From: Clostridia bacterium
GTDB taxonomy: Bacteria; Bacillota; Clostridia; Oscillospirales; CAG-272
Length of the DNA: 64,000 nt
Direction of reading: 5' to 3'
NCBI GenBank assembly: GCA_017503325.1
Contig: JAFVTI010000034.1
Location: 29,840 to 93,839 of the forward strand
In this document: piece by piece, positions 1 through 64,000 of the stretch
Layout: every line of letters begins with the position of its first letter
How positions within the stretch are numbered: the first letter of the stretch is position 1
Translations under genes and position numbers: made by a program
The notes under the pieces: generated by a model
Databases searched by the model: none
Told to the model about the DNA's origin: nothing
Seen by the model: the letters and a program-made list of their open reading frames with translations, nothing else

Positions 1-1068
1 GAAAGCGTCAAAGTCGGCAACAACCGAGGTGTTGAGCGGTGCACCGCCCGAAATGATCTTGACAAGTCTGCCGCCAAATGCGCCTGTTACGTCCTTGAAA
101 AGACCTGTACCGATGTCGATACCCATCTTTCTTGCGGCACCGGATACCTTGATGGCACCCTTGAGCACCTTGTCCTTGCCCTTCTTGCGTGCGGTTTCCC
201 AAATTCTCTTGTCCATGGTGTTGACGAACAGGGGTACCAGGGGCAGGCCGGTGGGCTTGAACTGCTCAAAGTTACGCATAACGTGCTTGAGAGAATCGTT
301 GATGCAGACCTCCATACCGTAGATCAGAGCCGCGATGTCAATGCAAAGCTCGTAGGTATGGTGAATGGGGAGCACGGAAACAATGGTGTCCTCCTTGCAG
401 AAGTCAACGCAGGAGCAAGCAGCATTGGCAGCAGCGATGACGTTGTTTTCGCAAAGCATGACGCACTTGGAGGAGCCGGTTGTACCCGAGGTGAACAGCA
501 TGACTGCCATGCGTTGCAGGTCCTTGGGGGTCTTGAGCGCGTAGTGATTATCGTGAATGTGCTGCTGACCAAGGGCGACGATGTCGTCAAACTCCTTGAC
601 CTTGGCGTTGTCGCGATAAGAGAGCTTTTCGGTGTGAACGGGAATGAAGTACTGAACGGAGGGGTGAGTTTCCACGGTCTCCTTGAACTTTTCGTTCATG
701 CAAGCCGTGTAGACCACTGCATCAGCCTCTGCAAAGGACATAAAGCCCTCCAGCTCGGAAACTGCCACTTCCTTATCCATGGGGATTGCAACGCCGCCTG
801 CTGCAATGGTTGCAAGGTAGGTAGCGATCCATTCGGGGCAGGATTCACCAACGATGGCGATTCTCTTGCCGGCAAGACCCATAGCGTCAAAGCCTGCAGC
901 CAGCTCGGTGATCAGATCGGAAAAGTCGCGGTAGGACATAGCAAGCAGCTGCTTGCCTCTGTAATAGCGGAAGGCCACCTTTGCGCCGTGGGATCTGAAA
1001 ATGTGCGTCAGATCGCGAACGTCCTTGGCAGGGGTATAGATTCTGGGTGTTTTTTTGCGTACGAGCAT
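1..1068 (-). CDS. Long-chain fatty acid-CoA ligase (AMP-binding), 3' end runs off the window
   Basis: Not in the ORF track because it is truncated. Manual translation from ATG 1068 gives MLVRKKTPRIY...RIAIVGESCPEWIATYLA... and the AMP-binding motif MLFTSGTTGSSKCVML. Promoter TTGACA-17-TATAAT at 1176-1148. Confidence 0.85.
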   Translation of the reverse strand, partial: MLVRKKTPRIYTPAKDVRDLTHIFRSHGAKVAFRYYRGKQLLAMSYRDFSDLITELAAGFDAMGLAGKRIAIVGESCPEWIATYLATIAAGGVAIPMDKEVAVSELEGFMSFAEADAVVYTACMNEKFKETVETHPSVQYFIPVHTEKLSYRDNAKVKEFDDIVALGQQHIHDNHYALKTPKDLQRMAVMLFTSGTTGSSKCVMLCENNVIAAANAACSCVDFCKEDTIVSVLPIHHTYELCIDIAALIYGMEVCINDSLKHVMRNFEQFKPTGLPLVPLFVNTMDKRIWETARKKGKDKVLKGAIKVSGAARKMGIDIGTGLFKDVTGAFGGRLVKIISGGAPLNTSVVADFDAF

Positions 1069-1147
1069 AATGATACATCCTTTCTTCGGCAGATCTCTCC
1101 GCCCATATATAATCGTGTTACATTTGAAACATTTCCATACATAATCA

Positions 1148-1217
1148 ATTATACACAATTCTGGAGAATTTGTCAAGAGTATTTTATCTTGACAGCGTGA
1201 CGGCGGCGTGATATAAT
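1148..1217. promoter_or_regulatory. Back-to-back sigmaA/sigma70 promoters
   Basis: Minus strand TTGACA-17bp-TATAAT (1176-1148); plus strand TTGACA(1189)-17bp-TATAAT(1212-1217). Confidence 0.75.
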
Positions 1218-1249
1218 CAAGAAAAAGACGAGAAATCAGGGAGAATTTT

Positions 1250-1840
1250 ATGGCAAAGATCAAATGGCGCGGCGGCGCGCTGCTCGCCCCTGCTCCTCCC
1301 GCGCTTGTGAGTTGCGGTGATATGGAGCATTCCAATGCGCTTGCGGTGGCCTGGACGGGGATTATCAACACGGTTCCGCCCAAGACCTATATTTCGGTGC
1401 GCCCCGGCAGATACTCCTACTCTATGATCCGGGAAAGCGGGGAATTCGTCATTAACCTGACAAGCGCGGATATGATCAAGGCCCTGGACGGCTGCGGCAT
1501 GCTGACGGGGGCCAAGGTGGACAAATTCAAAAAATTCGGTCTTGAAAAGCAGGAGGCAAGCGAGGTGAAGTGCCCGTTGGTGGCGCAGAGCCCGCTCTCG
1601 CTGGAGTGCCGCGTGACCGACGTTATTGAGCTTGGCTCGCATCATATGTTCTTGGCCGACGTGGTGGCTGTGGACGTGGAGGAGAGTCTGATCGATCAGC
1701 ACGGAAAGCTGCGATTGGATAAGGCCAATCTTGCGGCCTTTGCGCACGGCGAATATTTTGCGCTTGGCAAAAAGATCGGGGAATTCGGCTTCTCGGTCAG
1801 AAAAAAGAAAAAGATGCCCCCAAAGGGGAAGAAATCATAA
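1250..1840 (+). CDS. Flavin reductase family protein
   Basis: P-ALV-C, N-LAVAWTG, GEFVINL and PL-LECRV...LGSHHMFLA motifs; RBS GGAG. Confidence 0.9.
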   Translation: MAKIKWRGGALLAPAPPALVSCGDMEHSNALAVAWTGIINTVPPKTYISVRPGRYSYSMIRESGEFVINLTSADMIKALDGCGMLTGAKVDKFKKFGLEKQEASEVKCPLVAQSPLSLECRVTDVIELGSHHMFLADVVAVDVEESLIDQHGKLRLDKANLAAFAHGEYFALGKKIGEFGFSVRKKKKMPPKGKKS

Positions 1841-1842
1841 GG

Positions 1843-1876
1843 AAAGGGAGAATTTGCGAAAATTCTCCCTTTTTTA
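1843..1876. terminator. Bidirectional intrinsic terminator
   Basis: AAAGGGAGAATTT-GCGA-AAATTCTCCCTTT followed by T tract, between convergent genes. Confidence 0.75.
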
Positions 1877-1887
1877 CTTTTATCGCT

Positions 1888-4098
1888 TCAATTTTTGGTA
1901 ATACGAATATTATCCACGTCAAAGCAGGTCCATCCGCGTGCAATGAGATGGATCTCACGGTCAGTGGTGACCAATGCGTCGGTCACGTCGAGCAGCAGAG
2001 CACCGTTTGCATCCATTAGCTTGACCGTGCGCATATATGTGTAGTCACTTGCCGGATACGAGCCTTGGTCGCCAAGCTCCGCATAGCAGAGCAGCTGATT
2101 GTTGACGAAAATATTGATCCTGTCACCGTTGTCTTCGATTGTGAAGGTGTTGAATTCGTTCCCCAACGCCAAATCAAAGAATACGGATTGCGAGGCAACC
2201 TTGTAGCCGTCCCCCTCGGGCAGGTATTGCTTGATCGCAATACGTACACCGTTTTCGGTGGGATAGAGCATGATGCCGCTGCCACCAACCAAGAGATTGG
2301 TATCCTCTTCGTGATGAGCCAGCTTGCGATCAGCGCTGCGTACCGCAATACCGCCAAGGCGCTCCGAGGGACCGCCTACCGTTTCGCTGCTCAGCAGTCG
2401 CCAATCCAGCGAAAGGGTATAATTGTCGGCCAGCGCACCGTTCTTGAGGCCGGCCACAAAATAGGCAGTATTGCGCAAAAAGCGATTGCCGTCCTTCTCG
2501 GTGACCGTAGCTGCGGGGCGACCGATCTCTGAGTAAAGCGAGAACAGCACGCTCCAGGTATTTCCGAAGGTCCCGCTCAACTCCGTGGTGCCTGCTTCAA
2601 GATCCTCAAAATCGCAAGTGCTTGAATAAACTGTGGGTGCGACTTCAATAAAGGCACGAACGGGATAGGTTTGGCTGCCAAGCGTAGCGGTGCCATTGAT
2701 CACAGCCTCACCGGAAACGGACGTATCAACCTCTCCTTCCCACATGGCCTGTGCGCTCGTGCGGAATCCATTGCCCATCAGAACGTCAACAAAGGAGGGA
2801 AGCGCGTACGTATTGCCAACCGAGGTGTAACCCCATACGTCAAGCGCCTTGAGCGCTTGGGGCGCAGAGTCCTCTGCATCATACTTCACGGTCTGTTCCC
2901 CATGTGTAGGGCCGAGAATGGGCGCATTGGTTGCAGGATCAATGGCGATCAGACCGTATGCCTCATCGAAAATCACCTTGTCGATGGTCATCTGTACGCC
3001 CTGTACAACTCCACCGCCTGTGACGTGTGCTGCGATCCAAAGACCGCCGTCCGGGCCTTGGAAGATCGAGTTATGACCGCATTCACGGTATTTGTCCTGG
3101 TGCAGGTAGTATCCGTCTTGATATTTGCCGCCGTAATAGTCGCAGCGCTCTTGGCTCATGGCACCGTACATGGGATTTTCGTACATGGTCCAAGGGCCGT
3201 TGATATCATCCGCAACCGCAACACCGATCTCGTATCCTCTTGCCCATGTGGAGTAGAAGCAGTAGTAGCGTCCCTCGTGCTTGAGTACGTAAGGCCCTTC
3301 AAAGCCAACGTCAGGGCGTTCGGCATTCCATTTGTCTGAATTGGGGATGGGAGAGATGATCTGCTTTGCAGAGGACAAAAAGTGCAGATTTTCAAGATCA
3401 AATTTTGCCATCCATATGCCCGAGGCAAACAGGTAAATCTGTCCGTCGTCATCGGCAAACAGATGGGCATCGTTGCCAAGTGCCAGCGGTGCGTTGGGAT
3501 TCATAATGGTGTAGGGGCCTTCAATGCTGTCAGCTACGGCAAACAAAAAGCCGTGATTGCTGCCGTCCAAAGCGCAGCAGTTGACGGTGACGTAATACTT
3601 CCCGTTATGTGCAAACAGCTCGGGCGCCCAAAAGCGCTCGCTGTACCATTTGTTTTCAGACTGATCGGGTGTTTTGACGATATAATCAATAAACTCCCAA
3701 TGCAAAAGGTCGGTGGATCTGTAAAGCGGAACCCCCTTGGTACGGTCGGCCTGGTTTTCTTCCATGCCGTAGGGAGGGAGTGTGCCCGTCATGTACCAAG
3801 CGTTATCAACCTTTAAGATAAAGGGGTCACGAACGTGATCCACGCCGCTGTTGTTTTGATAGCTCAGCGGATTTGCCCATGTAAAGCTTTCGCTGTCGGG
3901 GGTGGGCTCAACAAGCTCGGTTGTTACGGGTTCGGTCACGCTTTGCGTACCTCCTTGTGTGGATTCAGATGGTTCGGTGTGCGGCGGCTTTTCCTGCGGT
4001 GTGCAGGAGCACAGCAGCGCAAGTGCCAGCGTGCTTGTCAGCAGAATCCTGATGAATGAACGAAAATGGGGACTTGCCTTTTTTCGGGAATGCTTCAT
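1888..4098 (-). CDS. GH43 family glycoside hydrolase lipoprotein with Ig-like and C-terminal beta-sandwich domains
   Basis: Lipobox LLCSC, T/E/P-rich linker, GH43 motifs RDPFI, FWAPE, DAHLF and EGPY. Confidence 0.85.
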   Translation of the reverse strand: MKHSRKKASPHFRSFIRILLTSTLALALLCSCTPQEKPPHTEPSESTQGGTQSVTEPVTTELVEPTPDSESFTWANPLSYQNNSGVDHVRDPFILKVDNAWYMTGTLPPYGMEENQADRTKGVPLYRSTDLLHWEFIDYIVKTPDQSENKWYSERFWAPELFAHNGKYYVTVNCCALDGSNHGFLFAVADSIEGPYTIMNPNAPLALGNDAHLFADDDGQIYLFASGIWMAKFDLENLHFLSSAKQIISPIPNSDKWNAERPDVGFEGPYVLKHEGRYYCFYSTWARGYEIGVAVADDINGPWTMYENPMYGAMSQERCDYYGGKYQDGYYLHQDKYRECGHNSIFQGPDGGLWIAAHVTGGGVVQGVQMTIDKVIFDEAYGLIAIDPATNAPILGPTHGEQTVKYDAEDSAPQALKALDVWGYTSVGNTYALPSFVDVLMGNGFRTSAQAMWEGEVDTSVSGEAVINGTATLGSQTYPVRAFIEVAPTVYSSTCDFEDLEAGTTELSGTFGNTWSVLFSLYSEIGRPAATVTEKDGNRFLRNTAYFVAGLKNGALADNYTLSLDWRLLSSETVGGPSERLGGIAVRSADRKLAHHEEDTNLLVGGSGIMLYPTENGVRIAIKQYLPEGDGYKVASQSVFFDLALGNEFNTFTIEDNGDRINIFVNNQLLCYAELGDQGSYPASDYTYMRTVKLMDANGALLLDVTDALVTTDREIHLIARGWTCFDVDNIRITKN

Positions 4099-4259
4099 GA
4101 TTTGTCCTTTCTGCGTATGTGTGACGCCTGATGTTTTGCAAAAAAGATTGACTGATTTGGAATCCCATGGTATTATTATATCACACGCAAGGCTTGACGC
4201 ATAGAATATTCTTGCGGGAAACTTCTGAAAAATATACGAAAATTGTGATGGATGGTGCT

Positions 4260-5117
4260 ATGAAATATCTCAATCATCGCCCGGACGGTATACCGGAGCG
4301 TATTCATTCTTATATGGGAACAGGGCAGAGCTGGCTGCCGCATTACGTGGAGTCCATGGGAATCAATGCCCAGGGCGAACGTTTTTTTACGGAGCGGAGC
4401 GGCTACGATACGTTTTTCGTTTGTCTGACGCAGCTTGGAGAGGGATCTGTGCGCTGTAACGGACAAGCCTACACCCTGCGGGCGCAGGATCTTTTGATCC
4501 TGGATTGCATGGAGGCGCATTATTATTGTACCAAAACGCCCGTATGGCAGTTTCTGTGGATCCATTTCAAGGGATACGGATGTCGGGAGCTTTTCAGAAA
4601 GCTTTGCCCGGAGGGCATTTTTTACATGCATTTAGAGCAGACCGAGCCCATATACACCTTGTATCATCAGCTTGCACCGTTATTGCTGAGCCAGACAACG
4701 GCAGACGATCTGCGAGTCTCTGCACTTTTAGGTGCGTTTTTGCACACGGTTGCGGGGTACGCATTGTGGGGAGAAGCACAGCGTATGCCGTTGCCGATTG
4801 AGCGCACGGTAGCCTATTTACAACAGCATTATCAAGAGAATATTTCCGTAGGAACACTTGCCGAGCGCGAAAACTACAGCGTATATCACTTTACTAAGCT
4901 GTTTGCCAAGTATACGGGGCAAACGCCGTATCAGTATATACTTTCTTTACGCTTGAGAAACGCGCAGCAGATGCTTATAACTACACATTATTCTATAGAG
5001 GAAATCAGTCGATTCAACAATTTTTCAAGCTGCAGTCGCTTCATTGCTTATTTTGTCAAGCACTTTGGTATGACGCCCTTGCAATATCGGAAGAATGCTT
5101 CGTTTGCATCTGTATAA
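4260..5117 (+). CDS. AraC family transcriptional regulator (start uncertain)
   Basis: Cupin-like N-terminus and C-terminal double HTH (YSVYHFTKLF...TPYQY...TPLQYR); divergent from the GH43 gene. Confidence 0.9.
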   Translation: MKYLNHRPDGIPERIHSYMGTGQSWLPHYVESMGINAQGERFFTERSGYDTFFVCLTQLGEGSVRCNGQAYTLRAQDLLILDCMEAHYYCTKTPVWQFLWIHFKGYGCRELFRKLCPEGIFYMHLEQTEPIYTLYHQLAPLLLSQTTADDLRVSALLGAFLHTVAGYALWGEAQRMPLPIERTVAYLQQHYQENISVGTLAERENYSVYHFTKLFAKYTGQTPYQYILSLRLRNAQQMLITTHYSIEEISRFNNFSSCSRFIAYFVKHFGMTPLQYRKNASFASV

Positions 5118-5122
5118 AGGCA

Positions 5123-5155
5123 AAGAAGGAGGATCCCGTACGGATCCTCCTTTTG
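5123..5155. terminator. Bidirectional intrinsic terminator
   Basis: AAGGAGGATCC-CGTAC-GGATCCTCCTT followed by TT. Confidence 0.75.
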
Positions 5156-5160
5156 AATTT

Positions 5161-6162
5161 TTATGATTCCTCGTCGTCGGGGTCGAGGTCCTTGCCGGAT
5201 CTTGCCTTGTAGATCAGCTTGAGCAGGGTAAATACCGCGCTACCAATCACCCAAGTCAGCCAGGAGATGTGCCAATCCCCGGTGGTAAAGCTCCAGACAA
5301 AGTATACGATGGTGACGACCAACCAATAAACCTCGGAGAACAGCGCCTGTGCGCTCTTGGGCTTTTTCTTTTTGGCGCTCAGTCTGCGGTCACCCGTCAA
5401 AAGATTCTCGAATGCGTCGTACTGAATGCCACCGATCACAAAGCAGAATACGCCCGCACCGCAAAGAAGCAGCAGCACGCCGATCATGATGATGCTCAGC
5501 AGATCCATCTCCAAAGCACTTGTCACGATCAGAGGGGCTGCGCAGAAGATGCAGAGCACCACGCCGGTTACGGTCAGAGCGGTGTATTTGGAGGAAAAGG
5601 CCGCGCGCTTTTCGCGCACCATGCCGTCCACGCCGTAGGAAAGCTCAAAGCCCTTTTTCTCGTCGATGAATTCCCAAGGCTTGCCCGCAATGCCGGTGGC
5701 GATAAACGTACCGACTGCGACTGCAATGAGACCAAGCAAAACGCTCACTCCGATGGCAGAAGCGACCATCTCGGTCATCATGCCCGCATCGGCAAGGCCT
5801 CCGAGAATGATCAGGCAAATGGGGGAGAGGATGCAGAGCAGCACGCCAAATGCGATCTTGGCAGCAGCGCTGCGCTTGAATGCAAGATATTTGTTGGCGT
5901 CCTCCATGGATACTGAGCGCAGAGGGGAATCATCAGCGGTCGAGCCGGTGTATTCCTCGGCTTCCATTTCATCCTTTAATAAGAAGTCTGTTGTAACGCC
6001 GAAAATCTCGCTCATGCGCAAGATCTTATCAAGGTCCGGGATGGATTGCGCGCTTTCCCATTTGGAAATGGCCTGACGGGAAACGCCCACCTTTTCGGCA
6101 AGCTCCTCTTGCGACCAACCGTTCTTTTTTCTCAAAGTGATTATCTTATCGGCTAAAATCAT
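5161..6162 (-). CDS. XRE family HTH regulator with multi-pass membrane domain
   Basis: N-terminal [20 protein letters not shown] plus about six hydrophobic helices. Confidence 0.9.
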
Positions 6163-6304
6163 AATTGCACCTCACTTGTGTTTTTGTGCCTTCATTGTAG
6201 CAGTTTTTGGGGTTGCAGTCTACCAATTCGGACTTGCAATTTGTCAACTCGCGGTTGCAAGTGGCAAAAAGGGGCGGTTGCACGTACAACAGCCCCTATA
6301 AAAC

Positions 6305-7306
6305 TTATCTGAGCTGTACGAATCCCAGCTTCTTTTCCACCTTGGAGAGCGTGCGGCGTGCAATGTAGGAGGCCTCCTCGGCACCCTTCTTCATCTGCGC
6401 TTCAAGGCCTGCCTTGTCGCCCATGTACTGCGCAAATCTCTGCTGCACGGGAGCGAGCGCGTCCGCGCAGGTCTCACCGACTGCCAGCTTAAAGTCGCCG
6501 TATCCCTTGCCTGCAAACTCGGCCTCGATCTCCTCCATGCTCTTGCCGGTAAAGCAAGCGTAGATGGACATCAGGTTGTTGATGCCGTCCTTGCCGGGAG
6601 CGAAGCGCACCTCGGTATCCGAGTCGGTTACGGCTCTTTTGAACTTGCGGATGATGGTGTCCTTGTCGTCCAGAATGTAGACCACCGCGTTGGGGTTCTC
6701 GTCCGATTTGCTCATCTTCTTGGTGGGCTCGGAGAGTGACATGATCTTCATGCCCGACTTGGAAACGATGGGCTCGGGAATGGTAAAGGTATCGGGGTAG
6801 AGCGCATTGAAGCGGGTCGCGATATCGCGGCAAAGCTCCACGTGCTGCTTCTGGTCAATGCCTACGGGCACAACGTCGGTCTGATAGAGCAGAATATCGG
6901 ATGCCATGAGCACGGGGTAGGTGAAAAGACCTGCGTTGATGTTGTCCGCGTGCTTTGCGCTCTTGTCCTTGAACTGGGTCATGCGTGAAAGCTCACCGAA
7001 CATGGTAAAGCAGTTGAGAATCCATGCAAGCTCGGTGTGCTCGTGCACGTGCGACTGCACGTAAAGCGTGACCTTTTCGGGGTCAAGACCGCAAGCCATG
7101 TAAAGCGCCAGCGTCTCGTAGGTGCGGCGGCGCAGATCTGCGGGCACCTGGCGTACGGTGATGGCGTGCTGGTCTACCACGCAGTAAAGGCACTTGTAGT
7201 CCTCGGAGTAAGTGGAAAAATTACGCAGCGCGCCCAGGTAATTGCCAATGGTCAAGTTACCGCTGGGCTGAACGCCGGAATAAGAAACCTTTTGATTCTG
7301 AAACAT
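6305..7306 (-). CDS. trpS: Tryptophan--tRNA ligase
   Basis: SGVQPSG-LTIGNYLGA, VPVGIDQKQH and KMSKS motifs; start moved to ATG 7306 after an AAAGGA RBS. Confidence 0.97.
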   Translation of the reverse strand: MFQNQKVSYSGVQPSGNLTIGNYLGALRNFSTYSEDYKCLYCVVDQHAITVRQVPADLRRRTYETLALYMACGLDPEKVTLYVQSHVHEHTELAWILNCFTMFGELSRMTQFKDKSAKHADNINAGLFTYPVLMASDILLYQTDVVPVGIDQKQHVELCRDIATRFNALYPDTFTIPEPIVSKSGMKIMSLSEPTKKMSKSDENPNAVVYILDDKDTIIRKFKRAVTDSDTEVRFAPGKDGINNLMSIYACFTGKSMEEIEAEFAGKGYGDFKLAVGETCADALAPVQQRFAQYMGDKAGLEAQMKKGAEEASYIARRTLSKVEKKLGFVQLR

Positions 7307-7329
7307 GATGTATAAATCCTTTCGAAATT

Positions 7330-8541
7330 TTACTGAAGAAACTCTCTTGCCACCGCGCCGAGCCTTGCGCAGCCCTCGACGATCTGTTCGTCCGAGGGGG
7401 TGGAGAAGTTGATGCGGAAGCCGTTTGAGGGGGCGTCCTGGTCGCAGTTGAAGGTCGCACCGGGCACGACAAGCAGCTTTTTTGCCTTGCATGCGCGGAC
7501 AAACTCCATGCTGTCGATGCCATCGGGCAGCGTGCACCAGATAAACAGACCGCCCTCGGGCTTGGTGTAGGAGATCTGCTCGGGCAATTCGCGTGCAAGG
7601 CAGTCAAGCATGAGCGTACACTTGCGGCGGTAGATGTCCTTGATGTGATCGATGTGCGCGTACAGGTCGCACTCAGTGATATATCTGTGGCAAAGCATCT
7701 GGAAGAACAGGTTGGTGTGCACGTCTTCGGTCTGCTTGACGATCACCATCTTGGAGGCGATCTGCTCGGGAGCGACCACAAATCCGACTCTCATGCCTGC
7801 CGAGAGCACCTTGGAGAAGGTGGAGCAGTAGACGACGATGCCGTCTTCGTCCATGCTCTTGAGCGTGGGCAGCTCCTCGCCTGCAAAGCGGGTCTCGCCG
7901 TAGGGGTTGTCTTCCAAGATCAGTATGCCGTATTTTTTAGCCAGCGCGTAAACCTTTTCTCTGACCTCGAGTGTCCAGGAAAGCCCCATGGGGTTCTGGA
8001 AGGTGGGAATGACGTAAAGCAGGTGCGCGTCGGGGTTGGCAAGAATGGTCTGCTCCAGGGCGTTCACGTCAATGCCGCAGTTGTTCATGGGCACGCCCAC
8101 CGTGCGCATGCCCGCCGAGCGGAATGCGTTGAGTGCGCCGATGAAGGAGGGATCCTCACAAATGACCGCCTCGCCGGGGTTGCACAGCACGCGGCAGGCA
8201 AGCTCAATGCCCTGTGTGCCGCCGCTGACGATCAGCGTGGTATCGTTGAAGGCGTAGCCTTCATCCGCGAATTTACCGATCTGCCATCGCTCCTTTTGCC
8301 ACTTGGCCACGGCTGCGCGCAAGGGGGGATAGCCGTCGGTCGCGCCGTATTGCAGTGCCAGGGTGGATTGATGCTCAAAAATATCGGCGGAGAGTCGCGC
8401 CAGCTCGGAAACAGGGAAGGATTCGGGAGAGGGGTTGCCGGCTGCAAACGAGATAGTCTCTGCATCTGCAGGGGCTTTGAGGATCTCACGAATCGCGCTG
8501 GGCTTCATACCCGCGATGTGATCGGAAAAACGGTAGTCCAT
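7330..8541 (-). CDS. PLP-dependent aminotransferase class I/II (LysN/Aro8-like)
   Basis: PSAIREILK, IPTFQNP, EDNPYG and STFSKVLSAGMRVG motifs. Confidence 0.9.
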   Translation of the reverse strand: MDYRFSDHIAGMKPSAIREILKAPADAETISFAAGNPSPESFPVSELARLSADIFEHQSTLALQYGATDGYPPLRAAVAKWQKERWQIGKFADEGYAFNDTTLIVSGGTQGIELACRVLCNPGEAVICEDPSFIGALNAFRSAGMRTVGVPMNNCGIDVNALEQTILANPDAHLLYVIPTFQNPMGLSWTLEVREKVYALAKKYGILILEDNPYGETRFAGEELPTLKSMDEDGIVVYCSTFSKVLSAGMRVGFVVAPEQIASKMVIVKQTEDVHTNLFFQMLCHRYITECDLYAHIDHIKDIYRRKCTLMLDCLARELPEQISYTKPEGGLFIWCTLPDGIDSMEFVRACKAKKLLVVPGATFNCDQDAPSNGFRINFSTPSDEQIVEGCARLGAVAREFLQ

Positions 8542-8668
8542 ATGGGTTGCCTTTCTTGGTAAAAATCTATTAACCTTTATTATATCACGGTATTATGTAA
8601 ATTGCAAGAGGAAAATCAAAATACGAGGAGCGGACAGGCAAGAAATGCCTGTCCGCATAAATGCTGAA

Positions 8669-8983
8669 TTATTTGACCAACATCATGACGCATTCGGCCA
8701 AAAACGCTGCCGCGCAGGAAACGACGGCCACCAGCGTAAGCCCCTTGCCCATGTAGGCAAAGATGCCGCCCACCACAAGGCCGACCGCGCCCGAGATCAC
8801 GTTGCCCGTGGCGTAAAACGCGGCAGGCAGGGTCATGGCCGAGAGCACGGCGTAGGGGATGTAATATAAGAATGACTTGACAAATCGGTTATTGATCTTT
8901 TTGCGCAGTGCCGCAAAGGGAATGGCGCGGATGAGGTAGGTCGAGCCCGCTAAGATCAGTAAATAGATCCAGAAGTCCTTCAT
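8669..8983 (-). CDS. azlD: AzlD family branched-chain amino acid transport protein
   Basis: TYLIRAIPF...FLYYIPYAVLSAM; translationally coupled to azlC. Confidence 0.85.
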   Translation of the reverse strand: MKDFWIYLLILAGSTYLIRAIPFAALRKKINNRFVKSFLYYIPYAVLSAMTLPAAFYATGNVISGAVGLVVGGIFAYMGKGLTLVAVVSCAAAFLAECVMMLVK

Positions 8984-9696
8984 TTGGTCACCTCCTTGTC
9001 ACCGTTTTCCTCCCGGACAGGGAAGAGAAGCGCACCCAACACGGCAGCCGCAATGGCGCAGACCGAGATCGAGATGCCCGAGGAGACGTTTTCGGAAAGC
9101 CAGGGCACGAAATAAAAGACGCAATGCAAAGCCCCCGCAATGCCCACGACAGCCAACACCGCCCACGATTTGCGCGCGACGGGTGCGACAATGGCCAAGA
9201 ACATGCCGTAAATGGCAAGGCAAAGCGCGCTCATGACCATAGCAGGCAGCACGTTGCCCACCAAAGCGCCCAGCAGCGTGCCAAGTGCCCAGCCAATATA
9301 GGGGATGACCGAAAGACCCGCAAAGAACTTGGGGTCAACCTCGTCCTCGGCGGCAGCCACGGCAAAAATCTCGTCGGTCATGAAAAAGCCGAGCAGCCAA
9401 CGCTTGATACCCGTGAATTTTTCGGTGACCTTTTGCGAGAGCGAAATGGACATAAAGGAATAACGGACGTTGACGGTCAGCTGAGAGATCAGCATGGCGG
9501 CGTACTGCCCGGGGTTGATCATAATGTCAAGCGCGGCAAGCTGACCTGCCGAGGTCACGGTGGTCATGGAAATGATGACCGCCTGCCACCAGGTAAAGCC
9601 CATGGATATGGCCATGATGCCGAACGAAAACGATACCGAAAGGTATCCAAGACCGATGGGAATGCCCGAACGCAATCCCCGAAGAAAGAGTTTCAT
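8980..9696 (-). CDS. azlC: AzlC family permease
   Basis: IPIGLGYLSVSFSFG, SAGQ, N-RY and TDEIFAV motifs. Confidence 0.88.
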   Translation of the reverse strand: MKLFLRGLRSGIPIGLGYLSVSFSFGIMAISMGFTWWQAVIISMTTVTSAGQLAALDIMINPGQYAAMLISQLTVNVRYSFMSISLSQKVTEKFTGIKRWLLGFFMTDEIFAVAAAEDEVDPKFFAGLSVIPYIGWALGTLLGALVGNVLPAMVMSALCLAIYGMFLAIVAPVARKSWAVLAVVGIAGALHCVFYFVPWLSENVSSGISISVCAIAAAVLGALLFPVREENGDKEVTK

Positions 9697-9763
9697 AACG
9701 ATGGTTCCTTGGGAAAATAAGTATATGGAATATTATAATGCGATTGACAAAATTTGTCAAGGA

Positions 9764-10591
9764 TTATACAAACCTCCTCGCATACGCGCATCTGCGGCAC
9801 AGGTCTTCGGATGCGCGGCGGTGGGCAAAGCCCTCGGTCATGGCGCGGGCGCGGGGGGAGGCGAGGATATCCGAGAGGGGCTCTGTGAACACGTTGCCCA
9901 GCGTGATGACGCCGTCGCTGTCCATGCAGCAGGGCACGACAGAGCCGTCCGCGAGAATGCCGAAATGGTCGCCAAGGCCGTAGCAAAAGACCTCGTCGCC
10001 TTGGCACGGCGCGTCCTTGTCCGGCCAGGTAAAGCGGTCGCCCCACTCGAGATGCAGCTTGTCGCGGATGCGGATACCGCGCGTATTCTCGGTCCACTCT
10101 CCGTCAAAGCGCTCGCGCAGAAAAGTCTCGATGCGTGCGTTTTTGCCACCGTCAAACCCCTTGTTCCACAAGCGAAATACTACGATAATGCCCGCGCGCG
10201 AGGCCGAGTCGGCAAAATCGGCAATGCCCGAAAGGTACGCGTCAAAGGCGTGGTCGCTGCCGTCCTCAAAGCTGTGCACCGAAATGCTGACCTTGTGCGG
10301 CGCGGCTGCAATGATCTCGTCCTTGCGGCGCGAGAGCAGCGTGCCGTTGGTGGTGATGACCGAGCAGAATCCGCGTTCCTTTGCCATGCGCAAAAATTTT
10401 GGCAGGTCGGGGTGGGTCAGCGGCTCGCCCATCAGGTGATAATAGACGAATTGGGTCTGCCCGTCCAGAGCGTCCAGCACGCGGGAAAATTCCTCCTCGC
10501 TCATGCGGCGCGGCGTGCGGCTGTGCCCGTGGCAAAAGGAGCAGGCCATATTACAGATATTGGTGATCTCCACGTAAACGCGTGCATACAT
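9764..10591 (-). CDS. Radical SAM protein with SPASM/twitch domain
   Basis: CNMACSFC motif, MGEPL, and C-terminal FC...VVPCC...CRRC. Confidence 0.9.
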   Translation of the reverse strand: MYARVYVEITNICNMACSFCHGHSRTPRRMSEEEFSRVLDALDGQTQFVYYHLMGEPLTHPDLPKFLRMAKERGFCSVITTNGTLLSRRKDEIIAAAPHKVSISVHSFEDGSDHAFDAYLSGIADFADSASRAGIIVVFRLWNKGFDGGKNARIETFLRERFDGEWTENTRGIRIRDKLHLEWGDRFTWPDKDAPCQGDEVFCYGLGDHFGILADGSVVPCCMDSDGVITLGNVFTEPLSDILASPRARAMTEGFAHRRASEDLCRRCAYARRFV

Positions 10592-10614
10592 ATCAAAGCT
10601 GCTCCTTTCTGCGC

Positions 10615-11283
10615 TTATTTTTCAATATCCGCCCACAAAAGCAGGTGGTCGGAGTGGTGATTTTGCAAAGTGCCCGTGTCTGCGATGTGCCAATCGGGGC
10701 TGCAGAGAATGTTGTCGATGCCCTCGCCCGAGGCGGGGAAGGTAGCGTACTTGCCCGGATTTGCAAGGCTTGCGCCCTCAAATCCGTCAAAGCAGGAAAG
10801 ATCGGCGGTATTGAAATCGCCCGTCAATATCCACGAGGGGGATTGCGCGGTCAGGTCTGCCAGCAACTCAAATTGCGGTGCGCGCATCGCGCCCGACTCA
10901 ACCGACAGGTGCGTGTTAAAAAAGTCCACGCGCTCGCCGTCTGCGTCAAGGACTGCATGCCCGACCGAGCGACCCTCAGCAGATGCGGGAGTGGGGAGAG
11001 GAATGATTTCAAAGGCGTTGATGGGGTAGCGGGAAAGTATGGCCGTGCCGTATTGCCCGCCCGCAAAATCAATGGCGCGGCAAAAGGCGCAGTGCTCCCA
11101 TCCAAGCGCACGCGCAAGCTCGTCAAGCGTGTCTCGACCGCCTACGCGCGAGGTGCGCACGTCTACCTCTTGCAAGCCGACGATATCGGCACCCATCGAC
11201 AAAATATCTGCCGCCAAAAGTGACATATCGTGGCGCACGTCGTGCCCGTTTCGGATATTGTAGCTGACCACGCGCAGTTTCAT
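10615..11283 (-). CDS. Endonuclease/exonuclease/phosphatase family protein
   Basis: SYNI, LQEVD, NTHLS, GDFN and SDH motifs. Confidence 0.9.
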   Translation of the reverse strand: MKLRVVSYNIRNGHDVRHDMSLLAADILSMGADIVGLQEVDVRTSRVGGRDTLDELARALGWEHCAFCRAIDFAGGQYGTAILSRYPINAFEIIPLPTPASAEGRSVGHAVLDADGERVDFFNTHLSVESGAMRAPQFELLADLTAQSPSWILTGDFNTADLSCFDGFEGASLANPGKYATFPASGEGIDNILCSPDWHIADTGTLQNHHSDHLLLWADIEK

Positions 11284-11376
11284 AACCCGACCGTTCCTTT
11301 CATCAATATACGCCTATTATAGCACGAAGCGCGAATAAATACAAGAATATTTTGATTTATTTCGTAGGGGCGAACA

Positions 11377-11405
11377 AAGAACCACCGCATGTGCGGTGGT
11401 TCTTT
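11377..11405. terminator. Intrinsic terminator of the ABC operon
   Basis: AAAGAACCACCGCA-T-GTGCGGTGGTTCTTT-type long inverted repeat right after the permease stop. Confidence 0.7.
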
Positions 11406-11408
11406 GAC

Positions 11409-12140
11409 TTATTGCTTTTTCATCTGTCTTAGGAACAAGAGCACGGCAAGCGCGAGCAGCACGGCGGTATAGCCCAGCACCCACCAAAGGTGCGGGAAAA
11501 TGCCTGCGAAATCGCCGGAGATCAGCGCGCGCTCCATTTCCACGGCGTGCACGAAGGGCAGGGCATAGGCGATTTTCTTGAACACGCCGCCCACAAGCTC
11601 CAAATCAAACCAGATGCCCGAAAGCCAGGCGGAGAGGTTGGTCAGGATTGAGCCGCACACCGCGCCCGCCTGTTTATCGGTCAGGATGCTGCCGAACAAA
11701 AGCCCCATGGCAATGAAGAGAAGTGCGACGGGAATGATCATGGCAAGCGCGTACAGGATATTGACCGAGGGAGTCAGCCCCAAGGGCAGCGCGACCAGAT
11801 AGCAAACCGCGCTTTGCGCCAAGGAAATGGGCAGCATGGGGAGCGTGTAGCCCAGAATAAAGTCAAGAGGGGTCAGCGGCGTGGTGTAAAGACGCTGCAA
11901 AAGCGCGCTGCCGCGGTCCTTTGCGATAATGACGGATGAAAACATGGTCATAAAGGAAAGGCCGAATACGGTCACGCCGGGGGTCAGATGGTCGATCTCA
12001 AACAGCGAGACCGGAATATTGGCCTGAATGATGCTCAGCAGTAAGATCAGCACCACGGGAAAGCCAAGACCGAAGAAGAGATTGAGCGGATCGCGCAAAA
12101 TCTCCAGCGCGTTTCTTTTTGCAAAGGTCAGCATTCTCAT
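11409..12140 (-). CDS. ABC-2 type exporter permease
   Basis: Six TM segments, EILRDP and RL-TTPL motifs; coupled to the ATPase. Confidence 0.9.
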   Translation of the reverse strand: MRMLTFAKRNALEILRDPLNLFFGLGFPVVLILLLSIIQANIPVSLFEIDHLTPGVTVFGLSFMTMFSSVIIAKDRGSALLQRLYTTPLTPLDFILGYTLPMLPISLAQSAVCYLVALPLGLTPSVNILYALAMIIPVALLFIAMGLLFGSILTDKQAGAVCGSILTNLSAWLSGIWFDLELVGGVFKKIAYALPFVHAVEMERALISGDFAGIFPHLWWVLGYTAVLLALAVLLFLRQMKKQ

Positions 12141-12868
12141 GCGCGCACCCCCTTTACCACCTTGATAAAGGCTTGCTCAAAGCTGTCCGTGCCTGCGGCC
12201 GCTTTGATGGCATCGGCCGTGTCGCAGACAAGCAGCCTGCCGTCCTTCATAATGCCAATGCGGTCCGAGAGTGCCTCGGCCTCTTCCATGTAGTGCGTGG
12301 TCAGAATGACGGTGACAGATCCCTTGAGCGCGCGGATGATGTCCCAGAGGTCGCTGCGCGCCAGCACGTCAAGGCCGAGTGTGGGCTCGTCGAGAAACAG
12401 GATCTCGGGCTCGCTGATCAGCGCCATGGCAATGCTCAGGCGTCGCTGCCAACCGCCCGAAAGCTTACCCGCCTTCTTTTTCATGATTGCATCAAGCCCC
12501 AGAAGCGCGGTCAGCTCGGCGATCTTGGCTTCTTTTTTGTCTTTTTCAAAGCCGTGCACGCCGCAGATCAGCTCCAGATTTTCGCGCACCGAAAGTCCGG
12601 GCGCGACGGCAGTTTCCTGCGGGGAGACTGCGATCATGGATTTGACGGCCGTGGCGTCGGTGCGAATGCTCTTGCCAAGCAGAAATGCGTCGCCCTCGGT
12701 GGGGGCAGAGAGACAGCAAAGCATTTTGATGGTGGTGGTCTTTCCCGCGCCGTTGACTCCAAGCAGCGAGAAAAGCTCGCCGCGGCGCACGTCAAGCGAG
12801 AGGTGATCCACCGCCAAAACGTCGCGGTATTGCTTGGTTAAATTTCTGATTTCGATAGCGTTTGTCAT
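12137..12868 (-). CDS. ABC exporter ATP-binding protein
   Basis: Walker A GVNGAGKTT, signature LSGGW, Walker B LFLDEP. Confidence 0.95.
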   Translation of the reverse strand: MTNAIEIRNLTKQYRDVLAVDHLSLDVRRGELFSLLGVNGAGKTTTIKMLCCLSAPTEGDAFLLGKSIRTDATAVKSMIAVSPQETAVAPGLSVRENLELICGVHGFEKDKKEAKIAELTALLGLDAIMKKKAGKLSGGWQRRLSIAMALISEPEILFLDEPTLGLDVLARSDLWDIIRALKGSVTVILTTHYMEEAEALSDRIGIMKDGRLLVCDTADAIKAAAGTDSFEQAFIKVVKGVRA

Positions 12869-13431
12869 ACGTTTTCCTCCTTGACGTATTTTGTGCGCAG
12901 ACCTTGGTAAACGTCGGTCAGCATGCTGCTGATCAGCTCGGGATCAAGCGAGAGGTAGGACGTGGCCAGTATGGTGCCAATGCCGTGCACAAAGCACCAC
13001 ATCTCCAGATGCCAGCGCTCGGCCTCCTCTTTGGAAATTCCGTTGGCCTTCATGATCATGTCCACCGACTGTGAATAATCTGACGAGGGAAGCAGGTCTT
13101 GGCCCTTGCGGTCACACATGAAAAGCACGCGAAAAAGCTGCTTTTCCTCTTTGGCAAAGCGGATATACGCCATGCCGAAGGCCTTGTAGGGCGGGTATTG
13201 ACCGCTTTCCATCTCGTGTGTCAGAAAGCTGTGATAATGGCTGTATGCAGCCGAGAACACAGATTGCTGCAGGTCGTCCAGAGAATCAAAATTGGAAAAA
13301 ATAGGCTGGGTAGAGCAGCCGAGCGCGGCGGCGATGGTGCGCGCATTCATGGCCTGCTCGCCCTGTTCGCGTAAAAGTGACAGCGTGGCTGCAACAATCT
13401 CCTGTTTTGTAATCTTTACCTTGGGCGGCAT
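12865..13431 (-). CDS. TetR/AcrR family regulator
   Basis: MPPKVKITKQEIV...NARTIAAALGCSTQPIFSNF HTH; first gene of the exporter operon. Confidence 0.9.
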   Translation of the reverse strand: MPPKVKITKQEIVAATLSLLREQGEQAMNARTIAAALGCSTQPIFSNFDSLDDLQQSVFSAAYSHYHSFLTHEMESGQYPPYKAFGMAYIRFAKEEKQLFRVLFMCDRKGQDLLPSSDYSQSVDMIMKANGISKEEAERWHLEMWCFVHGIGTILATSYLSLDPELISSMLTDVYQGLRTKYVKEENV

Positions 13432-13446
13432 AGGTACCTCCGAAAA

Positions 13447-13474
13447 ATAACGAGTGATATATAACACATGTTAT
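13447..13474. promoter_or_regulatory. Candidate tandem TetR operators
   Basis: ATAACA-CA-TGTTAT (13461-13474) and a weaker ATAAC-GAGT-GATAT (13447-13460), between the promoter and the tetR start. Confidence 0.55.
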
Positions 13475-13554
13475 TATACACACAAAAGAGAAAAAAGTCA
13501 ATAGGAAATGAAAAAATATGCGCCGCGTGAATTCTGTTTTCGCCACACTTTCGG

Positions 13555-13583
13555 TTGACAAAAGCTGCCGAATGGAGTATAAT
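13555..13583 (+). promoter_or_regulatory. sigmaA promoter of mnmE
   Basis: TTGACA-17bp-TATAAT. Confidence 0.75.
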
Positions 13584-13620
13584 TAAAATGATATATTATG
13601 GAATTGACAGGGGTATTGAT

Positions 13621-15018
13621 ATGATTACGGATACCATAGCGGCAATCAGCACGCCGTACGGCAAGGGTGGCGTGGCACTCATCCGCGTCAGCGGTGAGCG
13701 CGCGGTGGAAATTGCCGATCGGGTGTTTCTCCCCGCGGGCGGCAAGCGGCTTTGCGAGCTGCCTGCCAATTATATGGTCTACGGCCGCATCGTGGATGTC
13801 GCGGACGGGAACGTGCCCATCGACGACGGCATGGCGGTGGTATTTTACGCGCCGCATTCCTTTACGGGTGAGAACACGGTTGAGATCACCTGTCACGGCG
13901 GCGTGCTGGTCACGCAAAGCGTACTGACCTGCATTCTTGCCGCAGGCGCGCGTCCTGCCCTGGCGGGGGAGTTTACCAAGCGTGCCTTTATCAACGGAAA
14001 ATTAGGGCTTTCGGCTGCCGAGGCGTTGGGAAACCTGCTTGAAGCGGGCACGAGAGAGCAAATGCTGCTCTCGGGTGCGGGCATGCGCGGTGGACTTAGT
14101 AAAAAAACAAATGAAATATATGATAGCCTTTGCATGGTGCTCTCCAGCATTTTTGCGCGCATCGACTATCCCGACGAGGACTTAGCCGACATGAGCCGCG
14201 AGCAGATGCGCGACGCTTTGGCGGATGCGCTTGCAAGAACCGAGGCGTTGGCGGCAACTTACCGTACGGGGCACGCGGTAGCCGAGGGCATTCCCACAGT
14301 CATCTGCGGACGCGCCAACAGCGGCAAGAGCTCGCTTTATAACCGCATCGTGGGCAGGGAAGCGGCTATCGTGACCGATATTGCGGGCACCACGCGCGAC
14401 GTACTGACGGAAACAGCGGCCATCGGGCGCGTGACCGTACGCTTGCACGACACGGCGGGCTTGCGCGAGTCCGACGACCGCGTGGAGCAGATCGGCGTGC
14501 AAAGAGCCCTGGAGCACCTGGAGAGTGCCGAGCTGGTGCTTGCGGTGTTTGATGCCTGCGTGCCGCTGACCGACGAGGATAGCGATCTTTTGGACAAGCT
14601 CATGCATCATGGCGGCTGCGTGATCGGTGTGATCAATAAGACCGATGCCGCAAGTGCCGGGCAGGTGCAGGCGCTTAGTGCAAGACTTCAAGCGTGCACG
14701 TCCTGTACAATCAGTCTGTCAGCAAGGACAGGCGAGGGCTTTGACGCGCTGGTAGCAGCGGTCAACGATGCCTTTATTGACGGCGCGATCGATCTGCGCC
14801 ATGATGCCGTGGTGGCAAACGCACGCCAGCATGCCGCGCTGATTGCGGCATCCGAGCGTATCGGGCAGGCAATTGACGCCATTGACATGGGTCTGCCTGT
14901 CGATCTTTGCTGCTCGGACGTGGAGCAGGCAGCCACAGCCTTGGCCGAGGTGGACGGCAGAGCCGTTTGCGAGGACGTGGTCGCGGGCATTTTTGCACAT
15001 TTTTGCGTAGGGAAATAA
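13621..15018 (+). CDS. mnmE: tRNA modification GTPase MnmE
   Basis: DTIAAISTP, SFTGE-TVEI-CHGG, G1 GRANSGKSS, GTTRD, DTAG and terminal FCVGK. Confidence 0.97.
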   Translation: MITDTIAAISTPYGKGGVALIRVSGERAVEIADRVFLPAGGKRLCELPANYMVYGRIVDVADGNVPIDDGMAVVFYAPHSFTGENTVEITCHGGVLVTQSVLTCILAAGARPALAGEFTKRAFINGKLGLSAAEALGNLLEAGTREQMLLSGAGMRGGLSKKTNEIYDSLCMVLSSIFARIDYPDEDLADMSREQMRDALADALARTEALAATYRTGHAVAEGIPTVICGRANSGKSSLYNRIVGREAAIVTDIAGTTRDVLTETAAIGRVTVRLHDTAGLRESDDRVEQIGVQRALEHLESAELVLAVFDACVPLTDEDSDLLDKLMHHGGCVIGVINKTDAASAGQVQALSARLQACTSCTISLSARTGEGFDALVAAVNDAFIDGAIDLRHDAVVANARQHAALIAASERIGQAIDAIDMGLPVDLCCSDVEQAATALAEVDGRAVCEDVVAGIFAHFCVGK

Positions 15019-15045
15019 AAAATAAAAATACATAGGAGAAGTGTT

Positions 15046-17112
15046 ATGAATCAACAAACTGATCCCAAGTACCAAGCGTTATTTACCCCTTGGAAGATCG
15101 GCAACGTCGAGATCAAAAACCGCATTGTCATGTGCCCCATGGGCGGCACGTCGCTGTTCGGTTGGTTTGAGCTGACGGGTTGTCATTTTGACAAGGAAGC
15201 AGCAAAGCTGTTCTTGGAGCGCGCCGACAATAACGTCGGTCTGATCATCCCCGGCATCGCGCCCGTGCGTGATACCTTCTGGGGCAAGTGGCTGTGGCAG
15301 AACCCCAAGATGTTTGAGGATCTCAAGGAGTTCATGGACGAGATCCACAAGTCGGGCGCGAAGCTGTTTATCCAGCTGACCGCGGGCATGGGGCGCTCCT
15401 GGGCGATCACCGATCTGATCGCACCCTTGCACAAGAACAAGTTTACCCGTGCTGTGATCAAGCCCGTGATCGATACCTCGCATGAGCTTGCCAGCCCCAG
15501 CCCTCAGCCCTCGAGATGGGCGCATGATATCATCTGCCCCGAGATCACGGTAGAGCAGATCCACGAGATCATCGAGGCCTTTGCCAAGACCGCAAAGCTT
15601 TGCAAGGACGCGGGCGTGGACGGCGTGGAGGTGCACGCGGTGCACGAGGGCTATTTGCTTGACCAGTTTGCGATTGAATTTTTCAACAAGCGTACCGACG
15701 AGTACGGCGGCAGCTTTGAAAACCGCTATCGCTTCGCAGCCGAGATTGTCAAGGCAATCAAGGAAAAGTGCGGTGCGGATTATCCCGTCTCTCTGCGTTA
15801 CTCGGTGGAGTCCAAGATGAAGGGCTTTTGCGAGGGTGCAATGCCGGGCGAGGACTACGTTGAGGTAGGCCGCAGCATGGAAGAGAGCGAAAAGGCGGTC
15901 AAGTTCCTGCAGGATGCGGGATATGACATGCTCAACGCGGACAACGGCACCTACGACTCCTGGTACTGGGCACATCCGCCGATGTACATGCCCGAAAACT
16001 GCAACCTTGATGACGTTGCGCATATCAAGCAGTTTGTGGATATTCCCGTGGTTTGCGCGGGCAGAATGGATCCCGAGGCGGGTGCCAAGGCGATCGCCGA
16101 GGGCAGAATCGACGGTATGGGCGTGGCGCGTCAGTTCCTGGTTGACCCCGAATGGGTCACCAAGCTGATCGAGGACAGAATTGAGGACATCAAGCCCTGC
16201 ATCTGCTGCCATGCCGGCTGCTTTAACTTCTCCCGCTCCAAGGGTCATGCAAACACGCAGGATCTGACCGATACCATGGGGCTTTCCCGTTGCGCGCTCA
16301 ACCCGCAGACCATGCAGTCTAAAAAATATCACATCGAGCCCGCCAAGAAGCAAAAGAAGATCGCTATTATCGGCGGCGGTATCGGCGGTATGGAGGCGGC
16401 TATCGTTTGCGCGAAGCGCGGTCATAAGGTCACGCTGTACGAAAAGAGCGATAAGCTGGGCGGCGTGTTCATCGCAGCTGCAGCCCCCTCCTACAAGGAA
16501 AAGGACCGCGATCTGATCGCGTGGTATATCCGTGAGATGGCAAAGCATCCCATCGAGATCAAGTTCAATACCGAAATCAAGGACGTCAAGGCTCTGGATG
16601 CCGACGAGGTCATCGTGGCAACCGGTGCCGTGGCAAAGAGGATTCCGATCCCGGGCGTGGAGCGTTCGATCGAGGCTGTTGACTTCCTACTGGGCAACAA
16701 GCAGGTTGGTGACAAGGTAGTCGTCATCGGCGGCGGCCTGACCGGCTGCGAGATCGCGTACGAGCTGTACCTGCAGGGTAAGCAGCCCACCATTGTGGAG
16801 ATGCAGGACGACCTGATCACCACCAAGGGCATCTGCCTTGCAAACACCTCTTATCTGCGCGATTTCTTCAAGACCAACCAAGTGCCCGTGCACTTAGAGA
16901 CCGGTGTCAGCGAAATCAACGAGAGCGGCGTTGTGGTCAAGCACAAGGACGGCTCCACCGAGGCAATCGAAGCAGATTCTGTCATTCTCTCTGTTGGTTA
17001 CAATCCCGCACCCGTGGCAACCAAGGGTGTACACGTGATTGGTGATGCCAAGGCTGTCGGCAACCTGCGTACCGTAATCTGGGGAGCTTGGGACGTGGCA
17101 ATGAAGCTGTAA
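15046..17112 (+). CDS. 2-enoate reductase-like Fe-S flavoenzyme (OYE barrel plus FAD/NAD domain)
   Basis: IKNRIVMCPM, VHAVHEGYLLDQF, RTDEYGGSFENR, Fe-S motif CICCHAGC...C and two GGG dinucleotide-binding motifs. Confidence 0.88.
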   Translation: MNQQTDPKYQALFTPWKIGNVEIKNRIVMCPMGGTSLFGWFELTGCHFDKEAAKLFLERADNNVGLIIPGIAPVRDTFWGKWLWQNPKMFEDLKEFMDEIHKSGAKLFIQLTAGMGRSWAITDLIAPLHKNKFTRAVIKPVIDTSHELASPSPQPSRWAHDIICPEITVEQIHEIIEAFAKTAKLCKDAGVDGVEVHAVHEGYLLDQFAIEFFNKRTDEYGGSFENRYRFAAEIVKAIKEKCGADYPVSLRYSVESKMKGFCEGAMPGEDYVEVGRSMEESEKAVKFLQDAGYDMLNADNGTYDSWYWAHPPMYMPENCNLDDVAHIKQFVDIPVVCAGRMDPEAGAKAIAEGRIDGMGVARQFLVDPEWVTKLIEDRIEDIKPCICCHAGCFNFSRSKGHANTQDLTDTMGLSRCALNPQTMQSKKYHIEPAKKQKKIAIIGGGIGGMEAAIVCAKRGHKVTLYEKSDKLGGVFIAAAAPSYKEKDRDLIAWYIREMAKHPIEIKFNTEIKDVKALDADEVIVATGAVAKRIPIPGVERSIEAVDFLLGNKQVGDKVVVIGGGLTGCEIAYELYLQGKQPTIVEMQDDLITTKGICLANTSYLRDFFKTNQVPVHLETGVSEINESGVVVKHKDGSTEAIEADSVILSVGYNPAPVATKGVHVIGDAKAVGNLRTVIWGAWDVAMKL

Positions 17113-17117
17113 AATGC

Positions 17118-17165
17118 GTAGGGGCGACCTGCGGTCGCCCGCGGGCGCACACAGTGCGCCCCTAC
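17118..17165. repeat. GTAG-type REP doublet (family A)
   Basis: GTAGGGGCG...CGCCCCTAC with two internal hairpins; 44/48 identical to the reverse complement of 58017-58064. Confidence 0.85.
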
Positions 17166-17198
17166 GATCGAATTTAGATGATGAAAGGATATACGTCT

Positions 17199-18476
17199 AT
17201 GATACTGACAAAAGAACAACAGGCAATTCTGGACGGTGAGAAGGGCGAGACCATGGCCAAGGTCATGAAAACGCTGGTCATGTACGGTGACGCGTTTGAG
17301 GCCGAAAAGTTGGTGCCCATTACCTCCAAGTATAACCACCTTGTGACCTCGTTTGGTCTGAAGGTCATGTCTCCCGTGTACGATCTGATGCAGCAGCTGC
17401 TGGATGCAGGCGTGGTGTCTGATCAGAAATTCTCGGTTGACCCCAGACCTCTGGACAAGAACGTACCCGCAAACGTGCTGCAGAATTTTGTTTTCAATAA
17501 GTTCATGTACACCAAGCAGGATTTTTACGAGGAGCAGCTGCATAAGCTGGGTCTGATGGACGACAAGGCCTTCTCCTGTACCTGCTATATGGACGAGGTG
17601 GGCAACAAGCCGGGCAAGGGCGACGTGCTTTCCTGGGCGGAGTCCTCTGCTGTGGTGTATGCAAACTCGGTGCTGGGGGCAAGATGCAACCGTAACTCGG
17701 GCATCATTGATATCATGGGCTCGATCGTGGGCTACGTGCCTTATTTTGGCCTGCTGACCGACGAGGGCAGACGCGCTACCTGGGTCATCAAGGTGCAGAC
17801 CACCAAGAAGCCCGAGGCACAGCTGCTTGGCTCGGCCATCGGCATGAAGGTCATGGAGGACGTGCCTTACGTGGTTGGCCTGGATCAGTGGATCGGCACA
17901 GAGCTTGACGATGCCGCTTGCGCGTACCTCAAGGACTTTGGCGCGGCAACCGCATCCAACGGCGCAGTCGGCCTTTACCATATCGCAAATCTGACCCCCG
18001 AGGCTGTAGAACTTGGCGAAGCTCTGATCGCCGAGGGCGCAAAGGAATATATCATCGACGACGCTGAGCTGCAGCGTGTACAGGACAATTATCCCGTGAT
18101 GTGGAAGAACGCGGATGCAACCCCCAAGCTCTGCTTTGTCGGCTGCCCGCACCTGTCCTTGGAGCAGCTCAAGACCTGGACCGATAACATCGAGGCAGCT
18201 CTGGCCGCAAACGGACAGAAGAAGGTGGTCATTCCCACGGTTCTGACCGCAGCACCCGCCGTGCTGGAGGCGTTCGGTAAGACCGATTACGCCGCAAGAC
18301 TCAAGGCAACCGGCGTCATCACCTCGTATATCTGCCCCTTAATGTATATGAACAATCCGCTTTGCAAGAAGATGCCGGTCATCACCTCGTCCAACAAGCT
18401 GCGCACCTATACCAGCTCGAGATATTACAGAGACGAGGAAATTTTGCAGGCTATTACGGGAGGTAAAAAGGCATGA
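17199..18476 (+). CDS. Aconitase X catalytic (large) subunit, DUF521
   Basis: LTKEQQAILDGEKG, SCTCY, WAESSAVVYANSVLGARCNR, VGCPHLS and TSSNK motifs. Confidence 0.88.
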   Translation: MILTKEQQAILDGEKGETMAKVMKTLVMYGDAFEAEKLVPITSKYNHLVTSFGLKVMSPVYDLMQQLLDAGVVSDQKFSVDPRPLDKNVPANVLQNFVFNKFMYTKQDFYEEQLHKLGLMDDKAFSCTCYMDEVGNKPGKGDVLSWAESSAVVYANSVLGARCNRNSGIIDIMGSIVGYVPYFGLLTDEGRRATWVIKVQTTKKPEAQLLGSAIGMKVMEDVPYVVGLDQWIGTELDDAACAYLKDFGAATASNGAVGLYHIANLTPEAVELGEALIAEGAKEYIIDDAELQRVQDNYPVMWKNADATPKLCFVGCPHLSLEQLKTWTDNIEAALAANGQKKVVIPTVLTAAPAVLEAFGKTDYAARLKATGVITSYICPLMYMNNPLCKKMPVITSSNKLRTYTSSRYYRDEEILQAITGGKKA

Positions 18477-18916
18477 GAGAATTCAAGGGTAGAGTGGTCA
18501 CCCCCGGCCAGGTCACGGCCGAGGCACTTGTGAGCACGCAGGGATTTAATACGCTGGCATCCTTCCAGATGGCATTGCAGTTTGGCGATAAGCAGGTCAA
18601 ATGCGGCGACCAGAATAACACAGATATTCACGGCAAGCCCATGATCGGCAAGGCACTTTGCCTGCCGCAGACCATCGGCTCCACCACGGGCGGCCTTGTG
18701 CTGTATTGCGCGTGCGCCATGGAAAAGAGCCCCGCTTGCATGCTGTTTGCAAACCATATCGACTCGCTGGCAGCCGCAGGCGCGGTGCTGGCCGACGTTT
18801 GGGTCGAGGGCGTCAGCATGCCTGTTGTGGATTGTCTTGGCGATGAGTTCCTCGCTTACGTCAAGGACGGCATGACGGTCACCGTCAAAGAGGACGGCGT
18901 GGTCGTTGTAGAGTAA
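18473..18916 (+). CDS. Aconitase X swivel (small) subunit, DUF126
   Basis: FKGRVVTPG-V-AEALVS and GKAL-LP--IGSTTGG; ATGA overlap with the large subunit. Confidence 0.85.
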   Translation: MREFKGRVVTPGQVTAEALVSTQGFNTLASFQMALQFGDKQVKCGDQNNTDIHGKPMIGKALCLPQTIGSTTGGLVLYCACAMEKSPACMLFANHIDSLAAAGAVLADVWVEGVSMPVVDCLGDEFLAYVKDGMTVTVKEDGVVVVE

Positions 18917-18936
18917 ACGACAAAAAATAGTATAAG

Positions 18937-18975
18937 AAAATCTCCTCCTTGCCCAAGTGCAGGAGGAGATTTTTT
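18937..18975 (+). terminator. Intrinsic terminator
   Basis: AAAATCTCCTCCT...AGGAGGAGATTTTTT after the acnX small subunit. Confidence 0.75.
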
Positions 18976-19010
18976 GGGTTGCATCATCCTGAGTGTCATC
19001 CTGAGCCAAG

Positions 19011-19113
19011 CCCCTGCCCGTCATCCTCGAGCAAGCATTCCCATTTTTAAGATTCTTCGCTGCGCTCAAGAATGACAAAAATGGGAATGCGCCGCGAAGG
19101 ATCTTGGCAGGGG
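19011..19113 (+). repeat. Structured GTCATCC/TCGAGC-type palindromic element (family B), copy 1
   Basis: Outer stem CCCCTGCC/GGCAGGGG, inner stem GCATTCCCATTTTT/AAAAATGGGAATGC; homologous to the reverse complement of 19726-19826. Confidence 0.8.
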
Positions 19114-19141
19114 CTCCGCTTATGATGCACACGTGACACTT

Positions 19142-19690
19142 TTACAAATACTTCTGCATCATATATTCATCAAGCAGAGAACCATCCCTTTGCCGAATGG
19201 CGTTTGGCTTTTTGCCGACAATCTCAAAGCCGTATTTTTCATAAAGTGCTCTTGCGCGGTTATTGCCCTCGATAAATTCCAATTCCATGATCATGATGCC
19301 GTGCTTCCGTGCCGCTGCGATCATTTGCTCAAACATGGCAGAGCCGATGCCTAAGGCCCAGTAATCCTGCAGGATTGCAATGGCAATGGTCGCGCGATGG
19401 CTTGTTTTCATGCCCGTGTGAAACATGATTTCGCAGTTTCCTGCCAATTTACCGTCCACAAAGCAGGTAATAGCCAGAACGTCGGGCGATTCGCGCCGAT
19501 TTTGTACCCAGGCCTGCTCACGCTCCAGGGGCATGCTTGCCCATTCCTCGGGATATCGCGCCAAAAATTCGGTTTCACCGCAAGCCTTGGTGATGTATGC
19601 CAGCAAATCTGCCGCGTCCGCAACCTCGGGGGAGCGCAGAACGGCCTGTCTGCCGTCCTTGAGTTGTATTTGTATTGGTTGTAATATCAT
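19142..19690 (-). CDS. GNAT family N-acetyltransferase
   Basis: YWALGIGS acetyl-CoA loop and N-RARALYEKYGF. Confidence 0.92.
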   Translation of the reverse strand: MILQPIQIQLKDGRQAVLRSPEVADAADLLAYITKACGETEFLARYPEEWASMPLEREQAWVQNRRESPDVLAITCFVDGKLAGNCEIMFHTGMKTSHRATIAIAILQDYWALGIGSAMFEQMIAAARKHGIMIMELEFIEGNNRARALYEKYGFEIVGKKPNAIRQRDGSLLDEYMMQKYL

Positions 19691-19725
19691 GGTATTTCTC
19701 CTTTTGAATTATGTTGAGATAACCA

Positions 19726-19826
19726 CCCCGCCCTAAGATCCTTCGCGTCGCAGTCCACATCTGTCATTCTCGAGCGAAGCGAAGAATCTTGATGTGGACT
19801 GCTTGCTCAAGGATGACAGGGCGGGG
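19726..19826 (-). repeat. Structured palindromic element (family B), copy 2, inverted
   Basis: Outer stem CCCCGCCCT/AGGGCGGGG, inner stem GCAGTCCACATC/GATGTGGACTGC, same conserved linkers as copy 1. Confidence 0.8.
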
Positions 19827-19852
19827 GATTTTTGTCAATCGTTGAAATGTTT

Positions 19853-20428
19853 CTACCCGTCAATTTTTAGGCTCTTTTTTATGGTTCGTGCCACCTCGTC
19901 GGGGGCAAGATGCGTGTTGTCAATCTTGAGATAACTCTCAAAGGGCAAGATCTCGCCCTCGCGGGAATTGAGCCTGTGCGTTGCTTGCGTGTGGCGCATC
20001 TCGGCCTCGCTTCGCTCTACGTTGCGCTTGGATTCCTTTTGCGCAAGGCGATTTTCGCTCTTGTTGCGTGCCAGACGCTCTTCAAAATCCGCGCAAAGCT
20101 CGACGACGTGGCAGACGGCACCGTGCGATGAAAACAGCTCTATGATCTCGTTCAGATACGCAAATTCACTCGGCTGGTCAAAGTCCATCATGTAGGTAAA
20201 GATCAGCCCGGGAAGGTCACCCGCGGCAAACTGCTCAAACACGGTCTTGCGGATGGTCTCGTTGAGCGCACGGAATTCGGGCGTGCCGAAATCAAACAGC
20301 TTGAGCGAGAGCTCAATAGACATGTGGTTGTGAAACAGGCGCAGGCCCGTGATCTTGGCAAGCTCCTGCCCAACCGTCATTTTGCCCACCGCGTGCGGGC
20401 CCGTGATGATGACTAAGGTCTTTTTCAT
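19853..20428 (-). CDS. P-loop kinase-like protein (shikimate kinase-like/AAA)
   Basis: ITGPHAVGKMTVGQEL and LFHNH; ATG 20428 overlaps the upstream stop. Confidence 0.85.
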   Translation of the reverse strand: MKKTLVIITGPHAVGKMTVGQELAKITGLRLFHNHMSIELSLKLFDFGTPEFRALNETIRKTVFEQFAAGDLPGLIFTYMMDFDQPSEFAYLNEIIELFSSHGAVCHVVELCADFEERLARNKSENRLAQKESKRNVERSEAEMRHTQATHRLNSREGEILPFESYLKIDNTHLAPDEVARTIKKSLKIDG

Positions 20429-21219
20429 AACTTCTCCTTCCTCAATACGTCCAAAATATGATTGGTCGCGCCCACCATATCGGGGCGTTCGCAAATGCTC
20501 AGGTGATATTTCATGTAAAGCGCGAAGGTCTCTTGATCCATGGCGTCCACCTTGTCGCCAATGTAGCGCGTCAGCATATCCGCGCCCACGTAATGCAACC
20601 GCTGTACGGGCAGGGGAGATACCAGCGCGTCAACGTCCTCCTTGCGGTACAGGGCAAAGATCTCGGCGGGTGTGGAGCTCAGCGCAAAGGTGTCGTAATC
20701 GATCAGATCCTTGTATTGCGGATCGTGAATACCACCGCGCGCAAAGCAGAATTGGTAGACCGTCATGTCGCTGTTGCAGTATGCGACAAAGACCGTGCCA
20801 CCCGGGCGGGTCAAGCGCACTGCCTCGCTAAGCGCTGCCTGCTTATCCTCGTCGGCGTAGAGGTGATACATGGGGCCAAGCAGCAGCGTGACGTCATATG
20901 TGTCCGAGGGGAAGTCGGAAAGGTCAATGGCGTCGCCCTGCGAGATCGAGATGCTTTCGCCCTCTTTGGTGTTGCGCATAAAGGCCTCGATATTGCACTC
21001 CATCAGCTCCACGGCAACCACGGAGTACCCCTTTTGCGCAAAATAATGCGAATAGCGTCCCGTGCCCGCGCCGATCTCCAGAATGGTCATGCCGGGCTTT
21101 AAGTATTTTTCAATATAGTGTACGGTGGTCAGAAATTCCACTGAGCCGTGCTGCGAGCCGAGTCGCGCGTGCTCGTCGTGGCTTTCATAGTAGTTTTTGA
21201 GTGCTTCCAATCTTTCCAT
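20425..21219 (-). CDS. Class I SAM-dependent methyltransferase
   Basis: ILEIGAGTGRYS and LLLGPMYHL; RBS GGAGG. Confidence 0.92.
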   Translation of the reverse strand: MERLEALKNYYESHDEHARLGSQHGSVEFLTTVHYIEKYLKPGMTILEIGAGTGRYSHYFAQKGYSVVAVELMECNIEAFMRNTKEGESISISQGDAIDLSDFPSDTYDVTLLLGPMYHLYADEDKQAALSEAVRLTRPGGTVFVAYCNSDMTVYQFCFARGGIHDPQYKDLIDYDTFALSSTPAEIFALYRKEDVDALVSPLPVQRLHYVGADMLTRYIGDKVDAMDQETFALYMKYHLSICERPDMVGATNHILDVLRKEKL

Positions 21220-21234
21220 AAATTCCTCCAAATC

Positions 21235-21278
21235 AAAACAAAACGGTGCAAATCGCTTTTTTGCGACTTGCACCGTCA
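21235..21278 (-). terminator. Attenuator terminator in the methyltransferase leader
   Basis: ACGGTGCAAGTCGC-AAAAAA-GCGATTTGCACCGT followed by TTTGTTTT, just upstream of the RBS. Confidence 0.8.
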
Positions 21279-21304
21279 GTATCCAAATATCAATAGCCTA
21301 TCGG

Positions 21305-21415
21305 TTATCTTATAAAATGGGTATGACAATACAAGCCCGACCTGTCCCAATTCATGGGATACATGCCGCGCACGTTCACGGTATTCAGAATGGTTGTGAA
21401 TACGAACATTGTCAT
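21305..21415 (-). CDS. Putative 36-aa leader peptide MTMFVFTTILNTVNVRGMYPMNWDRSGLYCHTHFIR
   Basis: AAAAAGGAG RBS directly before the ATG; lies between promoter and terminator; below the ORF-track length cut-off. Confidence 0.6.
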   Translation of the reverse strand: MTMFVFTTILNTVNVRGMYPMNWDRSGLYCHTHFIR

Positions 21416-21437
21416 AGCTCCTTTTTGTATTTTGCTC

Positions 21438-21466
21438 AGTATAACACGCAATTTTGCGTTTGTCAA
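21438..21466 (-). promoter_or_regulatory. sigmaA promoter of the leader/methyltransferase transcript
   Basis: TTGACA-17bp-TATACT. Confidence 0.75.
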
Positions 21467-21481
21467 GAGGTGTGTGAGAGA

Positions 21482-23038
21482 TTATTGCCACTCCCGATCC
21501 AGCACCTTGCGTCTGTTTTCCAAAAAATCCAAGAGGAATCGGTAGTTTTGCTCGGTAATATCATCCTTGTCCGAGTACCAAAGCTGATCGTTGAGTGCAA
21601 GGGATTGGTCGATCTCACTCTTGTAGCTCTGTACGTAAACGATGCAATCGCCCAGCACCTCGGAATAGTAGGTCTGATATTGCTCGCAAAGCATGGCGTA
21701 AAGCTCATCCGAGCGGGATACACCGCGGAAGAAATCGTTGGAATATTCAATCGTGCTGTCCACGTGATAATATTCGTTGGGCGCACCGGTCCAGGGCACG
21801 TACAGGCTGTAATCGTAATCCCAGATCGGACCGAACGCCAGCTTTTCGCCCGCGATCTGATAGGTGTAGAAGGATTTCCAGATGTGGTCGCGCTCGCCCA
21901 TGATCTGGTCAATGATCATGTAATCGATCAGCGAGTCTACGTCCAAATAGTGCTTCAGCTTTTTGGTGTTGCCGTCATTGCATGCTTCCAGAATCTTGTT
22001 ATAGCGATTTTCTAACTGCGAAAAGAAGGAATAAAACTGCTCGTCCGAGCAAAAATCCTGCTTTTGCGGATATTTGAGCGTGAAATAGTTGTTACACCAC
22101 GCCACGTAGAAATAGTCCTCGCCTTCGATTGCCGAGGGGTCATGCTGTACGCCCTCGTCTAAGCAAACGTAGAAATTGAACTGGTCAAGGTCGGTCATGT
22201 CGGGGGTAATGGTTTGTTCTATATCCATGCGCCCCTCGTTTTCCTGCACCTGCTCGCAAAGCGTGTAAAGACCCATAAATTCGCCGTTGAGGTAGAGGTT
22301 GACGTGATGCGGCGTGGGTGTGAATGCCAGCGCATCGGATGCTGCGCCAAGATAAAATGCGGTGGTATTGTGCATGCAGGATGGATCAAGATATTCGGCA
22401 AGCAGCACCCAGCTCTTTGCCTTTTCCAGACCGAAAAGCGAAACCTTTTGATTGAATTTGATGCGATAAGGCTTTTTGGGATAGCCCTGCGTGGAGTTAC
22501 CGCGCAGGCGGATGCCGCCGCCTACGTTGTGGAACTCGTCCTCTGTGTTGACAAGATCTGCGCGCATGTCCACGTAGTCAAATTTGTTTTCAATCGGCGC
22601 GTCGCTTGTGTCAATGTGTAAAATGGGCAGCTCGCGCGTCACGTAGTCCAATAGCAGCGTGACCCTGGTGTCCTTGGTCACGTTTTCAAGCGAGATATCG
22701 GTGCCCTCGAACACCTGGCCGTCGATTTCGTAGCCGTCGTAGACGTAGCCGCGCTTGATCTCAAACGATACGGGTACAAAGGCCGCGTCGGTCACGTCCT
22801 GCACGGGTTCACCGCCCGAAAAGACGACTGCGTCCTTGATCGGGCAGACGATCTCAACCACGGTGCGCCCGTCGTCGGTTTCTGTTTCGGTTTCGACTTC
22901 AGTCTCGATTTCGACTTCAGTCTCGATTTGTGTTTCGGTAGTGCTGTCGGTCGTTTGCTCCTGCGGTGTGGATACGTCGTTGCACGCACCCAGCATAAGG
23001 CAAAGCAAAAGACCGAGGCAAAGCCATCTTTTTTTCAT
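21482..23038 (-). CDS. CotH kinase family lipoprotein
   Basis: Lipobox MLGAC, E/T-rich linker, RGNST, KKPYRIKF, WVLLAEY-D and GPIWDYD. Confidence 0.88.
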   Translation of the reverse strand: MKKRWLCLGLLLCLMLGACNDVSTPQEQTTDSTTETQIETEVEIETEVETETETDDGRTVVEIVCPIKDAVVFSGGEPVQDVTDAAFVPVSFEIKRGYVYDGYEIDGQVFEGTDISLENVTKDTRVTLLLDYVTRELPILHIDTSDAPIENKFDYVDMRADLVNTEDEFHNVGGGIRLRGNSTQGYPKKPYRIKFNQKVSLFGLEKAKSWVLLAEYLDPSCMHNTTAFYLGAASDALAFTPTPHHVNLYLNGEFMGLYTLCEQVQENEGRMDIEQTITPDMTDLDQFNFYVCLDEGVQHDPSAIEGEDYFYVAWCNNYFTLKYPQKQDFCSDEQFYSFFSQLENRYNKILEACNDGNTKKLKHYLDVDSLIDYMIIDQIMGERDHIWKSFYTYQIAGEKLAFGPIWDYDYSLYVPWTGAPNEYYHVDSTIEYSNDFFRGVSRSDELYAMLCEQYQTYYSEVLGDCIVYVQSYKSEIDQSLALNDQLWYSDKDDITEQNYRFLLDFLENRRKVLDREWQ

Positions 23039-23050
23039 AAAAATCCTTTC

Positions 23051-24385
23051 TTATATGGATTCGGGATCCGGCTCAAGGCGTTTGCCCATGAGCAGGATAT
23101 AGGCGACGATGCCCAGCTGAATGATGCCCGAAAGCGCGATCAGCCAGGGAATGCCGCCCCGGTAGGTGTAGCCAAGCAGGGGAACGGCGAAGTTTTTGGA
23201 AAGGGCAACGAATATGGTGCCAAACAGCAGACCTGCAGCCGCGCCTATGTTGAACACGATCTGATAAAACGAGGTGTAGCAGGTACGGTTGGCCTCGGGC
23301 ATATTGATGTATTGCATATTGGCCACGATGGAGTTGCGTCCAACGCCCGCAAAGTGCTGCGGCAGACGAATGGCCAGCAGCATGGTTACAAGCAGCCAGG
23401 GCGCAAGATCGGGACGGATGAGCGCATAAAGCAGCTGCAGGGGGGATTCAATCATCAAAGCAAAGGCCAGCGCGCGCAGCCAGGAGGTTTTTTGAATGCG
23501 CTTTTGCCAGAATTTCATGGAGAAGGGGAAAAAGAAGGGGTAGACGAAAATGATAAAGCAGTAAAGGAAATAGGTAATGCCGATGGTGTCCATCAGGTAA
23601 ACCTGCAGGAAGGTGTTGTGGCAGTAAAGCGAGAACTGCCATGCAAACACGACCACCATGCAAAGCATGTATTTTTTGTTGGAGAGAGGAATGGTGATGA
23701 TGTCACGGAATTTGGGCGTGCGGATCACGGGGTAGTCCACCTCGCGGGGCAGCGAGAGCAAAATGACGTCCACGACGCCGAGGATAAAGCCGAAATGGCG
23801 CACGTACTCCAAAAATTTCAGCTGATCGGCAGGCATAGCGGCAAGGCGGTCGGCAAACACGGCTGCGACCAAAACCAGAATGCCGGGGAGCAGCGCAGCG
23901 GCAAACTGATTGAAGGTCATGTATTGCGCGCGAATGCTCTCGGGCAAAAACTTGACGTGCCATGCGGCATATCCCGAAACTGCGATGATGTTGAATATGT
24001 AGGCAATAAATTGCAGCACCGACATGCAAATGATCAGCACGGTGGCGTTGCTCACAAAGCGAGGCAGCAGCGTCAGCGCGAAAATGCTGCAGACGTAGTA
24101 CATGAGCTTGCAAAAGCCGAGCACAAAGCGACGCTTTTTGAAGTGTGTCAGAAGGGCGGGCGCGAAAATGACGAAAAGTCCTGCGATAAAGGGAGAGAAG
24201 GCTAAGATTCCGATCTCCTCGGGCTCCATGTGGTAGCCGCGCAGAAATTCAGTCCAGAATATGCCGGTGGTAATGTAGTTGATCATCGCCTCCAGCGCGA
24301 CGGACAACAGTAACAGGCAACGCGTGCGTGCGTCGGGGTCCTTGAAATTAAAGACCTGACCCATAGTCGATTTTTTTAATTGCAT
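23051..24385 (-). CDS. MFS transporter
   Basis: About 12 hydrophobic segments in a 6+6 arrangement. Confidence 0.8.
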   Translation of the reverse strand: MQLKKSTMGQVFNFKDPDARTRCLLLLSVALEAMINYITTGIFWTEFLRGYHMEPEEIGILAFSPFIAGLFVIFAPALLTHFKKRRFVLGFCKLMYYVCSIFALTLLPRFVSNATVLIICMSVLQFIAYIFNIIAVSGYAAWHVKFLPESIRAQYMTFNQFAAALLPGILVLVAAVFADRLAAMPADQLKFLEYVRHFGFILGVVDVILLSLPREVDYPVIRTPKFRDIITIPLSNKKYMLCMVVVFAWQFSLYCHNTFLQVYLMDTIGITYFLYCFIIFVYPFFFPFSMKFWQKRIQKTSWLRALAFALMIESPLQLLYALIRPDLAPWLLVTMLLAIRLPQHFAGVGRNSIVANMQYINMPEANRTCYTSFYQIVFNIGAAAGLLFGTIFVALSKNFAVPLLGYTYRGGIPWLIALSGIIQLGIVAYILLMGKRLEPDPESI

Positions 24386-24580
24386 GACAGCTCCAGATCG
24401 AAAAAGAAAATTACAATACAATTATATCCCGCCCTGCTGTGTTTGTCAATATGATAGGGGTTGGATTATTTGCAAGAAAGGCATGAAAAAGCCACGGAGC
24501 AGCCGAGTGCACGTTTCCTTATTGACGCATGCTCCAAAATATGGTATAATCAGGTCATGATGTAAAGAGAGGTTTGACAA

Positions 24581-25498
24581 ATGGAAACACCGATCAAGCA
24601 AATATCGGGGCTGCGGCCCGAGACCATCCGCACCTATAACGACGGCGTGGTGCGTATGATGAGCCTTTTGCTCAACATCGCAGCTGATTCGCTGGACGCA
24701 GGCACGGTGGACGAGATCGCGCGAGAATGCGGCGTCAGCCGCGCGTATGCGTATGCCGAGTGCTTGGCAGCCGTGTGCGGCCTTGACAGCGCGGGAAGAG
24801 ACAGAGACTTATTCCGCCATTATTTCGTTCCCATGATCCACGAGCTTGACCCTGCGGATTTTGAGAACGATGCGTATTACCGGAATATCAAAATCAAGCC
24901 GGGCAAGAGCGGCAAATGGGAGTATAGGCAAATGAGCCTGAAACCCTGCGAAGCCTTTGTCTGCAACGATTTTTTGGTGACAAGGGACAATCGCATGATC
25001 CCGCAGATCGGCTTTTTCATGCGCGAATTCGCTTTTCCCGGCGTTTTGGAAAACGGCAGGGAATGGATGACGCTGATGCCCAACGAGACCGTGACCACCA
25101 AGCCCGCTCTGGAGCGCGCGCACGGCCGCGTGCTGACCTTTGGACTGGGACTTGGCTACTTTGCGTACATGGCGGCTCGCAAGCCCGAGGTCGAATCGGT
25201 CACGGTGGTGGATCTGAGCGCGGACGCGATTTCGTTGTTTGAGCAGAATCTGCTGCCGCAGATGGAGTGCCGCAACAAGATCAAGGTGATCCATGCCGAC
25301 GCGTTTGATTTTGCCGAAAAGCACTATCCAACGGGGGAGTTTGACTTTGTCTTTGCCGACATCTGGCACGACGTGTCGGACGGCAAGGATCTCTATCTTC
25401 GATTCAAGTCTATGGAAAAGCTCGCGCCCGGGATGGAATATGTCTATTGGCTGGAGAATTCCATTGCGTGCTATCTTGACGACGCGCTGTGGCCTTAA
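24581..25498 (+). CDS. Uncharacterised SAM-dependent methyltransferase (spermidine synthase-like fold)
   Basis: VLTFGLGLGY, DAF and FADIW motifs; promoter TTGACG-17-TATAAT at 24522-24550. Confidence 0.7.
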   Translation: METPIKQISGLRPETIRTYNDGVVRMMSLLLNIAADSLDAGTVDEIARECGVSRAYAYAECLAAVCGLDSAGRDRDLFRHYFVPMIHELDPADFENDAYYRNIKIKPGKSGKWEYRQMSLKPCEAFVCNDFLVTRDNRMIPQIGFFMREFAFPGVLENGREWMTLMPNETVTTKPALERAHGRVLTFGLGLGYFAYMAARKPEVESVTVVDLSADAISLFEQNLLPQMECRNKIKVIHADAFDFAEKHYPTGEFDFVFADIWHDVSDGKDLYLRFKSMEKLAPGMEYVYWLENSIACYLDDALWP

Positions 25499-25598
25499 AA
25501 AGTTTCCAAGAATTGCGCAATCTTATTGCAATTGCCCCGCGTGTATGATATAATCAAAATGCAGATACCATAAATCAAGAACAGAAAGGGTATTCAAC

Positions 25599-27296
25599 AT
25601 GGCAAAAAGAATAATTGATAAGTTTACGGCTCTGGCAGGGGAGCATACCGACCCCCGTACCAGAAGATATTTGGCTCCCAAGAGAATCGTGTGGACGCAG
25701 GGAAACGTCAGCGGCGCGGAGAATCTCTTGGAGGAAAAGAGCAATCAGATCACGCTGGTGGTAGGGCAGGATAACTGCACGCTCAAGAACGAGCCCGGCA
25801 AGCCCCACGCAGCGATTTTGGTGGACTTCGGCATTGAATTTGCAGGCTCTGCACGCTTCCATACCTGGATGACGCACGGCCCCGGACACAACGGTGCTGT
25901 CCGCGTTGCCGCCCGCTTTGGCGAGAGCGTGATGGAGGCTCTGACGCCTCTGGGCGAAAAGAACACCACCAACGACCACGCTCTCCGTGACAGCGTATAC
26001 AGCCTTGGCATGTATTCGGGCATTGAGACCAACGAGACCGGCTACCGTTTCCTTTACGTAGAGCTGCTGGACGAGGACGCATTCATTACCTTCAAGGCCA
26101 TTCAGGGCGTATTCCACTATATGGATCTGGAATATAAGGGCACGTTCAAGTGCTCCGATGAGCGTCTGAACCAGATCTGGGATACCGCTGCATACACCGC
26201 GCACCTGAACATGCAGGAATATTTGTGGGACGGCATCAAGCGTGACAGACTTGTCTGGATCGGTGACATGCACACCGAGGTCAAGACCATTCTGACCACC
26301 TTCGGCTACACCGACATCGTGCCGAGATCTCTGGACGTTGTTCGTGACGAGACCCCAGTCGGCACTTGGATGAACGGCATTTCGTCCTATTCCATGTGGT
26401 GGCTGATCATTCAGCACGACTGGTACAGAACCGTGGGCGACACGGTCTATCTGTCTCAGCAGAGAGATTACATTCACGATCTGATGAACGTACTGGCCGA
26501 TTGCGTGGACGAGGACGGCGTGGAGCACATGCCCGAGAACAGATTTATGGACTGGCCCAACAACGACAATCCCGGTGCGATCCATGCAGGTCTGCAGGGC
26601 CTTCTCAAGATCGCGCTTGACAAGGGTACCTCGCTGCTCTATACCTTGGGCGACGTGGCTCTGGCCGAAAAGTGCGCCATGGCGGCAGTGCGCATGAGAA
26701 AGCACGTGCCCGATCCTTGCGGCTCCAAGCAGGCAGCAGCGCTTTTGGTGCTGGCAGGCTTGGCTGACCCCAAGGAGATCAACGACACCATGATTGCGCC
26801 CGGCGGCGGACACGGCTATTCCACCTTCTTTGGCTACTATATCCTCAAGGCAAAGGCACTGGCAGGTGACTTCGCAGGCGCTTTGGACGATATCAAGGAA
26901 TACTGGGGCGGCATGCTGGACATGGGTGCTACCACCTTCTGGGAGGATTTCCACCTGTCCTGGATGGAGAATGCAGGCAGAATTGACGAGATCGTGCCCG
27001 AGGGCAAGATCGACATTCACGGTGACTACGGCGCATACTGCTACGTCAAGTTCCGTCATTCGCTCTGTCACGGCTGGGCTTCCGGTCCTTGCCCCTACCT
27101 GTCCTCTTACGTCATGGGTGTTCGCTCCATCTCTCCCAATACCTACGAGATCAAGCCCGAGCTTGCATACCTCGATTGGGTAGAGGGCACGTACCCCACC
27201 CCCAAGGGCGAAATCTACATCAAGGTCACCAAGGATGCAGAGGGCAAGCAGGTTGTTGATATTCAGGCACCCAAGGGCATCTTTATTCTCAGATGA
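25599..27296 (+). CDS. Alpha-L-rhamnosidase-like glycoside hydrolase (GH78 family)
   Basis: DFG-E, WDGIKRDRLVWIGD, GATTFWE and SLCHGWASGP. Confidence 0.9.
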   Translation: MAKRIIDKFTALAGEHTDPRTRRYLAPKRIVWTQGNVSGAENLLEEKSNQITLVVGQDNCTLKNEPGKPHAAILVDFGIEFAGSARFHTWMTHGPGHNGAVRVAARFGESVMEALTPLGEKNTTNDHALRDSVYSLGMYSGIETNETGYRFLYVELLDEDAFITFKAIQGVFHYMDLEYKGTFKCSDERLNQIWDTAAYTAHLNMQEYLWDGIKRDRLVWIGDMHTEVKTILTTFGYTDIVPRSLDVVRDETPVGTWMNGISSYSMWWLIIQHDWYRTVGDTVYLSQQRDYIHDLMNVLADCVDEDGVEHMPENRFMDWPNNDNPGAIHAGLQGLLKIALDKGTSLLYTLGDVALAEKCAMAAVRMRKHVPDPCGSKQAAALLVLAGLADPKEINDTMIAPGGGHGYSTFFGYYILKAKALAGDFAGALDDIKEYWGGMLDMGATTFWEDFHLSWMENAGRIDEIVPEGKIDIHGDYGAYCYVKFRHSLCHGWASGPCPYLSSYVMGVRSISPNTYEIKPELAYLDWVEGTYPTPKGEIYIKVTKDAEGKQVVDIQAPKGIFILR

Positions 27297-27408
27297 GTTA
27301 GTTAAGTATATAGAAAACCCGACAGAGTGAGGCGTTGTGTTCCTAAGGACACAACGCCAACTCTAAATGAATTTTTGCAATTTTTCATTGAACCTTACGG
27401 AGGAATTT

Positions 27409-28611
27409 ATGGATAAAGCGCTACTCAAACGAATTGGAAAATCCGTTCTGCGGTCGGTTCTTTTATTTTTCGTTTTTGCACTTGTAACCATCGTTTCGCG
27501 CTCTGTGTTTGACGGCGAGCTGGAAAACATGGATATGCTGAACGGTGTGGCGATTCCGCTTTGGTTGCTTGGGCTTTGGCACGTTTTCTATATGCTTTTG
27601 ATCTTTGAATCCACAGTTTTTGCGCTTCACAGGCATGCTGCTGAGGAAAAGGCAGCATACTTGGATAAACGCATTGGTGTCGGGCTGCGCGCAGAGCTGA
27701 GGGCATTGTTTTGCTCATTTGAATTCTACGTGGATTGCGCTGCGACCGTCATTTTGTCCTTGGTCATGCCGCTTGGTCTGTATGATTGTATCGGTCAAGC
27801 ACTTCCGAGCGCGGGTTTGGGAAAAATCCCCGTGACCTTGATTGGACTTGTGCTGCTGCTGGCGCTGCTCTTGGTGGCACGTTTGTCGCTTGGTCGTTTG
27901 TGGATCTCCGACAGCATCTCATCAGGCCGAGAGGGCAAGAAAAAGAAGAAAGAGCGCAGCGCACTGTTCCTGACCATCAAGGGAATTGCCTTTGCAGTGA
28001 TGGTGTATATCGTTTCGTCGTATGCGATTACGTGGTTTGTACCGTTTCTTGTGACCTTGGCCAACCTTGCCGGTGGAGTGATCGTGGTTTTATATTTATT
28101 TATTGCGATTTTGATTGCACTTGCGGTTGCACTTGCGGTGTTCTATATCAGGGCCATTGTCAAACGCCGTCAGTTTATAGCGGACATGAAAAAGATCTGC
28201 CAAGAGCGAGGCGCTGTTTTGTCTGACATAAAAAGGCCGTATTTGTCTGTATTTTTCCAGCATAAGGGAACGAGCTTTACGTTAAAGCAAGAAGGAAAGG
28301 AATACCAATGCAAGCTGATTGCAGGCGTGTTCCGAAGCTCTCCCCTCGTATTTACCGACACGGGTGAGGGTCTTCGCCAGGATGTGCTGCGCATAGTCAG
28401 GGTGAACTTGCTGCACGTGAATACGCGCATAGATTACCGTATGGAGGGCGATGGCAAAAAGCTTCTGATCGTGCTGCCCGTGCCCGAAAGAATATACGTA
28501 TCGACAGAAGGTTCAACGCCTCGCCCTGCGGATACGGGAGAGGTGCTCGGAGAGTACACCCTCTATACCGCAACGGGATTCTTGGGAGCGTTGGAGCGAA
28601 ATATTCTGTGA
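27409..28611 (+). CDS. Hypothetical multi-pass membrane protein
   Basis: Six TM segments plus a soluble C-terminal domain; RBS GGAGG; terminator at 28618-28655. Confidence 0.75.
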   Translation: MDKALLKRIGKSVLRSVLLFFVFALVTIVSRSVFDGELENMDMLNGVAIPLWLLGLWHVFYMLLIFESTVFALHRHAAEEKAAYLDKRIGVGLRAELRALFCSFEFYVDCAATVILSLVMPLGLYDCIGQALPSAGLGKIPVTLIGLVLLLALLLVARLSLGRLWISDSISSGREGKKKKKERSALFLTIKGIAFAVMVYIVSSYAITWFVPFLVTLANLAGGVIVVLYLFIAILIALAVALAVFYIRAIVKRRQFIADMKKICQERGAVLSDIKRPYLSVFFQHKGTSFTLKQEGKEYQCKLIAGVFRSSPLVFTDTGEGLRQDVLRIVRVNLLHVNTRIDYRMEGDGKKLLIVLPVPERIYVSTEGSTPRPADTGEVLGEYTLYTATGFLGALERNIL

Positions 28612-28663
28612 GAATTGAAAAAGGGAGATCACCGGCAAAGGTGATCTCCTTTTTTATACGAAC

Positions 28664-28732
28664 GTAGGGGCGATTCACGAATCGACCGCGAATTTGGGGA
28701 TGCGAAAGGGGCAGATATGAAATCCGCCCCAA
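28664..28732. repeat. Degenerate GTAG-type REP pair (family A-like)
   Basis: GTAGGGGCGATTCACGAATCG hairpin and a decayed partner GGGGCAGAT...ATCCGCCCC. Confidence 0.6.
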
Positions 28733-28827
28733 GGCTGTTGGGGTGTTATGTGAAGAAATCCACTCCGTTCTTTTTGAGCAAGGAGCTGCAAAGAAGAACA
28801 TATTTGCTTCGCAAATTAAACAGCGTG

Positions 28828-28911
28828 AAAGAGTTTCGCCTCTGCGGAGGCGACGAGGGCTTCGCGCCCTCGACCTGCGCCGCCTTTTGAAAAAGGCGGG
28901 CGAAAACTTTC
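28828..28911. repeat. Multi-hairpin palindromic element (family C)
   Basis: Hairpins CGCCTCTGCGGAGGCG, CGAGGGC-TTCG-CGCCCTCG and CCGCCTTTT-GA-AAAAGGCGG, enclosed by AAAGAGTTTCGCC/GGCGAAAACTTT. Confidence 0.55.
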
Positions 28912-28933
28912 GTGAAGGGCTCGTCCGAGTTGA

Positions 28934-30583
28934 TTACTCGACCGCTGCCGCGATCATACCATTGATCTTTTCGCGCATTGCGAGGATGGAGCCGGCGCAG
29001 GTGGCGCATCTGTCAAAGCGGATCTCGCCCAAAATCTCCTCGGCTGCCGCAATCACGGCGTCCTTGCCGTAATACTTTTCGGCCAGCTTCATGGCGCGGA
29101 TGTCCTGCAGCGCTTCGTGGAACACGATGATTCTCAGCGATTCCCATGCCGTGCCGTCAAGGCCGGGGTAAACCGAATAAGTATCTCCGCCCGGCACCCA
29201 ATATTCGCCGCATGCGTCCACGAACGGGTTGATCGGGTCGACAGAGCCGCAGGTGTTATAGAAGTTATATCCCCACTGCAAAAAGCCCGCGATATCATAT
29301 TTATACATCTGATAGCCGATCGATCTGTTTCGCCACGAGGGCATTGCCATCAGGCGGTTGGAGACGTTGACGCATTGGCCGCAGCAATAGTAGGTCCAAA
29401 GGTTTGGCACCTCTGCTTCAATAAAGGATGCGATATGGTCGTTGGAGGGAATGGGCAGGGGAACGATGCCTTGCTTGAAGAATTCAAAATTGGAAAGCGC
29501 GTCCATGATGGGATAGCCCTCCAGAATGTCCGCCACGACCGCCTTTGCCGCCTTATACGACTCTAACTGCTCGGTATTGGGCTCGTCCGAGATATGGAAG
29601 TAGCAACGCTTATCGTCACCGCGTGCTTTCATATGTGCCAGAAAATCGGGCAGGAAGGTGCGCAGGAAGGTGCTGTAATCCTTTCCCGCTGCCTCGGTCT
29701 CCCAACCGAAGATCTTTTTGTATTCGCCGTCCACGGTCGCCATGACCTTGGGAGCGTGCGCCGCGCCCCATTGGGTAAACAGGTGCGCGATCTCAAAATA
29801 TTTGATACCCACGCGGTCGCACATGTCGATCCAGCGATCCAGCTTGTCATAGCCAAAGGAATAGGTATCACCGTTCTTGCAAACGTCGATCAGCTGCACC
29901 GTGGTGCGCTCACCGCCCACGGTGGTGTCCAGCGCGGGGGTAAAGATAGGCGTCAGCAGCAGATTGATGCCGTTTTTCTTTGCAGTCGCGGCAAAATTCT
30001 CCACGATTCTCCAATGCTCCTCGCTCCAAGCGTCCACGCGGTAATAGTTAGCAAGGCAGTCGGTATGGAACCATTGTGTCAAAATCAGCTCCTGCTCGGG
30101 CAGGGATGCACCGATTACTCTCACCTCAAATCTCTCCGTTGCCACCTCGTTGCCAAGTCCGTCCACTAAAGTGATCGCGCAAGGGTACGTGTCTGCGGCC
30201 ACCGAGCCGTCAAGGTCAAATTCCACCCATGCGCTCTGGGTCTGATCCTTCATGATCGAAACCGCGCCGCCGTAGTGCAGAGGCTGCAGCAGATCGGGGT
30301 AAAGCCCCGGCTCGGTGCGCAAGTAGTTGCCGTCGTCACAGCCGGGGAAGGTGGGAATGTCTACACGGATATTCTTGACAAAGCGAACGCTTGCAAAGGG
30401 CGCAAGTGCGCCGTCCACGCGCACGATGGCGCGGCCTGCGTGGTCGGGCTCGCTGCAAAAAAGCAGCTGCACCGAAAAGCGTTCGTTATTGAGTACGGAA
30501 AGCGCGGACAGGGGCTTGAAATCCTCAATTTTCTGATCGGGAAAGCATTTTTCAAGGCTGGAAATGAGAGCTGTTTTGATCAT
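28934..30583 (-). CDS. DUF4091-domain putative glycoside hydrolase
   Basis: TQWFH-DCLA-YY, HISDEP, WTYYCC, GFLQWGYNFY and GD---VYPG. Confidence 0.8.
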   Translation of the reverse strand: MIKTALISSLEKCFPDQKIEDFKPLSALSVLNNERFSVQLLFCSEPDHAGRAIVRVDGALAPFASVRFVKNIRVDIPTFPGCDDGNYLRTEPGLYPDLLQPLHYGGAVSIMKDQTQSAWVEFDLDGSVAADTYPCAITLVDGLGNEVATERFEVRVIGASLPEQELILTQWFHTDCLANYYRVDAWSEEHWRIVENFAATAKKNGINLLLTPIFTPALDTTVGGERTTVQLIDVCKNGDTYSFGYDKLDRWIDMCDRVGIKYFEIAHLFTQWGAAHAPKVMATVDGEYKKIFGWETEAAGKDYSTFLRTFLPDFLAHMKARGDDKRCYFHISDEPNTEQLESYKAAKAVVADILEGYPIMDALSNFEFFKQGIVPLPIPSNDHIASFIEAEVPNLWTYYCCGQCVNVSNRLMAMPSWRNRSIGYQMYKYDIAGFLQWGYNFYNTCGSVDPINPFVDACGEYWVPGGDTYSVYPGLDGTAWESLRIIVFHEALQDIRAMKLAEKYYGKDAVIAAAEEILGEIRFDRCATCAGSILAMREKINGMIAAAVE

Positions 30584-30603
30584 TTGGTCATGTCCTCCGT
30601 TAT

Positions 30604-31401
30604 TTATGATTTTCCGAGTTGCTTGTTACGTTCAAAAGAAGCCTTGACCGCGTCTATTACGGTCTGCTCAAGATTGTCATTTTGCAGCACCTTGACGCCC
30701 TCAATGGTCGAGCCGCCCTTGGAGCAAACGGCCTCGCGCAGCGCGTCGGGGGTTCTGCCGTCATTTTGCAGCATCAGCGCCGCGCCCAGCAGCATTTGCG
30801 AGGCGTAAGCGCAGGCCTGCTCGTAGGAAAGTCCGCATGCCTCGCCGCCCTTGGCAAGCGCGTCGGCAAACATGTAAGCAAAGGCAGGACCGCAGCCCGA
30901 GACCGAGGTGCCCGCGTCAAACAACGCCTCGTCGAGCAGATCAACCTTGCCCGCGTGCTGCATGGCGTAAAGGAAGGTGTCCACCTGCTCGGATGTTGCC
31001 TGCCGGTTATAGCAATAGAGAATCATACCCGCTCCTACCGCCACGGGGGTGTTGGGCATGATGCGGATGACGGGTGCGCCCGGGAACAGCTCTGCAAGGC
31101 GTTCCAGCGTCACGCCCGCGCACATGCTGACAAGGCAAAATGGGGTCTCTCTGCTCTGAAGCACAGGGGAAAGCTCGGCAGCCACCGCGGCAAGCATCTG
31201 CGGCTTGACGCCCAGATAGATCAGGTCGCAGACCGCGCAGACCGTATCGTTGTCGGCCTGTGTCGCGCCTGTTTTTTTGCAAAGCATTTGCGCCTTGAAG
31301 GTGTCGGGGTCGCTGACGTAGAGCGAGCAATCGGTACGCGAAGCGGCAAGGGCAAGCGCACCGCCCATGTTACCTGCACCGATAAATCCAATTCGTTTCA
31401 T
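30604..31401 (-). CDS. proC: Pyrroline-5-carboxylate reductase
   Basis: GFIGAGNMG, RIMPNTP, SGCGPAF and VCSKGGSTIEG. Confidence 0.96.
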   Translation of the reverse strand: MKRIGFIGAGNMGGALALAASRTDCSLYVSDPDTFKAQMLCKKTGATQADNDTVCAVCDLIYLGVKPQMLAAVAAELSPVLQSRETPFCLVSMCAGVTLERLAELFPGAPVIRIMPNTPVAVGAGMILYCYNRQATSEQVDTFLYAMQHAGKVDLLDEALFDAGTSVSGCGPAFAYMFADALAKGGEACGLSYEQACAYASQMLLGAALMLQNDGRTPDALREAVCSKGGSTIEGVKVLQNDNLEQTVIDAVKASFERNKQLGKS

Positions 31402-31410
31402 ATAAGCTCC

Positions 31411-32670
31411 TTATCTGACTTGACCGTTTCCGGTGATCACGTATTTGTAAGTCGTCAGCTCGCAAAGCCCCATCGGGCCGCGCGCGTGCAGCTTTTGGGT
31501 GGAGATGCCCATCTCACAGCCAAAGCCAAATTCACCGCCGTCGGTAAAGCGGGTGGACACGTTGACGTAGACCGACGAGGAATCCACGCCGCGCACGAAT
31601 GCGTCGATGGCCGCGTCGTCGGTGGCGATAATGGCCTCGGAGTGCCCCGTGGAGTGTGCGCCGATGTGGAAGATCGCCTCGTCCGCGCTGTCCACAATGC
31701 CCACGGCTAAGATATAGTCCAAAAATTCGGTGTCAAAATCGTTCTCGCCTGTAGGAATTGCATCAATGATGGCGCATGCGCGCGCATCTGCTCTGAGCTC
31801 GACCGGAATATTGCCCGCGTCGCGTCGCGCGTCAACCAGTCGCGCCTTGAGCAGGGGAAGAAAACCGGCTGCAATATCCTTGTGTACCAGGCATACCTCG
31901 CATGCGTTGCAAACCGAGGGGCGGCTGGTCTTGGCGTTGTCTAAAATATTCAGAGCCTTGTCAAAGTCGGCACTTTTGTCCACGTAAACGTGGCAGATGC
32001 CCGTGCCGGTCTGAATGCAGGGAACCGTGGCGTTTTCGATGCAGGAGCGGATCAGCCCCGCGCCGCCGCGCGGGATCAGCATATCCACGTAGCCGTTGGC
32101 CTTCATCAGATCTGTCGCACTCTGGCGAGAGGTGTCCTCCACCAGGTTGACAAGATCCTCGCAAAGTCCCGCATCCAAAAGTCCCTTGCGAAGGGCTGAG
32201 ACGATGGCGGCTGCGGACAGAGCCGCATCACGTCCCGGGCGCAGCACGCAAACGCTGCCCGCCTTGATGGCAAGGGCGGCGGCGTCCGAGGTCACGTTGG
32301 GGCGGCTTTCGTAAATGATGGCGATCACGCCCATAGCCGAGGAGATCTTGCGCACCACCATGCCGTTGGGTCGCTCAAAGCATGCAAGCTCGCGCCCCAA
32401 AGGGGAGGGGAGCGATACCACGTCCAGAATACCGTTGGCCATGCCGCGGATGCGCGCGGCATCCAGGCGCAGTCTGTCTAACATCACATCCGAAATGCGG
32501 CCGCGTGCGGCCTCTACGTCCTTTTGGTTGGCGGCAAGAATGGCGTCTGTGTCTGCCACAAGCGCGCCTGCCATGGCGGTCAGCGCCGCATCGATCTGCT
32601 CGGGTGTATAATTTCTGATTTCGGTCACCGCGTGTTTGGCGGTCACTAAAATTTCTTGTGTTGTTCTCAT
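31411..32670 (-). CDS. proA: Glutamate-5-semialdehyde dehydrogenase
   Basis: IIYESRPNVT, IPRGG, VCNACE and STQKLHARGPMG. Confidence 0.97.
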   Translation of the reverse strand: MRTTQEILVTAKHAVTEIRNYTPEQIDAALTAMAGALVADTDAILAANQKDVEAARGRISDVMLDRLRLDAARIRGMANGILDVVSLPSPLGRELACFERPNGMVVRKISSAMGVIAIIYESRPNVTSDAAALAIKAGSVCVLRPGRDAALSAAAIVSALRKGLLDAGLCEDLVNLVEDTSRQSATDLMKANGYVDMLIPRGGAGLIRSCIENATVPCIQTGTGICHVYVDKSADFDKALNILDNAKTSRPSVCNACEVCLVHKDIAAGFLPLLKARLVDARRDAGNIPVELRADARACAIIDAIPTGENDFDTEFLDYILAVGIVDSADEAIFHIGAHSTGHSEAIIATDDAAIDAFVRGVDSSSVYVNVSTRFTDGGEFGFGCEMGISTQKLHARGPMGLCELTTYKYVITGNGQVR

Positions 32671-32673
32671 GCC

Positions 32674-33444
32674 TTATTCTCCTTTTGCGTGAAAGCGCGT
32701 GCCCACGGCCTTGCCGTCAAGGATATCGTAAAGTGACTCGGGGTCGCGGCCGTTGGCGATCACCATGTCGCAGCCCGCGCCGGTTGCGATCTGTGCCGCG
32801 CGCAGCTTGGTAGCCATGCCGCCCGTGCCAAGCGAGGAGCCTGCGCTGCCGCCAAGTGCAAGAATGCGCTCGTCCAGCTCGTAAACGTCCGAGATCAGCT
32901 GCGCATCGGCGTTCTTGTGGGGGTCTGCGGTATAAAGACCGTCAATGTCGGAAAGAAGCACCAGCAAATCGGCATGTGTGCTCTCTGCCACAATGGCTGC
33001 CAGCGTGTCGTTGTCGCCGATCTCAATCTCCTCGGTGGCCACCGTGTCGTTTTCGTTGATGATGGGCAGCACCGAAAGCGCGAGGAGGCGACTCATGGTG
33101 TTCTCAAAATTTTGGTGGCGATCCGCATGACGAAGATCCTCTGCAGTCAGCAGGATCTGTGCCACGGTGTGATTATATTCTGCAAAAAGCTTGTCGTAAG
33201 TATACATCAGCTCGCATTGACCCACGGCAGCCGCGGCCTGCTTGCCTGCGGTGTCGCGCGGGCGAGATGGAAGCCCCAGCTTGCCCACACCCATGCCGAT
33301 CGCGCCCGAGGAGACCAAAATGATCTCGTGCCCCGCGTTTTTGAGGTCGGAGAGCACCTTGCAAAGCTGCTCGATACGCTTGATATTGAGTCTGCCCGTG
33401 GCGTGCGCCAGCGTGGACGTGCCGATTTTGACAACCGTTTTCAT
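32674..33444 (-). CDS. proB: Glutamate 5-kinase (short form, no PUA domain)
   Basis: VVKIGTS, VSSGAI, INENDTV, GDNDTL and GTGGMATK. Confidence 0.97.
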   Translation of the reverse strand: MKTVVKIGTSTLAHATGRLNIKRIEQLCKVLSDLKNAGHEIILVSSGAIGMGVGKLGLPSRPRDTAGKQAAAAVGQCELMYTYDKLFAEYNHTVAQILLTAEDLRHADRHQNFENTMSRLLALSVLPIINENDTVATEEIEIGDNDTLAAIVAESTHADLLVLLSDIDGLYTADPHKNADAQLISDVYELDERILALGGSAGSSLGTGGMATKLRAAQIATGAGCDMVIANGRDPESLYDILDGKAVGTRFHAKGE

Positions 33445-33579
33445 GGAAAATACCCCTCCTTGGATGAAAGGATTTTAGTTTGCTAAATAGTTAGTATCAT
33501 TATAGCATATTATCATGCCGTGCGCAAGAGAAAGAGCAAAAAAAGCAGAGCGAAAAGGATTTTTCGCTCTGCTTTGTTT

Positions 33580-34548
33580 TTATTCGCTTTGTTTCCAGGA
33601 AGGGATCTGATCCTTGTAGACCGTATAGAACTCGGTGTTGGTGACAAGGTAGACGCCCTCGGCCTCGCTCATCATCTTAACCAGCTGCTCAAAGGTCTCG
33701 TAGCCCTTTCCGCCGTTGAGATCCAGCTCGTAAGCGTGTCCCCATACGTAAAAGAGCATATCCTCGGTGCACTCGGCGTCAATGAATTCCTGCGCCAATG
33801 TCAGGCAACGGGGGTCAACGATTGAGCAGGTGGGCATCCACTTCATAAAGTATTCGGGCAGCGCAAAGCTGTAGGTCGAGGTCGTGCCGCGTGCAAAGCG
33901 GATGTCGGTATTTTCCAGCACCAGCTCAATGGTCTTGTCGGTGTATTCGGTGTCACCGCCCGGCCATGCCATGCCAACGGGACGCACGCCTGTCAGCTCT
34001 TCAATGTTGTCGGCATCCTTGCCAACCTCTTTTTTGATCTGATTTGCGCGCTTGTCGTAGTTCTTGAGCGAGGGGTGATTGAGCGTGTGCACCAGCACCT
34101 CGTAGCCGTCGTAAATGCCGGTTTTGAGCTCCTCCTCGGTAAAGCGTTGATGGGGAATAGAGGGGTCACCGATCGCAGGACCTACCCAATCCCAATTTGC
34201 ACCGTAAAGGCCGGTGTTGATGTTGAAGGAAATACACTTGACGTCATATTTTTTCAGGATCTCAATGACCTTCAGATCCTGCGTAATGCCGTCGTCAAAG
34301 CTGAGTGTGAAAAATTTCTTGGGCTTTCCGTCGTTTGGCACAATGGTTACCTCCTCTGTGGCAATTTCCGTGACAGGCTCGGTCGTAGGCTCGGCCTCGG
34401 TTTCGGTGGGGGTCTCTGTTGCTTGCTGGGTTGCGGGCTCGGTGTCTGCGGGTGTGGTCTGCTCTGGGGCAGAGGCGCTGTCACAAGCAGAGAGCATGGC
34501 CGTCATACCAAGCAGCAGGGCAAGCGCGATTTTTGCTGCGTGTTTCAC
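33580..34548 (-). CDS. Polysaccharide deacetylase (CE4) lipoprotein
   Basis: Lipobox MLSAC, T/E/P linker, TLSFDDG, HT--HP and VWGHAYE; GTG start after GGAGGA. Confidence 0.85.
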   Translation of the reverse strand: MKHAAKIALALLLGMTAMLSACDSASAPEQTTPADTEPATQQATETPTETEAEPTTEPVTEIATEEVTIVPNDGKPKKFFTLSFDDGITQDLKVIEILKKYDVKCISFNINTGLYGANWDWVGPAIGDPSIPHQRFTEEELKTGIYDGYEVLVHTLNHPSLKNYDKRANQIKKEVGKDADNIEELTGVRPVGMAWPGGDTEYTDKTIELVLENTDIRFARGTTSTYSFALPEYFMKWMPTCSIVDPRCLTLAQEFIDAECTEDMLFYVWGHAYELDLNGGKGYETFEQLVKMMSEAEGVYLVTNTEFYTVYKDQIPSWKQSE

Positions 34549-34603
34549 GTTTGTATCCTCCAATTCCTTGATAATTCCATTATATCAAACGGATACTCGC
34601 TTG

Positions 34604-35044
34604 TCAACCGTTGTTTTGAAGATGCGCCAAAAGCTTTTTCATGGCCTCGCTGTAGCTGTCAAAGCCAAGACCTGTCACGCGCACCACGCATACGGGGGTG
34701 ACGTAAGAAATATGACGAAATGCCTCGCGGCTGTCCACGTCAGATAAGTGTACCTCGGCCGAGGGGATCTCCACGGCGGCAATCGCGTCGGCAATGGCCA
34801 CGCTTGTGTGCGTGTAAGCGGCGGGGTTGATCACAATGCCGTCGTATTTGCCAAGCGCGTCCTGAATGGCGTCCACGATCACGCCCTCGTGATTGGTCTG
34901 CATGATGTCGACCTCAATGCCAAGCGCGGCGGCGGTTGCCTTGATATGCTCGCAAAGCGCGGCGTAGGACTTGTTGCCGTAAATGGCGGGCTCACGACGG
35001 CCAAGCAGGTTGAGATTGGGGCCGTTGATGACTAAAAACTTCAT
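34604..35044 (-). CDS. aroQ: Type II 3-dehydroquinate dehydratase
   Basis: INGPNLNLLG-REP--YG, INPAAYTHTS and EVHLS. Confidence 0.96.
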   Translation of the reverse strand: MKFLVINGPNLNLLGRREPAIYGNKSYAALCEHIKATAAALGIEVDIMQTNHEGVIVDAIQDALGKYDGIVINPAAYTHTSVAIADAIAAVEIPSAEVHLSDVDSREAFRHISYVTPVCVVRVTGLGFDSYSEAMKKLLAHLQNNG

Positions 35045-36267
35045 AAAATTACCTCCAAAATGCGTGCGGCAACCGCTTCGGGTGTGCCATCGTTGGGGAT
35101 TATGGTATCTGCAAATGCACGGTAGAGCGGCTCGCGGATGCGGTACATATCGGCAAGCTTATTTGCCTGTGAGAGCGGTCTGCCGTCGCAGGGGAGATCT
35201 TGCAGCGGACGTGTCAGCCAAACGACCGTACCGTTTTGCTCCAGCGGGTACCGGTTTTCGGGGCGGGTCACAACACCGCCGCCCGTGGCGATGATCTGCC
35301 CGTGAGCGGCACCCACCTCGCAGACGACTTGGTGCTCGATGGCGCGAAACGTATTCTCGCCATCGTCAGCAAAAATCTCGGGGATGGATTTGCCCGCCTT
35401 TTGCACGATCAGCGCGTCGGTGTCCACGAATTTCTTGCCCGTCAGGGTCGCAAGTATTGCACCGATGGTGGATTTGCCGCAGCCCGGCATGCCGATCAGT
35501 ACGATATTTGCGCTCTCGGCTGCAAAGGTGCGCACGATGCGCTCGATCTGCGCGGTGTCCACGGGTGTGCCTGTAAAGCGCTCGTGTCCCGCAGCCGCCT
35601 GCGCGACCAGCATGGAAAGACCGTTGGTACAGGGAATGCCAAGCTGCTCGGCTTGCGCCAAGAATGCGGTGCGCGCGGGATTGTAGATCATGTCCGCCGC
35701 GCCGCAAAGATGCGGGAATTGGGTAAGATCCACAGGTGAGATGCCCGATTTCGGGTACATGCCCACGGGCGTGCAGTTGATGATGACCTGGGCGTCGCCG
35801 TGCAGGCTGTATACGTTGTCGTAATTGACCTCTCCCGAGCGCGAAACGATGACCACCTCGGCAGCGTCCGCATCACGCGCGACCGCAACTGCTGTCTTGG
35901 ATGCACCGCCCGAGCCAAGGATCAGTACCTTTTTGCCTGCAAGAGCAATGCCTGCGGACGAAAGCGCATAGGAAAAGCCGAAATAGTCGGTGTTGTCGCC
36001 AAGCAAGGTGCCGTCCGCACGACGCGTGACGGTGTTGACCGCGCCCAGCTTCTCGGCAGCAGGGGTCAGCGCGTCAAGGAAAGGGATCACGACTTGCTTA
36101 TATGGAATTGTCACGTTCATACCCACATAATCGCCGTGTTTGACAAACTCTCCCACCTCGTCGGGAGCAAGCTCCTTCAAGGTGTAGTCGGGATTGCCCA
36201 GCATGGCGTGGATCTGGGGCGAAAAGCTGTGCGAGAGATGCTCGCCGATTAAGTAAAAATGGCTCAT
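35041..36267 (-). CDS. aroE: Shikimate dehydrogenase-shikimate kinase fusion (AroE-AroK)
   Basis: HSFSP-IH, NVTIPYK, NTD and GSGG, then IGMPGCGKST, ATGGG and RPL. Confidence 0.93.
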   Translation of the reverse strand: MSHFYLIGEHLSHSFSPQIHAMLGNPDYTLKELAPDEVGEFVKHGDYVGMNVTIPYKQVVIPFLDALTPAAEKLGAVNTVTRRADGTLLGDNTDYFGFSYALSSAGIALAGKKVLILGSGGASKTAVAVARDADAAEVVIVSRSGEVNYDNVYSLHGDAQVIINCTPVGMYPKSGISPVDLTQFPHLCGAADMIYNPARTAFLAQAEQLGIPCTNGLSMLVAQAAAGHERFTGTPVDTAQIERIVRTFAAESANIVLIGMPGCGKSTIGAILATLTGKKFVDTDALIVQKAGKSIPEIFADDGENTFRAIEHQVVCEVGAAHGQIIATGGGVVTRPENRYPLEQNGTVVWLTRPLQDLPCDGRPLSQANKLADMYRIREPLYRAFADTIIPNDGTPEAVAARILEVIL

Positions 36268-36417
36268 ATCAATTTCCATGCCGCCTTTGGCGGCTCAAAT
36301 AGTGATGGAAACTTCACCGTGGAGCTTTGCTCCAAAAATGGGCCGAGACCCATTTTTAGGTGAAGTTTATGCGTGAATGGTTGCGTATAAAGGAATATCA
36401 CGTGAACTTTCACGCTA
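36262..36417 (-). mobile_element. 156-bp structured intergenic element (family E), copy 1
   Basis: 153/156 identical to 43610-43765 in inverted orientation; nested hairpins; runs from the upstream TAG to the downstream ATGAGC. Confidence 0.75.
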
Positions 36418-37248
36418 GAACTCCATGAGTGCGGGGATTGCCCTGTAAGGGAAGGATGCGCGCTGATCGGATGTCAACAAGTGCTCGGCCTGCAGCAGCG
36501 CGTAAGCAAAATTGACTTCAATATCGTTTGCGGTGCGGTCGAAGGCAAATTCGCCGCATTGTGCATAGTCGAGATCGCTGTTGCGCTTGCCTGTAAAGCG
36601 TTGGCGGTTGTAAAGAATTTTGGCAATATTGAGGCGCGTGCTGCCCTCGTTTCTGCTGACTGTGGCAACGTATGCGGGGGCACTGTCGGCATACAGGCAG
36701 CACTTTCTGTGCCCGCCCTCTTCAAAGTATTCAAGAAACGTGTAGCAAAGGTCGCAGAGCGAGGCGGGAGATACCTTGATCTTATCTTCCCCGACAAGTG
36801 CGTCCGCATCGTCCTCTTCAAAGGAGGGATTGCCAAAGCACAGGTAAAGATCCCCGTCAATCGCTTCGATTGTCATCTCGGGCGAGGAAATGCTGTACTT
36901 GCGGCGCAGGGCGTCGCAAGCCTCGGTATAAGCCGAGTCGGAAAGCTCGTAGGGCGTGATCTCACCCTCGATCTGCTCGGCACAAAGCAGAGCACACAGG
37001 CGTGTATTGAATTTGGACTTGCTCTCCAAAAACATCTTATTGCTCTTGAAAAAGGCCGCACCCTTTTCGGTCAGCGCGTATCCTTCGATATATCCGCCTG
37101 CGCAAAGCTTGCCGAGAGAAAAGGCAAGCGCACCTTTTGAGAGCGGATAGGGCAGAGAGGCGCAAGCGGCCTCCAAGAGCGCATCAAGCGCGGTCTTTTT
37201 GTCGCGAATGGCGGCAAGCACCTTGTAATCAATGACTGTATAAAACAT
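36415..37248 (-). CDS. Hypothetical protein with possible N-terminal winged helix, inside the aro operon
   Basis: 277-aa ORF, RBS AAGGGGG directly after the aroC stop; L---GYI--Y-LT-KG wHTH-like segment. Confidence 0.75.
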   Translation of the reverse strand: MFYTVIDYKVLAAIRDKKTALDALLEAACASLPYPLSKGALAFSLGKLCAGGYIEGYALTEKGAAFFKSNKMFLESKSKFNTRLCALLCAEQIEGEITPYELSDSAYTEACDALRRKYSISSPEMTIEAIDGDLYLCFGNPSFEEDDADALVGEDKIKVSPASLCDLCYTFLEYFEEGGHRKCCLYADSAPAYVATVSRNEGSTRLNIAKILYNRQRFTGKRNSDLDYAQCGEFAFDRTANDIEVNFAYALLQAEHLLTSDQRASFPYRAIPALMEF

Positions 37249-37257
37249 AAAGCCCCC

Positions 37258-38343
37258 TTATTCGTCAAGCAGAAGATCGACCATGGCAAGTGCTGCCGCA
37301 GCCTCCACAACGGGTACTGCGCGGGGCACAATGCAGGGGTCGTGTCTGCCCTTGATTTGCAGCTTGGTATTTTCCATGCGGGAGCAGCTGATGCTGTCCT
37401 GTTCCTTGGCGATCGAGGGCGTGGGCTTGATGGCCACCGTGAACAGAATGGGCATGCCATAAGTCATGCCGCCAAGTATGCCTCCTGCGAAATTGGTGGC
37501 GGTATAGATATCGGAGCCGTATGGCAGGATCAGGATGGGATCGTTATTCTCCGAGCCGCGCATTTCGGCAACGGCAAAGCCTGCGCCAAACGAAATGCCC
37601 TTGACTGCAGGAATGCCCCACACAGCCTCGGAGATGGCACTTTCCACCGAGCGGAACATGTGCTCGCCAAGGCCCGCGGGCACGCCCACGATCTTGCATT
37701 CGATCGTGCCGCCCACCGAGTCGCCATCGGCGCGCGCGTCCGCAATGATTTGCTTCATCTGCTCGCCTGCTGCCATGTCAAGCACGGGAAAATCGGGATC
37801 AGCATAAGCGTCAAACGTGCTGCCCACGGGATCGTAAGGCGTATCGCACACACCGCCGATACACAGCGCGTGCGCGCCGATGCGGATGCCCTTGGTGGCA
37901 AGGTATTGCAGGCAGATGCCGCCCGCTACGCACATAAGTGCGGTCAAGCGTCCCGAAAAGTGTCCGCCGCCGCGCAGATCCACCGCGTCACCGTACTTCA
38001 GTCGCGCGGCAAGATCGGCGTGGCCGGGACGGGGAACGTCGAAATCATAGTCCTGTGAGCGGGTGTTGGTGTTGTAAATGACCGCCTCGATGGGCGAGCC
38101 GTCTGTATAAAGCAAGCCGTCCGCGCCCTGTGTCATGCCGCTTTTGAAGTGCGGCTGATCGGCTTCTTTGCGCGGGGTGGACCAAGCGTTCTGCCCGGGG
38201 GCGCGACGCGCAAGGAAGGCCTGCAGCACGGTCATGTCTACGGCAATGCCTGCGGGCAAACCCGAGAGCGTCATGGAGATCTCGGGGTCGTGCGAGCCGC
38301 CGCGGATGTCCAAGCGAATATTTTTTCCGTAAGGATGGGGCAT
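37258..38343 (-). CDS. aroC: Chorismate synthase
   Basis: RPGHAD, GGGHFSGRLTA, KPTPSI and GRHDPCIVPRA. Confidence 0.97.
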   Translation of the reverse strand: MPHPYGKNIRLDIRGGSHDPEISMTLSGLPAGIAVDMTVLQAFLARRAPGQNAWSTPRKEADQPHFKSGMTQGADGLLYTDGSPIEAVIYNTNTRSQDYDFDVPRPGHADLAARLKYGDAVDLRGGGHFSGRLTALMCVAGGICLQYLATKGIRIGAHALCIGGVCDTPYDPVGSTFDAYADPDFPVLDMAAGEQMKQIIADARADGDSVGGTIECKIVGVPAGLGEHMFRSVESAISEAVWGIPAVKGISFGAGFAVAEMRGSENNDPILILPYGSDIYTATNFAGGILGGMTYGMPILFTVAIKPTPSIAKEQDSISCSRMENTKLQIKGRHDPCIVPRAVPVVEAAAALAMVDLLLDE

Positions 38344-38355
38344 AAAAAGCTCCTT

Positions 38356-39615
38356 TCAGTGTGTTTGGCAGAGCAGGTCAAGCTGCTCCCAGAAGGTGGG
38401 GTAGGATTTGGCCACCGCCTGTGCGCCCTCGATGGTAACGGGGGCTTGGCAGCCAAGCGCGGCAACCGCAGCGGTCATGGCGATGCGGTGGTCACCGTAT
38501 GCGTCCACAAAGCCGCCTGAAAGCGCGGGCTTGCCCACAATGACAAGACCGTCGTCGGTCTCTCGGACGTCTGCACCAAGAGCCGTCAGTACAGCCGTGG
38601 TGGTGGCAAGGCGGTCGGATTCCTTGATGCGAAGCCGTGCCGCCCCCGTAATGCGTGTCGTGCCCTCGGCTAAAGCGGCGGTTGCCGCGATCACGGGCAC
38701 GAGATCGGGAATGTTTGCCGCGTTCAGGGCAATGCCGCGTAATGGTGCGGGCGTGACCGTGATTGCGTTTTCGCGCACCTCGATTTGTGCACCCATATCC
38801 GAAAGCACCGACAAGATGGCCTTATCTCCTTGGCCGGATGCGGTATCAAGACCGGTCACGGTCAAGGGGTGCTTGCCCACAGCACCCATGCAAAGCCAGG
38901 GCGCTGCGCCCGACCAGTCGCCGCCCACGGTAAGCGTGCCGGGCGAGGTAAAGCGTGCGTGCGCGGGAATCGTCAGCACGCCGTCCTGCTCCCTGACCGC
39001 AATGCCAAAGGCGGCAAGGGCGGATAGCGTCATGTCAAGATAAGGGCGTGATTCGATCTTTCCGATCAAGCGGATGGTCGCGGGAGTATCGAGATCAAGC
39101 AGCGGGAGCGCGAAGAGCAGACCGCTGACAAATTGCGAGGAAATACCCCCGACAATGGAAAAATCGTTGCCGGAAATTTTGCCCGATACCTCCAAAGGGT
39201 TTGAACCTTTTGGAGAGAGAGTCGCGCCGTGCTCCGAGAGCAGCGTATCAAGAGGCGAGAGCGGGCGCGCGGGCAGCCTGCCGTGCAGGTGCAGCTGTGC
39301 TTTTGTGCCCAGCGCACAGATCACGGGCAAAAGAAAGCGCAGGGTAGAGCCGGATTCGCCGCAATCCATGGTGGCGGTGTCCGGGATATTCTTTATGGGT
39401 GTGACGTCAAAGCCGTCTTGCGTGCGCTCGATGGATGCACCCATCGCGCAAAGGCAGGAGATGGTGGCGTCAATGTCGTCGTTGGAGGCCGCGCACACAA
39501 TATGCGTGGGCATGTCTGCGAGGGCGGCGCAGATCAGGTATCTGTGCGCCTCGGACTTGGAAGGAAACGAGGGAAGCGTGCCGCGCGGTGCGGGGGTGTG
39601 AAGCGTTACTTGCAT
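38356..39615 (-). CDS. aroA: 3-phosphoshikimate 1-carboxyvinyltransferase
   Basis: PSKS-AHR, CGESGSTLRF, SSQFVSGLL, R-KESDR and DHRIAM. Confidence 0.97.
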   Translation of the reverse strand: MQVTLHTPAPRGTLPSFPSKSEAHRYLICAALADMPTHIVCAASNDDIDATISCLCAMGASIERTQDGFDVTPIKNIPDTATMDCGESGSTLRFLLPVICALGTKAQLHLHGRLPARPLSPLDTLLSEHGATLSPKGSNPLEVSGKISGNDFSIVGGISSQFVSGLLFALPLLDLDTPATIRLIGKIESRPYLDMTLSALAAFGIAVREQDGVLTIPAHARFTSPGTLTVGGDWSGAAPWLCMGAVGKHPLTVTGLDTASGQGDKAILSVLSDMGAQIEVRENAITVTPAPLRGIALNAANIPDLVPVIAATAALAEGTTRITGAARLRIKESDRLATTTAVLTALGADVRETDDGLVIVGKPALSGGFVDAYGDHRIAMTAAVAALGCQAPVTIEGAQAVAKSYPTFWEQLDLLCQTH

Positions 39616-39626
39616 AGCGCACCTCT

Positions 39627-40679
39627 TCAGGCAAGACCCTTGGCAAACCAAGTGCCAACGTCCGCAGCGGGAATTTTGCAAAGACGGCTGTCCCCGATGG
39701 CGTAAGGCACGACCAGCGTGATGCTGCCACCCGCGCGCTTTTTGTCGGAAAGCGCGGCCTTGGCCAACTCGTCTGCGCCGAAATCGCAGGAAACGGGCAA
39801 GCCGAGCTGCTTTGTCAAAGAGAGCAGCTCGTCAAGGTCAGCGGTAGGGCAAAGTCCCTGTGCCACGGCCGCACGCATGATGGTCACGGTGCCGATTGCT
39901 ACCGCAGAACCGTGCGAAATTTGGAAATTGGAGCATTTTTCAATCGCGTGCGCCACCGTATGCCCAAGGTTGAGCAGCTGGCGCATCCCGGTGTCAAATT
40001 CGTCCTTTTCCACCACGTCGCGCTTGTTTTGCACGCAGCGCGCGATGATCTGCTCGGATGCGGGCGAGATGCCGTCCTCCAGCATCGAGAAAAGCGCACG
40101 GTCGTTGATCACACCGTATTTGATCACCTCGGCGCAACTGTCCGCAAAGATCTCGGGCGGCAGAGACGAGAGCGTGTCGGGGTCACAGATCACAAGGCGG
40201 GGCTGATAGAATGCGCCCGCCAAATTTTTACCCGCGTCCAGATTGACCGCGGTCTTGCCGCCCACAGAGGAATCCACGCAGGCAAGCAGCGTGGTGGGAA
40301 TTTGCACAAAGGGAATGCCGCGCAAATAGACCGAGGCGCAAAAGCCGCAAAGGTCGCCTACCACGCCGCCGCCAAGCGCAAACATGGCGTCGGTACGCGT
40401 GTATTTGTGCTCTGCCAGGTGCTCAAGCAAGGCACCCAGCGTACCAAGCGATTTGGAGCCCTCGCCGTGCGGCACCACGTACACCTCGGGCACAAAGCCG
40501 GCTGCCGTCAAGGAGGCGGACAACGCGTTTGCATACAGGGGTGCTACGTGATCGTCGGTCAGGATCAGCGCACGGCAGGGGGAGAGCACCTCTTTTGTAA
40601 GCTCACCCGCGCGCGCAAACAGACCCTTGCCCACCAGCACGTCGTATTTTGTTGAAGCGTTTACTTGGATGGTGATCAT
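39627..40679 (-). CDS. aroB: 3-dehydroquinate synthase
   Basis: GGGVVGD, PTTLLA-VDSSVGGKT and LNLGHT. Confidence 0.97.
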   Translation of the reverse strand: MITIQVNASTKYDVLVGKGLFARAGELTKEVLSPCRALILTDDHVAPLYANALSASLTAAGFVPEVYVVPHGEGSKSLGTLGALLEHLAEHKYTRTDAMFALGGGVVGDLCGFCASVYLRGIPFVQIPTTLLACVDSSVGGKTAVNLDAGKNLAGAFYQPRLVICDPDTLSSLPPEIFADSCAEVIKYGVINDRALFSMLEDGISPASEQIIARCVQNKRDVVEKDEFDTGMRQLLNLGHTVAHAIEKCSNFQISHGSAVAIGTVTIMRAAVAQGLCPTADLDELLSLTKQLGLPVSCDFGADELAKAALSDKKRAGGSITLVVPYAIGDSRLCKIPAADVGTWFAKGLA

Positions 40680-41527
40680 TTGCTCGTCTTCCTTCCGTCA
40701 ATCTCTTCCTTAGCCACTCTGCCCTCGGCCAAAAGCTTTCGCAGGGTGTCTTTGTCTTTCGCCTCTATGGCGTCGCGGTATTCGGTCAGGGACGCGATCA
40801 AAGCGTCTATCTCATCAAGCAGGGGCTCGCTGTTTTGCAAAAAAAGCTCGCTCCACATATATTCGTTCAGCCATGCCACGCGGGTCATATCCTTGTAGCT
40901 GCCTGCCGAAAAGCCCTTGTGCGCGCGAGCGGTGGGGCTTTTGACGTAGGCGTTGGATACCACGTGTGCAAGCTGCGAGGTAAAGGCGATCATGCGGTCG
41001 TGCTCCTTGGCGGTGCTGACTGTAATCGAGCCAAATCCCATAGGGGAAAGCGTGTCCTTGACGCGGCCCAAGAGGGCAATGTCCTCGTAGGTGGGGGGCA
41101 CGATGACCATGGGCGCGCCCGCAAACATGTTGGCGCGTGTGTATTTGATGCCCGAATTGTGCGTGCCCGCCATGGGGTGGCCGCCCACAAAGCAAAAGCC
41201 GTATTGCTTTGCCAGGGAAAATCCAACCTCACACACCTGCTCCTTGACGCCGCAAAGATCCATGAGGATACAGTCCTTGGAGAGCAAGGGGGCGATTTGC
41301 TGCATGTATGCAACAGAGGCATCGGGGTAGAGTGCGACCAAGACAAGGTCGCATTCGGGCAGCGTTGTCTCGTCCAAGGTGGCGTCGATCATGCCCGAGA
41401 GCAGCGCGTAGCTTTGCGAGGTGGGGTCTTTGTCATAGCCCAGAACGCGGATTTCGGGCGCGTTTTGTTTATAAGCCTTGGCGGCAGATCCGCCGATCAG
41501 TCCAAGGCCGCAGATTCCAACTGTCAT
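40676..41527 (-). CDS. tyrA: Prephenate dehydrogenase
   Basis: GLGLIGGS, GGHPMAG, HD--IA-TSQL-H and D-TRVA. Confidence 0.93.
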   Translation of the reverse strand: MTVGICGLGLIGGSAAKAYKQNAPEIRVLGYDKDPTSQSYALLSGMIDATLDETTLPECDLVLVALYPDASVAYMQQIAPLLSKDCILMDLCGVKEQVCEVGFSLAKQYGFCFVGGHPMAGTHNSGIKYTRANMFAGAPMVIVPPTYEDIALLGRVKDTLSPMGFGSITVSTAKEHDRMIAFTSQLAHVVSNAYVKSPTARAHKGFSAGSYKDMTRVAWLNEYMWSELFLQNSEPLLDEIDALIASLTEYRDAIEAKDKDTLRKLLAEGRVAKEEIDGRKTSK

Positions 41528-41542
41528 AAAGGGGCTCCTTGA

Positions 41543-42556
41543 TCAGTGCTCGATATCGGTAATGGCGTCCAGCACAAGGCGTACGTGACGCATGGTCTTG
41601 TCAAATTGCTCGGGGGTCAGCGATTGCGCACCGTCGCACATGGCATGCACGGGATCGTTGTGCACCTCAATCATCAGTCCGTCCGCGCCTGCGGCAGCGG
41701 CAGCCAATGCCATGGGCTCAACAAGCTTTGCAGAGCCGGTTGCGTGGCTGGGGTCTACGATCACGGGTAGGTGAGAAAGCTCGTGCAGCACGGGCACGGC
41801 CGAGAGATCCAGCGTATTGCGCGTATAGGTCTCAAAGGTGCGGATGCCGCGTTCACAGAGAATCACGTTTTCATTGCCGCCTGCCATGATGTATTCGGCA
41901 GACATGAGAAACTCCTTGAGCGTAGCCGCAAGACCGCGCTTGAGCAGGATTGTCTTTTGCGTTTTGCCAAGCTCCTTGAGCAGCTCAAAATTCTGCATGT
42001 TGCGCGCGCCCACCTGAATCACGTCCACCTCTTCAAACATGGGCAGGTGGTTTGCGTTCATGATTTCGGAAACAATGGGGAGTCCGGTCTCACGCTTTGC
42101 GTGCAGCAAGATCTCAATGCCGTCCGCCTTGAGTCCCTGGAAATCGTAAGGAGAGGTGCGGGGCTTGAAAGCACCGCCGCGCAGCATGGTCGCACCGCTT
42201 TGCTTGACCGCACGTGCAATCTCTGCCACCTGCTCCTCGCTCTCCACCGAGCAAGGGCCTGCGATCACGGCAAAGTGGCCGTCACCCACCAGGGTGTCGC
42301 CCGCACGGATGACGCTGTTGTCGGGGTGGAATTTTCTGTTGGCACTCTTGAAGGGCTCGCTGATCCGCTTGACCGTCTCCACGTAGGAAAGGCTGCCCAA
42401 AAGATCCTCGTCAATGCGTGTGGTATCGCCCACAAGACCCACGATGGTCTGGTATCGACCGGTCGAGAGGTGAACGGTCAGCCCCTGGGAGCGGATCCAG
42501 TCGGCAAGGCTTTGGATTTGTTGTTCGGTAGCACCCGGTTTCAAAACGGCAATCAT
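41543..42556 (-). CDS. aroF: DAHP synthase (type I-beta)
   Basis: [25 protein letters not shown] and DPSHATG. Confidence 0.97.
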
Positions 42557-42593
42557 GGTAAGAGTCCTCCTTGGAAATGGTCTGCAAGATCAG

Positions 42594-42667
42594 AAAATAA
42601 AAAATACCGCAGCTTTTACTGCGGCGTGTCAGATTTTACATAAAAAACGAATGACATGGCAGCAAAA
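42594..42667 (-). terminator. Attenuator: terminator with overlapping antiterminator
   Basis: Terminator CCGCAG-TAAAAG-CTGCGG plus U-rich tract (42624-42594); alternative pairing TTTTGCTGC(42667-42659)/GCAGTAAAA(42622-42614). Confidence 0.75.
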
Positions 42668-42677
42668 ATCACCTTTA

Positions 42678-42734
42678 TTATCCGGCGTAGGCGTAATAAA
42701 GGAAGATATCGCTGTTTGCAAACGCGTGTTTCAT
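42678..42734 (-). CDS. Putative aro operon leader peptide MKHAFANSDIFLYYAYAG
   Basis: AAGGAG RBS; 18 codons with F-L-Y-Y-A-Y near the end; tandem TAA stops. Confidence 0.8.
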   Translation of the reverse strand: MKHAFANSDIFLYYAYAG

Positions 42735-42762
42735 GCAAATTCTCCTTATATTTTATACGATA

Positions 42763-42791
42763 AGTGTAGCACGCGCGGGGGCTTTTGTCAA
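42763..42791 (-). promoter_or_regulatory. sigmaA promoter of the aro operon
   Basis: TTGACA-17bp-TACACT with TG upstream of the -10. Confidence 0.7.
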
Positions 42792-42913
42792 GGGCGTTGG
42801 AGAAATTTCTTGCGTTTTTGTAGACAAAGCAAGCAATTTCTGTTATAATAAGACTATGGACAATCAAATTTTGAACGGATCATCCCAAAAAGAGATGGGA
42901 GCGGGAGGAATCT

Positions 42914-43612
42914 ATGTTTTATACCGCAATTTGTGACGACGAATCGGTCTTTTCCGAAAAGGCCAAGGCGTTGATCGACCAAATCCTTGACGAAAAGGGC
43001 ATTACGCACCGTACCGATTGCTTTTCTTCCACCGATGAATTGCAGGCGGCCATGCGCAAGTGCGACTATGCGCTGCTGCTTCTGGATATCGTCATGGATA
43101 AGCAAACGGGGTTGGAGTTTGCCACCGAGCTGCGCCGTGCGGGCAGCCGCGTCAATATTATTTTTATGACCTCCAGTGCAGAGTTTGCCCTGGATGCATA
43201 CGAGGTGTACCCCTTGACCTATCTTACCAAGCCGGTTGACCCCATCAAGCTGCGCAGAGCTTTGCAGATGTGCCTGGAAAAGATGGAAAAGCAGCCAGGA
43301 CTTGTCATCAACGACCGCAAGCTTGGGCAGGTCATGGTGGAATACGACGACATTCTGTACCTGGAGAGTCAGAAGCACGATATCGTGGTGTACGCCCGCG
43401 ACGGCCAGCAGTATACCTTTATGGGCAGCTTTGAGGCGTTTTGCGAAAAGCTGCCGACCGATATCTTTTTCCGTTGCCATCGCTCGTACAGCGTCAATCT
43501 GCGGCATACCGGCCGTATCAGCAACCGTGAGTATACCATGCGCAACGGGGCCGTGATCCCCATCTCGCGCACGCAGTATAAGCTGGCGTGTGACAAATTT
43601 GCAGGACTTTAG
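42914..43612 (+). CDS. LytTR family response regulator
   Basis: AICDDE, LLLDI-M, YLTKPV and FFRCHRSY-VNL. Confidence 0.93.
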   Translation: MFYTAICDDESVFSEKAKALIDQILDEKGITHRTDCFSSTDELQAAMRKCDYALLLLDIVMDKQTGLEFATELRRAGSRVNIIFMTSSAEFALDAYEVYPLTYLTKPVDPIKLRRALQMCLEKMEKQPGLVINDRKLGQVMVEYDDILYLESQKHDIVVYARDGQQYTFMGSFEAFCEKLPTDIFFRCHRSYSVNLRHTGRISNREYTMRNGAVIPISRTQYKLACDKFAGL

Positions 43613-43765
43613 CGTGAAAGTTCACGTTATATTCCTTTATACGCAACCATTCACGCATAAACTTCACCTAAAAATGGGTCTCGGCCCATTTTTGGAGCAA
43701 AGCTCCACGGTGAAGTTTCCATCACTATTTGAGCCGCCAAAGGCGGCATGGAGATTGACATGAGC
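43610..43765 (+). mobile_element. 156-bp structured intergenic element (family E), copy 2
   Basis: Matches copy 1; begins with the LytTR stop codon TAG and ends with GGAG-ATTGAC-ATGAGC of mutY. Confidence 0.75.
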
Positions 43766-44818
43766 TTGCCCAAATCAATGGTGCAGCCGCTGCTGATCTG
43801 GTATGCAGAGAACGCGCGAAAGCTGCCCTGGAGACAAGATATTACTCCGTATCGCGTATGGATTTCGGAGATCATGCTGCAGCAGACGCGCGTGGAGGCG
43901 GTTAAGCCGTATTTTGAACGCTTTATGCGCGAGCTGCCTGACGTCAAGTCCTTGGCAGAGGTGCCCGAGGAGCGGTTGCTCAAGCTGTGGGAGGGGCTGG
44001 GATACTACAGCCGCGCCCGCAATCTGCAAAAGGCGGCAAGGCAGGTGTGCGCCGAGTACGGCGGGGAATTGCCCACAGACCCCGCGCAGCTGCAAAGGCT
44101 TTGCGGCATTGGCGCGTATACCGCAGGCGCGATTGCGTCGATCGCGTTTGGCCGCAGGGCCCCCGCGGTGGACGGCAACGTCATGCGCGTCTGGGCAAGA
44201 CTGACGGCCGATGGGCGCGATATTCTGCAGCCCGCCGTGCAAAAAGATGCAAGAGAGGACGTGGCTGCCATCATTCCCGCAGATCAGGCAGGGGATTTTA
44301 CCCAGGCAATGATCGAGCTTGGCGCAACCGTCTGCGTGCCCGCAGGGGAGGCAAAGTGCGGCGTGTGCCCCTTGCAGGCGTTTTGCAAGGCTTTGTCCGA
44401 GGGCATGGTGGACGAGCTGCCCGTCAGATCCAAGGCAAAGGCCCGCAAGCGCATCGATATGACCGTGCTTCTCATCCACGACGGCAAGCACGTGCTGCTG
44501 CATAAAAGACCGGACACGGGGCTTTTGGCGGGTATGTACGAGTTTTATCAGACCGAGGGTGTCATGGATGCGGCGATGGCCGCGCAGCACGCAGGCGAGA
44601 TGGGATTTGAGGTGCAAGAGGTCAGCGAGCAAATTGCGGCAAAGCATATTTTTACGCACCTTGAATGGCACATGACGGGATATGCCGTGCGCGTGGCAAG
44701 CGTTGATACAGCGCCCGCGCATCTTTGTGCCGCCACAAAGGGAGAGATGGGCAGCACCTATCCCATTCCCGGTGCGCACCGTGTCTATCGGGAAAGAGCA
44801 GAGCAATTATTGAATTGA
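43760..44818 (+). CDS. mutY: A/G-specific adenine glycosylase
   Basis: WISEIMLQQTRV, WEGLGYYSRARNL, GIG-YTAGAIASIAF, VDGNV and C-x6-C-x2-C-x5-C. Confidence 0.96.
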   Translation: MSLPKSMVQPLLIWYAENARKLPWRQDITPYRVWISEIMLQQTRVEAVKPYFERFMRELPDVKSLAEVPEERLLKLWEGLGYYSRARNLQKAARQVCAEYGGELPTDPAQLQRLCGIGAYTAGAIASIAFGRRAPAVDGNVMRVWARLTADGRDILQPAVQKDAREDVAAIIPADQAGDFTQAMIELGATVCVPAGEAKCGVCPLQAFCKALSEGMVDELPVRSKAKARKRIDMTVLLIHDGKHVLLHKRPDTGLLAGMYEFYQTEGVMDAAMAAQHAGEMGFEVQEVSEQIAAKHIFTHLEWHMTGYAVRVASVDTAPAHLCAATKGEMGSTYPIPGAHRVYRERAEQLLN

Positions 44819-44971
44819 TTGACAGTCAAGAACCGGACGGATTTCCGCCCGGTTTTTGCGTATAGCGAAACAAAATCAAAAAAGACATGTTGCATTTGGT
44901 GTATTTGAGTGCTATAATATAGATATACTGTACGTTATGCCGTGAATTTTGAGAAGGTGAGGTGTTTCCTT

Positions 44972-46450
44972 ATGATTCGAATTCCCGTGTTTCCCGTAGG
45001 GCAGCAGGAATATGAGGGCTGCAGCGTAAGCGTCAATCAAAGAAAGGTCAAGCCGTACTGCGCGCGCGTATCGGCCATGCCGTTCAATCGCGCCTGGCCC
45101 GGGCATCAGCGTCCCTTGGAGCAGACCGAGACGGCCGGCTTTCTGTCCTTTGAAGCAGACGAGCAGGTCGAGGTCAGCGTCAGCTTCCCGGTTGCACCCT
45201 CGCACGTCATTGTGCGCCCGCTCTCTCGCGGTGTCAGCGCGCAGATCGAGGGTGAAAATGTCACCTTTACCTTGCCGGGCTGTGGGCAATACACGGTCGA
45301 GGCGGACGGACACCATCATGCGCTGCATATTTTTGTCAATCCCATCAGGGAGACCGACGGCCTGCGCACCACCTATCGCTTTGCGGGCGGTGAGCATCAT
45401 ATCGGCTCGATCGAGCTGACAGATAACGACACGGTTTATATCGACTCGGGGGCGGTGGTATACGGCTCGTTTTACGCCATTTGTGCCGAGAATATCCGCA
45501 TCTTAGGCCACGGCATCATTGACGGTAGCCGCGAGGAAAGAGGAGACGACACCTCGCTTCTGGCCTGTGATTACGAAAAGCCCATCCCGCGTGACAGCCA
45601 GGGCATTCGCGCATTTATGCACGCGCACCGCGTGCTGCGCGGCAATCTGCGCTTTTACAGATGCAAGAACGTGCACGTCGAGGGCGTCGTATGCCGCGAC
45701 AGCGCGTCGTTTTCCATCATTGCCGCGGGCTGCGAGAACGTCACGTTTGATAACGTCAAGTGCATCGGCATGTGGCGATATAATTCGGACGGCATCGATC
45801 TGTTCAATTGCTCCAACGTCAGCGTAAAGAATTGCTTCTTGCGCAACTTTGACGATTGTATGGTCATCAAGGGCATTTGCGGCTGGGATGACGCATGCAA
45901 CCGCAATATCACGGTAGAGAGATGCGTGCTTTGGTGCGACTGGGGCAGGGCACTTGAGATTGGTGCCGAGACCAACGCCCCTGCGTTTTATCATATCCTG
46001 TTCTCGGATTGCGACGTCATCCACGGCTCTACCATTCAGCTGGACATCCAGCATCATAACCGTGCCGAGATCCACCACGTGACCTTTGAAAATATTCGCG
46101 TGGAGTACACGCAGTATCAGCAAAGTGACCTGCATCAGCAAACAGAGGAGCAGGAATATCGCAGCACAGGGCAGCAGCCCGTGCTTCTCAACGTCGCGCT
46201 CTACGACATGGGACTGTTTGCCAAGGACGGCCTGCACGGCTGCGTGCACGACGTCGTATTCAAAAATATTTACGTGCTGACCGACGCGCCTATGCCTATG
46301 CCGTGCTCGATCTTCCGAGGCCTTGACGAGGCGCACGGCGTGCGGAATATCCGCATCGAGGGCTTGTATTTCAATGGTGAGCGATTGGAATCCCACGAGG
46401 CGGCCAATTTCGTGATCGGGGAGTTTGCACAGAACGTGCAGCTGATCTGA
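44972..46450 (+). CDS. Pectin lyase-fold glycoside hydrolase (GH28-like)
   Basis: I-G-GIIDG, NSDGID, DDC-VIK and parallel beta-helix repeats. Confidence 0.8.
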   Translation: MIRIPVFPVGQQEYEGCSVSVNQRKVKPYCARVSAMPFNRAWPGHQRPLEQTETAGFLSFEADEQVEVSVSFPVAPSHVIVRPLSRGVSAQIEGENVTFTLPGCGQYTVEADGHHHALHIFVNPIRETDGLRTTYRFAGGEHHIGSIELTDNDTVYIDSGAVVYGSFYAICAENIRILGHGIIDGSREERGDDTSLLACDYEKPIPRDSQGIRAFMHAHRVLRGNLRFYRCKNVHVEGVVCRDSASFSIIAAGCENVTFDNVKCIGMWRYNSDGIDLFNCSNVSVKNCFLRNFDDCMVIKGICGWDDACNRNITVERCVLWCDWGRALEIGAETNAPAFYHILFSDCDVIHGSTIQLDIQHHNRAEIHHVTFENIRVEYTQYQQSDLHQQTEEQEYRSTGQQPVLLNVALYDMGLFAKDGLHGCVHDVVFKNIYVLTDAPMPMPCSIFRGLDEAHGVRNIRIEGLYFNGERLESHEAANFVIGEFAQNVQLI

Positions 46451-46473
46451 TCTGTACCCAAGGAGAATGAATC

Positions 46474-47460
46474 ATGAATGCATTTCATTATACCCTGATC
46501 GGCGCGGGCGTGCTGGTCGGTGCTGCGGCAATCACCGCGGCAGTCGCTGCGCCGTATATCCATAAGCTGTTCAAACAGTCGTTTGGACGCAGCGATCCGT
46601 CACCGGATCATCAAAGCAGATTTTTGGAGGGACTTCGCCAAAAGGGCTTTGATAAGCAGGTGGAGATCGTCAAGCACGGCTGGGCTGCTCTGGATGCTGC
46701 CGAGCATGAGAAGGTGTATATCACCTCGCACGATGGCCACAGGCTTTGCGCCAAGCTGTTCGCGCCCGAAAATCCCCGCGCAACCGTGATCTTGGTGCAC
46801 GGATACCACAGCAAGGGCGAGATGGATTTCGGCTGCGTGTTTGATTTTTACGCACAGAGGAATATCGCGATGCTGATCATTTATCAGCGTGCACACGGCG
46901 AGAGCGAGGGCGATTATCTGACCTTTGGCGCAAAGGAGCGCTTTGACGTGCGCGATTGGGCCAAGTACATAGCAGAAAGATACGGAGAGGATCACAGCAT
47001 CATATTGGACGGCGTTTCCATGGGCTGCTCCACCGTGCTGCTTGCCTCCTGCCTGCCCGATCTGCCGCCTCAGGTCAAGGCAGTCATCGGCGATTGCGGC
47101 TATGCATCTGCCAAGGATCAGATCGCGCAGGTGCTGCGCAGTGATTTCAAGCTGCCCGTGCCCATCGTGCTTCCCGCGGCCAGCCTGCTGTGCCGCATGT
47201 ACGGCGGTGCGTTCCTTGGTGACGCGGAGGTGGAAAGGGAGCTTGGACACGCCAAGCTTCCCACGCTGTTTGCGCACGGCGCGGCGGATGATTTCGTGCT
47301 GCCCTCCAATTCCGAGCGCAACTTTGCCGCCTGCACCTCGGAATACAAAAGACTTTGCATTTTCGAGGGCTCACCCCACGGCATGAGCTATCTTGACCAC
47401 AAAGAGGAATACGAAAAGGAAATCACCGCGCTTTTGCAGCACGCGGGGATTTTGGAATAA
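46474..47460 (+). CDS. Alpha/beta hydrolase with N-terminal membrane anchor
   Basis: VILVHGY, RAHGESEG, GVSMG, HG-ADDFV and catalytic His in PHG. Confidence 0.9.
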   Translation: MNAFHYTLIGAGVLVGAAAITAAVAAPYIHKLFKQSFGRSDPSPDHQSRFLEGLRQKGFDKQVEIVKHGWAALDAAEHEKVYITSHDGHRLCAKLFAPENPRATVILVHGYHSKGEMDFGCVFDFYAQRNIAMLIIYQRAHGESEGDYLTFGAKERFDVRDWAKYIAERYGEDHSIILDGVSMGCSTVLLASCLPDLPPQVKAVIGDCGYASAKDQIAQVLRSDFKLPVPIVLPAASLLCRMYGGAFLGDAEVERELGHAKLPTLFAHGAADDFVLPSNSERNFAACTSEYKRLCIFEGSPHGMSYLDHKEEYEKEITALLQHAGILE

Positions 47461-47564
47461 ATAAAAAGCGCAGCCCCATCGGGATGGGGAATAAGCGGAG
47501 AAATGGGTATGAATCAGCCTCGTTTCTGTCAAAACAATTAACCGAGATACGCATAAAAACAGCG

Positions 47565-47668
47565 GTAGGGGGCGACGTCCCCGACGCCCCGCCCTACATA
47601 AACAACTCTATTTGTAATGCAATAAGTTCTATGTGCCTGTTCGGGGCGTCGAGGACGTCGCCCCCTAC
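47565..47668. repeat. REPIN-like inverted pair of GTAG-type REPs
   Basis: GTAGGGGGCGACGTCCCCGACGCCCCG ... CGGGGCGTCGAGGACGTCGCCCCCTAC with an AT-rich spacer of about 50 bp. Confidence 0.8.
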
Positions 47669-47767
47669 GGTTGATCCTTTTCAGGCGAGAAAAACGAACA
47701 CGGAGATTGATTTTGTTCAATCTCCGTGTTATTCTTTCGCTAATTTATCAGCCCCATCGGGCTTTTT

Positions 47768-48457
47768 TTAATTCTGCGGATTGAATCTGCGGTCCAGGCG
47801 CAGACCCATGGTGTCGGAAACGGGGAGCGAGAAGGTCACGGTGCCAAGCTCGGGCTTTTCCTTTGCCTGGTTGACAAGCGCCTGCATGATGGGACGGCGC
47901 TGTGCCTCGGTGGCTACGATCAGGATGGTGTCCTTTTCCTCGGCGAGCGTGACGCCGAAGAAGTGCTCGTCGCCCTTGCCGTACGTGCCCTTTGCGCGGA
48001 TCACGGTGCCGCCGCCGGCTCCCGCCTCGCGTGCTGCCTCCATGGCAACGTCGGAGCAGCCCTTGTTGAGAACGGCAACGATCAGATGTGTATTGTATTC
48101 CATTTTGATAACCTCTCTTTCCTCTGCTTCAATGCTTCCCGTCAGAACCTGCATGGAGTGGATGCCACCCATGCTGTTCAGGGGAATGATCAGACCGATG
48201 CCGCGGCCTGGGATGTCGATCTCCATCTGGTCGGGCAGCGTTGCAAGAATGTTCTGCGTCTGCTGCTTGCCGACAACGGCAGTCAGCATGATTTTTTCGG
48301 TCTGCTCAATGCCAAGCAGATCCAGCGTTTTATTTTGCGCAGTACCGCGACAGGGCACGGCGGCGTAAGCTGCAAGCTTATGACGGGAAAAGTATTTCTC
48401 GTATGCCGCGTGATCCTTTAGGCGCGCAATGATCATTAACAGATTGAGCTCTTTCAT
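47768..48457 (-). CDS. Tandem P-II-like nitrogen regulator family protein
   Basis: Two PII-like halves; AAREAGAGGGTVI-AKGT and FSLPVS. Confidence 0.85.
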   Translation of the reverse strand: MKELNLLMIIARLKDHAAYEKYFSRHKLAAYAAVPCRGTAQNKTLDLLGIEQTEKIMLTAVVGKQQTQNILATLPDQMEIDIPGRGIGLIIPLNSMGGIHSMQVLTGSIEAEEREVIKMEYNTHLIVAVLNKGCSDVAMEAAREAGAGGGTVIRAKGTYGKGDEHFFGVTLAEEKDTILIVATEAQRRPIMQALVNQAKEKPELGTVTFSLPVSDTMGLRLDRRFNPQN

Positions 48458-48471
48458 ATATCCTGTACCTC

Positions 48472-50022
48472 TTACAAATCGATGATATCTTCTTCATCCA
48501 TAGGAACAAACTCTGCATCCATGGGAGTCATCCTCTTGAGTCTTGCGTTGCGGATGTGCCAGATCAATCCGGGGATCTGCACCGCGATCAGAGGCGTCAT
48601 GGCAACGAATGCAACCACGCCGAAGGCGTCAGTTGCCGCGTTTCCACCAACCGCACGGCAAGCACCCATGGCAAAGGGCAAAAGGAATGCCGCCGTCATA
48701 GGGCCGGATGCCACTCCGCCCGCGTCAAACGCGATCGAGGGGAAGGGAGAGGGCACGATGATGGTCAAAATCAATGCGATGGCGTAGCCGGGGATCAAAA
48801 ACCACATGATATTGATGCCGCTGAGCACGCGCACCATGGCAAGTGCGATTGAGCAGGCAACGCCAACCGAAAGGCAACGCAGCACCACCTTGCGCGAGAT
48901 CGCGCCTGCAGTCACGGTATTGACCTGCTTGGTCAGCACGTGCACCGCGGGCTCTGCCTGTACGATAAAGTAGCCCACGACGGCACCGATGGGGACGATG
49001 ATGTATTGCAGAATTCCCTTGTCGGGATCGGCAAGGCCAACGCCCAGCAGATATCCGCAGGGGGAGAATCCGACGTTAGCACCCAGTAAGAACAGAACAA
49101 GACCTAAGTAAGTATAGCCAAGGCCGACCAGGATCTTTTGCAGCGCGCGCTTGGAAAGCGCGTTGCCGGGCTTTTTGGCACAGATGTGATGGAACACAAA
49201 AAATCCTGCCGAAAGGGGACCCAGCGCCATCAGCACCTCCCAGAGCTGGTGAGGCAGCTTGTGAAGGAAGGGCGCAAGGATCTGGTTGGATTGCGTGATG
49301 ATCTCAACCTCGGAAAGATCGGGAGGTACGATATCACCGCCTACCAAAAGGCCAAGGAGCATAACGGCCGAGATGGGACCGACCGAGGAGAGCGCAACGA
49401 GGCCGAAGCAGTCGTTGTCCGCAGCACCGTCCGAACGACTGGAGGCAACACCCACGCCAAGTGCCATGATAAAGGGCACGGTCATGGGACCCGTGGTCAC
49501 GCCGCCCGAGTCAAAGGCAACTGCCCAATAGTTCTGCGGAATGAAGAACGCCATGACAAACACGCCGATATAGCAGATCCAGAGCAGGAGCGAGAGCTTG
49601 ACCTTGAACAGGATGCGCAGCATGGCCAGGACCAGGAAAATACCCACGCCAAGGCCGACCGACGCGGTCAGGACGAAGGGCTTGACCGTGGGCACGTAGG
49701 AGGCAAGCACCTGCAGATCGGGCTCGCAAATGGTGGCAAGAAAGCCTACGAAGAAGGAGAGAAAGACCACGAGCCAGATTTTGCGAGATTTAGTCATTTG
49801 TGAGCCGATATACTCGCCCATGGGGATCATGGACATATCCGATCCCAGCGAGAAAAGTCCCATACCGATGATCAGCAGCACAGCACCCAGCAAGAAGGAG
49901 AGCAGCGTGCCCGTATGCACGGGAGAGATGGTGATTACCAGCAAGATGGTGATCAGCGTGACCGGCATGACAGCGGCAAACGACTCCTTGATCTTCTCAA
50001 GTAACACTGTCTTTTCAAACAA
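48472..50022 (-). CDS. DUF1538 family membrane protein (internal duplication; start uncertain)
   Basis: Duplicated EP, AFDSGGVTTGPMTVPF and AFDAGGVASGPMTAAF motifs. Confidence 0.88.
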   Translation of the reverse strand: MFEKTVLLEKIKESFAAVMPVTLITILLVITISPVHTGTLLSFLLGAVLLIIGMGLFSLGSDMSMIPMGEYIGSQMTKSRKIWLVVFLSFFVGFLATICEPDLQVLASYVPTVKPFVLTASVGLGVGIFLVLAMLRILFKVKLSLLLWICYIGVFVMAFFIPQNYWAVAFDSGGVTTGPMTVPFIMALGVGVASSRSDGAADNDCFGLVALSSVGPISAVMLLGLLVGGDIVPPDLSEVEIITQSNQILAPFLHKLPHQLWEVLMALGPLSAGFFVFHHICAKKPGNALSKRALQKILVGLGYTYLGLVLFLLGANVGFSPCGYLLGVGLADPDKGILQYIIVPIGAVVGYFIVQAEPAVHVLTKQVNTVTAGAISRKVVLRCLSVGVACSIALAMVRVLSGINIMWFLIPGYAIALILTIIVPSPFPSIAFDAGGVASGPMTAAFLLPFAMGACRAVGGNAATDAFGVVAFVAMTPLIAVQIPGLIWHIRNARLKRMTPMDAEFVPMDEEDIIDL

Positions 50023-50166
50023 TTTTTCAAAACACCTCACAACATAATATTCCAATTTTATTATATCGGATTTACCATGCTGATTGGTGAACATTTTGTA
50101 AAGTTCTGTTTGACAACGGGGAGCATCTGTGCTATACTCATGATGTAAATACTTTTCTTACAGAAA

Positions 50167-50967
50167 GTGATGAAAATTATGACGCAACAAACTACCTGCA
50201 CGGCGACCGCATACGATTTCGACGACGTGCTGGATACCATACTGGATATTGCCTGCCGCCTTCTGGAGGCGGGTGCTGAGGTGCGCCGCGTGGAGGACAC
50301 GGTGGAAAGGCTTTGCTTTGCCTACGGCGCGCACGATGTGGACGTGTTTTCCATCGTCGTGCTGGTCGGCGTGACCTCGGAGGGTCCCAACGGCGACCAC
50401 TATACGCAGATCCGCAAGGTGGGCAGCATCGGCAACAGCCTTGTGCGCATTGAAAAGCTCAACGCGCTCTCGCGCAGACTGTGCGCCTGCCCCGAGGATC
50501 CTTGGAAGGTCAAGGCCGAAGTGGCAAGCATTTGCAAAAAGCAAACGTACTCGGAGCTGCTTTTGCATGTAAGCGCAGCCATTGCCGCGGGCGGCTTTGC
50601 CATGTTTTTTGGCGGCGGCTGGCTGGATGGTCTGATCGCCGCCCTGATCGGCGTGGTGATCATGGTGTTCAATATACATACGCCAAGCAAGGTCAACGGC
50701 ACGCTCAAAACCTTTGTCACAGCCTTTGTGGCGGGCGTGCTTGCGCTGCTTGCCTGCGCCGTGATCCCAAGCGGACACCCCGATATGATCATGATCGGCA
50801 CCATCATGCTCATGATCCCCGGCCTTGCGCTGGGTACCTCGCTGCGCGATCTGTTCGGCGGCGATATGGTCTCGGGGCTTTTGCGCTTTGCGCAGGCGTT
50901 GTTTACTGCAGCCATCATTGCGGCAGGCTACGGCCTTGCATGGCTGACGATAGGAGGGATCGTATGA
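50167..50967 (+). CDS. Threonine/serine exporter family (ThrE) subunit 1
   Basis: GAEV-RVEDT, N-LSR and IPGLAL--S-RDL. Confidence 0.88.
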   Translation: MMKIMTQQTTCTATAYDFDDVLDTILDIACRLLEAGAEVRRVEDTVERLCFAYGAHDVDVFSIVVLVGVTSEGPNGDHYTQIRKVGSIGNSLVRIEKLNALSRRLCACPEDPWKVKAEVASICKKQTYSELLLHVSAAIAAGGFAMFFGGGWLDGLIAALIGVVIMVFNIHTPSKVNGTLKTFVTAFVAGVLALLACAVIPSGHPDMIMIGTIMLMIPGLALGTSLRDLFGGDMVSGLLRFAQALFTAAIIAAGYGLAWLTIGGIV

Positions 50968-51452
50968 CCTGGCTTGATATCATCAACAGTACGATTGCCT
51001 GCTCAGTAGCCCTTTTGGGCATTGCGGTCATTTTTGACGTGCCGCCCAAAAAGCTGCTCTGGGCCATGATCGGCAGCGTGATCTCCTGCGTGCTGATGCT
51101 GATCGGAGATAAATTCGGCATCGATCCGCTGATCACCAATATGGTTGCCACCGCCGTGCCTTGCGTGTATTGCGAGATCATGGCGCGCGTGCTCAAAACG
51201 CCCACCACCGTGTTCATGATCCCCACGCTTTTGCCGTTGGTGCCGGGAAGCCGCCTGTATTATACCATGTTTTATCTGTTCAGCGGCCAGCAGGCACTGT
51301 TTATGGAGAATATGCTGGCGGCGGTCAAGATCTGTACGGGTATTGCCATGGCCATCATTGTGGTTACGGGTGCCGTGCGCTGGCTGGAGGCTGCCAAAAA
51401 GCAACGCCTGGAGCATGAACGCCAAAAGCATCAAGCGGAGATCAACCGATGA
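50964..51452 (+). CDS. Threonine/serine exporter family subunit 2
   Basis: ATG 50964 overlaps the upstream stop; AR--KTP-TVF-IP-LLPLVPG--LY. Confidence 0.85.
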   Translation: MTWLDIINSTIACSVALLGIAVIFDVPPKKLLWAMIGSVISCVLMLIGDKFGIDPLITNMVATAVPCVYCEIMARVLKTPTTVFMIPTLLPLVPGSRLYYTMFYLFSGQQALFMENMLAAVKICTGIAMAIIVVTGAVRWLEAAKKQRLEHERQKHQAEINR

Positions 51453-52051
51453 AAAACGTGATTTTTGATTTCGGGCAGGTGCTTGTGCGCTTTGATCCGT
51501 CTTATATGGTGGAGAAGTACGTATCCGACCCCGTGGAGGCTGCGCTGCTTGCGCATATCGTATTTGACCGCAAGTATTGGGATAGGCTGGATGCCGGAAC
51601 GATTTCCGACGCCGAGGTGGTGGCGGATATCAAAACCCGCGTGCCCGCACGTCTTGGGGACGAGGTGGAGTTGATCTACTACAACTGGATCTACAATATC
51701 CCCGAGGTAGAGGGCATGCGCGAGGTGATTGCGCACGTCAAAAGCACCTACGGCGCGCCCGTTTACCTGCTTTCCAATATTTCAAAGTATTTTGCCGCGC
51801 ACGCGTATGAAATTCCCATTCTTGCGCTGCTTGACGGCTGTGTTTTCTCGGCCGAGTGCGGTATGACAAAGCCGCATACCGACATTTTCGTGCATATTTG
51901 CGAGAAATTCGGGCTTGATCCCACCGAAACCGTATTTGTGGACGACCGTGAGGACAACGTGCAGGCGGCCATGCGACTGGGCATGGCGGGATACGTGTTT
52001 GACGGGGATGCCGATAAGCTTCGCACCTATTTGGATTCACTTTTTGCATAG
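51449..52051 (+). CDS. HAD family phosphatase
   Basis: VIFDFGQVL, LLSN, KP and FVDD. Confidence 0.92.
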   Translation: MKNVIFDFGQVLVRFDPSYMVEKYVSDPVEAALLAHIVFDRKYWDRLDAGTISDAEVVADIKTRVPARLGDEVELIYYNWIYNIPEVEGMREVIAHVKSTYGAPVYLLSNISKYFAAHAYEIPILALLDGCVFSAECGMTKPHTDIFVHICEKFGLDPTETVFVDDREDNVQAAMRLGMAGYVFDGDADKLRTYLDSLFA

Positions 52052-52060
52052 GAGACAGAT

Positions 52061-53266
52061 ATGAATCATCCTGACAAATATTTGGCCAAGAGATATGATA
52101 CGCCCAACCGATCAAGGGCGTTTACCGACGCGGTGTACTGCAAGGCGGACGCTACCGGCGCGGATCTGAACGCCGCGTGGCGCAGTCTTGATCCGCCCGC
52201 CCCTGAGCTGATACCCTTGGTGGGCGAGATGCACGGACACACCAACCTCTCGGACGGCAGACCCGATATCGATACGTATTTTCGCAACATCCGCGATCTG
52301 GCGAGGCTTGATTTCGCGGTGCTGACCGACCACGACCACGGCGGCGTGGGCAGACCCACGCTGTGGGAAGGAAGCCCCTCCAAATGGGATCTGATTCGCG
52401 CAAAGGCAGCCGAGTACTGCGAGCCGGGCAAGTTTTCCACGCTGCTTGGCTACGAGCGCGATTCGTACCCGTTCTATAACAATTTGGTGCTGTATTTTCG
52501 CGATGCGGACGCGGAAATGGTGCGCGGTGTGCGCGACGGTGAGATCACCGAGGACGAGCTGCGCGCATTGCTTGCGCGCGATGACGTGATTACCTGCCCG
52601 CACGATACCTATTCCTTTACCTCCAACGCAGATTTTTTAGCGCTGCCCGTAGAGCTGCACACGCCCTTTATTGAGGTCATCTCGCGCGGCGACGCGGCAG
52701 AGTTTATGGGCAACCCCGCGGGTGCGACCTATGCGTGCTGCGAGGGCGGCTTTTGGCAGGACGCCTTGCGCAAGGGCGCGAAAATGGGTGTCATCGGCGG
52801 CTCGGACGACCATAGCGGCATGAATGGCCGCGTGGATGACGCACAGCCATATCCACAAAAATACCCCGGTGTGACCGGCGTGTGGGCGACCGAGAATACC
52901 CCTGCCGCCATTTTCGAGGCGCTGCGTGCCAAGCGCACGTATGCCTTTATGATGGGCGAGGCGAGTGGCGAGATGCGCGGCCGCATGGAGATCGATTTCC
53001 GCATCAACGGTCACTATATGGGCGAGGTGATCACCCGCCTCGAGAGCCGCGATCTGCAAATTTTTTATCGCGTCAAGGCCGACGTACCCGTAAAGCGCGT
53101 GACGCTGGTCAAGAATTGCCGCAATTACGTCGCGCTTTCCGCCGCATCCGAGCTGATTTTAGACTACAAGCAGGAAAATGCGACCGATTATTTCTATCTG
53201 CGTGTCGAGCTTACCGACGGCCGCTTTGGCTGGACCTCGCCGATCTGGGTGGAGCAGAGCACGTGA
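52061..53266 (+). CDS. PHP-like metallohydrolase (DUF3604/CehA-McbA-like)
   Basis: GEMHGHT-LSDG, LTDHD, GGSDDH and WTSPIW. Confidence 0.8.
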   Translation: MNHPDKYLAKRYDTPNRSRAFTDAVYCKADATGADLNAAWRSLDPPAPELIPLVGEMHGHTNLSDGRPDIDTYFRNIRDLARLDFAVLTDHDHGGVGRPTLWEGSPSKWDLIRAKAAEYCEPGKFSTLLGYERDSYPFYNNLVLYFRDADAEMVRGVRDGEITEDELRALLARDDVITCPHDTYSFTSNADFLALPVELHTPFIEVISRGDAAEFMGNPAGATYACCEGGFWQDALRKGAKMGVIGGSDDHSGMNGRVDDAQPYPQKYPGVTGVWATENTPAAIFEALRAKRTYAFMMGEASGEMRGRMEIDFRINGHYMGEVITRLESRDLQIFYRVKADVPVKRVTLVKNCRNYVALSAASELILDYKQENATDYFYLRVELTDGRFGWTSPIWVEQST

Positions 53267-53427
53267 TCAGTCAATAAAAAGTACACCCCTTACGGACTTG
53301 CTCCGCAAGGGGTGTTTTTGTATCCCCAAAAAACAACCGTTGGTTGAATACACATATCCCACATTTCTATTGCAATTCAAAAAGCCTTATGCTATAATGA
53401 AAACAGAAACCGATCAAGGAGGCGTAT

Positions 53428-55587
53428 ATGTCCGAAAATCAGTTGAATGCAAGTGCGTTTGGGGAGAGCATCCGCCGCGGACGCAAGCAAAAGGGAATGA
53501 CGCAGGAGGCGCTGGCGCAGATGCTGAACGTTTCCGCGCAAGCCGTTTCCAAGTGGGAGACCGGGCAAAGTCTGCCCGACATCGGACTTTTGTTGCCGCT
53601 GTCCAAGGCGCTGGGCGTTGGCGTCAACGAGCTGCTGGGCGGCAGCCGCAGGCAGGAGCTGGAGCAAAAATTCCAGGCAAATCTGCCGTTTGGCGAGGAG
53701 CTGACCCTGCTTGTGGCCTTGGAGGCCTTGGAGGAGTATCCCGACGACGAAACCTTCCTGTACCGCCGCGCATGCGACGAGCTGTTTCTCGGTGAGCGCG
53801 ACATCAAGGATCGCCCGAACAACTTCTATTATTTAGATCATGCCATTCAGCATTTTGAATACCTGCACGCCAAGTACCCCGAGGCAGAGCATTACACCAC
53901 CTCGCTGGTACGCGCATATCGCGTCCGCGGACGCATGGACGAGGCGGATAAGCTGGCAAGAAGCCTGAAAAGGTCCGAGAGTCAGCTTGCGGTGCTGATG
54001 GGGGAGGACAAATTGCGGCAGCAGCAAAGGGAGATCCGCGAGCAGACGCAAAAGCTGTGTGGGTTGCTTTTGAAGTACAATACGCTTGAGTCCTTGGACG
54101 CGTATCAAATCATTTCCGAGGCGGTATTCGGCGAGGATATTCTCTATGAAACGGATAACGGCTATGCGCTTGCGTACGCAAAACAGGCAGAGCTGTGCCG
54201 CGCGGCGGGGGACACCAAGGGCTTTGCTTCCTCGCTGACCAAGGCTTACGAGCTGGCAGGGCAGTACGATGGGCTCAAGCGCGGCATCACGCCCTGTCAT
54301 GCGCCGCTGCTCAATCTTTTGACCAACGAGGTCAGATCACATTGGCAGATGTATTGGTTTTTTGATTCGCACATGCATCTTTTGAAAGATCCCGCCACCC
54401 GGGAGCTCAAAGGGCGCATCGTGGACGAGCAGATCACCTACCATCAGCTTTGCCGACATGAGTGGCAAGCGTATTTTGCGTTTTGCAAAACGTATGCCTG
54501 CGGTCCGACCTGGAACAATTACAGCACCGAGTACGATTTTGAGATCGACTATATGAACGTGGTCAAGAATTTCCGGTTCCGCGGCTATTTTGACGCGCAG
54601 ATGCATGCATATTACCGCGCGCTGGTCGAAAGGCTGATCAATGAGGGCATCATGAAAGGCTATTGCGCTTATGCGGGGAACGACATTCTTGCCTATCTTA
54701 ACTGCAAGGAGAAGGACAGTTATTTCGCGCTTGGAATTGATGAGGAGCAGCGCGCCGTGCCCACCGCCCCCGAGGGCAGCAAGATCCTTGCCATTGTGGA
54801 TATGCTGGTAGCTCCCGCATTTGTGGACAGTTGCATGGGGGAAAGGCTTTTGCAGCATGCGCTGAAGGACGCCCAAAGAAGGGGATTTACCCATGCCGAG
54901 GTATATCTGACCGAAGGGCCGATCTACCCCGAAAAAGAGCATTTTGAAGCCATTCTGAATATGTATTTGCAGGCGGGATTTGTGGTGATCCGCGATTTTA
55001 CCGCCGATCATGAGCACGAGGGGCATAAATATCACGGCATGCGGCAGTATATTTTGCAAAAGAAAATTGACGATGACAGCTTTGCCCGGCGCGCGACGCG
55101 CTTTACCTTTGGCGACTACGTCATTGACGTGGACGTGGAAAGAACGCGCGAGATCTATAAGACGCTGCAGCCCGTGTCAAAGCGGTGTACGTGCGATTGG
55201 TGTGCAAATTACCAAAAGGCTGTCACGCATGCGCCCTCGCAGGTAAAGAGCATGTTTGAGAGTCTGGGTATTGACCTTGAACGCATTACGGAAAGTGCTG
55301 CGTGCCATCAAAACCGCGACGGAAGCTGGCATTATGACTGCACCTGCCACGTGCGCGGCAAGTTGGTCAAGGGAAAGGAATTGACCCGCGTGGTGGGTGG
55401 CGGGTTGGTCACGTTGAGGTCAGAGGATGCATACGAGGTCGCCAAGGGCGTGATCGTATGGTTTAGCGACGAATGCAACAGAGTGGAAAAGGAATTTGAC
55501 GCGCCCATTCTTCAGCTCGATTTTGGCATCGACCTGCCCTGGGTGTTAGATAAAAAAGCACCGGAGCATCCGTCGTTTATCATATAA
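53428..55587 (+). CDS. XRE HTH regulator fused to helical, GNAT-like and CxCxxC domains
   Basis: TQEALA-MLNVSAQAVSKWE; GNAT-like stretch (LLQHALKDAQRRGF...YLQAGF); CTCDWCANY. Confidence 0.8.
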   Translation: MSENQLNASAFGESIRRGRKQKGMTQEALAQMLNVSAQAVSKWETGQSLPDIGLLLPLSKALGVGVNELLGGSRRQELEQKFQANLPFGEELTLLVALEALEEYPDDETFLYRRACDELFLGERDIKDRPNNFYYLDHAIQHFEYLHAKYPEAEHYTTSLVRAYRVRGRMDEADKLARSLKRSESQLAVLMGEDKLRQQQREIREQTQKLCGLLLKYNTLESLDAYQIISEAVFGEDILYETDNGYALAYAKQAELCRAAGDTKGFASSLTKAYELAGQYDGLKRGITPCHAPLLNLLTNEVRSHWQMYWFFDSHMHLLKDPATRELKGRIVDEQITYHQLCRHEWQAYFAFCKTYACGPTWNNYSTEYDFEIDYMNVVKNFRFRGYFDAQMHAYYRALVERLINEGIMKGYCAYAGNDILAYLNCKEKDSYFALGIDEEQRAVPTAPEGSKILAIVDMLVAPAFVDSCMGERLLQHALKDAQRRGFTHAEVYLTEGPIYPEKEHFEAILNMYLQAGFVVIRDFTADHEHEGHKYHGMRQYILQKKIDDDSFARRATRFTFGDYVIDVDVERTREIYKTLQPVSKRCTCDWCANYQKAVTHAPSQVKSMFESLGIDLERITESAACHQNRDGSWHYDCTCHVRGKLVKGKELTRVVGGGLVTLRSEDAYEVAKGVIVWFSDECNRVEKEFDAPILQLDFGIDLPWVLDKKAPEHPSFII

Positions 55588-55714
55588 AGCTGTTGTAGGG
55601 CAACATTTGATGAGGTTATGGGTTGCTTGTTCGCAGGCGAGCATAAAACCCCTTGACACAAGGCTTTTCGCGTGGTACAATATACTCCTGTAAGATCCTT
55701 TGGGGAGGTGCGAG

Positions 55715-56563
55715 ATGGCGACCAAGGCATATATAAACGGGCAGATCGGGAACTGGGATGAAATGATGATCCCGCTTTCCGACAGATCTGTGTTTTTTGG
55801 CGACGCGGTGTACGACGCTGTGCTGGTGCTTGGCGGCAAGCCCTTTGCCATGGATTTGCACCTGGACAGACTTTATAACAGCTGCGCGCTGACCGATATT
55901 ATGTTTTCCATGCCGCGAGAGCAGCTGATGGGTGAGATCGGCCGCCTGCTTGCAGTATCCGAGGGGGACGCGCATATGCTGTATTTGCAGGTAACGCGCG
56001 GTGCAGCACCCCGCAAGCATGAGTATCCCGAAGGCGTCGCGCCCAATCTGATCATGTTTGCAAAGCCGATTTCGCTGACGCCCAAGGATAAGAGGGTCAA
56101 GCTGATCAGCATGCAGGATCTGCGCTATGAGTACTGCCATATCAAGACCACCAATCTGTTACCCAACGTGTTTGCGTCCGAAAAGGCGACGCGCGCGGGG
56201 GCGGACGAGGTGCTCTGGCACAGAGACGGACGCGTGACCGAGGCCGCGCACAGCAGTATTCTCATGATCAAGGACGGCGCGGTGATCATGCCGCCGCTGG
56301 ACCATTTGGTATTGCCCGGTATTACGAGAAAGGTCATGCACAACCTTTGCGACCAAAACGGCATCGGGGTTGAAGTGCGCGAGTTTACGGTGGACGAGGT
56401 CATGCAGGCGGACGAGATCATTCTGTGCAGCACGACCAAGAATATTTTGTACGTTTCCGAGATCGACGGCATCGCGGTCGGCGGCAAGGACAGGGAATTG
56501 GCACAAAGATTGCAGGAATTGTTTTTGGACGAGGTTTACGCGCAGACGGGCGTGAGGATTTGA
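55715..56563 (+). CDS. dat: D-amino acid aminotransferase (class IV)
   Basis: DRS-FFGDAVYD, HLDRL, YLQVTRG, HIKTTNLL and LPGITR. Confidence 0.85.
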   Translation: MATKAYINGQIGNWDEMMIPLSDRSVFFGDAVYDAVLVLGGKPFAMDLHLDRLYNSCALTDIMFSMPREQLMGEIGRLLAVSEGDAHMLYLQVTRGAAPRKHEYPEGVAPNLIMFAKPISLTPKDKRVKLISMQDLRYEYCHIKTTNLLPNVFASEKATRAGADEVLWHRDGRVTEAAHSSILMIKDGAVIMPPLDHLVLPGITRKVMHNLCDQNGIGVEVREFTVDEVMQADEIILCSTTKNILYVSEIDGIAVGGKDRELAQRLQELFLDEVYAQTGVRI

Positions 56564-56722
56564 ATATGAGAAAACGGCGGGGAAATCCCGCCGTTTTTGC
56601 GAAAAAATCACCAATTTTGACACCGACTCTCAATCAGCGTGATATTGCATTTTGCTTTTCCGTTTGCTATACTATACTCGAAGAGGCCACTTCAAATTTA
56701 TTTTGAAAGGTGAATTATCTTG

Positions 56723-57847
56723 ATGAAATTAAATTTTTCGGAAAATCTCAAAAAACTGCGTAAGCAAAAGGAAATCACACAGGAGGCTCTTGCCGACGTA
56801 CTGGGTGTGTCGGGACAGTCTGTCTCGCGTTGGGAGATTGGCATTTGTTATCCCGACTTAGAGCTTTTGCCCTCGATCGCCAATTATTTCGGTGTGAGCG
56901 TGGACAGCCTGCTTTCCAACGATACAAAATCAAAGCAAGAGGAGCACGAGGCGTTCTATCCAACACTCGACAGTATATCGGACGGCGCGAAGCGCATTGA
57001 ATTTATCCGGGAGTATTGCTGCAAATATCCCGAAAACGACGAGTATGCCTACGTATTGGTGCAGGATATCAAGGATTACGCTGCGGCTGATGAGACAAAG
57101 CTTCGCAAATACATGCCGCTGGTCGAGAAGCTGGTGCCAAGACTATTGGAAACGCGCTATCGTAACGCTACTATTCAGATCATGGTTTCCATTTGTGAAG
57201 AAAAGGATTTGCAATCCTGGCTGAGCATGACGCCTTACTCGGGATGGAGCCGACGCTACTGCTTGGTTGCGCGCGCTATGGCACATGGTGATTGGGAGCA
57301 TGTGCACGTACAACAGGGACTGGAAATGTTTGAGAGCATGGCGGATCAGTTGGATCGTCGCTACCCCGATCAGTTAGGACCTCAAGGGAAAGTGCAGTTC
57401 CACCGCGAGGTTTTGGACATGATTCGCTCCTTGGGCGGCGGTATCGTACCTGACGGTTGGAAGATGTTTTATGCCTACAAGCAGTTGGTCATGTCTGCCT
57501 GCTTGTTTGGCTGCGGTGAGGGTGAGCAAGGATGGAAGAATTTCCGCGAGGCGATTGCCATGTATCAAGAGGCTCATGCACTCCCCGAGACATATCTCAG
57601 CATTGGCGGAAAGCTGTTTTCGGACTTGAAGGTAAGCAAGGATTGGAATTATGCCATTGACAGCAAGGGCGAAAGACATAAGCTGTTTGCTATGGTAAAT
57701 CTGTCCCGCTATAATGCCGTGTACATCTGTGACCTCTTGGAGAATCCCAGATGGGCGTGGTTTGACAGCGTCAGAGATATGCCTGAGTACTGTGAAGCCC
57801 TCTCCTGGGTCAAGCAAAAGGTGCAGGAGCAAAGGGACGAAGATTGA
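56723..57847 (+). CDS. XRE family regulator with helical C-terminal domain
   Basis: TQEALADVLGVSGQSVSRWE---CYPD. Confidence 0.88.
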   Translation: MKLNFSENLKKLRKQKEITQEALADVLGVSGQSVSRWEIGICYPDLELLPSIANYFGVSVDSLLSNDTKSKQEEHEAFYPTLDSISDGAKRIEFIREYCCKYPENDEYAYVLVQDIKDYAAADETKLRKYMPLVEKLVPRLLETRYRNATIQIMVSICEEKDLQSWLSMTPYSGWSRRYCLVARAMAHGDWEHVHVQQGLEMFESMADQLDRRYPDQLGPQGKVQFHREVLDMIRSLGGGIVPDGWKMFYAYKQLVMSACLFGCGEGEQGWKNFREAIAMYQEAHALPETYLSIGGKLFSDLKVSKDWNYAIDSKGERHKLFAMVNLSRYNAVYICDLLENPRWAWFDSVRDMPEYCEALSWVKQKVQEQRDED

Positions 57848-58016
57848 CGCATAACGGGGGAAATGTTCTCCTCCCGCCCGCTATGATGGATCTGCGTTTG
57901 GGTGCGCGACCATAAACCGCTTTTGTGCGGGAGGATGATATCCTCCCCTACAAGAGGAAAAATGAAAAGGGCTGCCCTTCGGGCATTTCTCATAAGGAAG
58001 TCTAATCTAAAATACC

Positions 58017-58064
58017 GTAGGGGCGAACTGTGTTCGCCCGCGGGAGACCGCAGGTCTCCCCTAC
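58017..58064. repeat. GTAG-type REP doublet (family A)
   Basis: Inverted homolog of 17118-17165. Confidence 0.85.
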
Positions 58065-58137
58065 AGACACATATAAATTTCGGCAGAGAACTTGTTTTCT
58101 CTGCCGATTTATGTTATAATTGAATCAGCAAAAAAGT

Positions 58138-58267
58138 CTTCCTCCGGGAGGAAGGTGGCACGCGAAGCGTGACGAAAGGAGCCTGCATGACTTTGGTTTT
58201 GTACTAACTTTATTGTAACGCGCTCTCCCTCAGTCAGCTTCGCTGACAGCTCCCTCCCAGAGGGAGC
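58138..58267. repeat. Palindromic element pair (family D)
   Basis: CTTCCTCCGGGAGGAAG and CACGCGAAGCGTG hairpins, spacer, then the inverted partner GTCAGCTTCGCTGAC and GCTCCCTCCCAGAGGGAGC. Confidence 0.7.
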
Positions 58268-58393
58268 TTTAGTATACGCGCAACTCCAGGGGTATGGGCT
58301 TTGCCCGATGCCTTTGTAATACAAAGGCGAAACTGGCGATAAAACAGAACGACAAATAAGAATTTCATAGATGAACAAAGAAGGGGAAGTATA

Positions 58394-58939
58394 GTGGATA
58401 AAATTTTGAAATATAAAAAAGCATCAAATGTTTTTAGAATAACCCTTATTTTGGGCGCAATATCTTTAGGTGCTTATCATATAATTTCTCTTATTAATTC
58501 ACAGGAATTCCTCGGCCATGCAATGATATCAACTATTTTGTTTTATTCATTTGTTGTTGTAGCACTCATTTTTATGACTATTTTTGATATCAAGAGATAT
58601 AAACTTCTTGATGAAGTGTTTGGTAAAGTTGATGATGCAGATAAAGAAATAGCTAAAAATTTACTTTGTAGAATAAAAGAAGTTGGTATTGGAGAGTTCA
58701 GCTTTTTGAATTATGAAGATGAAATAAGATTAGAGCACGATTCATCCCAATTAAAATTATGCTTAAAGCAAATTATTAAAGGACATAAAATATATTTTGG
58801 TTTAGTAAAAGTTTATTTTGAATTGTTTGAAGAAATAAAAGATAAAGTAGATTCATTTACACCAAATGATATGCTCGAATATCAATACTTGACCGAATTA
58901 ATTCCTCTGTTAGAAAGAAACAGCCAAAACCAAGTTTAA
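58394..58939 (+). CDS. AT-rich hypothetical membrane protein (2 TM)
   Basis: 181-aa ORF with RBS AAGGGG; two sampled 60-nt lines are 22% and 30% GC, far below the flanking genes. Confidence 0.75.
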   Translation: MDKILKYKKASNVFRITLILGAISLGAYHIISLINSQEFLGHAMISTILFYSFVVVALIFMTIFDIKRYKLLDEVFGKVDDADKEIAKNLLCRIKEVGIGEFSFLNYEDEIRLEHDSSQLKLCLKQIIKGHKIYFGLVKVYFELFEEIKDKVDSFTPNDMLEYQYLTELIPLLERNSQNQV

Positions 58940-59135
58940 GTATATTATCTTAGACTAAAACGAATAACCAATTTCCAATTTATCGGGCAGAACAAACGAG
59001 CCCCGACAGACCTTTACAAAGAATCTGTCGGGGTTTATTATTTGTTTACCGCGGATCAATTTCGCAATGTGGTCGCAAACCAATTCGTAATTTCTCCGCT
59101 AATTTTGCACTCACTTGCGGCAGCCCTTTTTGGTA

Positions 59136-62100
59136 TTAGTCCTTTTTCTTTTTGCATGCAGTTGCGCAGATGCACAGTGCAACCAGAGCCGCGGGGGCAG
59201 CCAACAGGGATTTGCACCCCTTGCTTTGCTCCTCGGGCTCAGTGGCCGATTCGGCTCCGTTTTGCGGATCTGTCTCGGCCTCGGGGGCCTTGCCCATATC
59301 CAGCGAGTCAAGCAGGTGCTTGTCGGGTGTGTAGTCTGCTTGCTCGGTGCTCTTTGTCAGCGCGGTGTCAATCCTGCCGCCCTCGGCAACCTGCGTTTCG
59401 TATGCGATGTAGAGGTTGGCAAATTCCATGGTCTGGAAGCGCGTGGTCAGCGCGATCTGCGAGCCTTGGGAATTGAGGCGGGTGTTTTCCACCTCCAGCA
59501 CCTGCTTTCCGCTCGCGTCGTACAAGGTCGCCTTGCCGTAGTATTGCTGGCCCGTGCCGTCGGAGTCATACGTGACACCGGGGTTCTCCATCTTGACCGT
59601 GCACATCAGCGCGTCGTTCATATAGATGGATACGGTCTGGCCGTCGTCCACCACGCGCAGCTTGAACCAGCCGTCCTCTCCGGGCGTGAATTTACCCGAG
59701 TAGGGGAAGGAGTGCGATGCCGAGGCCACGCCAAGGCCGTCCTCGGCATAACGCTTGATGCGGATGGTGATGCGATTTTGCTCGGGATAAATGCCGATGC
59801 CCGAGCCTGCGGTGGACGAGCCGCCGTACGTGCGGCCACCGTTTTCTGCATACCAGTCCCATTCAAAGTAGTTGAATACCTGCGGAATGCTGTGGTTGGC
59901 GGGGTTGGTGGGGGAGTATGCGCCCGGCATCTCGCCGCGCACGTAAATGGCGCTGTTGCCATAGTCCACCATGTGTACGTCTGCCGCGAATTCGTAAGCA
60001 CCCTCCACGTCGTTCCAGGTGCGCAGGTCGCTGACCTCCTTCATGCGCAGGTAATTGAACCTCTCGCCCTTGATCACCTGCACGGTGCTGGCGGAGGTGC
60101 CGCCTGCGTGCTGGAATTGCTCGGCGATCGGAGTGCTTGTCACAAATAAGCCCGGCTTGACGTCACAAAGATCGTACAGCACGTCCACAACGGCGGTTTT
60201 GAGCGTGATATCCGCGTCGCCATCGGGCTTTTGCACGTGCGCTCCGTTCTGCACCGCCGCGGTTGCGTCATAGACCAGCGTAGTCTTGGGGATCTCGCGG
60301 TCGGTGTAGGACTCACACTTGTAAACAAAGCCAAAGCGGTTGTCGGGCGCGGTGTCACCAAGATCCATAAAGGCCATGGGGTCACCGTTGTTTACCGAAT
60401 TGTCCGCCCATTTGAAGGTCATGTGCTCGATCTTGCCCTGTGCGCCAAGCAGGGATTTGCTCAGCGAGATGGCCATGTAAGAGCCCTCGAGATAGTAGTA
60501 AGCGCCGCCCACCACCTCGGTCTCAAAGGTGTTATCCTTGAATTTTTCCACCGTGACCACAAAGGAATCACGATCGCGGTTCAGCACAAAGTCGTAGCCC
60601 TCCCAGCCCGTGGCGGCGTCTCCGTCCACGTTGAGATAGAGGTTCATCCAAGTTTCGTCCGTATCAATGATGATGTCGGATGAGGTCTTTACTAAAAAAT
60701 AGAGATTGGCCGAATCCTGCGAGATTTTGGCATAGTCAAAATCGTTGCGTCCCGAGTTGTTGATGTAGCGGAAATGAGGATCGTAGGAGATGGTGTTGCG
60801 GTGCTCGATATCGTAAAGCGAGTCCATATAGGTCAGCTGCACGCCATCCCACGAGGAAAGGTCATAGATGTCAATGGTGGTCTGGTTATCCGCGACGGGG
60901 GGGTCGGAGATGCCCTTGTAGCGGCGGATCTGATCCACCATCTGATAATAGTAGTTGTCGCCAATGCCGTAGCCGTCTTGGTTGCGCATGGGCTCACCGT
61001 CACGCGAGAATTCGCAGTTGAATTGGTCGATATACTGGAATTTGGCATTCGTGCCTGCCATGGACTGTCGGGTGTCGTGGTGAACGCAGCCTGCGATCCA
61101 TTCGTTCCAGCCCGTGATCATGAGCACGAAGGGCTGATCCTTGTCCACGTTGTCGCCCACCAGCGTTTTCATGGCGTTGAATTGTGAGGTAAAGCCCAGT
61201 CCAAGGCCTGCCTGCTCAATGGCAGAGAAGGCCATGTCGCTGCTTTTGGCGGGTTGTCCGTTGACAAAGCTGCGTCCCTTGGACATGGAGGGGTGGTGAC
61301 CCATGGCGATTGAGAGGGATTCGATTTTTCCGTCGGCATCGCGTCCCCAGCCGCCGTTTTCCATTTTGGCGGTACCCGTTTCGGGATCGTATCGGTATTC
61401 CTGCAGCCAGGACCAGTAATTGTCCCGGTCGATCCAGGCCCAGCTGCCGCGCACCGTGAATTTTTCATCCACCTTTTGCTTGATCTCGCCCGAAAGGCCG
61501 GAATAGTTGCCGAATACCAGTGGCTTGCCCTCCCATGTAAAGAAGAGCTCCTCGTATTTCTCCCAGTTTTCGTCGGCGTAGACCGTGGCGAACAGGGTGG
61601 TCATGTTGGATTGGAAGGTGGAGGGGGTGTCACCGTTGAAAAAGACGATCTGCGGCGTGTCAATGCCTTGGCGACGCATGGAAAGCCAGGTGTCAAACAG
61701 CGCGGTATGACCCGGGATGAACACCTCAGCGTTGGACACGTCAAGGAAGATAAAGTCCACGCCCGCCTGCTCCAGCATATAGGCATGCTTGCGGTAGACC
61801 CAGGTATCCGTGTTGCGGTAATAGCCGAAGTAGGGCTCTGCCCAATAGGCCTCGCCGCCCTTTTCTTCAATGTATTTCTTGGCGTCTTTGTAGCCCATTT
61901 CAAGGTAGAGCTTGGTGTTGTCCTGTACCACCTGTCCTGCACCTACCCAGCAAAGGAAGTAGAAAAGACCTACGTATCTTTGCTCGTTGGGCTCTCCCGC
62001 CGTGGCGTTGTCCGCGATGGTGCGATCCAGCGCGTCGGTTGCCGTCCAGGTTGAGTAATCGATCTTGCGCAGCGAGTCAGTCTCGGGGATATTCCAGGTC

Positions 62101-62870
62101 TGCTGCACATTGGTAAAGCGCAGATTGTCCACAAAGCCTTCAATATCGCAAAGCTCAAGCGAAAAATAACCCGTTTGGTAAAGCTCGCATTCCTCGGTCG
62201 ATGCAAGCACGGCACCGCTTGCATCCGCAAATGCAAGGTGACCCGAGGGAGAGTAGGAGACCATGGCGATCAGCTGCTCGCCCGCATACAGGGCAATGGT
62301 GTCAAGGGCGTCGTGCAGCGTCAGCGTCGTATCGGTCAGATCTGCGCCCAGCGGTAGCGTTGCCTCCAGACCGCATTCCGGCTCAAAGATGCGCAGGCTG
62401 CCCGAGTCGTCAAGGGCGAACCAGATGCCGCGCTCCTTGTGCGAGACGGCGGTTTGAGAGTTGCGCACGCCAAGATAGACCGTGCCGCCGCTCAGCGAAA
62501 GGTCGAAGGAAAGGTAGCCGTGCTCCAGGCCGTAGTCGTCACCAAGGCAGACGGCAGAGCCGAGTACAAAGGTCCTTCCGGGGACGGTGGTCAGCCTGCC
62601 GTCCACGATCTGCGCGCAAGCGCGGTTACCAAGGGCCAGTGCCGCGTCACCCACGTAGGCGTTGATGCGCTCTACCGAAAAATCGTAGGTGTAGGTCGAG
62701 AGGGTGCGGTCGGCAAAATCGTAGTCATAGCCGCCCTTGTGCTCCGTGATGGGCGTACCCACATAGGTACGGCCGGTGTCGGCAGCGGCGGCAGGGATCG
62801 CGGCAGAAATCGTGCCCGCCAGCAAAAGAGCGGCCAGCAGGGCACACGTCATGAGTTTGATGCGCTTCAT
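59136..62870 (-). CDS. Large secreted modular glycoside hydrolase (GH99/GH71-like core) with C-terminal membrane anchor
   Basis: Sec signal peptide; VGLFYF-W, YWAEPYFGYY, AGVDFIFLD-SN and ITGWNEW; C-terminal GCKS-hydrophobic-KKKKD. Confidence 0.7.
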   Translation of the reverse strand: MKRIKLMTCALLAALLLAGTISAAIPAAAADTGRTYVGTPITEHKGGYDYDFADRTLSTYTYDFSVERINAYVGDAALALGNRACAQIVDGRLTTVPGRTFVLGSAVCLGDDYGLEHGYLSFDLSLSGGTVYLGVRNSQTAVSHKERGIWFALDDSGSLRIFEPECGLEATLPLGADLTDTTLTLHDALDTIALYAGEQLIAMVSYSPSGHLAFADASGAVLASTEECELYQTGYFSLELCDIEGFVDNLRFTNVQQTWNIPETDSLRKIDYSTWTATDALDRTIADNATAGEPNEQRYVGLFYFLCWVGAGQVVQDNTKLYLEMGYKDAKKYIEEKGGEAYWAEPYFGYYRNTDTWVYRKHAYMLEQAGVDFIFLDVSNAEVFIPGHTALFDTWLSMRRQGIDTPQIVFFNGDTPSTFQSNMTTLFATVYADENWEKYEELFFTWEGKPLVFGNYSGLSGEIKQKVDEKFTVRGSWAWIDRDNYWSWLQEYRYDPETGTAKMENGGWGRDADGKIESLSIAMGHHPSMSKGRSFVNGQPAKSSDMAFSAIEQAGLGLGFTSQFNAMKTLVGDNVDKDQPFVLMITGWNEWIAGCVHHDTRQSMAGTNAKFQYIDQFNCEFSRDGEPMRNQDGYGIGDNYYYQMVDQIRRYKGISDPPVADNQTTIDIYDLSSWDGVQLTYMDSLYDIEHRNTISYDPHFRYINNSGRNDFDYAKISQDSANLYFLVKTSSDIIIDTDETWMNLYLNVDGDAATGWEGYDFVLNRDRDSFVVTVEKFKDNTFETEVVGGAYYYLEGSYMAISLSKSLLGAQGKIEHMTFKWADNSVNNGDPMAFMDLGDTAPDNRFGFVYKCESYTDREIPKTTLVYDATAAVQNGAHVQKPDGDADITLKTAVVDVLYDLCDVKPGLFVTSTPIAEQFQHAGGTSASTVQVIKGERFNYLRMKEVSDLRTWNDVEGAYEFAADVHMVDYGNSAIYVRGEMPGAYSPTNPANHSIPQVFNYFEWDWYAENGGRTYGGSSTAGSGIGIYPEQNRITIRIKRYAEDGLGVASASHSFPYSGKFTPGEDGWFKLRVVDDGQTVSIYMNDALMCTVKMENPGVTYDSDGTGQQYYGKATLYDASGKQVLEVENTRLNSQGSQIALTTRFQTMEFANLYIAYETQVAEGGRIDTALTKSTEQADYTPDKHLLDSLDMGKAPEAETDPQNGAESATEPEEQSKGCKSLLAAPAALVALCICATACKKKKD

Positions 62871-62940
62871 GTTCCGTTCTCCTTATCTTTTGAGATTGCA
62901 AAGGGCGATTTTTCAATCGCCCTATGTTATGTTATGGATT

Positions 62941-63609
62941 TTACAGGCTCAACAGCACGCTTGCAAGACGGGATGCGATGATCTCGTGTCCTGCATCGTT
63001 GGGGTGCAGGCCGTCGGGGCAGTATGCTATGCGGTGTGCCTCCAGCTCGGGGCAAATGTTGCCTGCCGCGTAGAGGTCGCAGACGGGCAGGGAGTAGTAC
63101 TCAGCTGCCTGGCGGATGATCTCCACGTAGTCGCGCAGGATGGTGGTCTGCGTCACGCTGCCGTCGCGGGAGGTGCGGGTCTGAGGAACATACTCATACC
63201 AGCGGTGCAGAGGGGTGACCACCACGATGGGGCAGGTGGGATACTTTGCGATCAGGGTGGAGAAAAGGTCGTGGCACGCGCCCCAGAAGGTCTCGGGGGT
63301 GCGGTCGTCGGGCGTGCCCAAAAGAGCCTGACCGTGACCAAAGTCGTTTGTGCCGCCAAAGACAACGATGGCGTCTGCCTTTTCGGGCATATCTCCCACG
63401 CGGGTGATAAAGTGCGCGTTGAATTCGGGAATCTCCAAAGGGGTATAACGATCGGCAAGGCAAGTGCCTCCAATGCCGAAGTTATTCGCTTCTGCCAAGC
63501 CGTATTTCTGCTTGATCAGCTGGTGATATACCTTGTCGGGCGCGCTGGGGCCGTATCCCTGCGTGATGCTGTCGCCTAAAAAGTGAATGATTTTTCCTTG
63601 CAGTTCCAT
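62941..63609 (-). CDS. SGNH/GDSL hydrolase
   Basis: FLGDSITQG, GGTND and DGLHPN. Confidence 0.93.
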   Translation of the reverse strand: MELQGKIIHFLGDSITQGYGPSAPDKVYHQLIKQKYGLAEANNFGIGGTCLADRYTPLEIPEFNAHFITRVGDMPEKADAIVVFGGTNDFGHGQALLGTPDDRTPETFWGACHDLFSTLIAKYPTCPIVVVTPLHRWYEYVPQTRTSRDGSVTQTTILRDYVEIIRQAAEYYSLPVCDLYAAGNICPELEAHRIAYCPDGLHPNDAGHEIIASRLASVLLSL

Positions 63610-63782
63610 AGCTGCCTCCGTTCTGCCGTATTGGCGCAAAATTTCTGTTTTTATTATATCACCGATCTTGCCCCGTGTCAATGGAATTCTTAATATCTTA
63701 ATTGTCAGCCGAAATGCTTGCGAATGGCATAGCCACGGTGCTATAATGGAGACGAAACCACACGAAAGAAGGCGAAAGTGGA

Positions 63783-64000
63783 GTGATCGATGCTTTTTTG
63801 GAGCAATTTATAGAAATGACCGCGTGGGAGATGACCAAGCCCAAGGCTTACGGACCTTTTCATTTGATTTTTACATTTGTCGGGCTTGCGATCTCTTTGT
63901 TTGCGGCATATCTGCTGCGCAACACGGGGGAGAAGGGCAACAGAATCGTTCTTTTCTCCTCGGGCGCGTTTTTGATGCTGACCGAGGTGTATAAGCAGCT
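63783..64000 (+). CDS. YwaF/TMEM164-like membrane protein, truncated by the window end (start uncertain)
   Basis: Manual translation ...MTAWEMTKPKAYGPFHLIFTFVGL...LMLTEVYKQ. Confidence 0.65.
   Translation, partial: MIDAFLEQFIEMTAWEMTKPKAYGPFHLIFTFVGLAISLFAAYLLRNTGEKGNRIVLFSSGAFLMLTEVYKQ

Follow-up and report, generated by a model that had tools for sequence, protein, structure and literature searches.

A linked enoate reductase-like flavoenzyme and split aconitase X in Clostridia: a candidate CoA-independent pathway of dehydration followed by reduction

The window analyzed here is a stretch of 64,000 nucleotides from a Clostridia bacterium (GCA_017503325.1, contig JAFVTI010000034.1, positions 29,840-93,839 of the forward strand), and all positions below follow the numbering of this stretch. 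Its forward strand contains, at 15046-18916, three genes respectively encoding a 688-aa flavoenzyme with OYE, Fe-S and FAD modules, the large subunit of AcnX and the small subunit of AcnX. The features of the locus are the following:

15034-15039, + strand: ribosome-binding site AGGAGA, read from the sequence, 6 nucleotides 5' of the reductase start
15046-17112, + strand: reductase open reading frame, 688 aa; an Fe-S flavoenzyme that falls within the OYE family in the Enr/FldZ (2-enoate reductase) branch, with FMN barrel, four-cysteine cluster motif and FAD/NAD(P)H domain
15634-15669, + strand: codons of HAVHEGYLLDQF, reductase residues 197-208, which form the printed signature of enoate reductases
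16198-16293, + strand: Cx2Cx3Cx23C Fe-S cluster motif, reductase residues 385-416
17117-17166, + strand: double hairpin, Y-shaped and GC-rich, in the spacer that parts the reductase gene from AcnX; it is not followed by a T run
17178-18476, + strand: AcnX large-subunit open reading frame in its longest form, 432 aa
18473-18916, + strand: AcnX small-subunit (swivel) open reading frame, 147 aa
18935-18978, + strand: intrinsic terminator closing the operon, with 13-nucleotide perfect arms (18937-18949 and 18961-18973) and then a T run

The reductase gene is separated by 27 nucleotides from the mnmE stop at 15018, and the small-subunit gene of AcnX overlaps the stop codon of the large-subunit gene by 4 nucleotides (ATGA). 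For the large subunit a start at 17199 (425 aa) is more likely than that at 17178 (432 aa), because an AAAGGA ribosome-binding site at 17184-17189 fits the former, the database relatives listed are 423-425 aa long (nearly all 424-425), and alignments of distant relatives begin only at residue 7-8. The double hairpin preceding this gene (-40.5 kcal/mol, z -3.76, none of 200 shuffles as good) returned no match in an Rfam search, and the same intergenic spot in relatives is occupied by Gut-1 arrays or by nothing; it is probably an RNA-stability or processing element rather than a terminator. The terminator proper folds at -25.6 kcal/mol (z -3.9), a value that none of 200 shuffles equaled. Co-transcription of the trio is likely because of the 4-nucleotide overlap of the AcnX genes, the absence of an internal terminator, the one terminator after the third gene and the spacers of only 16-29 nucleotides found within the trio in other genera. 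The open reading frames, Pfam matches and terminator fold thereby confirm the original prediction, in which a flavoenzyme and both AcnX subunits share one strand and a single terminator.

The first gene product matches the Pfam families Oxidored_FMN (2.3e-55) and Pyr_redox_2 (2.2e-41), and has two GxGxxG motifs (residues 443-448 and 562-567). Residues 197-208 carry the enoate reductase signature HA[VM]HEGYLLDQF, with the Glu that is absent from classical OYEs. The PMC5882074 supplement prints HAVHEGYLLDQF identically for FldZ of C. sporogenes and the enoate reductases of C. tyrobutyricum and C. kluyveri, gives HAMHEGYLLDQF in its place for the enzyme of M. thermoacetica, and presents the classical OYEs PETNR and OYE2 without the motif. 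The clostridial 2-enoate reductase-type motif that had been picked out from the sequence is thus the same as the printed FldZ motif, and the form E[VI]HAVHEGYLLDQF recurs in all full-length reductases examined of the window's lineage. The best NCBIfam scores of the reductase, for the bilirubin reductase BilR (BilR-long, 372 against 750) and for BaiCD (369 against 825), both fall below the cut-offs. All four cluster cysteines are present, with 23 residues between the third and the fourth, as against 11 in FldZ and three aligned relatives and in the spacing CX2CX2-3CX11C given for Enr/FldZ enzymes (PMC11759058). All reductases of the lineage that are linked to AcnX have this longer spacer but one, in which the pattern hit a nearer cysteine. 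It therefore suggests that the window's reductase belongs to a subclade distinct from FldZ, which may not share the substrate class of the latter.

The two downstream genes encode, separately and adjacently, the AcnX (PF04412, 9e-92) and AcnX_swivel (PF01989, 6.5e-11) domains, the arrangement that characterizes split, type II AcnX. The large subunit matches PDB 7cnr_A (3.9e-39 with a single sequence, 2e-72 with a profile) and the small subunit 7cnr_B (7.5e-08). By alignment, the predicted cluster ligands C127, C316 and C379 correspond to Cys110, Cys283 and Cys342 of the Thermococcus kodakarensis (Tk) enzyme, and E148-S149-S150 to its Glu129-Ser130-Ser131. For K400 and Y404 the Tk counterparts are Lys361 and Tyr365, a mapping made through the aligned Agrobacterium tumefaciens (At) residues and their spacing, as both alignments to the Tk chain end short of these residues. 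The small-subunit loop G69-S70-T71-T72 supplies S70, the presumed catalytic serine, and T71, the counterpart of the carboxylate-binding Thr. These catalytic and ligand residues are at least 98% conserved among 155 distinct large-subunit and 128 distinct small-subunit orthologs. According to PMC8184944, the hydroxyl that both characterized AcnX enzymes eliminate is on C3, beside a carboxylate at C1; they stop at the dehydrated product, a 2-enoate, and four of the six subclasses of type II have no known function. The AcnX of the window appears to be a member of one of these uncharacterized subclasses, among IIc-IIf.

In the genome of the window (2.70 Mb, 96.6% complete) the sole AcnX match and the sole OYE match are neighbors. 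Across 80 species-level genome loci the reductase was adjacent in 56 and absent despite full flanks in 14, the other 10 being too short (56 of 70 evaluable). A set of 80 metagenome loci gave a similar picture, with a reductase in 46 of 58 evaluable loci, none in 12, and 22 too short; here 37 loci had a reductase of the window's lineage, adjacent or close by, and 9 one of a second lineage that is about 30% identical. The two sets together thus hold 26 full-flank loci without an adjacent reductase. Among loci of the same genus with upstream room the reductase was adjacent in 13, in addition to the window's own, and one further genome of the genus has the operon split over two contigs, one of which joins the reductase to the start of AcnX. 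In other AcnX-bearing genera among the relatives adjacency was seen in three of five. Gene order is variable, with the reductase either 5' or 3' of the AcnX pair, and the association is kept. No other flanking gene was widely shared among the genome and metagenome loci, and as these genes vary by locus the trio seems to move as a unit, suggestive of a self-contained, horizontally mobile module. The recurring operonic neighbors of the trio in the 160 loci included no CoA ligase or transferase. One locus has an AMP-binding gene two genes upstream of the AcnX pair.

The association also extends beyond linkage. Where AcnX is unlinked, four of five genomes have the reductase at another site (58-83% identity), and 41 relatives comprise 20 with both genes, 19 with neither and two exceptions, each a fragment at the end of a contig. 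Of 399 evenly sampled Clostridia genomes, 26 (about 6%) have the window-type AcnX, and every one of these encodes one of the two reductase lineages: lineage 1 in 18, and lineage 2 directly upstream of AcnX in the other 8. Chance alone would give about 2 genomes with both AcnX and lineage 1 as against the 18 observed, though related genomes are not independent and such counts make independent events seem more numerous than they are. The expectation that OYE-AcnX linkage would be conserved was therefore borne out in neighborhoods and genomes alike. That two reductase lineages serve one AcnX ortholog group suggests that the dehydratase, rather than the reductase, defines the pathway. In genome G042 (completeness not given) the AcnX pair lies beside a TAXI-TRAP transporter, and neither reductase lineage was found there with the query used. 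AcnX and reductase distances are correlated (Mantel r 0.65, reached by 0 of 999 permutations), as they would also be from shared species history alone. Records with the trio are labeled Oscillospiraceae, Acutalibacteraceae, Lachnospiraceae, Ruminococcus and others, and come from animal and human guts; we found no published description of an AcnX-enoate reductase trio.

Based on these observations we consider it probable that the trio carries out a two-step, CoA-independent reductive removal of the beta-hydroxyl from a free carboxylic acid. Family membership, conserved residues, linkage and co-occurrence are what the data show; from them we infer that the enzymes have a substrate in common, which step comes first, what kind of cluster is bound and what the pair does for the cell. 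In the first step the heterodimeric AcnX, holding a [4Fe-4S] cluster by three cysteines, would bind the C1 carboxylate and C3 hydroxyl of a 3-hydroxy acid; S70 of the small subunit would take the C2 proton and the cluster, as Lewis acid, would expel the hydroxyl to yield a 2-enoate. In the second, electrons would pass from NAD(P)H through FAD and the [4Fe-4S] cluster of the reductase to FMN, and the Enr/FldZ-type enzyme would reduce the C2=C3 double bond, with the saturated acid as product. Enr/FldZ enzymes are described in PMC5882074 as reducing 2-enoates without CoA. The freely reversible dehydration would be pulled forward by the strongly exergonic reduction, and the enzyme pair would thus act as a sink for reducing equivalents. 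The dehydrate-then-reduce reading of the original prediction is hence supported, with both the linkage and the type of AcnX in keeping with it.

An unlikely alternative is a common substrate with a different sequence of steps or different roles: the reductase could act first, for example on a dienoate or unsaturated hydroxy acid, and AcnX could then hydrate, dehydrate or isomerize the product, or AcnX could furnish the right double-bond isomer through dehydration and rehydration, in the manner of aconitase. Isomerization by this means is what the classical members of the aconitase superfamily, which includes AcnX, carry out (PMC8184944). Furthermore, the reductase lineage occurs without AcnX in 11 of the 29 sampled genomes that carry lineage 1; the reductase is therefore not dependent on the dehydratase, and AcnX looks like an accessory to a self-sufficient enzyme. 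Nevertheless, both characterized AcnX enzymes end at the dehydrated product, and dehydration followed by reduction is the simplest fit of an AcnX product to an enoate reductase substrate.

It is very unlikely that AcnX has one of its known functions and that the flavoenzyme replaces the usual downstream enzyme, for example in the conversion of pyrroline-2-carboxylate to proline. The hydroxyproline route is likewise a dehydration followed by a reduction (PMC5144071), Thr72 of the small subunit is shared with At Thr72, and among solved structures the best match is the T. kodakarensis AcnX. Against this, only one of four landmarks of the hydroxyproline enzyme is kept: while Thr72 remains, Trp35 (Tk Leu27) is replaced by Leu28, Asp203 (Tk Ala47) by Val49 and Ile206 (Tk Ser50) by Phe52. 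The LhpI model NF051439 of NCBIfam scores 137.4 bits against a cut-off of 700. The phosphate-binding residues of the mevalonate-5-phosphate enzyme are also absent, with Lys55, which varies among orthologs, in place of Tk Asn53 and an invariant Asp81 in place of Tk Asn79 (At Asn233). Finally, UbiD-type decarboxylase, HMG-CoA reductase and proline-racemase families had no match in the 96.6% complete genome, in a search that detected the control genomes for the first two. These results count against both a dehydratase of cis-3-hydroxy-L-proline and one of mevalonate 5-phosphate, the latter lacking its pathway context. The earlier observation that the known AcnX partners are not adjacent therefore extends to the 96.6% complete genome, and this AcnX belongs to neither known type.

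That the genes are neighbors by chance or shared mobility, with no common pathway, we regard as extremely improbable. The widely varying flanks and the patchy spread of the module (AcnX in 22 of 219 genera of the class sample at a threshold of E 1e-60, which also admits the distant AcnX clade) would suit it, and mobility alone could hold genes together over short evolutionary distances; however, adjacency outlasts both changes of gene order and the swap to the second reductase lineage, and co-occurrence outlasts the loss of linkage. There is a near-negligible chance that AcnX is the cell's aconitase, as the original name 'aconitase X' predicted, and the reductase an unrelated neighbor. Only the family name and superfamily membership favor this; a conventional gene of the aconitase family (PF00330, 3.3e-81, 794-aa open frame) and a citrate synthase are present in the genome, and the association with two reductase lineages would be left unexplained.

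On the favored reading of dehydration followed by reduction, the trio provides an AcnX subclass of no known function with a testable partner and reaction class. If this reading is right, gut anaerobes would have in the trio a widespread means of unloading reductant onto free hydroxy acids that need no activation by CoA; a two-step conversion of hydroxy acids to saturated acids would also be of interest to biocatalysis. More tentatively, the trio might be the missing enzyme pair for a transformation in gut or rumen by which a 3-hydroxy acid, abundant and of plant or host origin, is reductively dehydroxylated without CoA. Possible conversions would yield tricarballylate from citrate or aconitate, arylpropionates from 3-hydroxy-3-arylpropionates, and propionate or butyrate from 3-hydroxypropionate or 3-hydroxybutyrate. 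In that event one uncharacterized AcnX subclass would acquire a third type of reaction, with an obligate flavoenzyme partner.

Among known systems, type IIb AcnX, the mevalonate-5-phosphate dehydratase of T. kodakarensis and Aeropyrum pernix (PDB 7cnr, 7cns), resembles the window's enzyme in its split subunits, three-cysteine [4Fe-4S]-type ligand set, Glu-Ser-Ser, Lys and Tyr residues, and Gly-Ser-Thr loop of the small subunit. The identity of the large subunit to 7cnr_A is low (about 30%, estimated by eye from a HMMER single-sequence alignment), and the context differs, the host here being a bacterium and the partner an enoate reductase. The cis-3-hydroxy-L-proline-type AcnX of A. tumefaciens shares the fold, the catalytic Ser70, Thr72 and the logic of dehydration then reduction. 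In contrast to the split enzyme of the window, the A. tumefaciens protein is fused and coordinates a [2Fe-2S] cluster through Cys273, Cys508 and Cys510; its third ligand position is Leu381 here, replaced as a ligand by Cys316 of the T. kodakarensis type. The clostridial Enr/FldZ enzymes (FldZ and the Enr of C. tyrobutyricum, C. kluyveri and M. thermoacetica) have the same three-part architecture as the window's reductase, which shares with FldZ both dinucleotide-binding motifs and the block SWYWAHPPMY (SWYWSHPPMY in FldZ); for FldZ, in contrast, no adjoining AcnX is reported. The phenyllactate (Fld) and carnitine (CaiD/CaiA) routes are likewise dehydrate-then-reduce systems, with net removal of a hydroxyl through an unsaturated intermediate as an electron sink of anaerobes. 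The proposed analogy to Fld holds for this logic and fails for the chemistry: Fld removes the 2-hydroxyl of a 2-hydroxyacyl-CoA by radical chemistry, whereas AcnX would take the 3-hydroxyl off a free acid. Both the Fld and CaiD/CaiA routes work on CoA thioesters, as against the free-acid substrate that we propose for the trio.

The three open reading frames lie on the + strand of the window at 15046-18916, exactly where the original prediction had placed them.

Features of the operon and its immediate surroundings in the window
13501-13473, opposite strand: 11/12 match to the sigma-70 consensus, facing the TetR / ABC-2 exporter genes
13555-13583: perfect 12/12 sigma-70 consensus (TTGACA-17-TATAAT), facing mnmE
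15046-17112, + strand: gene 1, reductase of 688 aa with an Oxidored_FMN barrel, a four-cysteine motif and a Pyr_redox_2 FAD/NAD(P)H domain
17117-17166: GC-rich double hairpin between genes 1 and 2, without a T run (-40.5 kcal/mol, z -3.76)
17178 (ORF opening; likelier start 17199), + strand: gene 2, AcnX large subunit (PF04412, 9e-92)
ending at 18916, + strand: gene 3, AcnX swivel subunit (PF01989, 6.5e-11)
18935-18978, + strand: terminator, a perfect 13-bp stem followed by a T run
18997-19018 and 19106-19127: outer inverted-repeat arms, 82% complementary
19035-19057 and 19068-19090: inner inverted-repeat arms, 87% complementary

The AcnX large subunit more likely starts at 17199 than at 17178, as the former is preceded at 9 nt by an AAAGGA ribosome-binding site, the database relatives listed are 423-425 aa long (nearly all 424-425), and the alignment of distant relatives begins only at residue 7-8. 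The last 4 nt of gene 2 are also the first 4 nt of gene 3. The earlier claim that a single terminator closes the trio also held, the structure at 18935-18978 being the sole terminator-like one in the unit. A promoter/terminator scan recovered 6 promoter-like sites against 4.0 ± 1.9 expected, which is not above chance, and did not pick up the real operon terminator; an Rfam search of the window gave zero family matches. The gene 27 nt upstream of the reductase is mnmE, whose listed ORF begins within the sigma-70 promoter that faces it, so that its true start is further downstream; its Pfam match starts at residue 27. The flanks in the other genera with AcnX and in one same-genus genome (G004) contain zero genes matching the flanking genes of the window, mnmE included, and mnmE is therefore a local neighbour in the window.

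Contigs from RNA libraries (four runs of one study) cover all three genes in 27-28 of 30 bins at a likeness of at least 90%, with a depth of 0-1.7 over the mnmE end (14500-14961), and one of them runs from the stop of the reductase into the start of AcnX with 69 nt skipped. Most of these contigs derive from relatives (90-95% alike), their transcript ends are not readable, and the libraries may contain DNA; we therefore draw neither co-transcription nor a promoter from them.

Hairpin elements have a hot spot in the intercistronic site between the reductase and AcnX large subunit genes, as seen in the window and in loci L007, L009, L012 and L015. In same-genus relatives this spacer measures 165-211 nt and contains hairpins in series, with AGTGATAT or AGTGAAAT after each, and the Gut-1 RNA motif (RF01706, 50-73 bits) was found on the operon's strand in four of six such spacers tested. 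An unrelated 50-nt GC-rich double hairpin occupies the site in the window (17117-17166) and in four other loci; in other genera the spacer is only 16-29 nt long. The stretch at 18997-19127, just past the operon terminator, looks like a palindromic intergenic element: it has two imperfect inverted repeats, one nested inside the other, and a tandem [AG]TCATCCTGAG word precedes them.

The linkage of the OYE-type reductase to AcnX, on which the original prediction depended, proved to be conserved at every scale reached, namely relatives, species-representative loci and metagenome loci. In the set of 41 relatives, the window's genome has AcnX, as do all 15 other genomes of its genus and five other genera. 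In the window's locus, and in 13 loci of the same genus whose upstream flank is long enough, the reductase adjoins AcnX; another genome of the genus has the operon spread over two contigs, one of which joins the reductase to the AcnX start. The reductase likewise adjoins AcnX in three of the five other genera (G023, G024 and G028); G037 has the two genes unlinked, and the G039 contig stops at AcnX. Overall, 20 of the 41 encode both and 19 neither, the two odd cases being contig-end fragments. In 80 species-representative loci (AcnX 69-96% identical) the reductase was adjacent in 56, not adjacent despite full flanks in 14, and the locus was too short in 10. A metagenome scan targeting a sister clade returned the window's ortholog group and served as a second sample of 80 loci, some of them near-duplicates of each other, with AcnX 54-82% identical to that of the window. 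Here a reductase of the window's lineage (lineage 1) adjoined AcnX or lay near it in 37 loci: it was upstream in 26, followed the small subunit in 10 and stood further off on the opposite strand in one. A second OYE/Fe-S/FAD lineage (lineage 2) was present in nine loci, 12 had no reductase despite full flanks, and 22 were too short. AcnX and reductase distances correlate over 86 loci (Mantel r 0.65, reached by 0 of 999 permutations), for which shared species history could suffice.

The association extends beyond adjacency. Four of five genomes with unlinked AcnX encode the reductase elsewhere (58-83% identity), and a search of the fifth (G042, of unknown completeness) with the window's protein as query turned up neither reductase lineage. 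The class Clostridia was also sampled evenly; of the 399 genomes scored (390 with at least 90% completeness and at most 5% contamination), 26 carried this AcnX at 54% identity or more. Lineage 1 was also found in 18 of these (10 adjacent, two on the same contig but apart, six on other contigs), and the other eight all had lineage 2 directly upstream of AcnX; thus all 26 sampled carriers have one lineage or the other. Lineage 1 occurred without AcnX in 11 of the 29 sampled genomes that have it, these lineage 1 counts being floors, with two candidates scored per genome. A split AcnX clade further removed (39-44% identical; loci L211, L212 and L213, from three genomes of one family) had no reductase nearby, and the association is therefore specific to the window's ortholog group rather than a property of all bacterial AcnX. 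These three loci share a HisA/HisF-family protein and a nucleotidyltransferase, with DUF5362 and a PIG-L deacetylase in two of them, and the clade may have yet another AcnX function.

In the reductase, the predicted enoate-reductase motif was recovered as HAVHEGYLLDQF at residues 197-208, identical to that printed for C. sporogenes FldZ (PMC5882074). That paper prints it identically for the enoate reductases of C. tyrobutyricum and C. kluyveri, gives HAMHEGYLLDQF at the signature site of the M. thermoacetica enzyme, and shows the classical OYEs PETNR and OYE2 without the signature glutamate. The four-cysteine motif lies at residues 385-416 and GxGxxG motifs at 443-448 and 562-567. The nearest NCBIfam models are BilR-long (372 bits, cut-off 750) and BaiCD (369 bits, cut-off 825), and as both scores fall below cut-off the protein is a member of neither. 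Its closest solved structures are CoA-ester reductases, namely 2-naphthoyl-CoA reductase (1.8e-62) and FadH (1.6e-52). In all AcnX-adjacent lineage 1 reductases a spacer of 23 residues separates the third cluster cysteine from the fourth, as a clade mark (in locus L189 the cysteine pattern caught a nearer cysteine instead), whereas the spacer is 11 residues in FldZ and its three aligned relatives (PMC5882074). Lineage 2 shares about 30% identity with the window's reductase; its signature site reads LHG-HEGYL, and its cysteine spacer has the usual 11 residues. It adjoins orthologous AcnX pairs (loci L202-L210, L152, L155, L164, L171, L174, L185, L186, L196 and L198), and in genus g93 it is directly upstream of AcnX in all four genomes checked of the five sampled (those other than G109).

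The best solved relative of the AcnX large subunit is the split mevalonate-5-phosphate dehydratase of T. kodakarensis (7cnr_A; 3.9e-39 with a single sequence, 2e-72 with a profile).

Residues of T. kodakarensis (Tk) and A. tumefaciens type I (At) AcnX and their counterparts here (PMC8184944)
Cluster ligands: Tk Cys110, Cys283, Cys342; here C127, C316, C379
C3-hydroxyl and carboxylate binding: Tk Glu129-Ser130-Ser131; here E148-S149-S150
Carboxylate binding: Tk Lys361, Tyr365; here K400, Y404
Small-subunit catalytic Ser and carboxylate-binding Thr: Tk Ser62, Thr63; here S70, T71
Specificity position: At Asp203, Tk Ala47; here Val49
Specificity position: At Ile206, Tk Ser50; here Phe52
Specificity position: At Trp35, Tk Leu27; here Leu28
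Specificity position: At Thr72, Tk Val64; here Thr72
Specificity position: Tk Asn53; here Lys55, variable among orthologs
Specificity position: Tk Asn79, At Asn233; here Asp81, invariant

Both alignments to the Tk chain end before the region of K400 and Y404, so these two were placed by their spacing and by the A. tumefaciens residues aligned with them. The conservation of every kept residue is at least 98%, over 155 distinct orthologs of the large subunit and 128 of the small. The cluster ligand set is of the T. kodakarensis type, paired there with a [4Fe-4S] cluster, unlike the [2Fe-2S] set of type I; a [4Fe-4S] cluster is predicted here too. By profile alignment, the specificity positions fit neither characterised type (PMC8184944), and the invariant Asp81, where both carry Asn, argues against a phosphate at that site. 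The small subunit has an insertion with Asp46, Gln47 and Asn49. A phmmer pairwise alignment placed the substrate loops in another register, with Asn79 opposite Val89; it was set aside for the profile alignment, which recovers the structural equivalences given in PMC8184944. The LhpI model scores 137 bits (cut-off 700), and UbiD, Pro_racemase and HMG-CoA reductase gave zero matches in the window's genome (2.70 Mb, 96.6% complete). This genome also encodes a conventional aconitase-family gene and citrate synthase, and exactly one AcnX and one OYE-family gene, which adjoin each other. A tree of 29 AcnX representatives was star-like (6 of 26 branches well supported), and with no well-supported clade holding the window's AcnX it is not placed among subclasses IIc-IIf of Watanabe et al., which those authors describe as lacking the landmark residues and as uncharacterised (PMC8184944); cluster member names yielded nothing useful. 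One 603-aa relative (P0141) has the large domain (1-419) fused to a C-terminal swivel domain (506-574), the reverse of the order in fused type I enzymes.

The neighbours include a MarR regulator directly upstream of the module in six loci, an MFS transporter in five (three of which gave identical results), DUF5058 in four, EamA and a C45/CBAH hydrolase in two each, MatE, and in one locus (L042, of G042) a TAXI-family TRAP transporter (binding protein and fused permease) with the AcnX pair directly downstream. In one species a six-gene run (L049, 4798-11718; gaps of 2-39 nt) encodes, in order, MarR, an Fe-alcohol dehydrogenase (lactaldehyde-reductase-like), an aldehyde dehydrogenase (class-3-type and MdlD-like, scoring 430 bits where the cut-off is 550), the reductase and both AcnX subunits, large then small, which hints that the acid could be made from an alcohol or aldehyde. 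No single neighbour is frequent enough across loci to name the substrate; the pattern, suggestive only, fits an imported small organic acid without naming one.

In both characterised AcnX enzymes the C2 proton is abstracted and the C3 hydroxyl of a carboxylate expelled (PMC8184944), so that the product is an α,β-unsaturated acid, and Enr/FldZ enzymes catalyze the NADH-driven reduction of free 2-enoates (PMC5882074). This product class and this substrate class make it the natural reading that a 3-hydroxy acid is converted via a 2-enoate to the saturated acid: the AcnX pair would dehydrate the hydroxy acid and the reductase would reduce the resulting enoate, both without CoA. With potentials near 0 mV, enoate/alkanoate couples stand far above NAD+/NADH; the reductive step would therefore be practically irreversible and would draw the dehydration, itself reversible, towards its product. 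Since the reductase occurs alone in some genomes, while AcnX in the sampled carriers always has one of the two lineages, the distribution suggests a dehydratase feeding a reductase that may also use ready-made enoates. The dehydrate-then-reduce reading of the original prediction withstands all three refuting conditions set for it. Judged by titles, abstracts and term counts, the pairing was described nowhere in the papers listed on AcnX and enoate reductases; the words aconitase and dehydratase are absent from the available text of a 2-ER survey (PMC11759058), and no AcnX term was found in the 10 papers listed on tricarballylate, aconitate, enoate reductase and the rumen. The trio is a conserved and hitherto undescribed pairing of two known enzyme families.

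Follow-up and report, generated by a model that had tools for sequence, protein, structure and literature searches.

A structured repeat of about 146 nt at translation start sites in Clostridia is probably a mobile element

Introduction

The MITE-like intergenic repeats ERIC, Correia, BOX, RUP and SPRITE have terminal inverted repeats, target duplications or both, and occur in both orientations. PATEs, which derive from IS200/IS605, carry similar left and right subterminal hairpins that are bound by one TnpA, insert 3' of a set target of four or five nucleotides (TTAC or TTGAT, for example), and are oriented according to the replication strand. As a rule, small interspersed repeats persist where the damage is least, at gene ends and in convergent intergenic regions. 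Excerpts from PMC3049150 report that pneumococcal BOX, RUP and SPRITE are over-represented between convergent genes. MIRUs, as described in excerpts from PMC3184786, are 40–100 bp long, carry an ORF and show tetranucleotide direct repeats at filled sites.

Here we describe an element family that does the reverse, occupying the most sensitive bases of a gene and surviving through replacement translation signals. With a probability of roughly 0.8, we regard it as a mobile element of ~146 nt that is non-autonomous and colonises translation-initiation regions, where its insertion is nearly neutral. The element seems undescribed and is specialised for translation start sites; we found no account of such an element in the full-text literature searched, a corpus that leaves most subscription journals outside its coverage.

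Results

Two copies of the repeat lie 7 kb apart, in opposite directions, within the window, by which we mean the whole 64,000-nt stretch of DNA analysed here. A gapless alignment of 36262–36417 (minus strand) with 43610–43765 (plus strand) bore out the 153/156 identity given in an earlier note on this DNA, with 3 mismatches. The shared stretch runs from a TAG through ATGAGC, and the flanks outside it are unrelated. The two neighbourhoods comprise:

35044–36267, minus strand: aroE-aroK fusion gene (shikimate dehydrogenase plus shikimate kinase, by Pfam), downstream of copy A
36271–36417, minus strand: element copy A proper, between the aro-operon ORF and the aroE-aroK fusion gene
36415–37248, minus strand: upstream aro-operon ORF, whose stop is the element's TAG (36417–36415)
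42914–43612, plus strand: upstream LytTR-type gene, whose stop is now the element's TAG (43610–43612)
43610–43756, plus strand: element copy B proper (TAGCGTG...GGAGATT), between lytTR and mutY
43757–43765, plus strand: native flank GAC-ATG-AGC, outside the element
43760–44818, plus strand: mutY (HhH-GPD plus NUDIX_4, by Pfam), downstream of copy B

Insertion left the neighbouring coding sequences whole. As had been noticed, the TAG closes the upstream ORF in both cases, and the protein ends are unaltered: ...MEF* for the aro-operon ORF and ...AGL* for the LytTR-type protein. The boundary of copy B is ambiguous by one T (43610–43755 or 43611–43756). The TTGAT/TTGAC formerly taken for the element's end proved, together with ATGAGC, to be native flank, since empty sites read TGATATGAGC. 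GAC-ATG-AGC is thus what is left of the TGA(T) region where lytTR originally stopped, followed by the true mutY start at 43760 (mutY orthologues are 70–88% identical), and the true aroE-aroK start is 36267, ATGAGC being the start in relatives. The MEIDMS start shared by two unrelated ORFs does come from the element, which has an ATG inside its own Shine-Dalgarno (SD) sequence (cATGGAGattgacATGAGC), but the relatives' genes start at the second ATG.

The window repeat is genuine and not an assembly artefact. The flank/element junctions of both copies are spanned by contigs from other public runs (Logan contigs, which end inside the repeat):

42421–43639: junction-spanning contig from run X6
43129–43638 and 36369–36660: junction-spanning contigs from run X7
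43729–43892: junction-spanning contig from run X5

Among the 15 joints listed, of 137 in the Logan contigs, there was no empty allele of either window site. Separately, the Logan contigs of an RNA run were 5–14% divergent and uninformative on expression in the source genome.

Related species reveal both window copies to be insertions, as they have clean empty sites at both loci. The empty alleles that the earlier note had suggested looking for turned up at every locus inspected: the mutY junction reads ...CTT TGA T ATGAGC without the element at 15/15 loci in 14 same-genus genomes, and the aro site is empty in 5/5 relatives. One of these (G015) reads CTCATGGAGTTC TGAT ATGAGC, an exact match to both flanks. 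Conversely, 27 element loci were taken from relatives, and 20 could be placed in the source genome: only 1 carries the element there, while 19, representing 14 distinct sites, lack it. The mobile-element alternative raised earlier, a non-autonomous element at gene junctions that spares translation, is well supported: both window loci have empty counterparts, 14 further sites are polymorphic for the insertion, and copies lie in sense and bring an SD of their own.

Insertion leaves little trace in the host sequence. Filled and empty junctions align without gaps at 7 independent loci once AGCG...GGAG+3 is removed. Among ~15 independent filled/empty pairs, 8 differ by 1–6 nt in the length of the spacer; insertion may not always be precise, or spacers may have diverged later. 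Comparison of filled and empty mutY and aroE sites gave no target-site duplication beyond the one ambiguous T. Terminal inverted repeats were likewise not found, a seed-6 repeat search returning internal helices only and leaving the ends unpaired, in agreement with the earlier reading on both points.

The element is a dispersed family. 'Present twice' holds for the window and understates the genome, which has 17 BLAST and 23 covariance-model matches and contains ~15 full copies plus fragments; the covariance model scores copy B at 187 bits and copy A at 184.6 bits. BLAST searches of the genome and its relatives, as proposed in the earlier note, recovered the family in 15/15 genomes of the genus and detected no copies between genera. 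By covariance model, 30 of 100 genomes from the bacterial family (30/97 genera) have the element, with 28 scored matches in one of them, and it is found and in only 3 of 134 genomes from other families of the order. Copies within one genome are 90–98% alike, and this near-identity points to recent amplification. Decay remnants also exist, consisting of P0 alone, of P4 and SD, or of P0, P4 and SD (helices defined below). The phage, plasmid and viral-contig collections searched held no match.

Copies sit at one position relative to the gene: 3–4 nt 5' of the start codon, 3' of the native SD and always in sense. The element's own SD lies 6 nt from the start in 56 of 68 full copies (5 nt in 5, 7 nt in 3, 8 nt in 4), and 63 of the 68 have an SD-like motif no more than 16 nt to the left. 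Context profiles show only this purine-rich SD upstream. In other genera a downstream ORF of at least 70 codons follows at 18/18 loci from 18 genera, and at 33 of 41 copies in two high-copy genomes. Head-to-tail tandems of 2–3 units also occur, their unit number varying among species, and the tandem junction fits insertion 5' of the resident copy's own GUG.

The element proper, ~146 nt (AGCGUGAAAG...AUGGAGRUU), is a compact structured unit. In copy B its parts are:

43612–43656, plus strand: P0, a long-range stem GCGTGAA/TTCACGC (43612–43618 with 43650–43656) that encloses a variable ~30-nt loop and contains a decoy start codon, GTG, at 43614–43616
43659–43718, plus strand: three-way junction of helices P1, P2 and P3
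43659–43668 with 43709–43718, plus strand: P1
43670–43678 with 43685–43693, plus strand: P2
43694–43698 with 43702–43706, plus strand: P3
43733–43747, plus strand: P4, the 3' hairpin GCCGCC-AAA-GGCGGC, 98% paired
43750–43753, plus strand: the element's own SD, GGAG, 6 nt 5' of the mutY ATG; the native site, by empty-site comparison, has only AGGG upstream

Covariation argues for a conserved fold, both within the genus and across genera, in answer to the covariance model earlier proposed as a check. Overall 97.4% of cells are paired, with 14 compensatory pairs against 2.5 ± 1.2 in shuffles. The cross-genus alignment, which leans towards structure because it was fitted to the covariance model, gives 94.1% paired against 75.8% and compensatory change at 28 of 37 pairs, including every pair of P1, P2 and P3; the unpaired motifs are invariant in it. 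P0 is 98.9% paired in 75 copies, switches from U-A to C-G six times and is almost invariant in sequence between genera. The minimum-free-energy RNA fold (-62.3 kcal/mol, z -5.3, equalled by 0 of 200 shuffles) contains P0, GGAGC/GCTCC and GCCGCC/GGCGGC. A wobble test of the folding strand (G.U 19 against A.C 35) did not single out the sense RNA. The fold claimed earlier stands in its core helices, AAACTTCACC/GGTGAAGTTT and AAAAATGGG/CCCATTTTT, which a repeat search of the copy recovered, and in its 3' hairpin. Its local 5' hairpin, CGTGAA-AG-TTCACG, is not a conserved structure, being only 87.9% paired over the 75 copies with no compensatory change. P4 is dispensable: it is missing from the 129-nt variants found at C22 and the bcp locus, and variants without it still build tandem arrays. 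Nowhere in the window did an Rfam 15 family match at gathering score, the best E-value on the element being 1.8 (14.6 bits against a cut-off of 71 bits), which is noise.

Such a fold could instead mark a cis-acting RNA module useful to the host, one that acts on the downstream cistron at the level of translation initiation, mRNA processing or stability, for example by insulating it from the upstream cistron or partly occluding its SD; selection would then keep the module, and mobility would only have brought it. Cross-genus compensatory changes and invariant unpaired motifs speak for this, as do the constant co-orientation with the gene, and so presumably co-transcription, and the copies kept at orthologous loci in 2–3 species (the bcp locus and those mapping to C12, C49, C18 and C52 of the source genome). 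Indeed, multi-species filled loci and a family-wide fold fit a host-useful RNA as well as a mobile element. Yet downstream genes have no common theme (36 of 49 tested have Pfam hits, with unrelated functions), stable orthologous positions are not the rule, and sister species lack the element at most sites and show no sign of harm. Near-identical copies within genomes, remnants that retain the SD only and tandem arrays differing in number among species also tell against it. A candidate SD-covering helix, CAUCACUAU/AUGGAGAU, adds to the case at 77% paired but has no compensatory change beyond G.U, and we rejected it as an SD-occluding structure. We therefore consider this explanation unlikely; the portable cis-regulatory RNA of the earlier note survives as a possible added property of a mobile element.

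No mobilising gene was found in the source genome, a draft 96.6% complete, in which any autonomous partner may thus have gone unassembled. Reverse transcriptases and IS110 gave nothing at or above cut-off there and TnpB (PF07282) gave 0 hits; two rve genes and one IS200 TnpA (140 bits) are present. We saw no longer, autonomous version of the element and, within this draft, no autonomous partner with the same ends.

The earlier note likened the element to IS200/IS605 derivatives, and a related possibility is a REP/RAYT-type derivative, in either case moved as single-stranded DNA by a hairpin-binding Y1 HUH transposase. The stable hairpins, the lack of terminal inverted repeats and target duplication, and the Y1 genes of the source genome (the IS200 TnpA and three RAYT-like genes, with RAYT-like homologues in 15/15 genus genomes) would suit this reading, but the particulars disagree. 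IS200 was rejected as partner, since the IS200 (C23) and a fragment (C26) carry end hairpins unrelated to the element. The RAYT-like genes were rejected as mobiliser for want of co-occurrence: the element is present in 30 of 100 family genomes, a RAYT-like gene in 36 and both in 14, against 10.8 by chance. The high-copy carriers G055, G109 and G124 gave no RAYT-like hit, and no RAYT-like gene adjoins or is flanked by a copy. These genes are better explained by a REPIN-like repeat family, distinct from the element, that the genome also carries.

Features of the element itself also disagree with this reading. Its 5' and 3' hairpins are dissimilar, the conserved 5' long-range stem being unlike GCCGCC/GGCGGC, and P4 is dispensable. 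The base directly 5' of it is variable (A 28, T 23, G 8 and C 5 in 64 copies), and TTGAY, on its 3' side, is native flank. Of 16 source-genome copies, 9 have positive and 7 negative local GC skew on the element strand, a proxy for replication strand in a draft genome; orientation thus follows the gene and not the replication strand. We regard a Y1 derivative as highly improbable, and the IS200/IS605 link is not supported by hairpins, flank, orientation, IS200 ends, TnpB or RAYT co-occurrence.

Spread might need no dedicated enzyme, if microhomology-driven recombination or template switching acted among initiation regions that share SD...ATG(A). The window copies are sister copies, both at native TGATATGAGC sites; TGAY-ATG occurs at ~9 of ~50 independent loci; and in some pairs the three bases preceding the ATG diverge from the native sequence more than the remaining flank. 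Against this, the closest sister copies agree at 4.6 of 9 right-flank positions (3.64 ± 1.5 for random pairs) and at 3.9 of 10 left-flank positions (4.7 for random pairs), and the left junction falls at a fixed element base, outside the SD microhomology. Homology-driven targeting and donor-flank hitch-hiking were rejected because sister-copy flanks are no more alike than those of random pairs, and we think spread without a dedicated enzyme very unlikely.

The decoy GTG raises one more reading, a MIRU-like translational-coupling cassette in which a translated mini-cistron overlapping the neighbours' start and stop is the selected feature. In the window subfamily, GTG at element positions 5–7 opens 50 codons that end at a TGA overlapping the downstream ATG (ATGA) or at the next tandem unit's TAG; A is found at +4 in 41 of 55 copies; and the element is intercistronic, sense and present in variable-number tandem arrays. 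Nonetheless, only 20 of the 68 full copies keep the frame open as far as the downstream ATG, and in 37 it ends early, for which we rejected a full-length mini-ORF. The frame is closed in the 129-nt variants, often stops after 2–3 codons in other genera, and accumulates substitutions that track base-pairing and not codons. This we judge the least probable of the explanations considered.

Discussion

A mobile element that replaces the translation signals it displaces would account for these observations. It enters, in sense only, 3–4 nt 5' of a start codon with its native SD upstream, and host bases are neither lost nor duplicated, save the 1-nt T ambiguity. Its first bases, (U)AGC-GUG-AAA, replace NNN-AUG, and the native SD then faces the decoy GUG within P0. 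In the source genus, the leading UAG provides a stop where the upstream one was displaced, as at lytTR and the aro ORF. The terminal AUGGAGRUU places a new SD 6 nt before the real AUG. Because the element is co-directional with the gene and brings its own ribosome-binding site, the genes on both sides stay intact. Between its ends, P0, the three-way junction and an optional P4 form one folded unit, whose conserved fold and invariant P0 and junction sequences may be recognised, as RNA or single-stranded DNA, by trans-acting machinery. Copies that lost the recognised features would cease to spread and decay to the SD end, on which the host gene depends.

We favour start-site choice by the insertion machinery over selection on survivors, since the 6-nt spacing is sharp and hardly any copies are found at harmless sites. 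A more specific proposal, speculative and on balance doubtful, is that target choice is of an undescribed kind: the translation-initiation region (SD, spacer and start codon) would be recognised, with sense insertion at a fixed nucleotide 3 nt 5' of the start codon, and the P0 and junction motifs with the three-way-junction fold would be the handle for machinery outside the transposase families searched, be it RNA-guided, transcript-linked or a function of the host.

The family makes several questions testable: how a mobile element finds start sites to the single nucleotide, what moves elements without transposase, terminal inverted repeats or target duplication, and what inserted structure a bacterial translation-initiation region tolerates. 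It also has practical consequences. The element misleads gene callers into false N-terminal extensions such as MEIDM, and metagenome assemblies are broken or confused by it. It is in effect a ready-made 'insulated RBS' that occurs in nature and is portable, and its insertion polymorphisms offer a means of typing strains in a gut lineage of Clostridia that is uncultured.

The closest known repeats each share some features with the element and differ in others. It resembles ERIC, Correia, BOX, RUP and SPRITE in being short, structured, non-autonomous, multi-copy, co-transcribed and polymorphic among relatives, but it has neither inverted repeats nor duplication and lies almost only just 5' of start codons, in sense. 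PATEs and REP/REPINs share its hairpin richness and its lack of terminal inverted repeats and target duplication, whereas their defining features that we tested, including RAYT co-occurrence and flanking repeats, are not found in the element. Neisseria REP2 and Borrelia IR, as portrayed in excerpts from PMC3184786, likewise lack terminal inverted repeats, have internal stem-loops and lie directly 5' of genes with a ribosome-binding site. According to the same excerpts, REP2 also has a promoter and an ATG; our element has no predicted sigma-70-like promoter inside it and its ATG is native, and most of its copies, in contrast to both repeats, are intercistronic and stand behind a native SD. MIRUs share the setting: by the excerpts from PMC3184786, they too lie between co-directional operon genes, oriented with the gene, in head-to-tail arrays of variable number, with empty and filled orthologous sites and unit ends that overlap the neighbours' stop and start. 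The two have no sequence relation, and our element is set apart by its ~146-nt length, a three-way-junction fold with covariation, duplication of at most 1 nt, a through-ORF in only a minority of copies (20/68), and an SD of its own fixed 6 nt from the ATG.

Results

Both copies of the element in the window are insertions. As the earlier note had seen, the two stretches are near-identical: their ungapped alignment has 3 mismatches over 156 positions, and the identity breaks off sharply at both edges. On the left it begins at a TAG that is the stop of the upstream open reading frame (ORF) in both copies, and on the right it ends at ATGAGC.

Window copies and flanking features
36271..36417 (-): copy A, between an aro-operon ORF and an aroE-aroK fusion
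36415-37248 (-): ORF upstream of copy A
36267: true start of aroE-aroK
43610..43756 (+): copy B, between a lytTR-type gene and mutY
42914-43612 (+): ORF upstream of copy B
43760: true start of mutY

Neither copy is an assembly artefact, because contigs of other public runs span the flank/element junctions of both, in a check that used assembled contigs rather than reads and in which contigs end within the repeat. The lytTR-mutY junction was recovered at 15 loci in 14 further genomes of the genus and the aro junction in all five relatives searched, every time without the element. The former reads GCAGG(G/T)CTT TGA T ATG AGC in the three closest relatives and GCAGGACTT[TAGCGTG...GGCATGGAGAT]TGACATGAGC in the window; one relative's aro junction, CTCATGGAGTTC TGA T ATGAGC, agrees exactly with the window copy's two flanks. 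This comparison implies that ~146 nt were inserted and that host bases were neither lost nor duplicated, bar one ambiguous T. ATGAGC and the TTGAT/TTGAC once read as an element end are thus native flank, and the element itself runs from AGCGUGAAAG (5') to AUGGAGRUU (3'). Its TAG took over as stop from the displaced TGA, so both upstream protein ends (...AGL* and ...MEF*) are unchanged. The MEIDMS common to both downstream ORFs reflects an ATG within the element's Shine-Dalgarno (SD) sequence. ORF lists start mutY at 43748 and aroE-aroK at 36279, both within this SD, which yields a false MEID extension that gene callers can be expected to repeat at every copy.

The element belongs to a large family kept across a third of the genera in one Clostridia family. 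The earlier note had counted it twice, a figure that a BLAST search with the 156 nt in the element's own genome (2.70 Mb, 54 contigs, 96.6% complete) raised to 17 matches, two head-to-tail dimers among them (on own-genome contigs C26 and C37). A profile search added divergent copies on C39 and C34 and a dimer on C22, and a covariance model built from 75 copies, with a reach much wider than BLAST, gave 23 matches. By BLAST, all 15 other genomes of the genus carry the element, two of nine other genera of the bacterial family have weak matches only, and none of 16 other families has it. Within the bacterial family, the covariance model matched 30 of 100 genomes (30 of 97 genera), with 28 scored matches in the richest genome and 26, 25, 19, 14, 13 and 12 in others. 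Elsewhere in the order, 3 of 134 genomes match, once each, and a single match is strong (80.6 bits; genome G147, G147:C7:54870-55041, locus L195); the element was otherwise not found in its family of the order, and this copy may reflect horizontal transfer. Scanning 185,579 species genomes for an exact pattern turned up 62 loci, every one in a metagenome-assembled genome with the title Eubacteriales, Clostridia or Oscillospiraceae bacterium, or uncultured Clostridium. Collections of phages, plasmids and viral contigs yielded no copy, and Rfam holds nothing resembling it.

Covariation supports a fold with a long-range 5' stem. A repeat search recovered the core helices AAACTTCACC/GGTGAAGTTT and AAAAATGGG/CCCATTTTT, and both occur, together with GGAGC/GCTCC and GCCGCC/GGCGGC, in the RNA minimum-free-energy fold (-62.3 kcal/mol, z -5.3), whose stability none of 200 shuffles reached. 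We propose a long-range 5' stem P0 (GCGUGAA/UUCACGC), a three-way junction P1-P3 and a 3' hairpin P4. In the 75-copy alignment this fold is 97.4% paired, with 14 compensatory pairs where shuffles give 2.5 +/- 1.2 and slid controls 2-5. The core and 3' hairpin drawn in the earlier note were borne out, whereas its local 5' hairpin gave way to P0, being 87.9% paired with zero compensatory change. The cross-genus alignment (20 sequences from 18 genomes) was fitted to the covariance model and so leans towards the proposed structure; in it, 94.1% of cells pair versus 75.8% in shuffles, and compensation is seen at 28 of 37 pairs (14 +/- 2 in shuffles, 8-15 in slid controls). All P1, P2 and P3 pairs vary with compensation, and P0 is almost invariant in sequence. 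An own-genome variant of 129 nt lacks P4 and has all three core stems changed compensatorily. Wobble counts bearing on which strand folds were 19 G.U versus 35 A.C, clustered by descent.

Comparison among relatives revealed widespread insertion polymorphism. Of 27 element loci taken from relatives, 20 had both flanks located on a single own-genome contig; 19 of these (14 distinct sites) are empty in the own genome and one is filled in both. Removing AGCG...GGAG+3 left a gap-free junction at seven independent loci, and at eight others a short spacer differs by 1-6 nt between filled and empty alleles. At some loci the site is occupied in two or three species. The one that precedes a bcp-like peroxiredoxin gene bears tandem arrays of 3, 2 and 2 units in three species (L046 in genome G004, L047 in G009, L048 in G011). 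These units are 129-nt variants without P4 whose P0 covaries (GCGCGAA/TTCGCGC), and the arrays act like a variable-number tandem repeat.

Two other places in the window drew attention. At ~21219 (C8:51058-51062; contig C8 overlaps the window), the empty start site TTTGGAGGAATTT-ATGGAAAGA of a methyltransferase gene is filled in a same-genus relative (L037), making it the third site in the window touched by the family. At ~28822 (C8:58661), a motif scan matched AGCGTGAAAGAG words, after which come GC-rich hairpins and a TTCGTGAA word; the covariance model gave no match there, and the words are probably chance or unrelated.

Insertions land at translation start sites with a fixed geometry. In 56 of the 68 full, distinct copies, 6 nt separate the element's GGAG from the next start codon; the distance is 5 nt in five, 7 nt in three and 8 nt in four. 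On the left of the element, 63 copies have an SD-like motif no more than 16 nt away, and 45 of those have a GGAG at 0-4 nt. Spacing and left-hand SD together indicate that a native SD-N(3-5)-NNN-ATG becomes SD-N(3-5)-[AGC GUG AAA ... AUGGAGRUU]-NNN-ATG, with the element's GUG now exactly at the former start-codon position. The dimer junctions GGAGATT|AGCGTG and GGAGGATT|AGCGTG are as expected from insertion 3 nt ahead of the GUG in a resident copy. The start-site context recurs at each of 18 loci from as many other genera and, in two high-copy genomes from outside the genus, at 33 of the 41 copies retrieved; three of the remaining eight are internal tandem units. Most own-genome copies sit between co-directional ORFs, 0-17 nt from the upstream stop; three lie in 5' leaders and two adjoin a gene end followed by a terminator. 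Orientation tracks the gene rather than the replication strand: of 16 own-genome copies, nine have positive and seven have negative local GC skew on the element strand, and the window copies, 7 kb apart, point in opposite directions.

The element is neither a gene-specific regulator nor a conserved mini-gene. Pfam matches to 36 of 49 downstream proteins are functionally diverse, spanning MutY, AroE-AroK, MurG, UvrD, QueA, RimM, kinases and peptidases. The GUG frame extends to the downstream ATG in only 20 of 68 copies, and no promoter was predicted within the element.

Known mobilisers fit poorly; the reasoning drew on what characterises IS200/IS605, IS110, integron attC sites and RAYT motifs. 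The IS200/IS605 kinship suggested earlier is not borne out by the features tested: the ends are unlike, there is no fixed 5' target or strand bias, and the resident IS200 is unrelated. A REP-type identity fails on the tested features too. The own genome encodes one IS200-type TnpA with its own end hairpins (C23:27873-28229) and a second, fragmentary copy where a contig begins (C26:5-151), both unrelated to the element. It also has three RAYT-like Y1 genes (C17:87232-87792, C2:19237-19689, C21:18310-18855). As a mobiliser this gene type was rejected: co-occurrence with the element across 100 family genomes is 14 versus 10.8 expected by chance, no excess, and three high-copy carriers lack it. 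The Y1 genes are probably partnered by a second, unrelated repeat, a better fit than the element. These REPIN-like palindromes, absent from the window, have inverted half-sites CTGGCGA..TCGCCCCTAC and GTAGGGGCGA..TCGCCAG. They lie at many contig ends (for example the right end of C1 and both ends of C8) and at C52:77100-77240; 28 of 50 half-sites are no further than 400 nt from a contig end, and the repeat therefore breaks the assembly. The own-genome search found no RT and no IS110, and two rve genes. Spread by microhomology between start regions was not supported, the flanks of closest sister copies resembling each other no more than do the flanks of randomly paired copies. That both window copies sit at TGATATGAGC is still odd.

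Discussion

The element is most likely a selfish, non-autonomous mobile element whose anatomy renders start-site insertion harmless. This supports the first reading in the earlier note, of a mobile element that enters gene junctions with translation unbroken. A decoy start codon behind the old SD would be shut in stem P0, and in the window's genus a UAG at the first position would rescue upstream genes whose stop is displaced. The middle would fold as a compact, self-contained unit, and a fresh SD would be supplied at optimal distance from the real start. Own-genome remnants retain P4 and the SD, or P0, P4 and the SD, exactly the part that the host needs, as would be expected of a selfish insertion in decay.

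We infer the insertion step itself; among the families searched in the own genome, no enzyme for it was found. The odds are about even that the insertion process picks start sites, beyond mere filtering by selection. The sharp 6-nt spacing argues for such targeting, as does the near absence of copies from harmless places, where, according to PMC3049150, other repeat families accumulate.

The element is thus a bacterial interspersed non-autonomous repeat with an unusual, precise preference for translation start sites. A full-text literature search of incomplete coverage found no account of such an element. Although it differs in defining features from MIRUs and Neisseria REP2 and shares no sequence with them, its organisation is closest to these two as PMC3184786 portrays them: like MIRUs it is intercistronic, in sense and tandem, with stop/start overlap, and like REP2 it carries a ribosome-binding site just upstream of genes.

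Follow-up and report, generated by a model that had tools for sequence, protein, structure and literature searches.

A probable tyrosine-reading leader-peptide attenuator ahead of the aroF operon of a clostridial genome, and aromatic mini-ORFs upstream of aroF in other Clostridia

Introduction

How does a clostridial cell decide whether to transcribe its genes for aromatic amino-acid biosynthesis? The question is raised by a locus within the 64,000-nucleotide stretch of DNA analysed here (the window, part of a source assembly of 2.7 Mb in 54 contigs), where a run of shikimate-pathway genes starting with aroF is separated from a divergent LytTR response-regulator gene by a gap of 357 nt that houses a complete leader region. 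An earlier reading of this DNA, made from the sequence alone, had described the leader as a tyrosine-sensing, ribosome-mediated attenuator of the trpL/pheL type, and had regarded such a device as unusual among Firmicutes, in which T-boxes usually control operons of this kind. We resolved to determine (i) which elements the leader contains and which alternative structures it can adopt; (ii) whether its ORF, Tyr codons and helices are conserved in relatives of the same genus; (iii) whether comparable leaders precede aroF in other Clostridia; and (iv) how well other explanations account for the same observations.

Results

The aroF operon and its leader region

The first gene of the operon encodes a DAHP (3-deoxy-7-phosphoheptulonate) synthase with an N-terminal ferredoxin-like domain, as supported by the Pfam families DAHP_synth_1 (9.5e-78) and DAHP_snth_FXD (1.4e-23) and by the NCBIfam model NF006421 (484.8 bits, cut-off 335). 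Its closest public relatives come from uncultured Clostridia/Eubacteriales and from Oscillospiraceae/Acutalibacteraceae-type genomes of animal guts. The neighbouring genes are as follows, those with names other than aroF and the LytTR gene having been assigned by Pfam/NCBIfam.

42914-43612, plus strand: LytTR response-regulator gene, divergent from aroF
42572-42565, minus strand: aroF Shine-Dalgarno sequence, AAGGAGGA
41543..42556, minus strand: aroF, DAHP synthase, ATG at 42556
40676-41527, minus strand: tyrA, second gene of the operon
39627-40679, minus strand: aroB
38356-39681, minus strand: aroA
37258-38343, minus strand: aroC
36415-37248, minus strand: orf277, an unnamed ORF of 277 codons
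35041-36279, minus strand: aroE/aroK fusion
34604-35044, minus strand: aroQ

As these genes overlap or lie no more than 15 nt apart, except for 135 nt ahead of aroE/aroK, the series aroF-tyrA-aroB-aroA-aroC-orf277-aroEK-aroQ is probably co-transcribed. Since the LytTR gene upstream is divergent, the terminator described below cannot serve it.

All of the elements named in the sequence-only reading (promoter, ribosome-binding site, 18-residue ORF, hairpin, antiterminator and terminator) are present on the minus strand, with the sequences and at the positions that it had given:

42763..42791, minus strand: promoter, -35 TTGACA (42791-42786), 17-nt spacer, -10 TACACT (42768-42763)
42742..42747, minus strand: Shine-Dalgarno sequence AAGGAG, 7 nt upstream of the start codon of the leader ORF
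42678..42734, minus strand: leader ORF MKHAFANSDIFLYYAYAG, ATG at 42734, TAA at 42680-42678, 18 codons
42722-42720 and 42704-42702, minus strand: Phe codons of the leader ORF
42698-42693 and 42689-42687, minus strand: Tyr codons of the leader ORF
42677-42675, minus strand: second in-frame TAA, directly after the leader ORF
42709..42714, minus strand: region 1, CAGCGA in the ORF (from the last base of codon 7 to the end of codon 9), which pairs with TTGCTG
42672..42702, minus strand: inner hairpin, CCTTTATTA (42702-42694) with TAATAAAGG (42680-42672)
42652..42668, minus strand: region 2, TTTTTGCTGC (42668-42659) and TGTCA (42656-42652)
42614..42631, minus strand: region 3, the 3' side of the antiterminator, TGACA (42631-42627) and GCAGTAAAA (42622-42614)
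42667-42659 with 42622-42614, minus strand: outer helix of the antiterminator, TTTTGCTGC with GCAGTAAAA, nine pairs, one of them G-U
42656-42652 with 42631-42627, minus strand: inner helix of the antiterminator, TGTCA with TGACA, five pairs
42594..42625, minus strand: intrinsic terminator, GCCGCAGT-AAAA-GCTGCGGT (42625-42606), stem of eight pairs
42605-42594, minus strand: T tract of the terminator, ATTTTTTATTTT

The promoter spacer ends in TG-C, the TG (42771-42770) forming an extended -10 element with which the promoter scan scores 10 of 12, and transcription would start near 42756, about 200 nt before aroF. The encoded peptide contains three Tyr and two Phe residues; one arm of the inner hairpin is made of Leu and Tyr codons and the other of the stop codons. 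The T tract lies about 50 nt ahead of aroF, the ATG of which follows 49 nt later.

Alternative helices in the leader RNA

The 209-nt leader has a minimum free energy (MFE) of -54.5 kcal/mol (z = -3.46 relative to shuffles). In folding, region 2 has two alternative partners, region 1 and region 3. Its pairing with region 1, which had previously been overlooked, joins CAGCGA (42714-42709) to TTGCTG (42665-42660) and encloses the hairpin of Tyr and stop codons in a composite 1:2 stem, found in the MFE structure of the leader, in the RNAalifold consensus of nine leaders from the genus and in the single-sequence folds of all nine; in two species its G-U pair is replaced by A-U. The pairing of region 2 with region 3 forms the antiterminator, and this excludes the terminator because the 3' arm of the antiterminator uses GCAG of the terminator 5' arm together with the terminator loop. 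In the window the energies are -22.9 kcal/mol for the 1:2 composite, -15.1 for the antiterminator and -12.7 for the terminator; each of these pairings is predicted to be the favoured fold of its own stretch, and the same 1:2, 2:3 and terminator topology recurs in 9/9 genus leaders. The nine outer pairs of the antiterminator can form in every one of these leaders and the five inner pairs in 71% of cells; in all nine, when only the RNA that begins 6 nt after the stop and ends short of the terminator 3' arm is folded, the antiterminator is the MFE structure.

Covarying stems had been named, along with conserved Tyr codons, as a check on the proposal. The codons are conserved in 9/9 genus leaders, whereas covarying pairs occur in the inner hairpin and its apical stem only and in none of the switch helices. 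Within the genus, changes on both sides of a pair are confined to the inner hairpin and its apical stem (three pairs); in an alignment of 20 leaders across genera, the inner hairpin is the sole consensus helix, and two of its pairs are altered at both positions. No compensatory double changes were seen among the genus leaders in the 1:2 helix, the antiterminator or the terminator, their pairs being nearly invariant, and covariation of the antiterminator in the nine genus leaders does not exceed the shuffle control; with pairs so invariant and sequences so alike, covariation within the genus speaks neither for nor against the switch helices. As we read the sequences, the register of the 1:2 helix seems to differ in other genera, and we have therefore not counted it as covariation.

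Modelling the ribosome on the leader

To represent the ribosome, 28 nt were masked (an assumed footprint, from -15 to +12 around the A-site codon), and we recorded whether the 5' arm of the terminator is already paired before its 3' arm has been made. In the window, this arm is pre-paired with a modelled value of 0.14 on ribosome-free RNA and 0.65 when a ribosome occupies the Tyr codons, in keeping with the earlier proposal that stalling at these codons frees the antiterminator. The companion proposal, that a ribosome at the stop codon masks the antiterminator, is at best weakly supported by this model: the value with the ribosome at the stop is 0.68 as against 0.65 when stalled, and the antiterminator arm starts 13 nt past the first base of the stop codon. 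Among 67 leaders of other genera, stalling raised the value relative to free RNA in 44, lowered it in three and left it tied in 20, and relative to the stop state it was higher in 44 and lower in eight, these leaders being kin, so that both sets of counts overstate their independence.

Equilibrium folding with a masked ribosome was tried as a measure and set aside as non-discriminating in favour of the stage that precedes synthesis of the 3' arm. At equilibrium the terminator has a predicted probability of about 0.96-0.98 at every ribosome position in the window, and stalling lowers it in only 5 of 75 leaders. Because the terminator wins at equilibrium in all states, the switch must be kinetic, as it is in the classical systems.

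With regard to the off state, sequestration of the antiterminator 5' arm would, by the folding predictions, mainly be the work of the CAGCGA/TTGCTG pairing and not of a ribosome at the stop codon. A ribosome that leaves at the tandem stops, so that the 1:2 helix can refold, would explain the off state better than stop masking does.

The proposed mechanism

Taken together with the conservation described below, these elements make it very probable, in our judgement, that the leader is a ribosome-mediated leader-peptide attenuator of the aroF operon that reads charged tRNA-Tyr and, to a lesser degree, charged tRNA-Phe. The context fits this view: tyrA is the second gene of the operon, and neither a T-box nor any other Rfam match was found.

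The 18-codon leader would be translated while it is being transcribed. When tyrosine is plentiful, the ribosome would pass the Tyr codons, reach the tandem TAA TAA and depart, whereupon CAGCGA and the Tyr-codon arm of the hairpin would pair with the stretch that follows the stop (TAATAAAGG ... TTGCTG). With region 2 thus sequestered, region 3 would be left free, the terminator (GCCGCAG/CTGCGGT) would form and polymerase would halt at the T tract. Termination under these conditions needs fast release of the ribosome and refolding of the 1:2 helix, both of which we assume. When Tyr-tRNA is scarce, the ribosome would stall at TAT TAC, and at the TAC two codons later, hiding region 1 together with the Tyr-codon arm of the inner hairpin, so that region 2 would stay single-stranded and capture GCAGTAAAA/TGACA once these are transcribed; half of the terminator would then be consumed and polymerase would read through into aroF. 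That the ORF is translated and that ribosomes stall on it we infer from the sequence, as we do the timing of events and the effect of tyrosine. The four sequencing runs compared consisted of assembled contigs, a form that shows neither RNA ends nor levels, and the one RNA run among them contained relatives at under 99% likeness.

Conservation of the leader within the genus

A DNA search of 60 relatives recovered the whole leader from eight further members of the genus (67-87% identity), so that 9 of 16 genus genomes, the window's included, carry the Tyr leader. The ATG, the frame and the tandem TAATAA stop are kept in 9/9 leaders, as are a Shine-Dalgarno sequence (AAGGAG, GAGGAG or TAGGAG) and the peptide core (F/L)LYY(Y), which reads YYY in most relatives and YY-A-Y in the window. 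TAT and TAC swap freely in the Tyr codons. The only difference in length is the in-frame loss of one TAT-type codon (3 nt) in the window, giving 18 codons against 19, and the first ten codons diverge (MRHAFAISD, MKHLLDNGN, MKHAFANSD, MSKRFDTSN, MFFAFVCSD and MAHLFRFCD). Judged by its sequence, this pattern of conservation and drift looks to be the mark of selection acting on Tyr codons that are translated, not on the peptide. The run TTATTATTA doubles as a hairpin arm, and its conservation within the genus may in part be due to RNA structure instead of codons.

Across 15 aligned genus sequences, the -35 hexamer is kept in 15 and the -10 region in 14; TTTTTGCTGC of region 2 is invariant in the nine Tyr leaders and the terminator stem is invariant in the genus. 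The terminator loop reads GTAAAAG in 7/9 Tyr leaders, and the two variants still pair with the antiterminator as U-G, whereas in the ORF-less leaders of sister species it is variable (TTTGAT, TGTGAT, TCTGAT, GCTTCA, GCTTTA, TATCGT). That the loop is kept only where an antiterminator can form may be taken as an indirect sign of the antiterminator pairing. The layout claimed for this leader, of the trpL/pheL type, is thus borne out in the genus by an ORF, a Shine-Dalgarno sequence, a stop and a Tyr run in 9/9 leaders and by an antiterminator helix that can form in 9/9, with analogues at most of the clostridial aroF loci examined.

The Tyr leader lies before aroF in the seven genus genomes examined for its placement (tyrA being confirmed as the next gene in two), and directly ahead of aroC in one further Tyr-leader genome (G001). 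The other seven of the 16 genomes have the same promoter and terminator stem around a short leader with a conserved hairpin, located directly before aroB, and these short leaders contain neither an aromatic ORF nor an antiterminator. Within the genus, the Tyr ORF was seen only at operons that start with aroF or aroC and never before aroB. In five of the seven ORF-less genomes, which are metagenome-assembled and 71-91% complete, the window's AroF finds no match; they encode a different DAHP_synth_1 protein of 342 residues elsewhere, without a mini-ORF, and two of the five contain TyrA-like fragments. The genus offers a natural comparison between nine genomes with a Tyr leader and seven without the ORF, under the same promoter and terminator.

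Aromatic mini-ORFs upstream of aroF in other Clostridia

We fetched 80 loci around AroF relatives and, leaving out one with less than 300 nt upstream, scanned 450 nt upstream of aroF at 79 for mini-ORFs, defined as ATG ORFs of 8-40 codons that are preceded by a Shine-Dalgarno sequence and have at least three (or at least four) aromatic residues within five. The results, with those of the controls, were:

Upstream of aroF, sense strand: at least three aromatic residues, 69/79; at least four, 67/79
Control, upstream of aroF, opposite strand: at least three, 1/79; at least four, 0/79
Control, further upstream: at least three, 1/79; at least four, 0/79
Control, inside aroF, sense strand: at least three, 0/79; at least four, 0/79
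Control, inside aroF, antisense strand: at least three, 2/79; at least four, 1/79
Control, shuffled sequences: at least three, 38/1580; at least four, 3/1580

Among the ten loci missed, three have an aromatic mini-ORF that lacks the Shine-Dalgarno pattern, and at one locus another gene precedes aroF. Typical peptides of this family are MKSIFVFAYYYYFTMDS, MNKLFATAYYYYFFSREKR and MRNTAFVAAYFYYFYFYFTE. The 77 leaders collected comprise 1827 residues, 301 of which are Tyr, 325 Phe and nine Trp, and a hairpin followed by a run of T lies between the stop of the mini-ORF and aroF in 75 of them. Cultured carriers include Sporobacter termitidis, Flintibacter faecis, Hominicoprocola fusiformis, Aminicella lysinilytica and a Pseudoflavonifractor. 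Although the sequence-only reading had thought a leader peptide unusual when set against the T-boxes of Firmicutes, it is the rule before aroF in the Clostridia sampled here.

In the whole 2.7-Mb source genome, 153 mini-ORFs with a Shine-Dalgarno sequence and ATG (8-40 codons) have at least three aromatic residues in a five-residue stretch, and only four of these, the window's leader among them, have a terminator within 120 nt downstream. What argues decisively for the leader being more than a product of chance is its conservation.

Rfam and T-box searches

A cmscan of positions 41500-44000 against Rfam at E values up to 10 returned nothing but what we read as noise, namely MicC (E 2.3) and mir-4679 (E 2.6-3.2); within the same span and limit, neither the T-box model RF00230 nor the Trp_leader, Phe_leader and leu/phe leader models matched. 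At the gathering score, there were no Rfam matches at 20 related aroF loci, and Rfam 15 holds no model that matches the clostridial aroF leader family.

Elsewhere in the source genome, RF00230 finds seven places, one of them above the Rfam cut-off. Downstream of these T-box-like places lie genes for a class-I synthetase (Ile/Leu/Met/Val type), pheS, tyrS (at two of the places), and genes for a PLP enzyme and for HTH-cupin-AMP-binding proteins (an identity checked by Pfam for one of the two). By this reading, the organism would follow the charging of tRNA-Tyr through a T-box for the synthetase and through a leader peptide for biosynthesis.

Discussion

Relation to known systems

Leader-peptide attenuation is a textbook mechanism, to which the present locus adds little as a mechanism. 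As in the enterobacterial trpL-trpEDCBA and pheL-pheA systems (the mechanism of which is summarised in PMC11802643), an ORF with regulatory codons, 1:2, 2:3 and 3:4 helices and a terminator precede the first biosynthetic gene; those systems differ in using Trp or Phe codons, ahead of other genes, whereas the window's leader uses Tyr. A further point of comparison is the placement of the stop codon, which in the window lies 13 nt before region 2, making masking by a ribosome at the stop marginal. The trpL stop lies only a few nucleotides before region 2.

T-box leaders likewise read tRNA charging through a choice between terminator and antiterminator, but they bind uncharged tRNA directly and without translation, whereas the aroF leader is only about 200 nt long and has an internal ORF. 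Some attenuators were reportedly predicted in low-GC Gram-positive bacteria by Vitreschak and co-workers in 2004. Replacement of T-boxes by 'regular' leader peptides in Firmicutes is described, for hisS, by Naville and Gautheret.

The nearest counterparts, compared here by description, are found outside the Clostridia. In Corynebacterium glutamicum, aroR is a Phe/Tyr leader ORF that precedes the operon of aroF (Neshat et al. 2014, via PMC11802643), at which stalling at Phe/Tyr codons raises transcription; the account given in PMC11802643 names Phe limitation, not Tyr limitation. Both leaders are Phe/Tyr mini-ORFs ahead of an operon led by a DAHP synthase. C. glutamicum belongs to the Actinobacteria, however, and the motif of aroR, as given in that account, is Phe-Tyr-Phe, while that of the window's leader is Tyr-Tyr(-Tyr), with tyrA in the operon. 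The candidate uORFC-13-1 (Brewer et al. 2021, PMC8632094), known from 24 examples in Acholeplasma and environmental sequences, is a uORF upstream of aroF with a promoter, ribosome-binding site and start codon, followed by an intrinsic terminator, and is proposed in that paper to sense an aromatic amino acid through the speed of translation. It resembles the window's leader in the order of uORF and terminator ahead of aroF and in being a candidate, and differs, by the same source, in having a run of U that encodes one Phe or more (PMC8632094).

We found no description of the clostridial Tyr/Phe aroF leader family in the literature searched, the coverage of which left out most subscription journals. 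In a large part of the Clostridia, the first committed step of aromatic amino-acid biosynthesis would appear to lie under an apparently uncatalogued Tyr/Phe leader peptide and not under a T-box, which is of relevance to genome annotation and to the physiology of gut microbes; Rfam lacks such mini-ORFs and the terminators that go with them, and they are easily mis-annotated.

Codon reading or peptide reading

TnaC arrests the ribosome in response to tryptophan, and in a similar manner the nascent aromatic peptide of the aroF leader might arrest the ribosome on free Tyr or Phe, or the leader might report the general speed of translation. The (F/L)LYY(Y) core is kept as a peptide in 9/9 genus leaders and an FA(N) motif recurs across many leaders of other genera, and sequence alone cannot separate the reading of codons from that of a peptide. 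Over the 77 leaders, however, the aromatic runs vary in order, length and position (YYYYF, YFYFYF, FFYFFF) and the remainder of the peptide is unconserved, as codon sensing predicts, while the recurring FA motif, as we read the sequences, falls on the stretch of RNA with which region 2 pairs. Induction by an excess of amino acid would, moreover, have the wrong sign for a biosynthetic operon. We regard a leader of this sort as very unlikely, and prefer the reading of tRNA charging at the codons.

The ORF-less leaders and orf277

The seven genus genomes that share the promoter, terminator and conserved hairpin and lack the Tyr ORF suggest another arrangement, in which the ORF is incidental and a protein or small molecule, the product of orf277 being a candidate, selects between the 1:2 and 2:3 pairings; regulation in those seven genomes, if there is any, must run without an ORF. 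orf277 is present in 15/15 genus relatives searched and in 0/25 genomes of other genera. It has no Pfam or NCBIfam match even at E values up to 1, its Atlas feature matches (at most 0.84) are uninformative, and a Foldseek search of its model against the PDB returned nothing at an E value of 0.001 or better. The model has a winged-helix-like N-terminus and a PUR/Whirly-like C-terminal domain, and this domain make-up, together with the restriction of orf277 to the genus, speaks for a protein switch, although the structural matches are middling (Z under 8). Such a switch leaves unexplained the Shine-Dalgarno sequence, the ATG, the fixed frame, the 3-nt indel and the tandem stops of 9/9 leaders, as well as the aromatic mini-ORFs at 69/79 loci, in genera without orf277; nor did we see a repeated protein-binding motif or an Rfam riboswitch match. 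As the account of the Tyr leaders, it too strikes us as very improbable.

A constitutive partial terminator beside a chance ORF, or an ORF encoding a small protein unrelated to attenuation, is scarcely credible, given that the mini-ORF control scans and the 9/9 conservation exclude a chance ORF, and that a small protein with a role of its own would not be expected to keep only the Tyr run and lose conservation over its N-terminal half, nor would it always adjoin a terminator overlapping an alternative helix.

Ribosome-mediated attenuation at the Tyr codons, which we favour for the nine genomes with the ORF, might be accompanied by a second layer of control. A 10-bp palindrome, AGAAATTTCT, lies just upstream of the aro promoter and is conserved in the genus, and all 16 genus genomes have in common the aro promoter, AGAAATTTCT, the terminator stem and orf277. 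We consider it improbable, if a little less so than the alternatives above, that in the seven ORF-less genomes the orf277 product, judging from its model, is the sensor and acts on the palindrome or on the conserved leader hairpin; if it did, orf277 would be a new attenuation or repressor protein of the shikimate pathway, alongside the ribosome switch of the other nine genomes.

The mir-4679 match had also drawn attention to an inverted repeat at 42801-42841. This candidate was rejected, as its left half is unconserved in the genus, where conservation is limited to AGAAATTTCT and the hexamers of the divergent promoter.

Leaders of the aro genes in related genomes

The Tyr leader, the Tyr-rich leader ORF and terminator that we read as a ribosome-mediated attenuator of aroF in the window, is not confined to that position. 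We determined that in one species (genome G001, locus L010) the leader MAHLFRFCDILLYYSTFFA, with the same terminator as in the window, is followed by aroC and then by orf277, a 277-codon ORF, rather than by aroF. The predicted attenuator is retained in this genome across an operon rearrangement.

Seven genus genomes carry, directly upstream of aroB, a short leader that shares both its aro promoter and the stem of its terminator with the window, at the following loci:

L011, L012, L013, L015, L021 and L027
L140, ~3350-3770
L141, ~3310-3730

Among these seven genomes, the short leaders share a conserved hairpin (CTGTATGCG ... CGCAGACAG), vary in the terminator loop and contain no aromatic mini-ORF.

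Species without the Tyr leader encode a different DAHP_synth_1 protein of 342 residues (loci L117-L120, genomes G004, G005, G012 and G007, respectively), the sequence motifs of which, we presume, resemble those of the feedback-inhibited AroG/AroH type. The gene lies immediately 3' of another ORF, and neither a mini-ORF nor a terminator-like leader was found upstream of it at these four loci.

T-box-like leaders of tyrS

Two T-box-like leaders, each upstream of a tyrS ORF, were found in the window's own genome:

contig C5, 3014-3285
contig C40, 50288-50559

Both score identically with the T-box model, at 80.7 bits, which is below the cut-off of 93. The two ORFs, one of which was checked against Pfam for its identity as tyrS, are identical over the first 200 residues, the portion compared. 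The two regions represent either a duplication of tyrS or one region that was assembled twice.

A genus-specific gene within the aro operon

36415-37248 (-), orf277, 277 codons, between aroC and aroE/aroK

orf277 is intact in all 15 same-genus genomes (61-94% identity); it was found in none of the 25 genomes of other genera searched, and its protein has no Pfam or NCBIfam match. A Foldseek search with the AlphaFold model (pLDDT 78.9, pTM 0.75) returned no significant match. In model comparisons, both of middling strength, the predicted fold of residues 2-79 is like that of the winged-helix regulators RosR, MarR and PadR (Z <= 7.9), and that of residues 124-260 is like Pur-alpha (Z 6.4, rmsd 3.5, 112 aligned residues).

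The divergent promoter region

42803-42812, perfect 10-bp palindrome AGAAATTTCT, with the -35 hexamer of the aro promoter ~11 nt downstream
42821-42849, divergent promoter TAGACA-17-TATAAT of the LytTR response-regulator gene (promoter scan 11/12, with TG)

The palindrome adjoins the divergent promoter. Of the 15 aligned genus sequences, 10 have it in perfect form and the other five in near-perfect form; it is possibly a protein-binding site.
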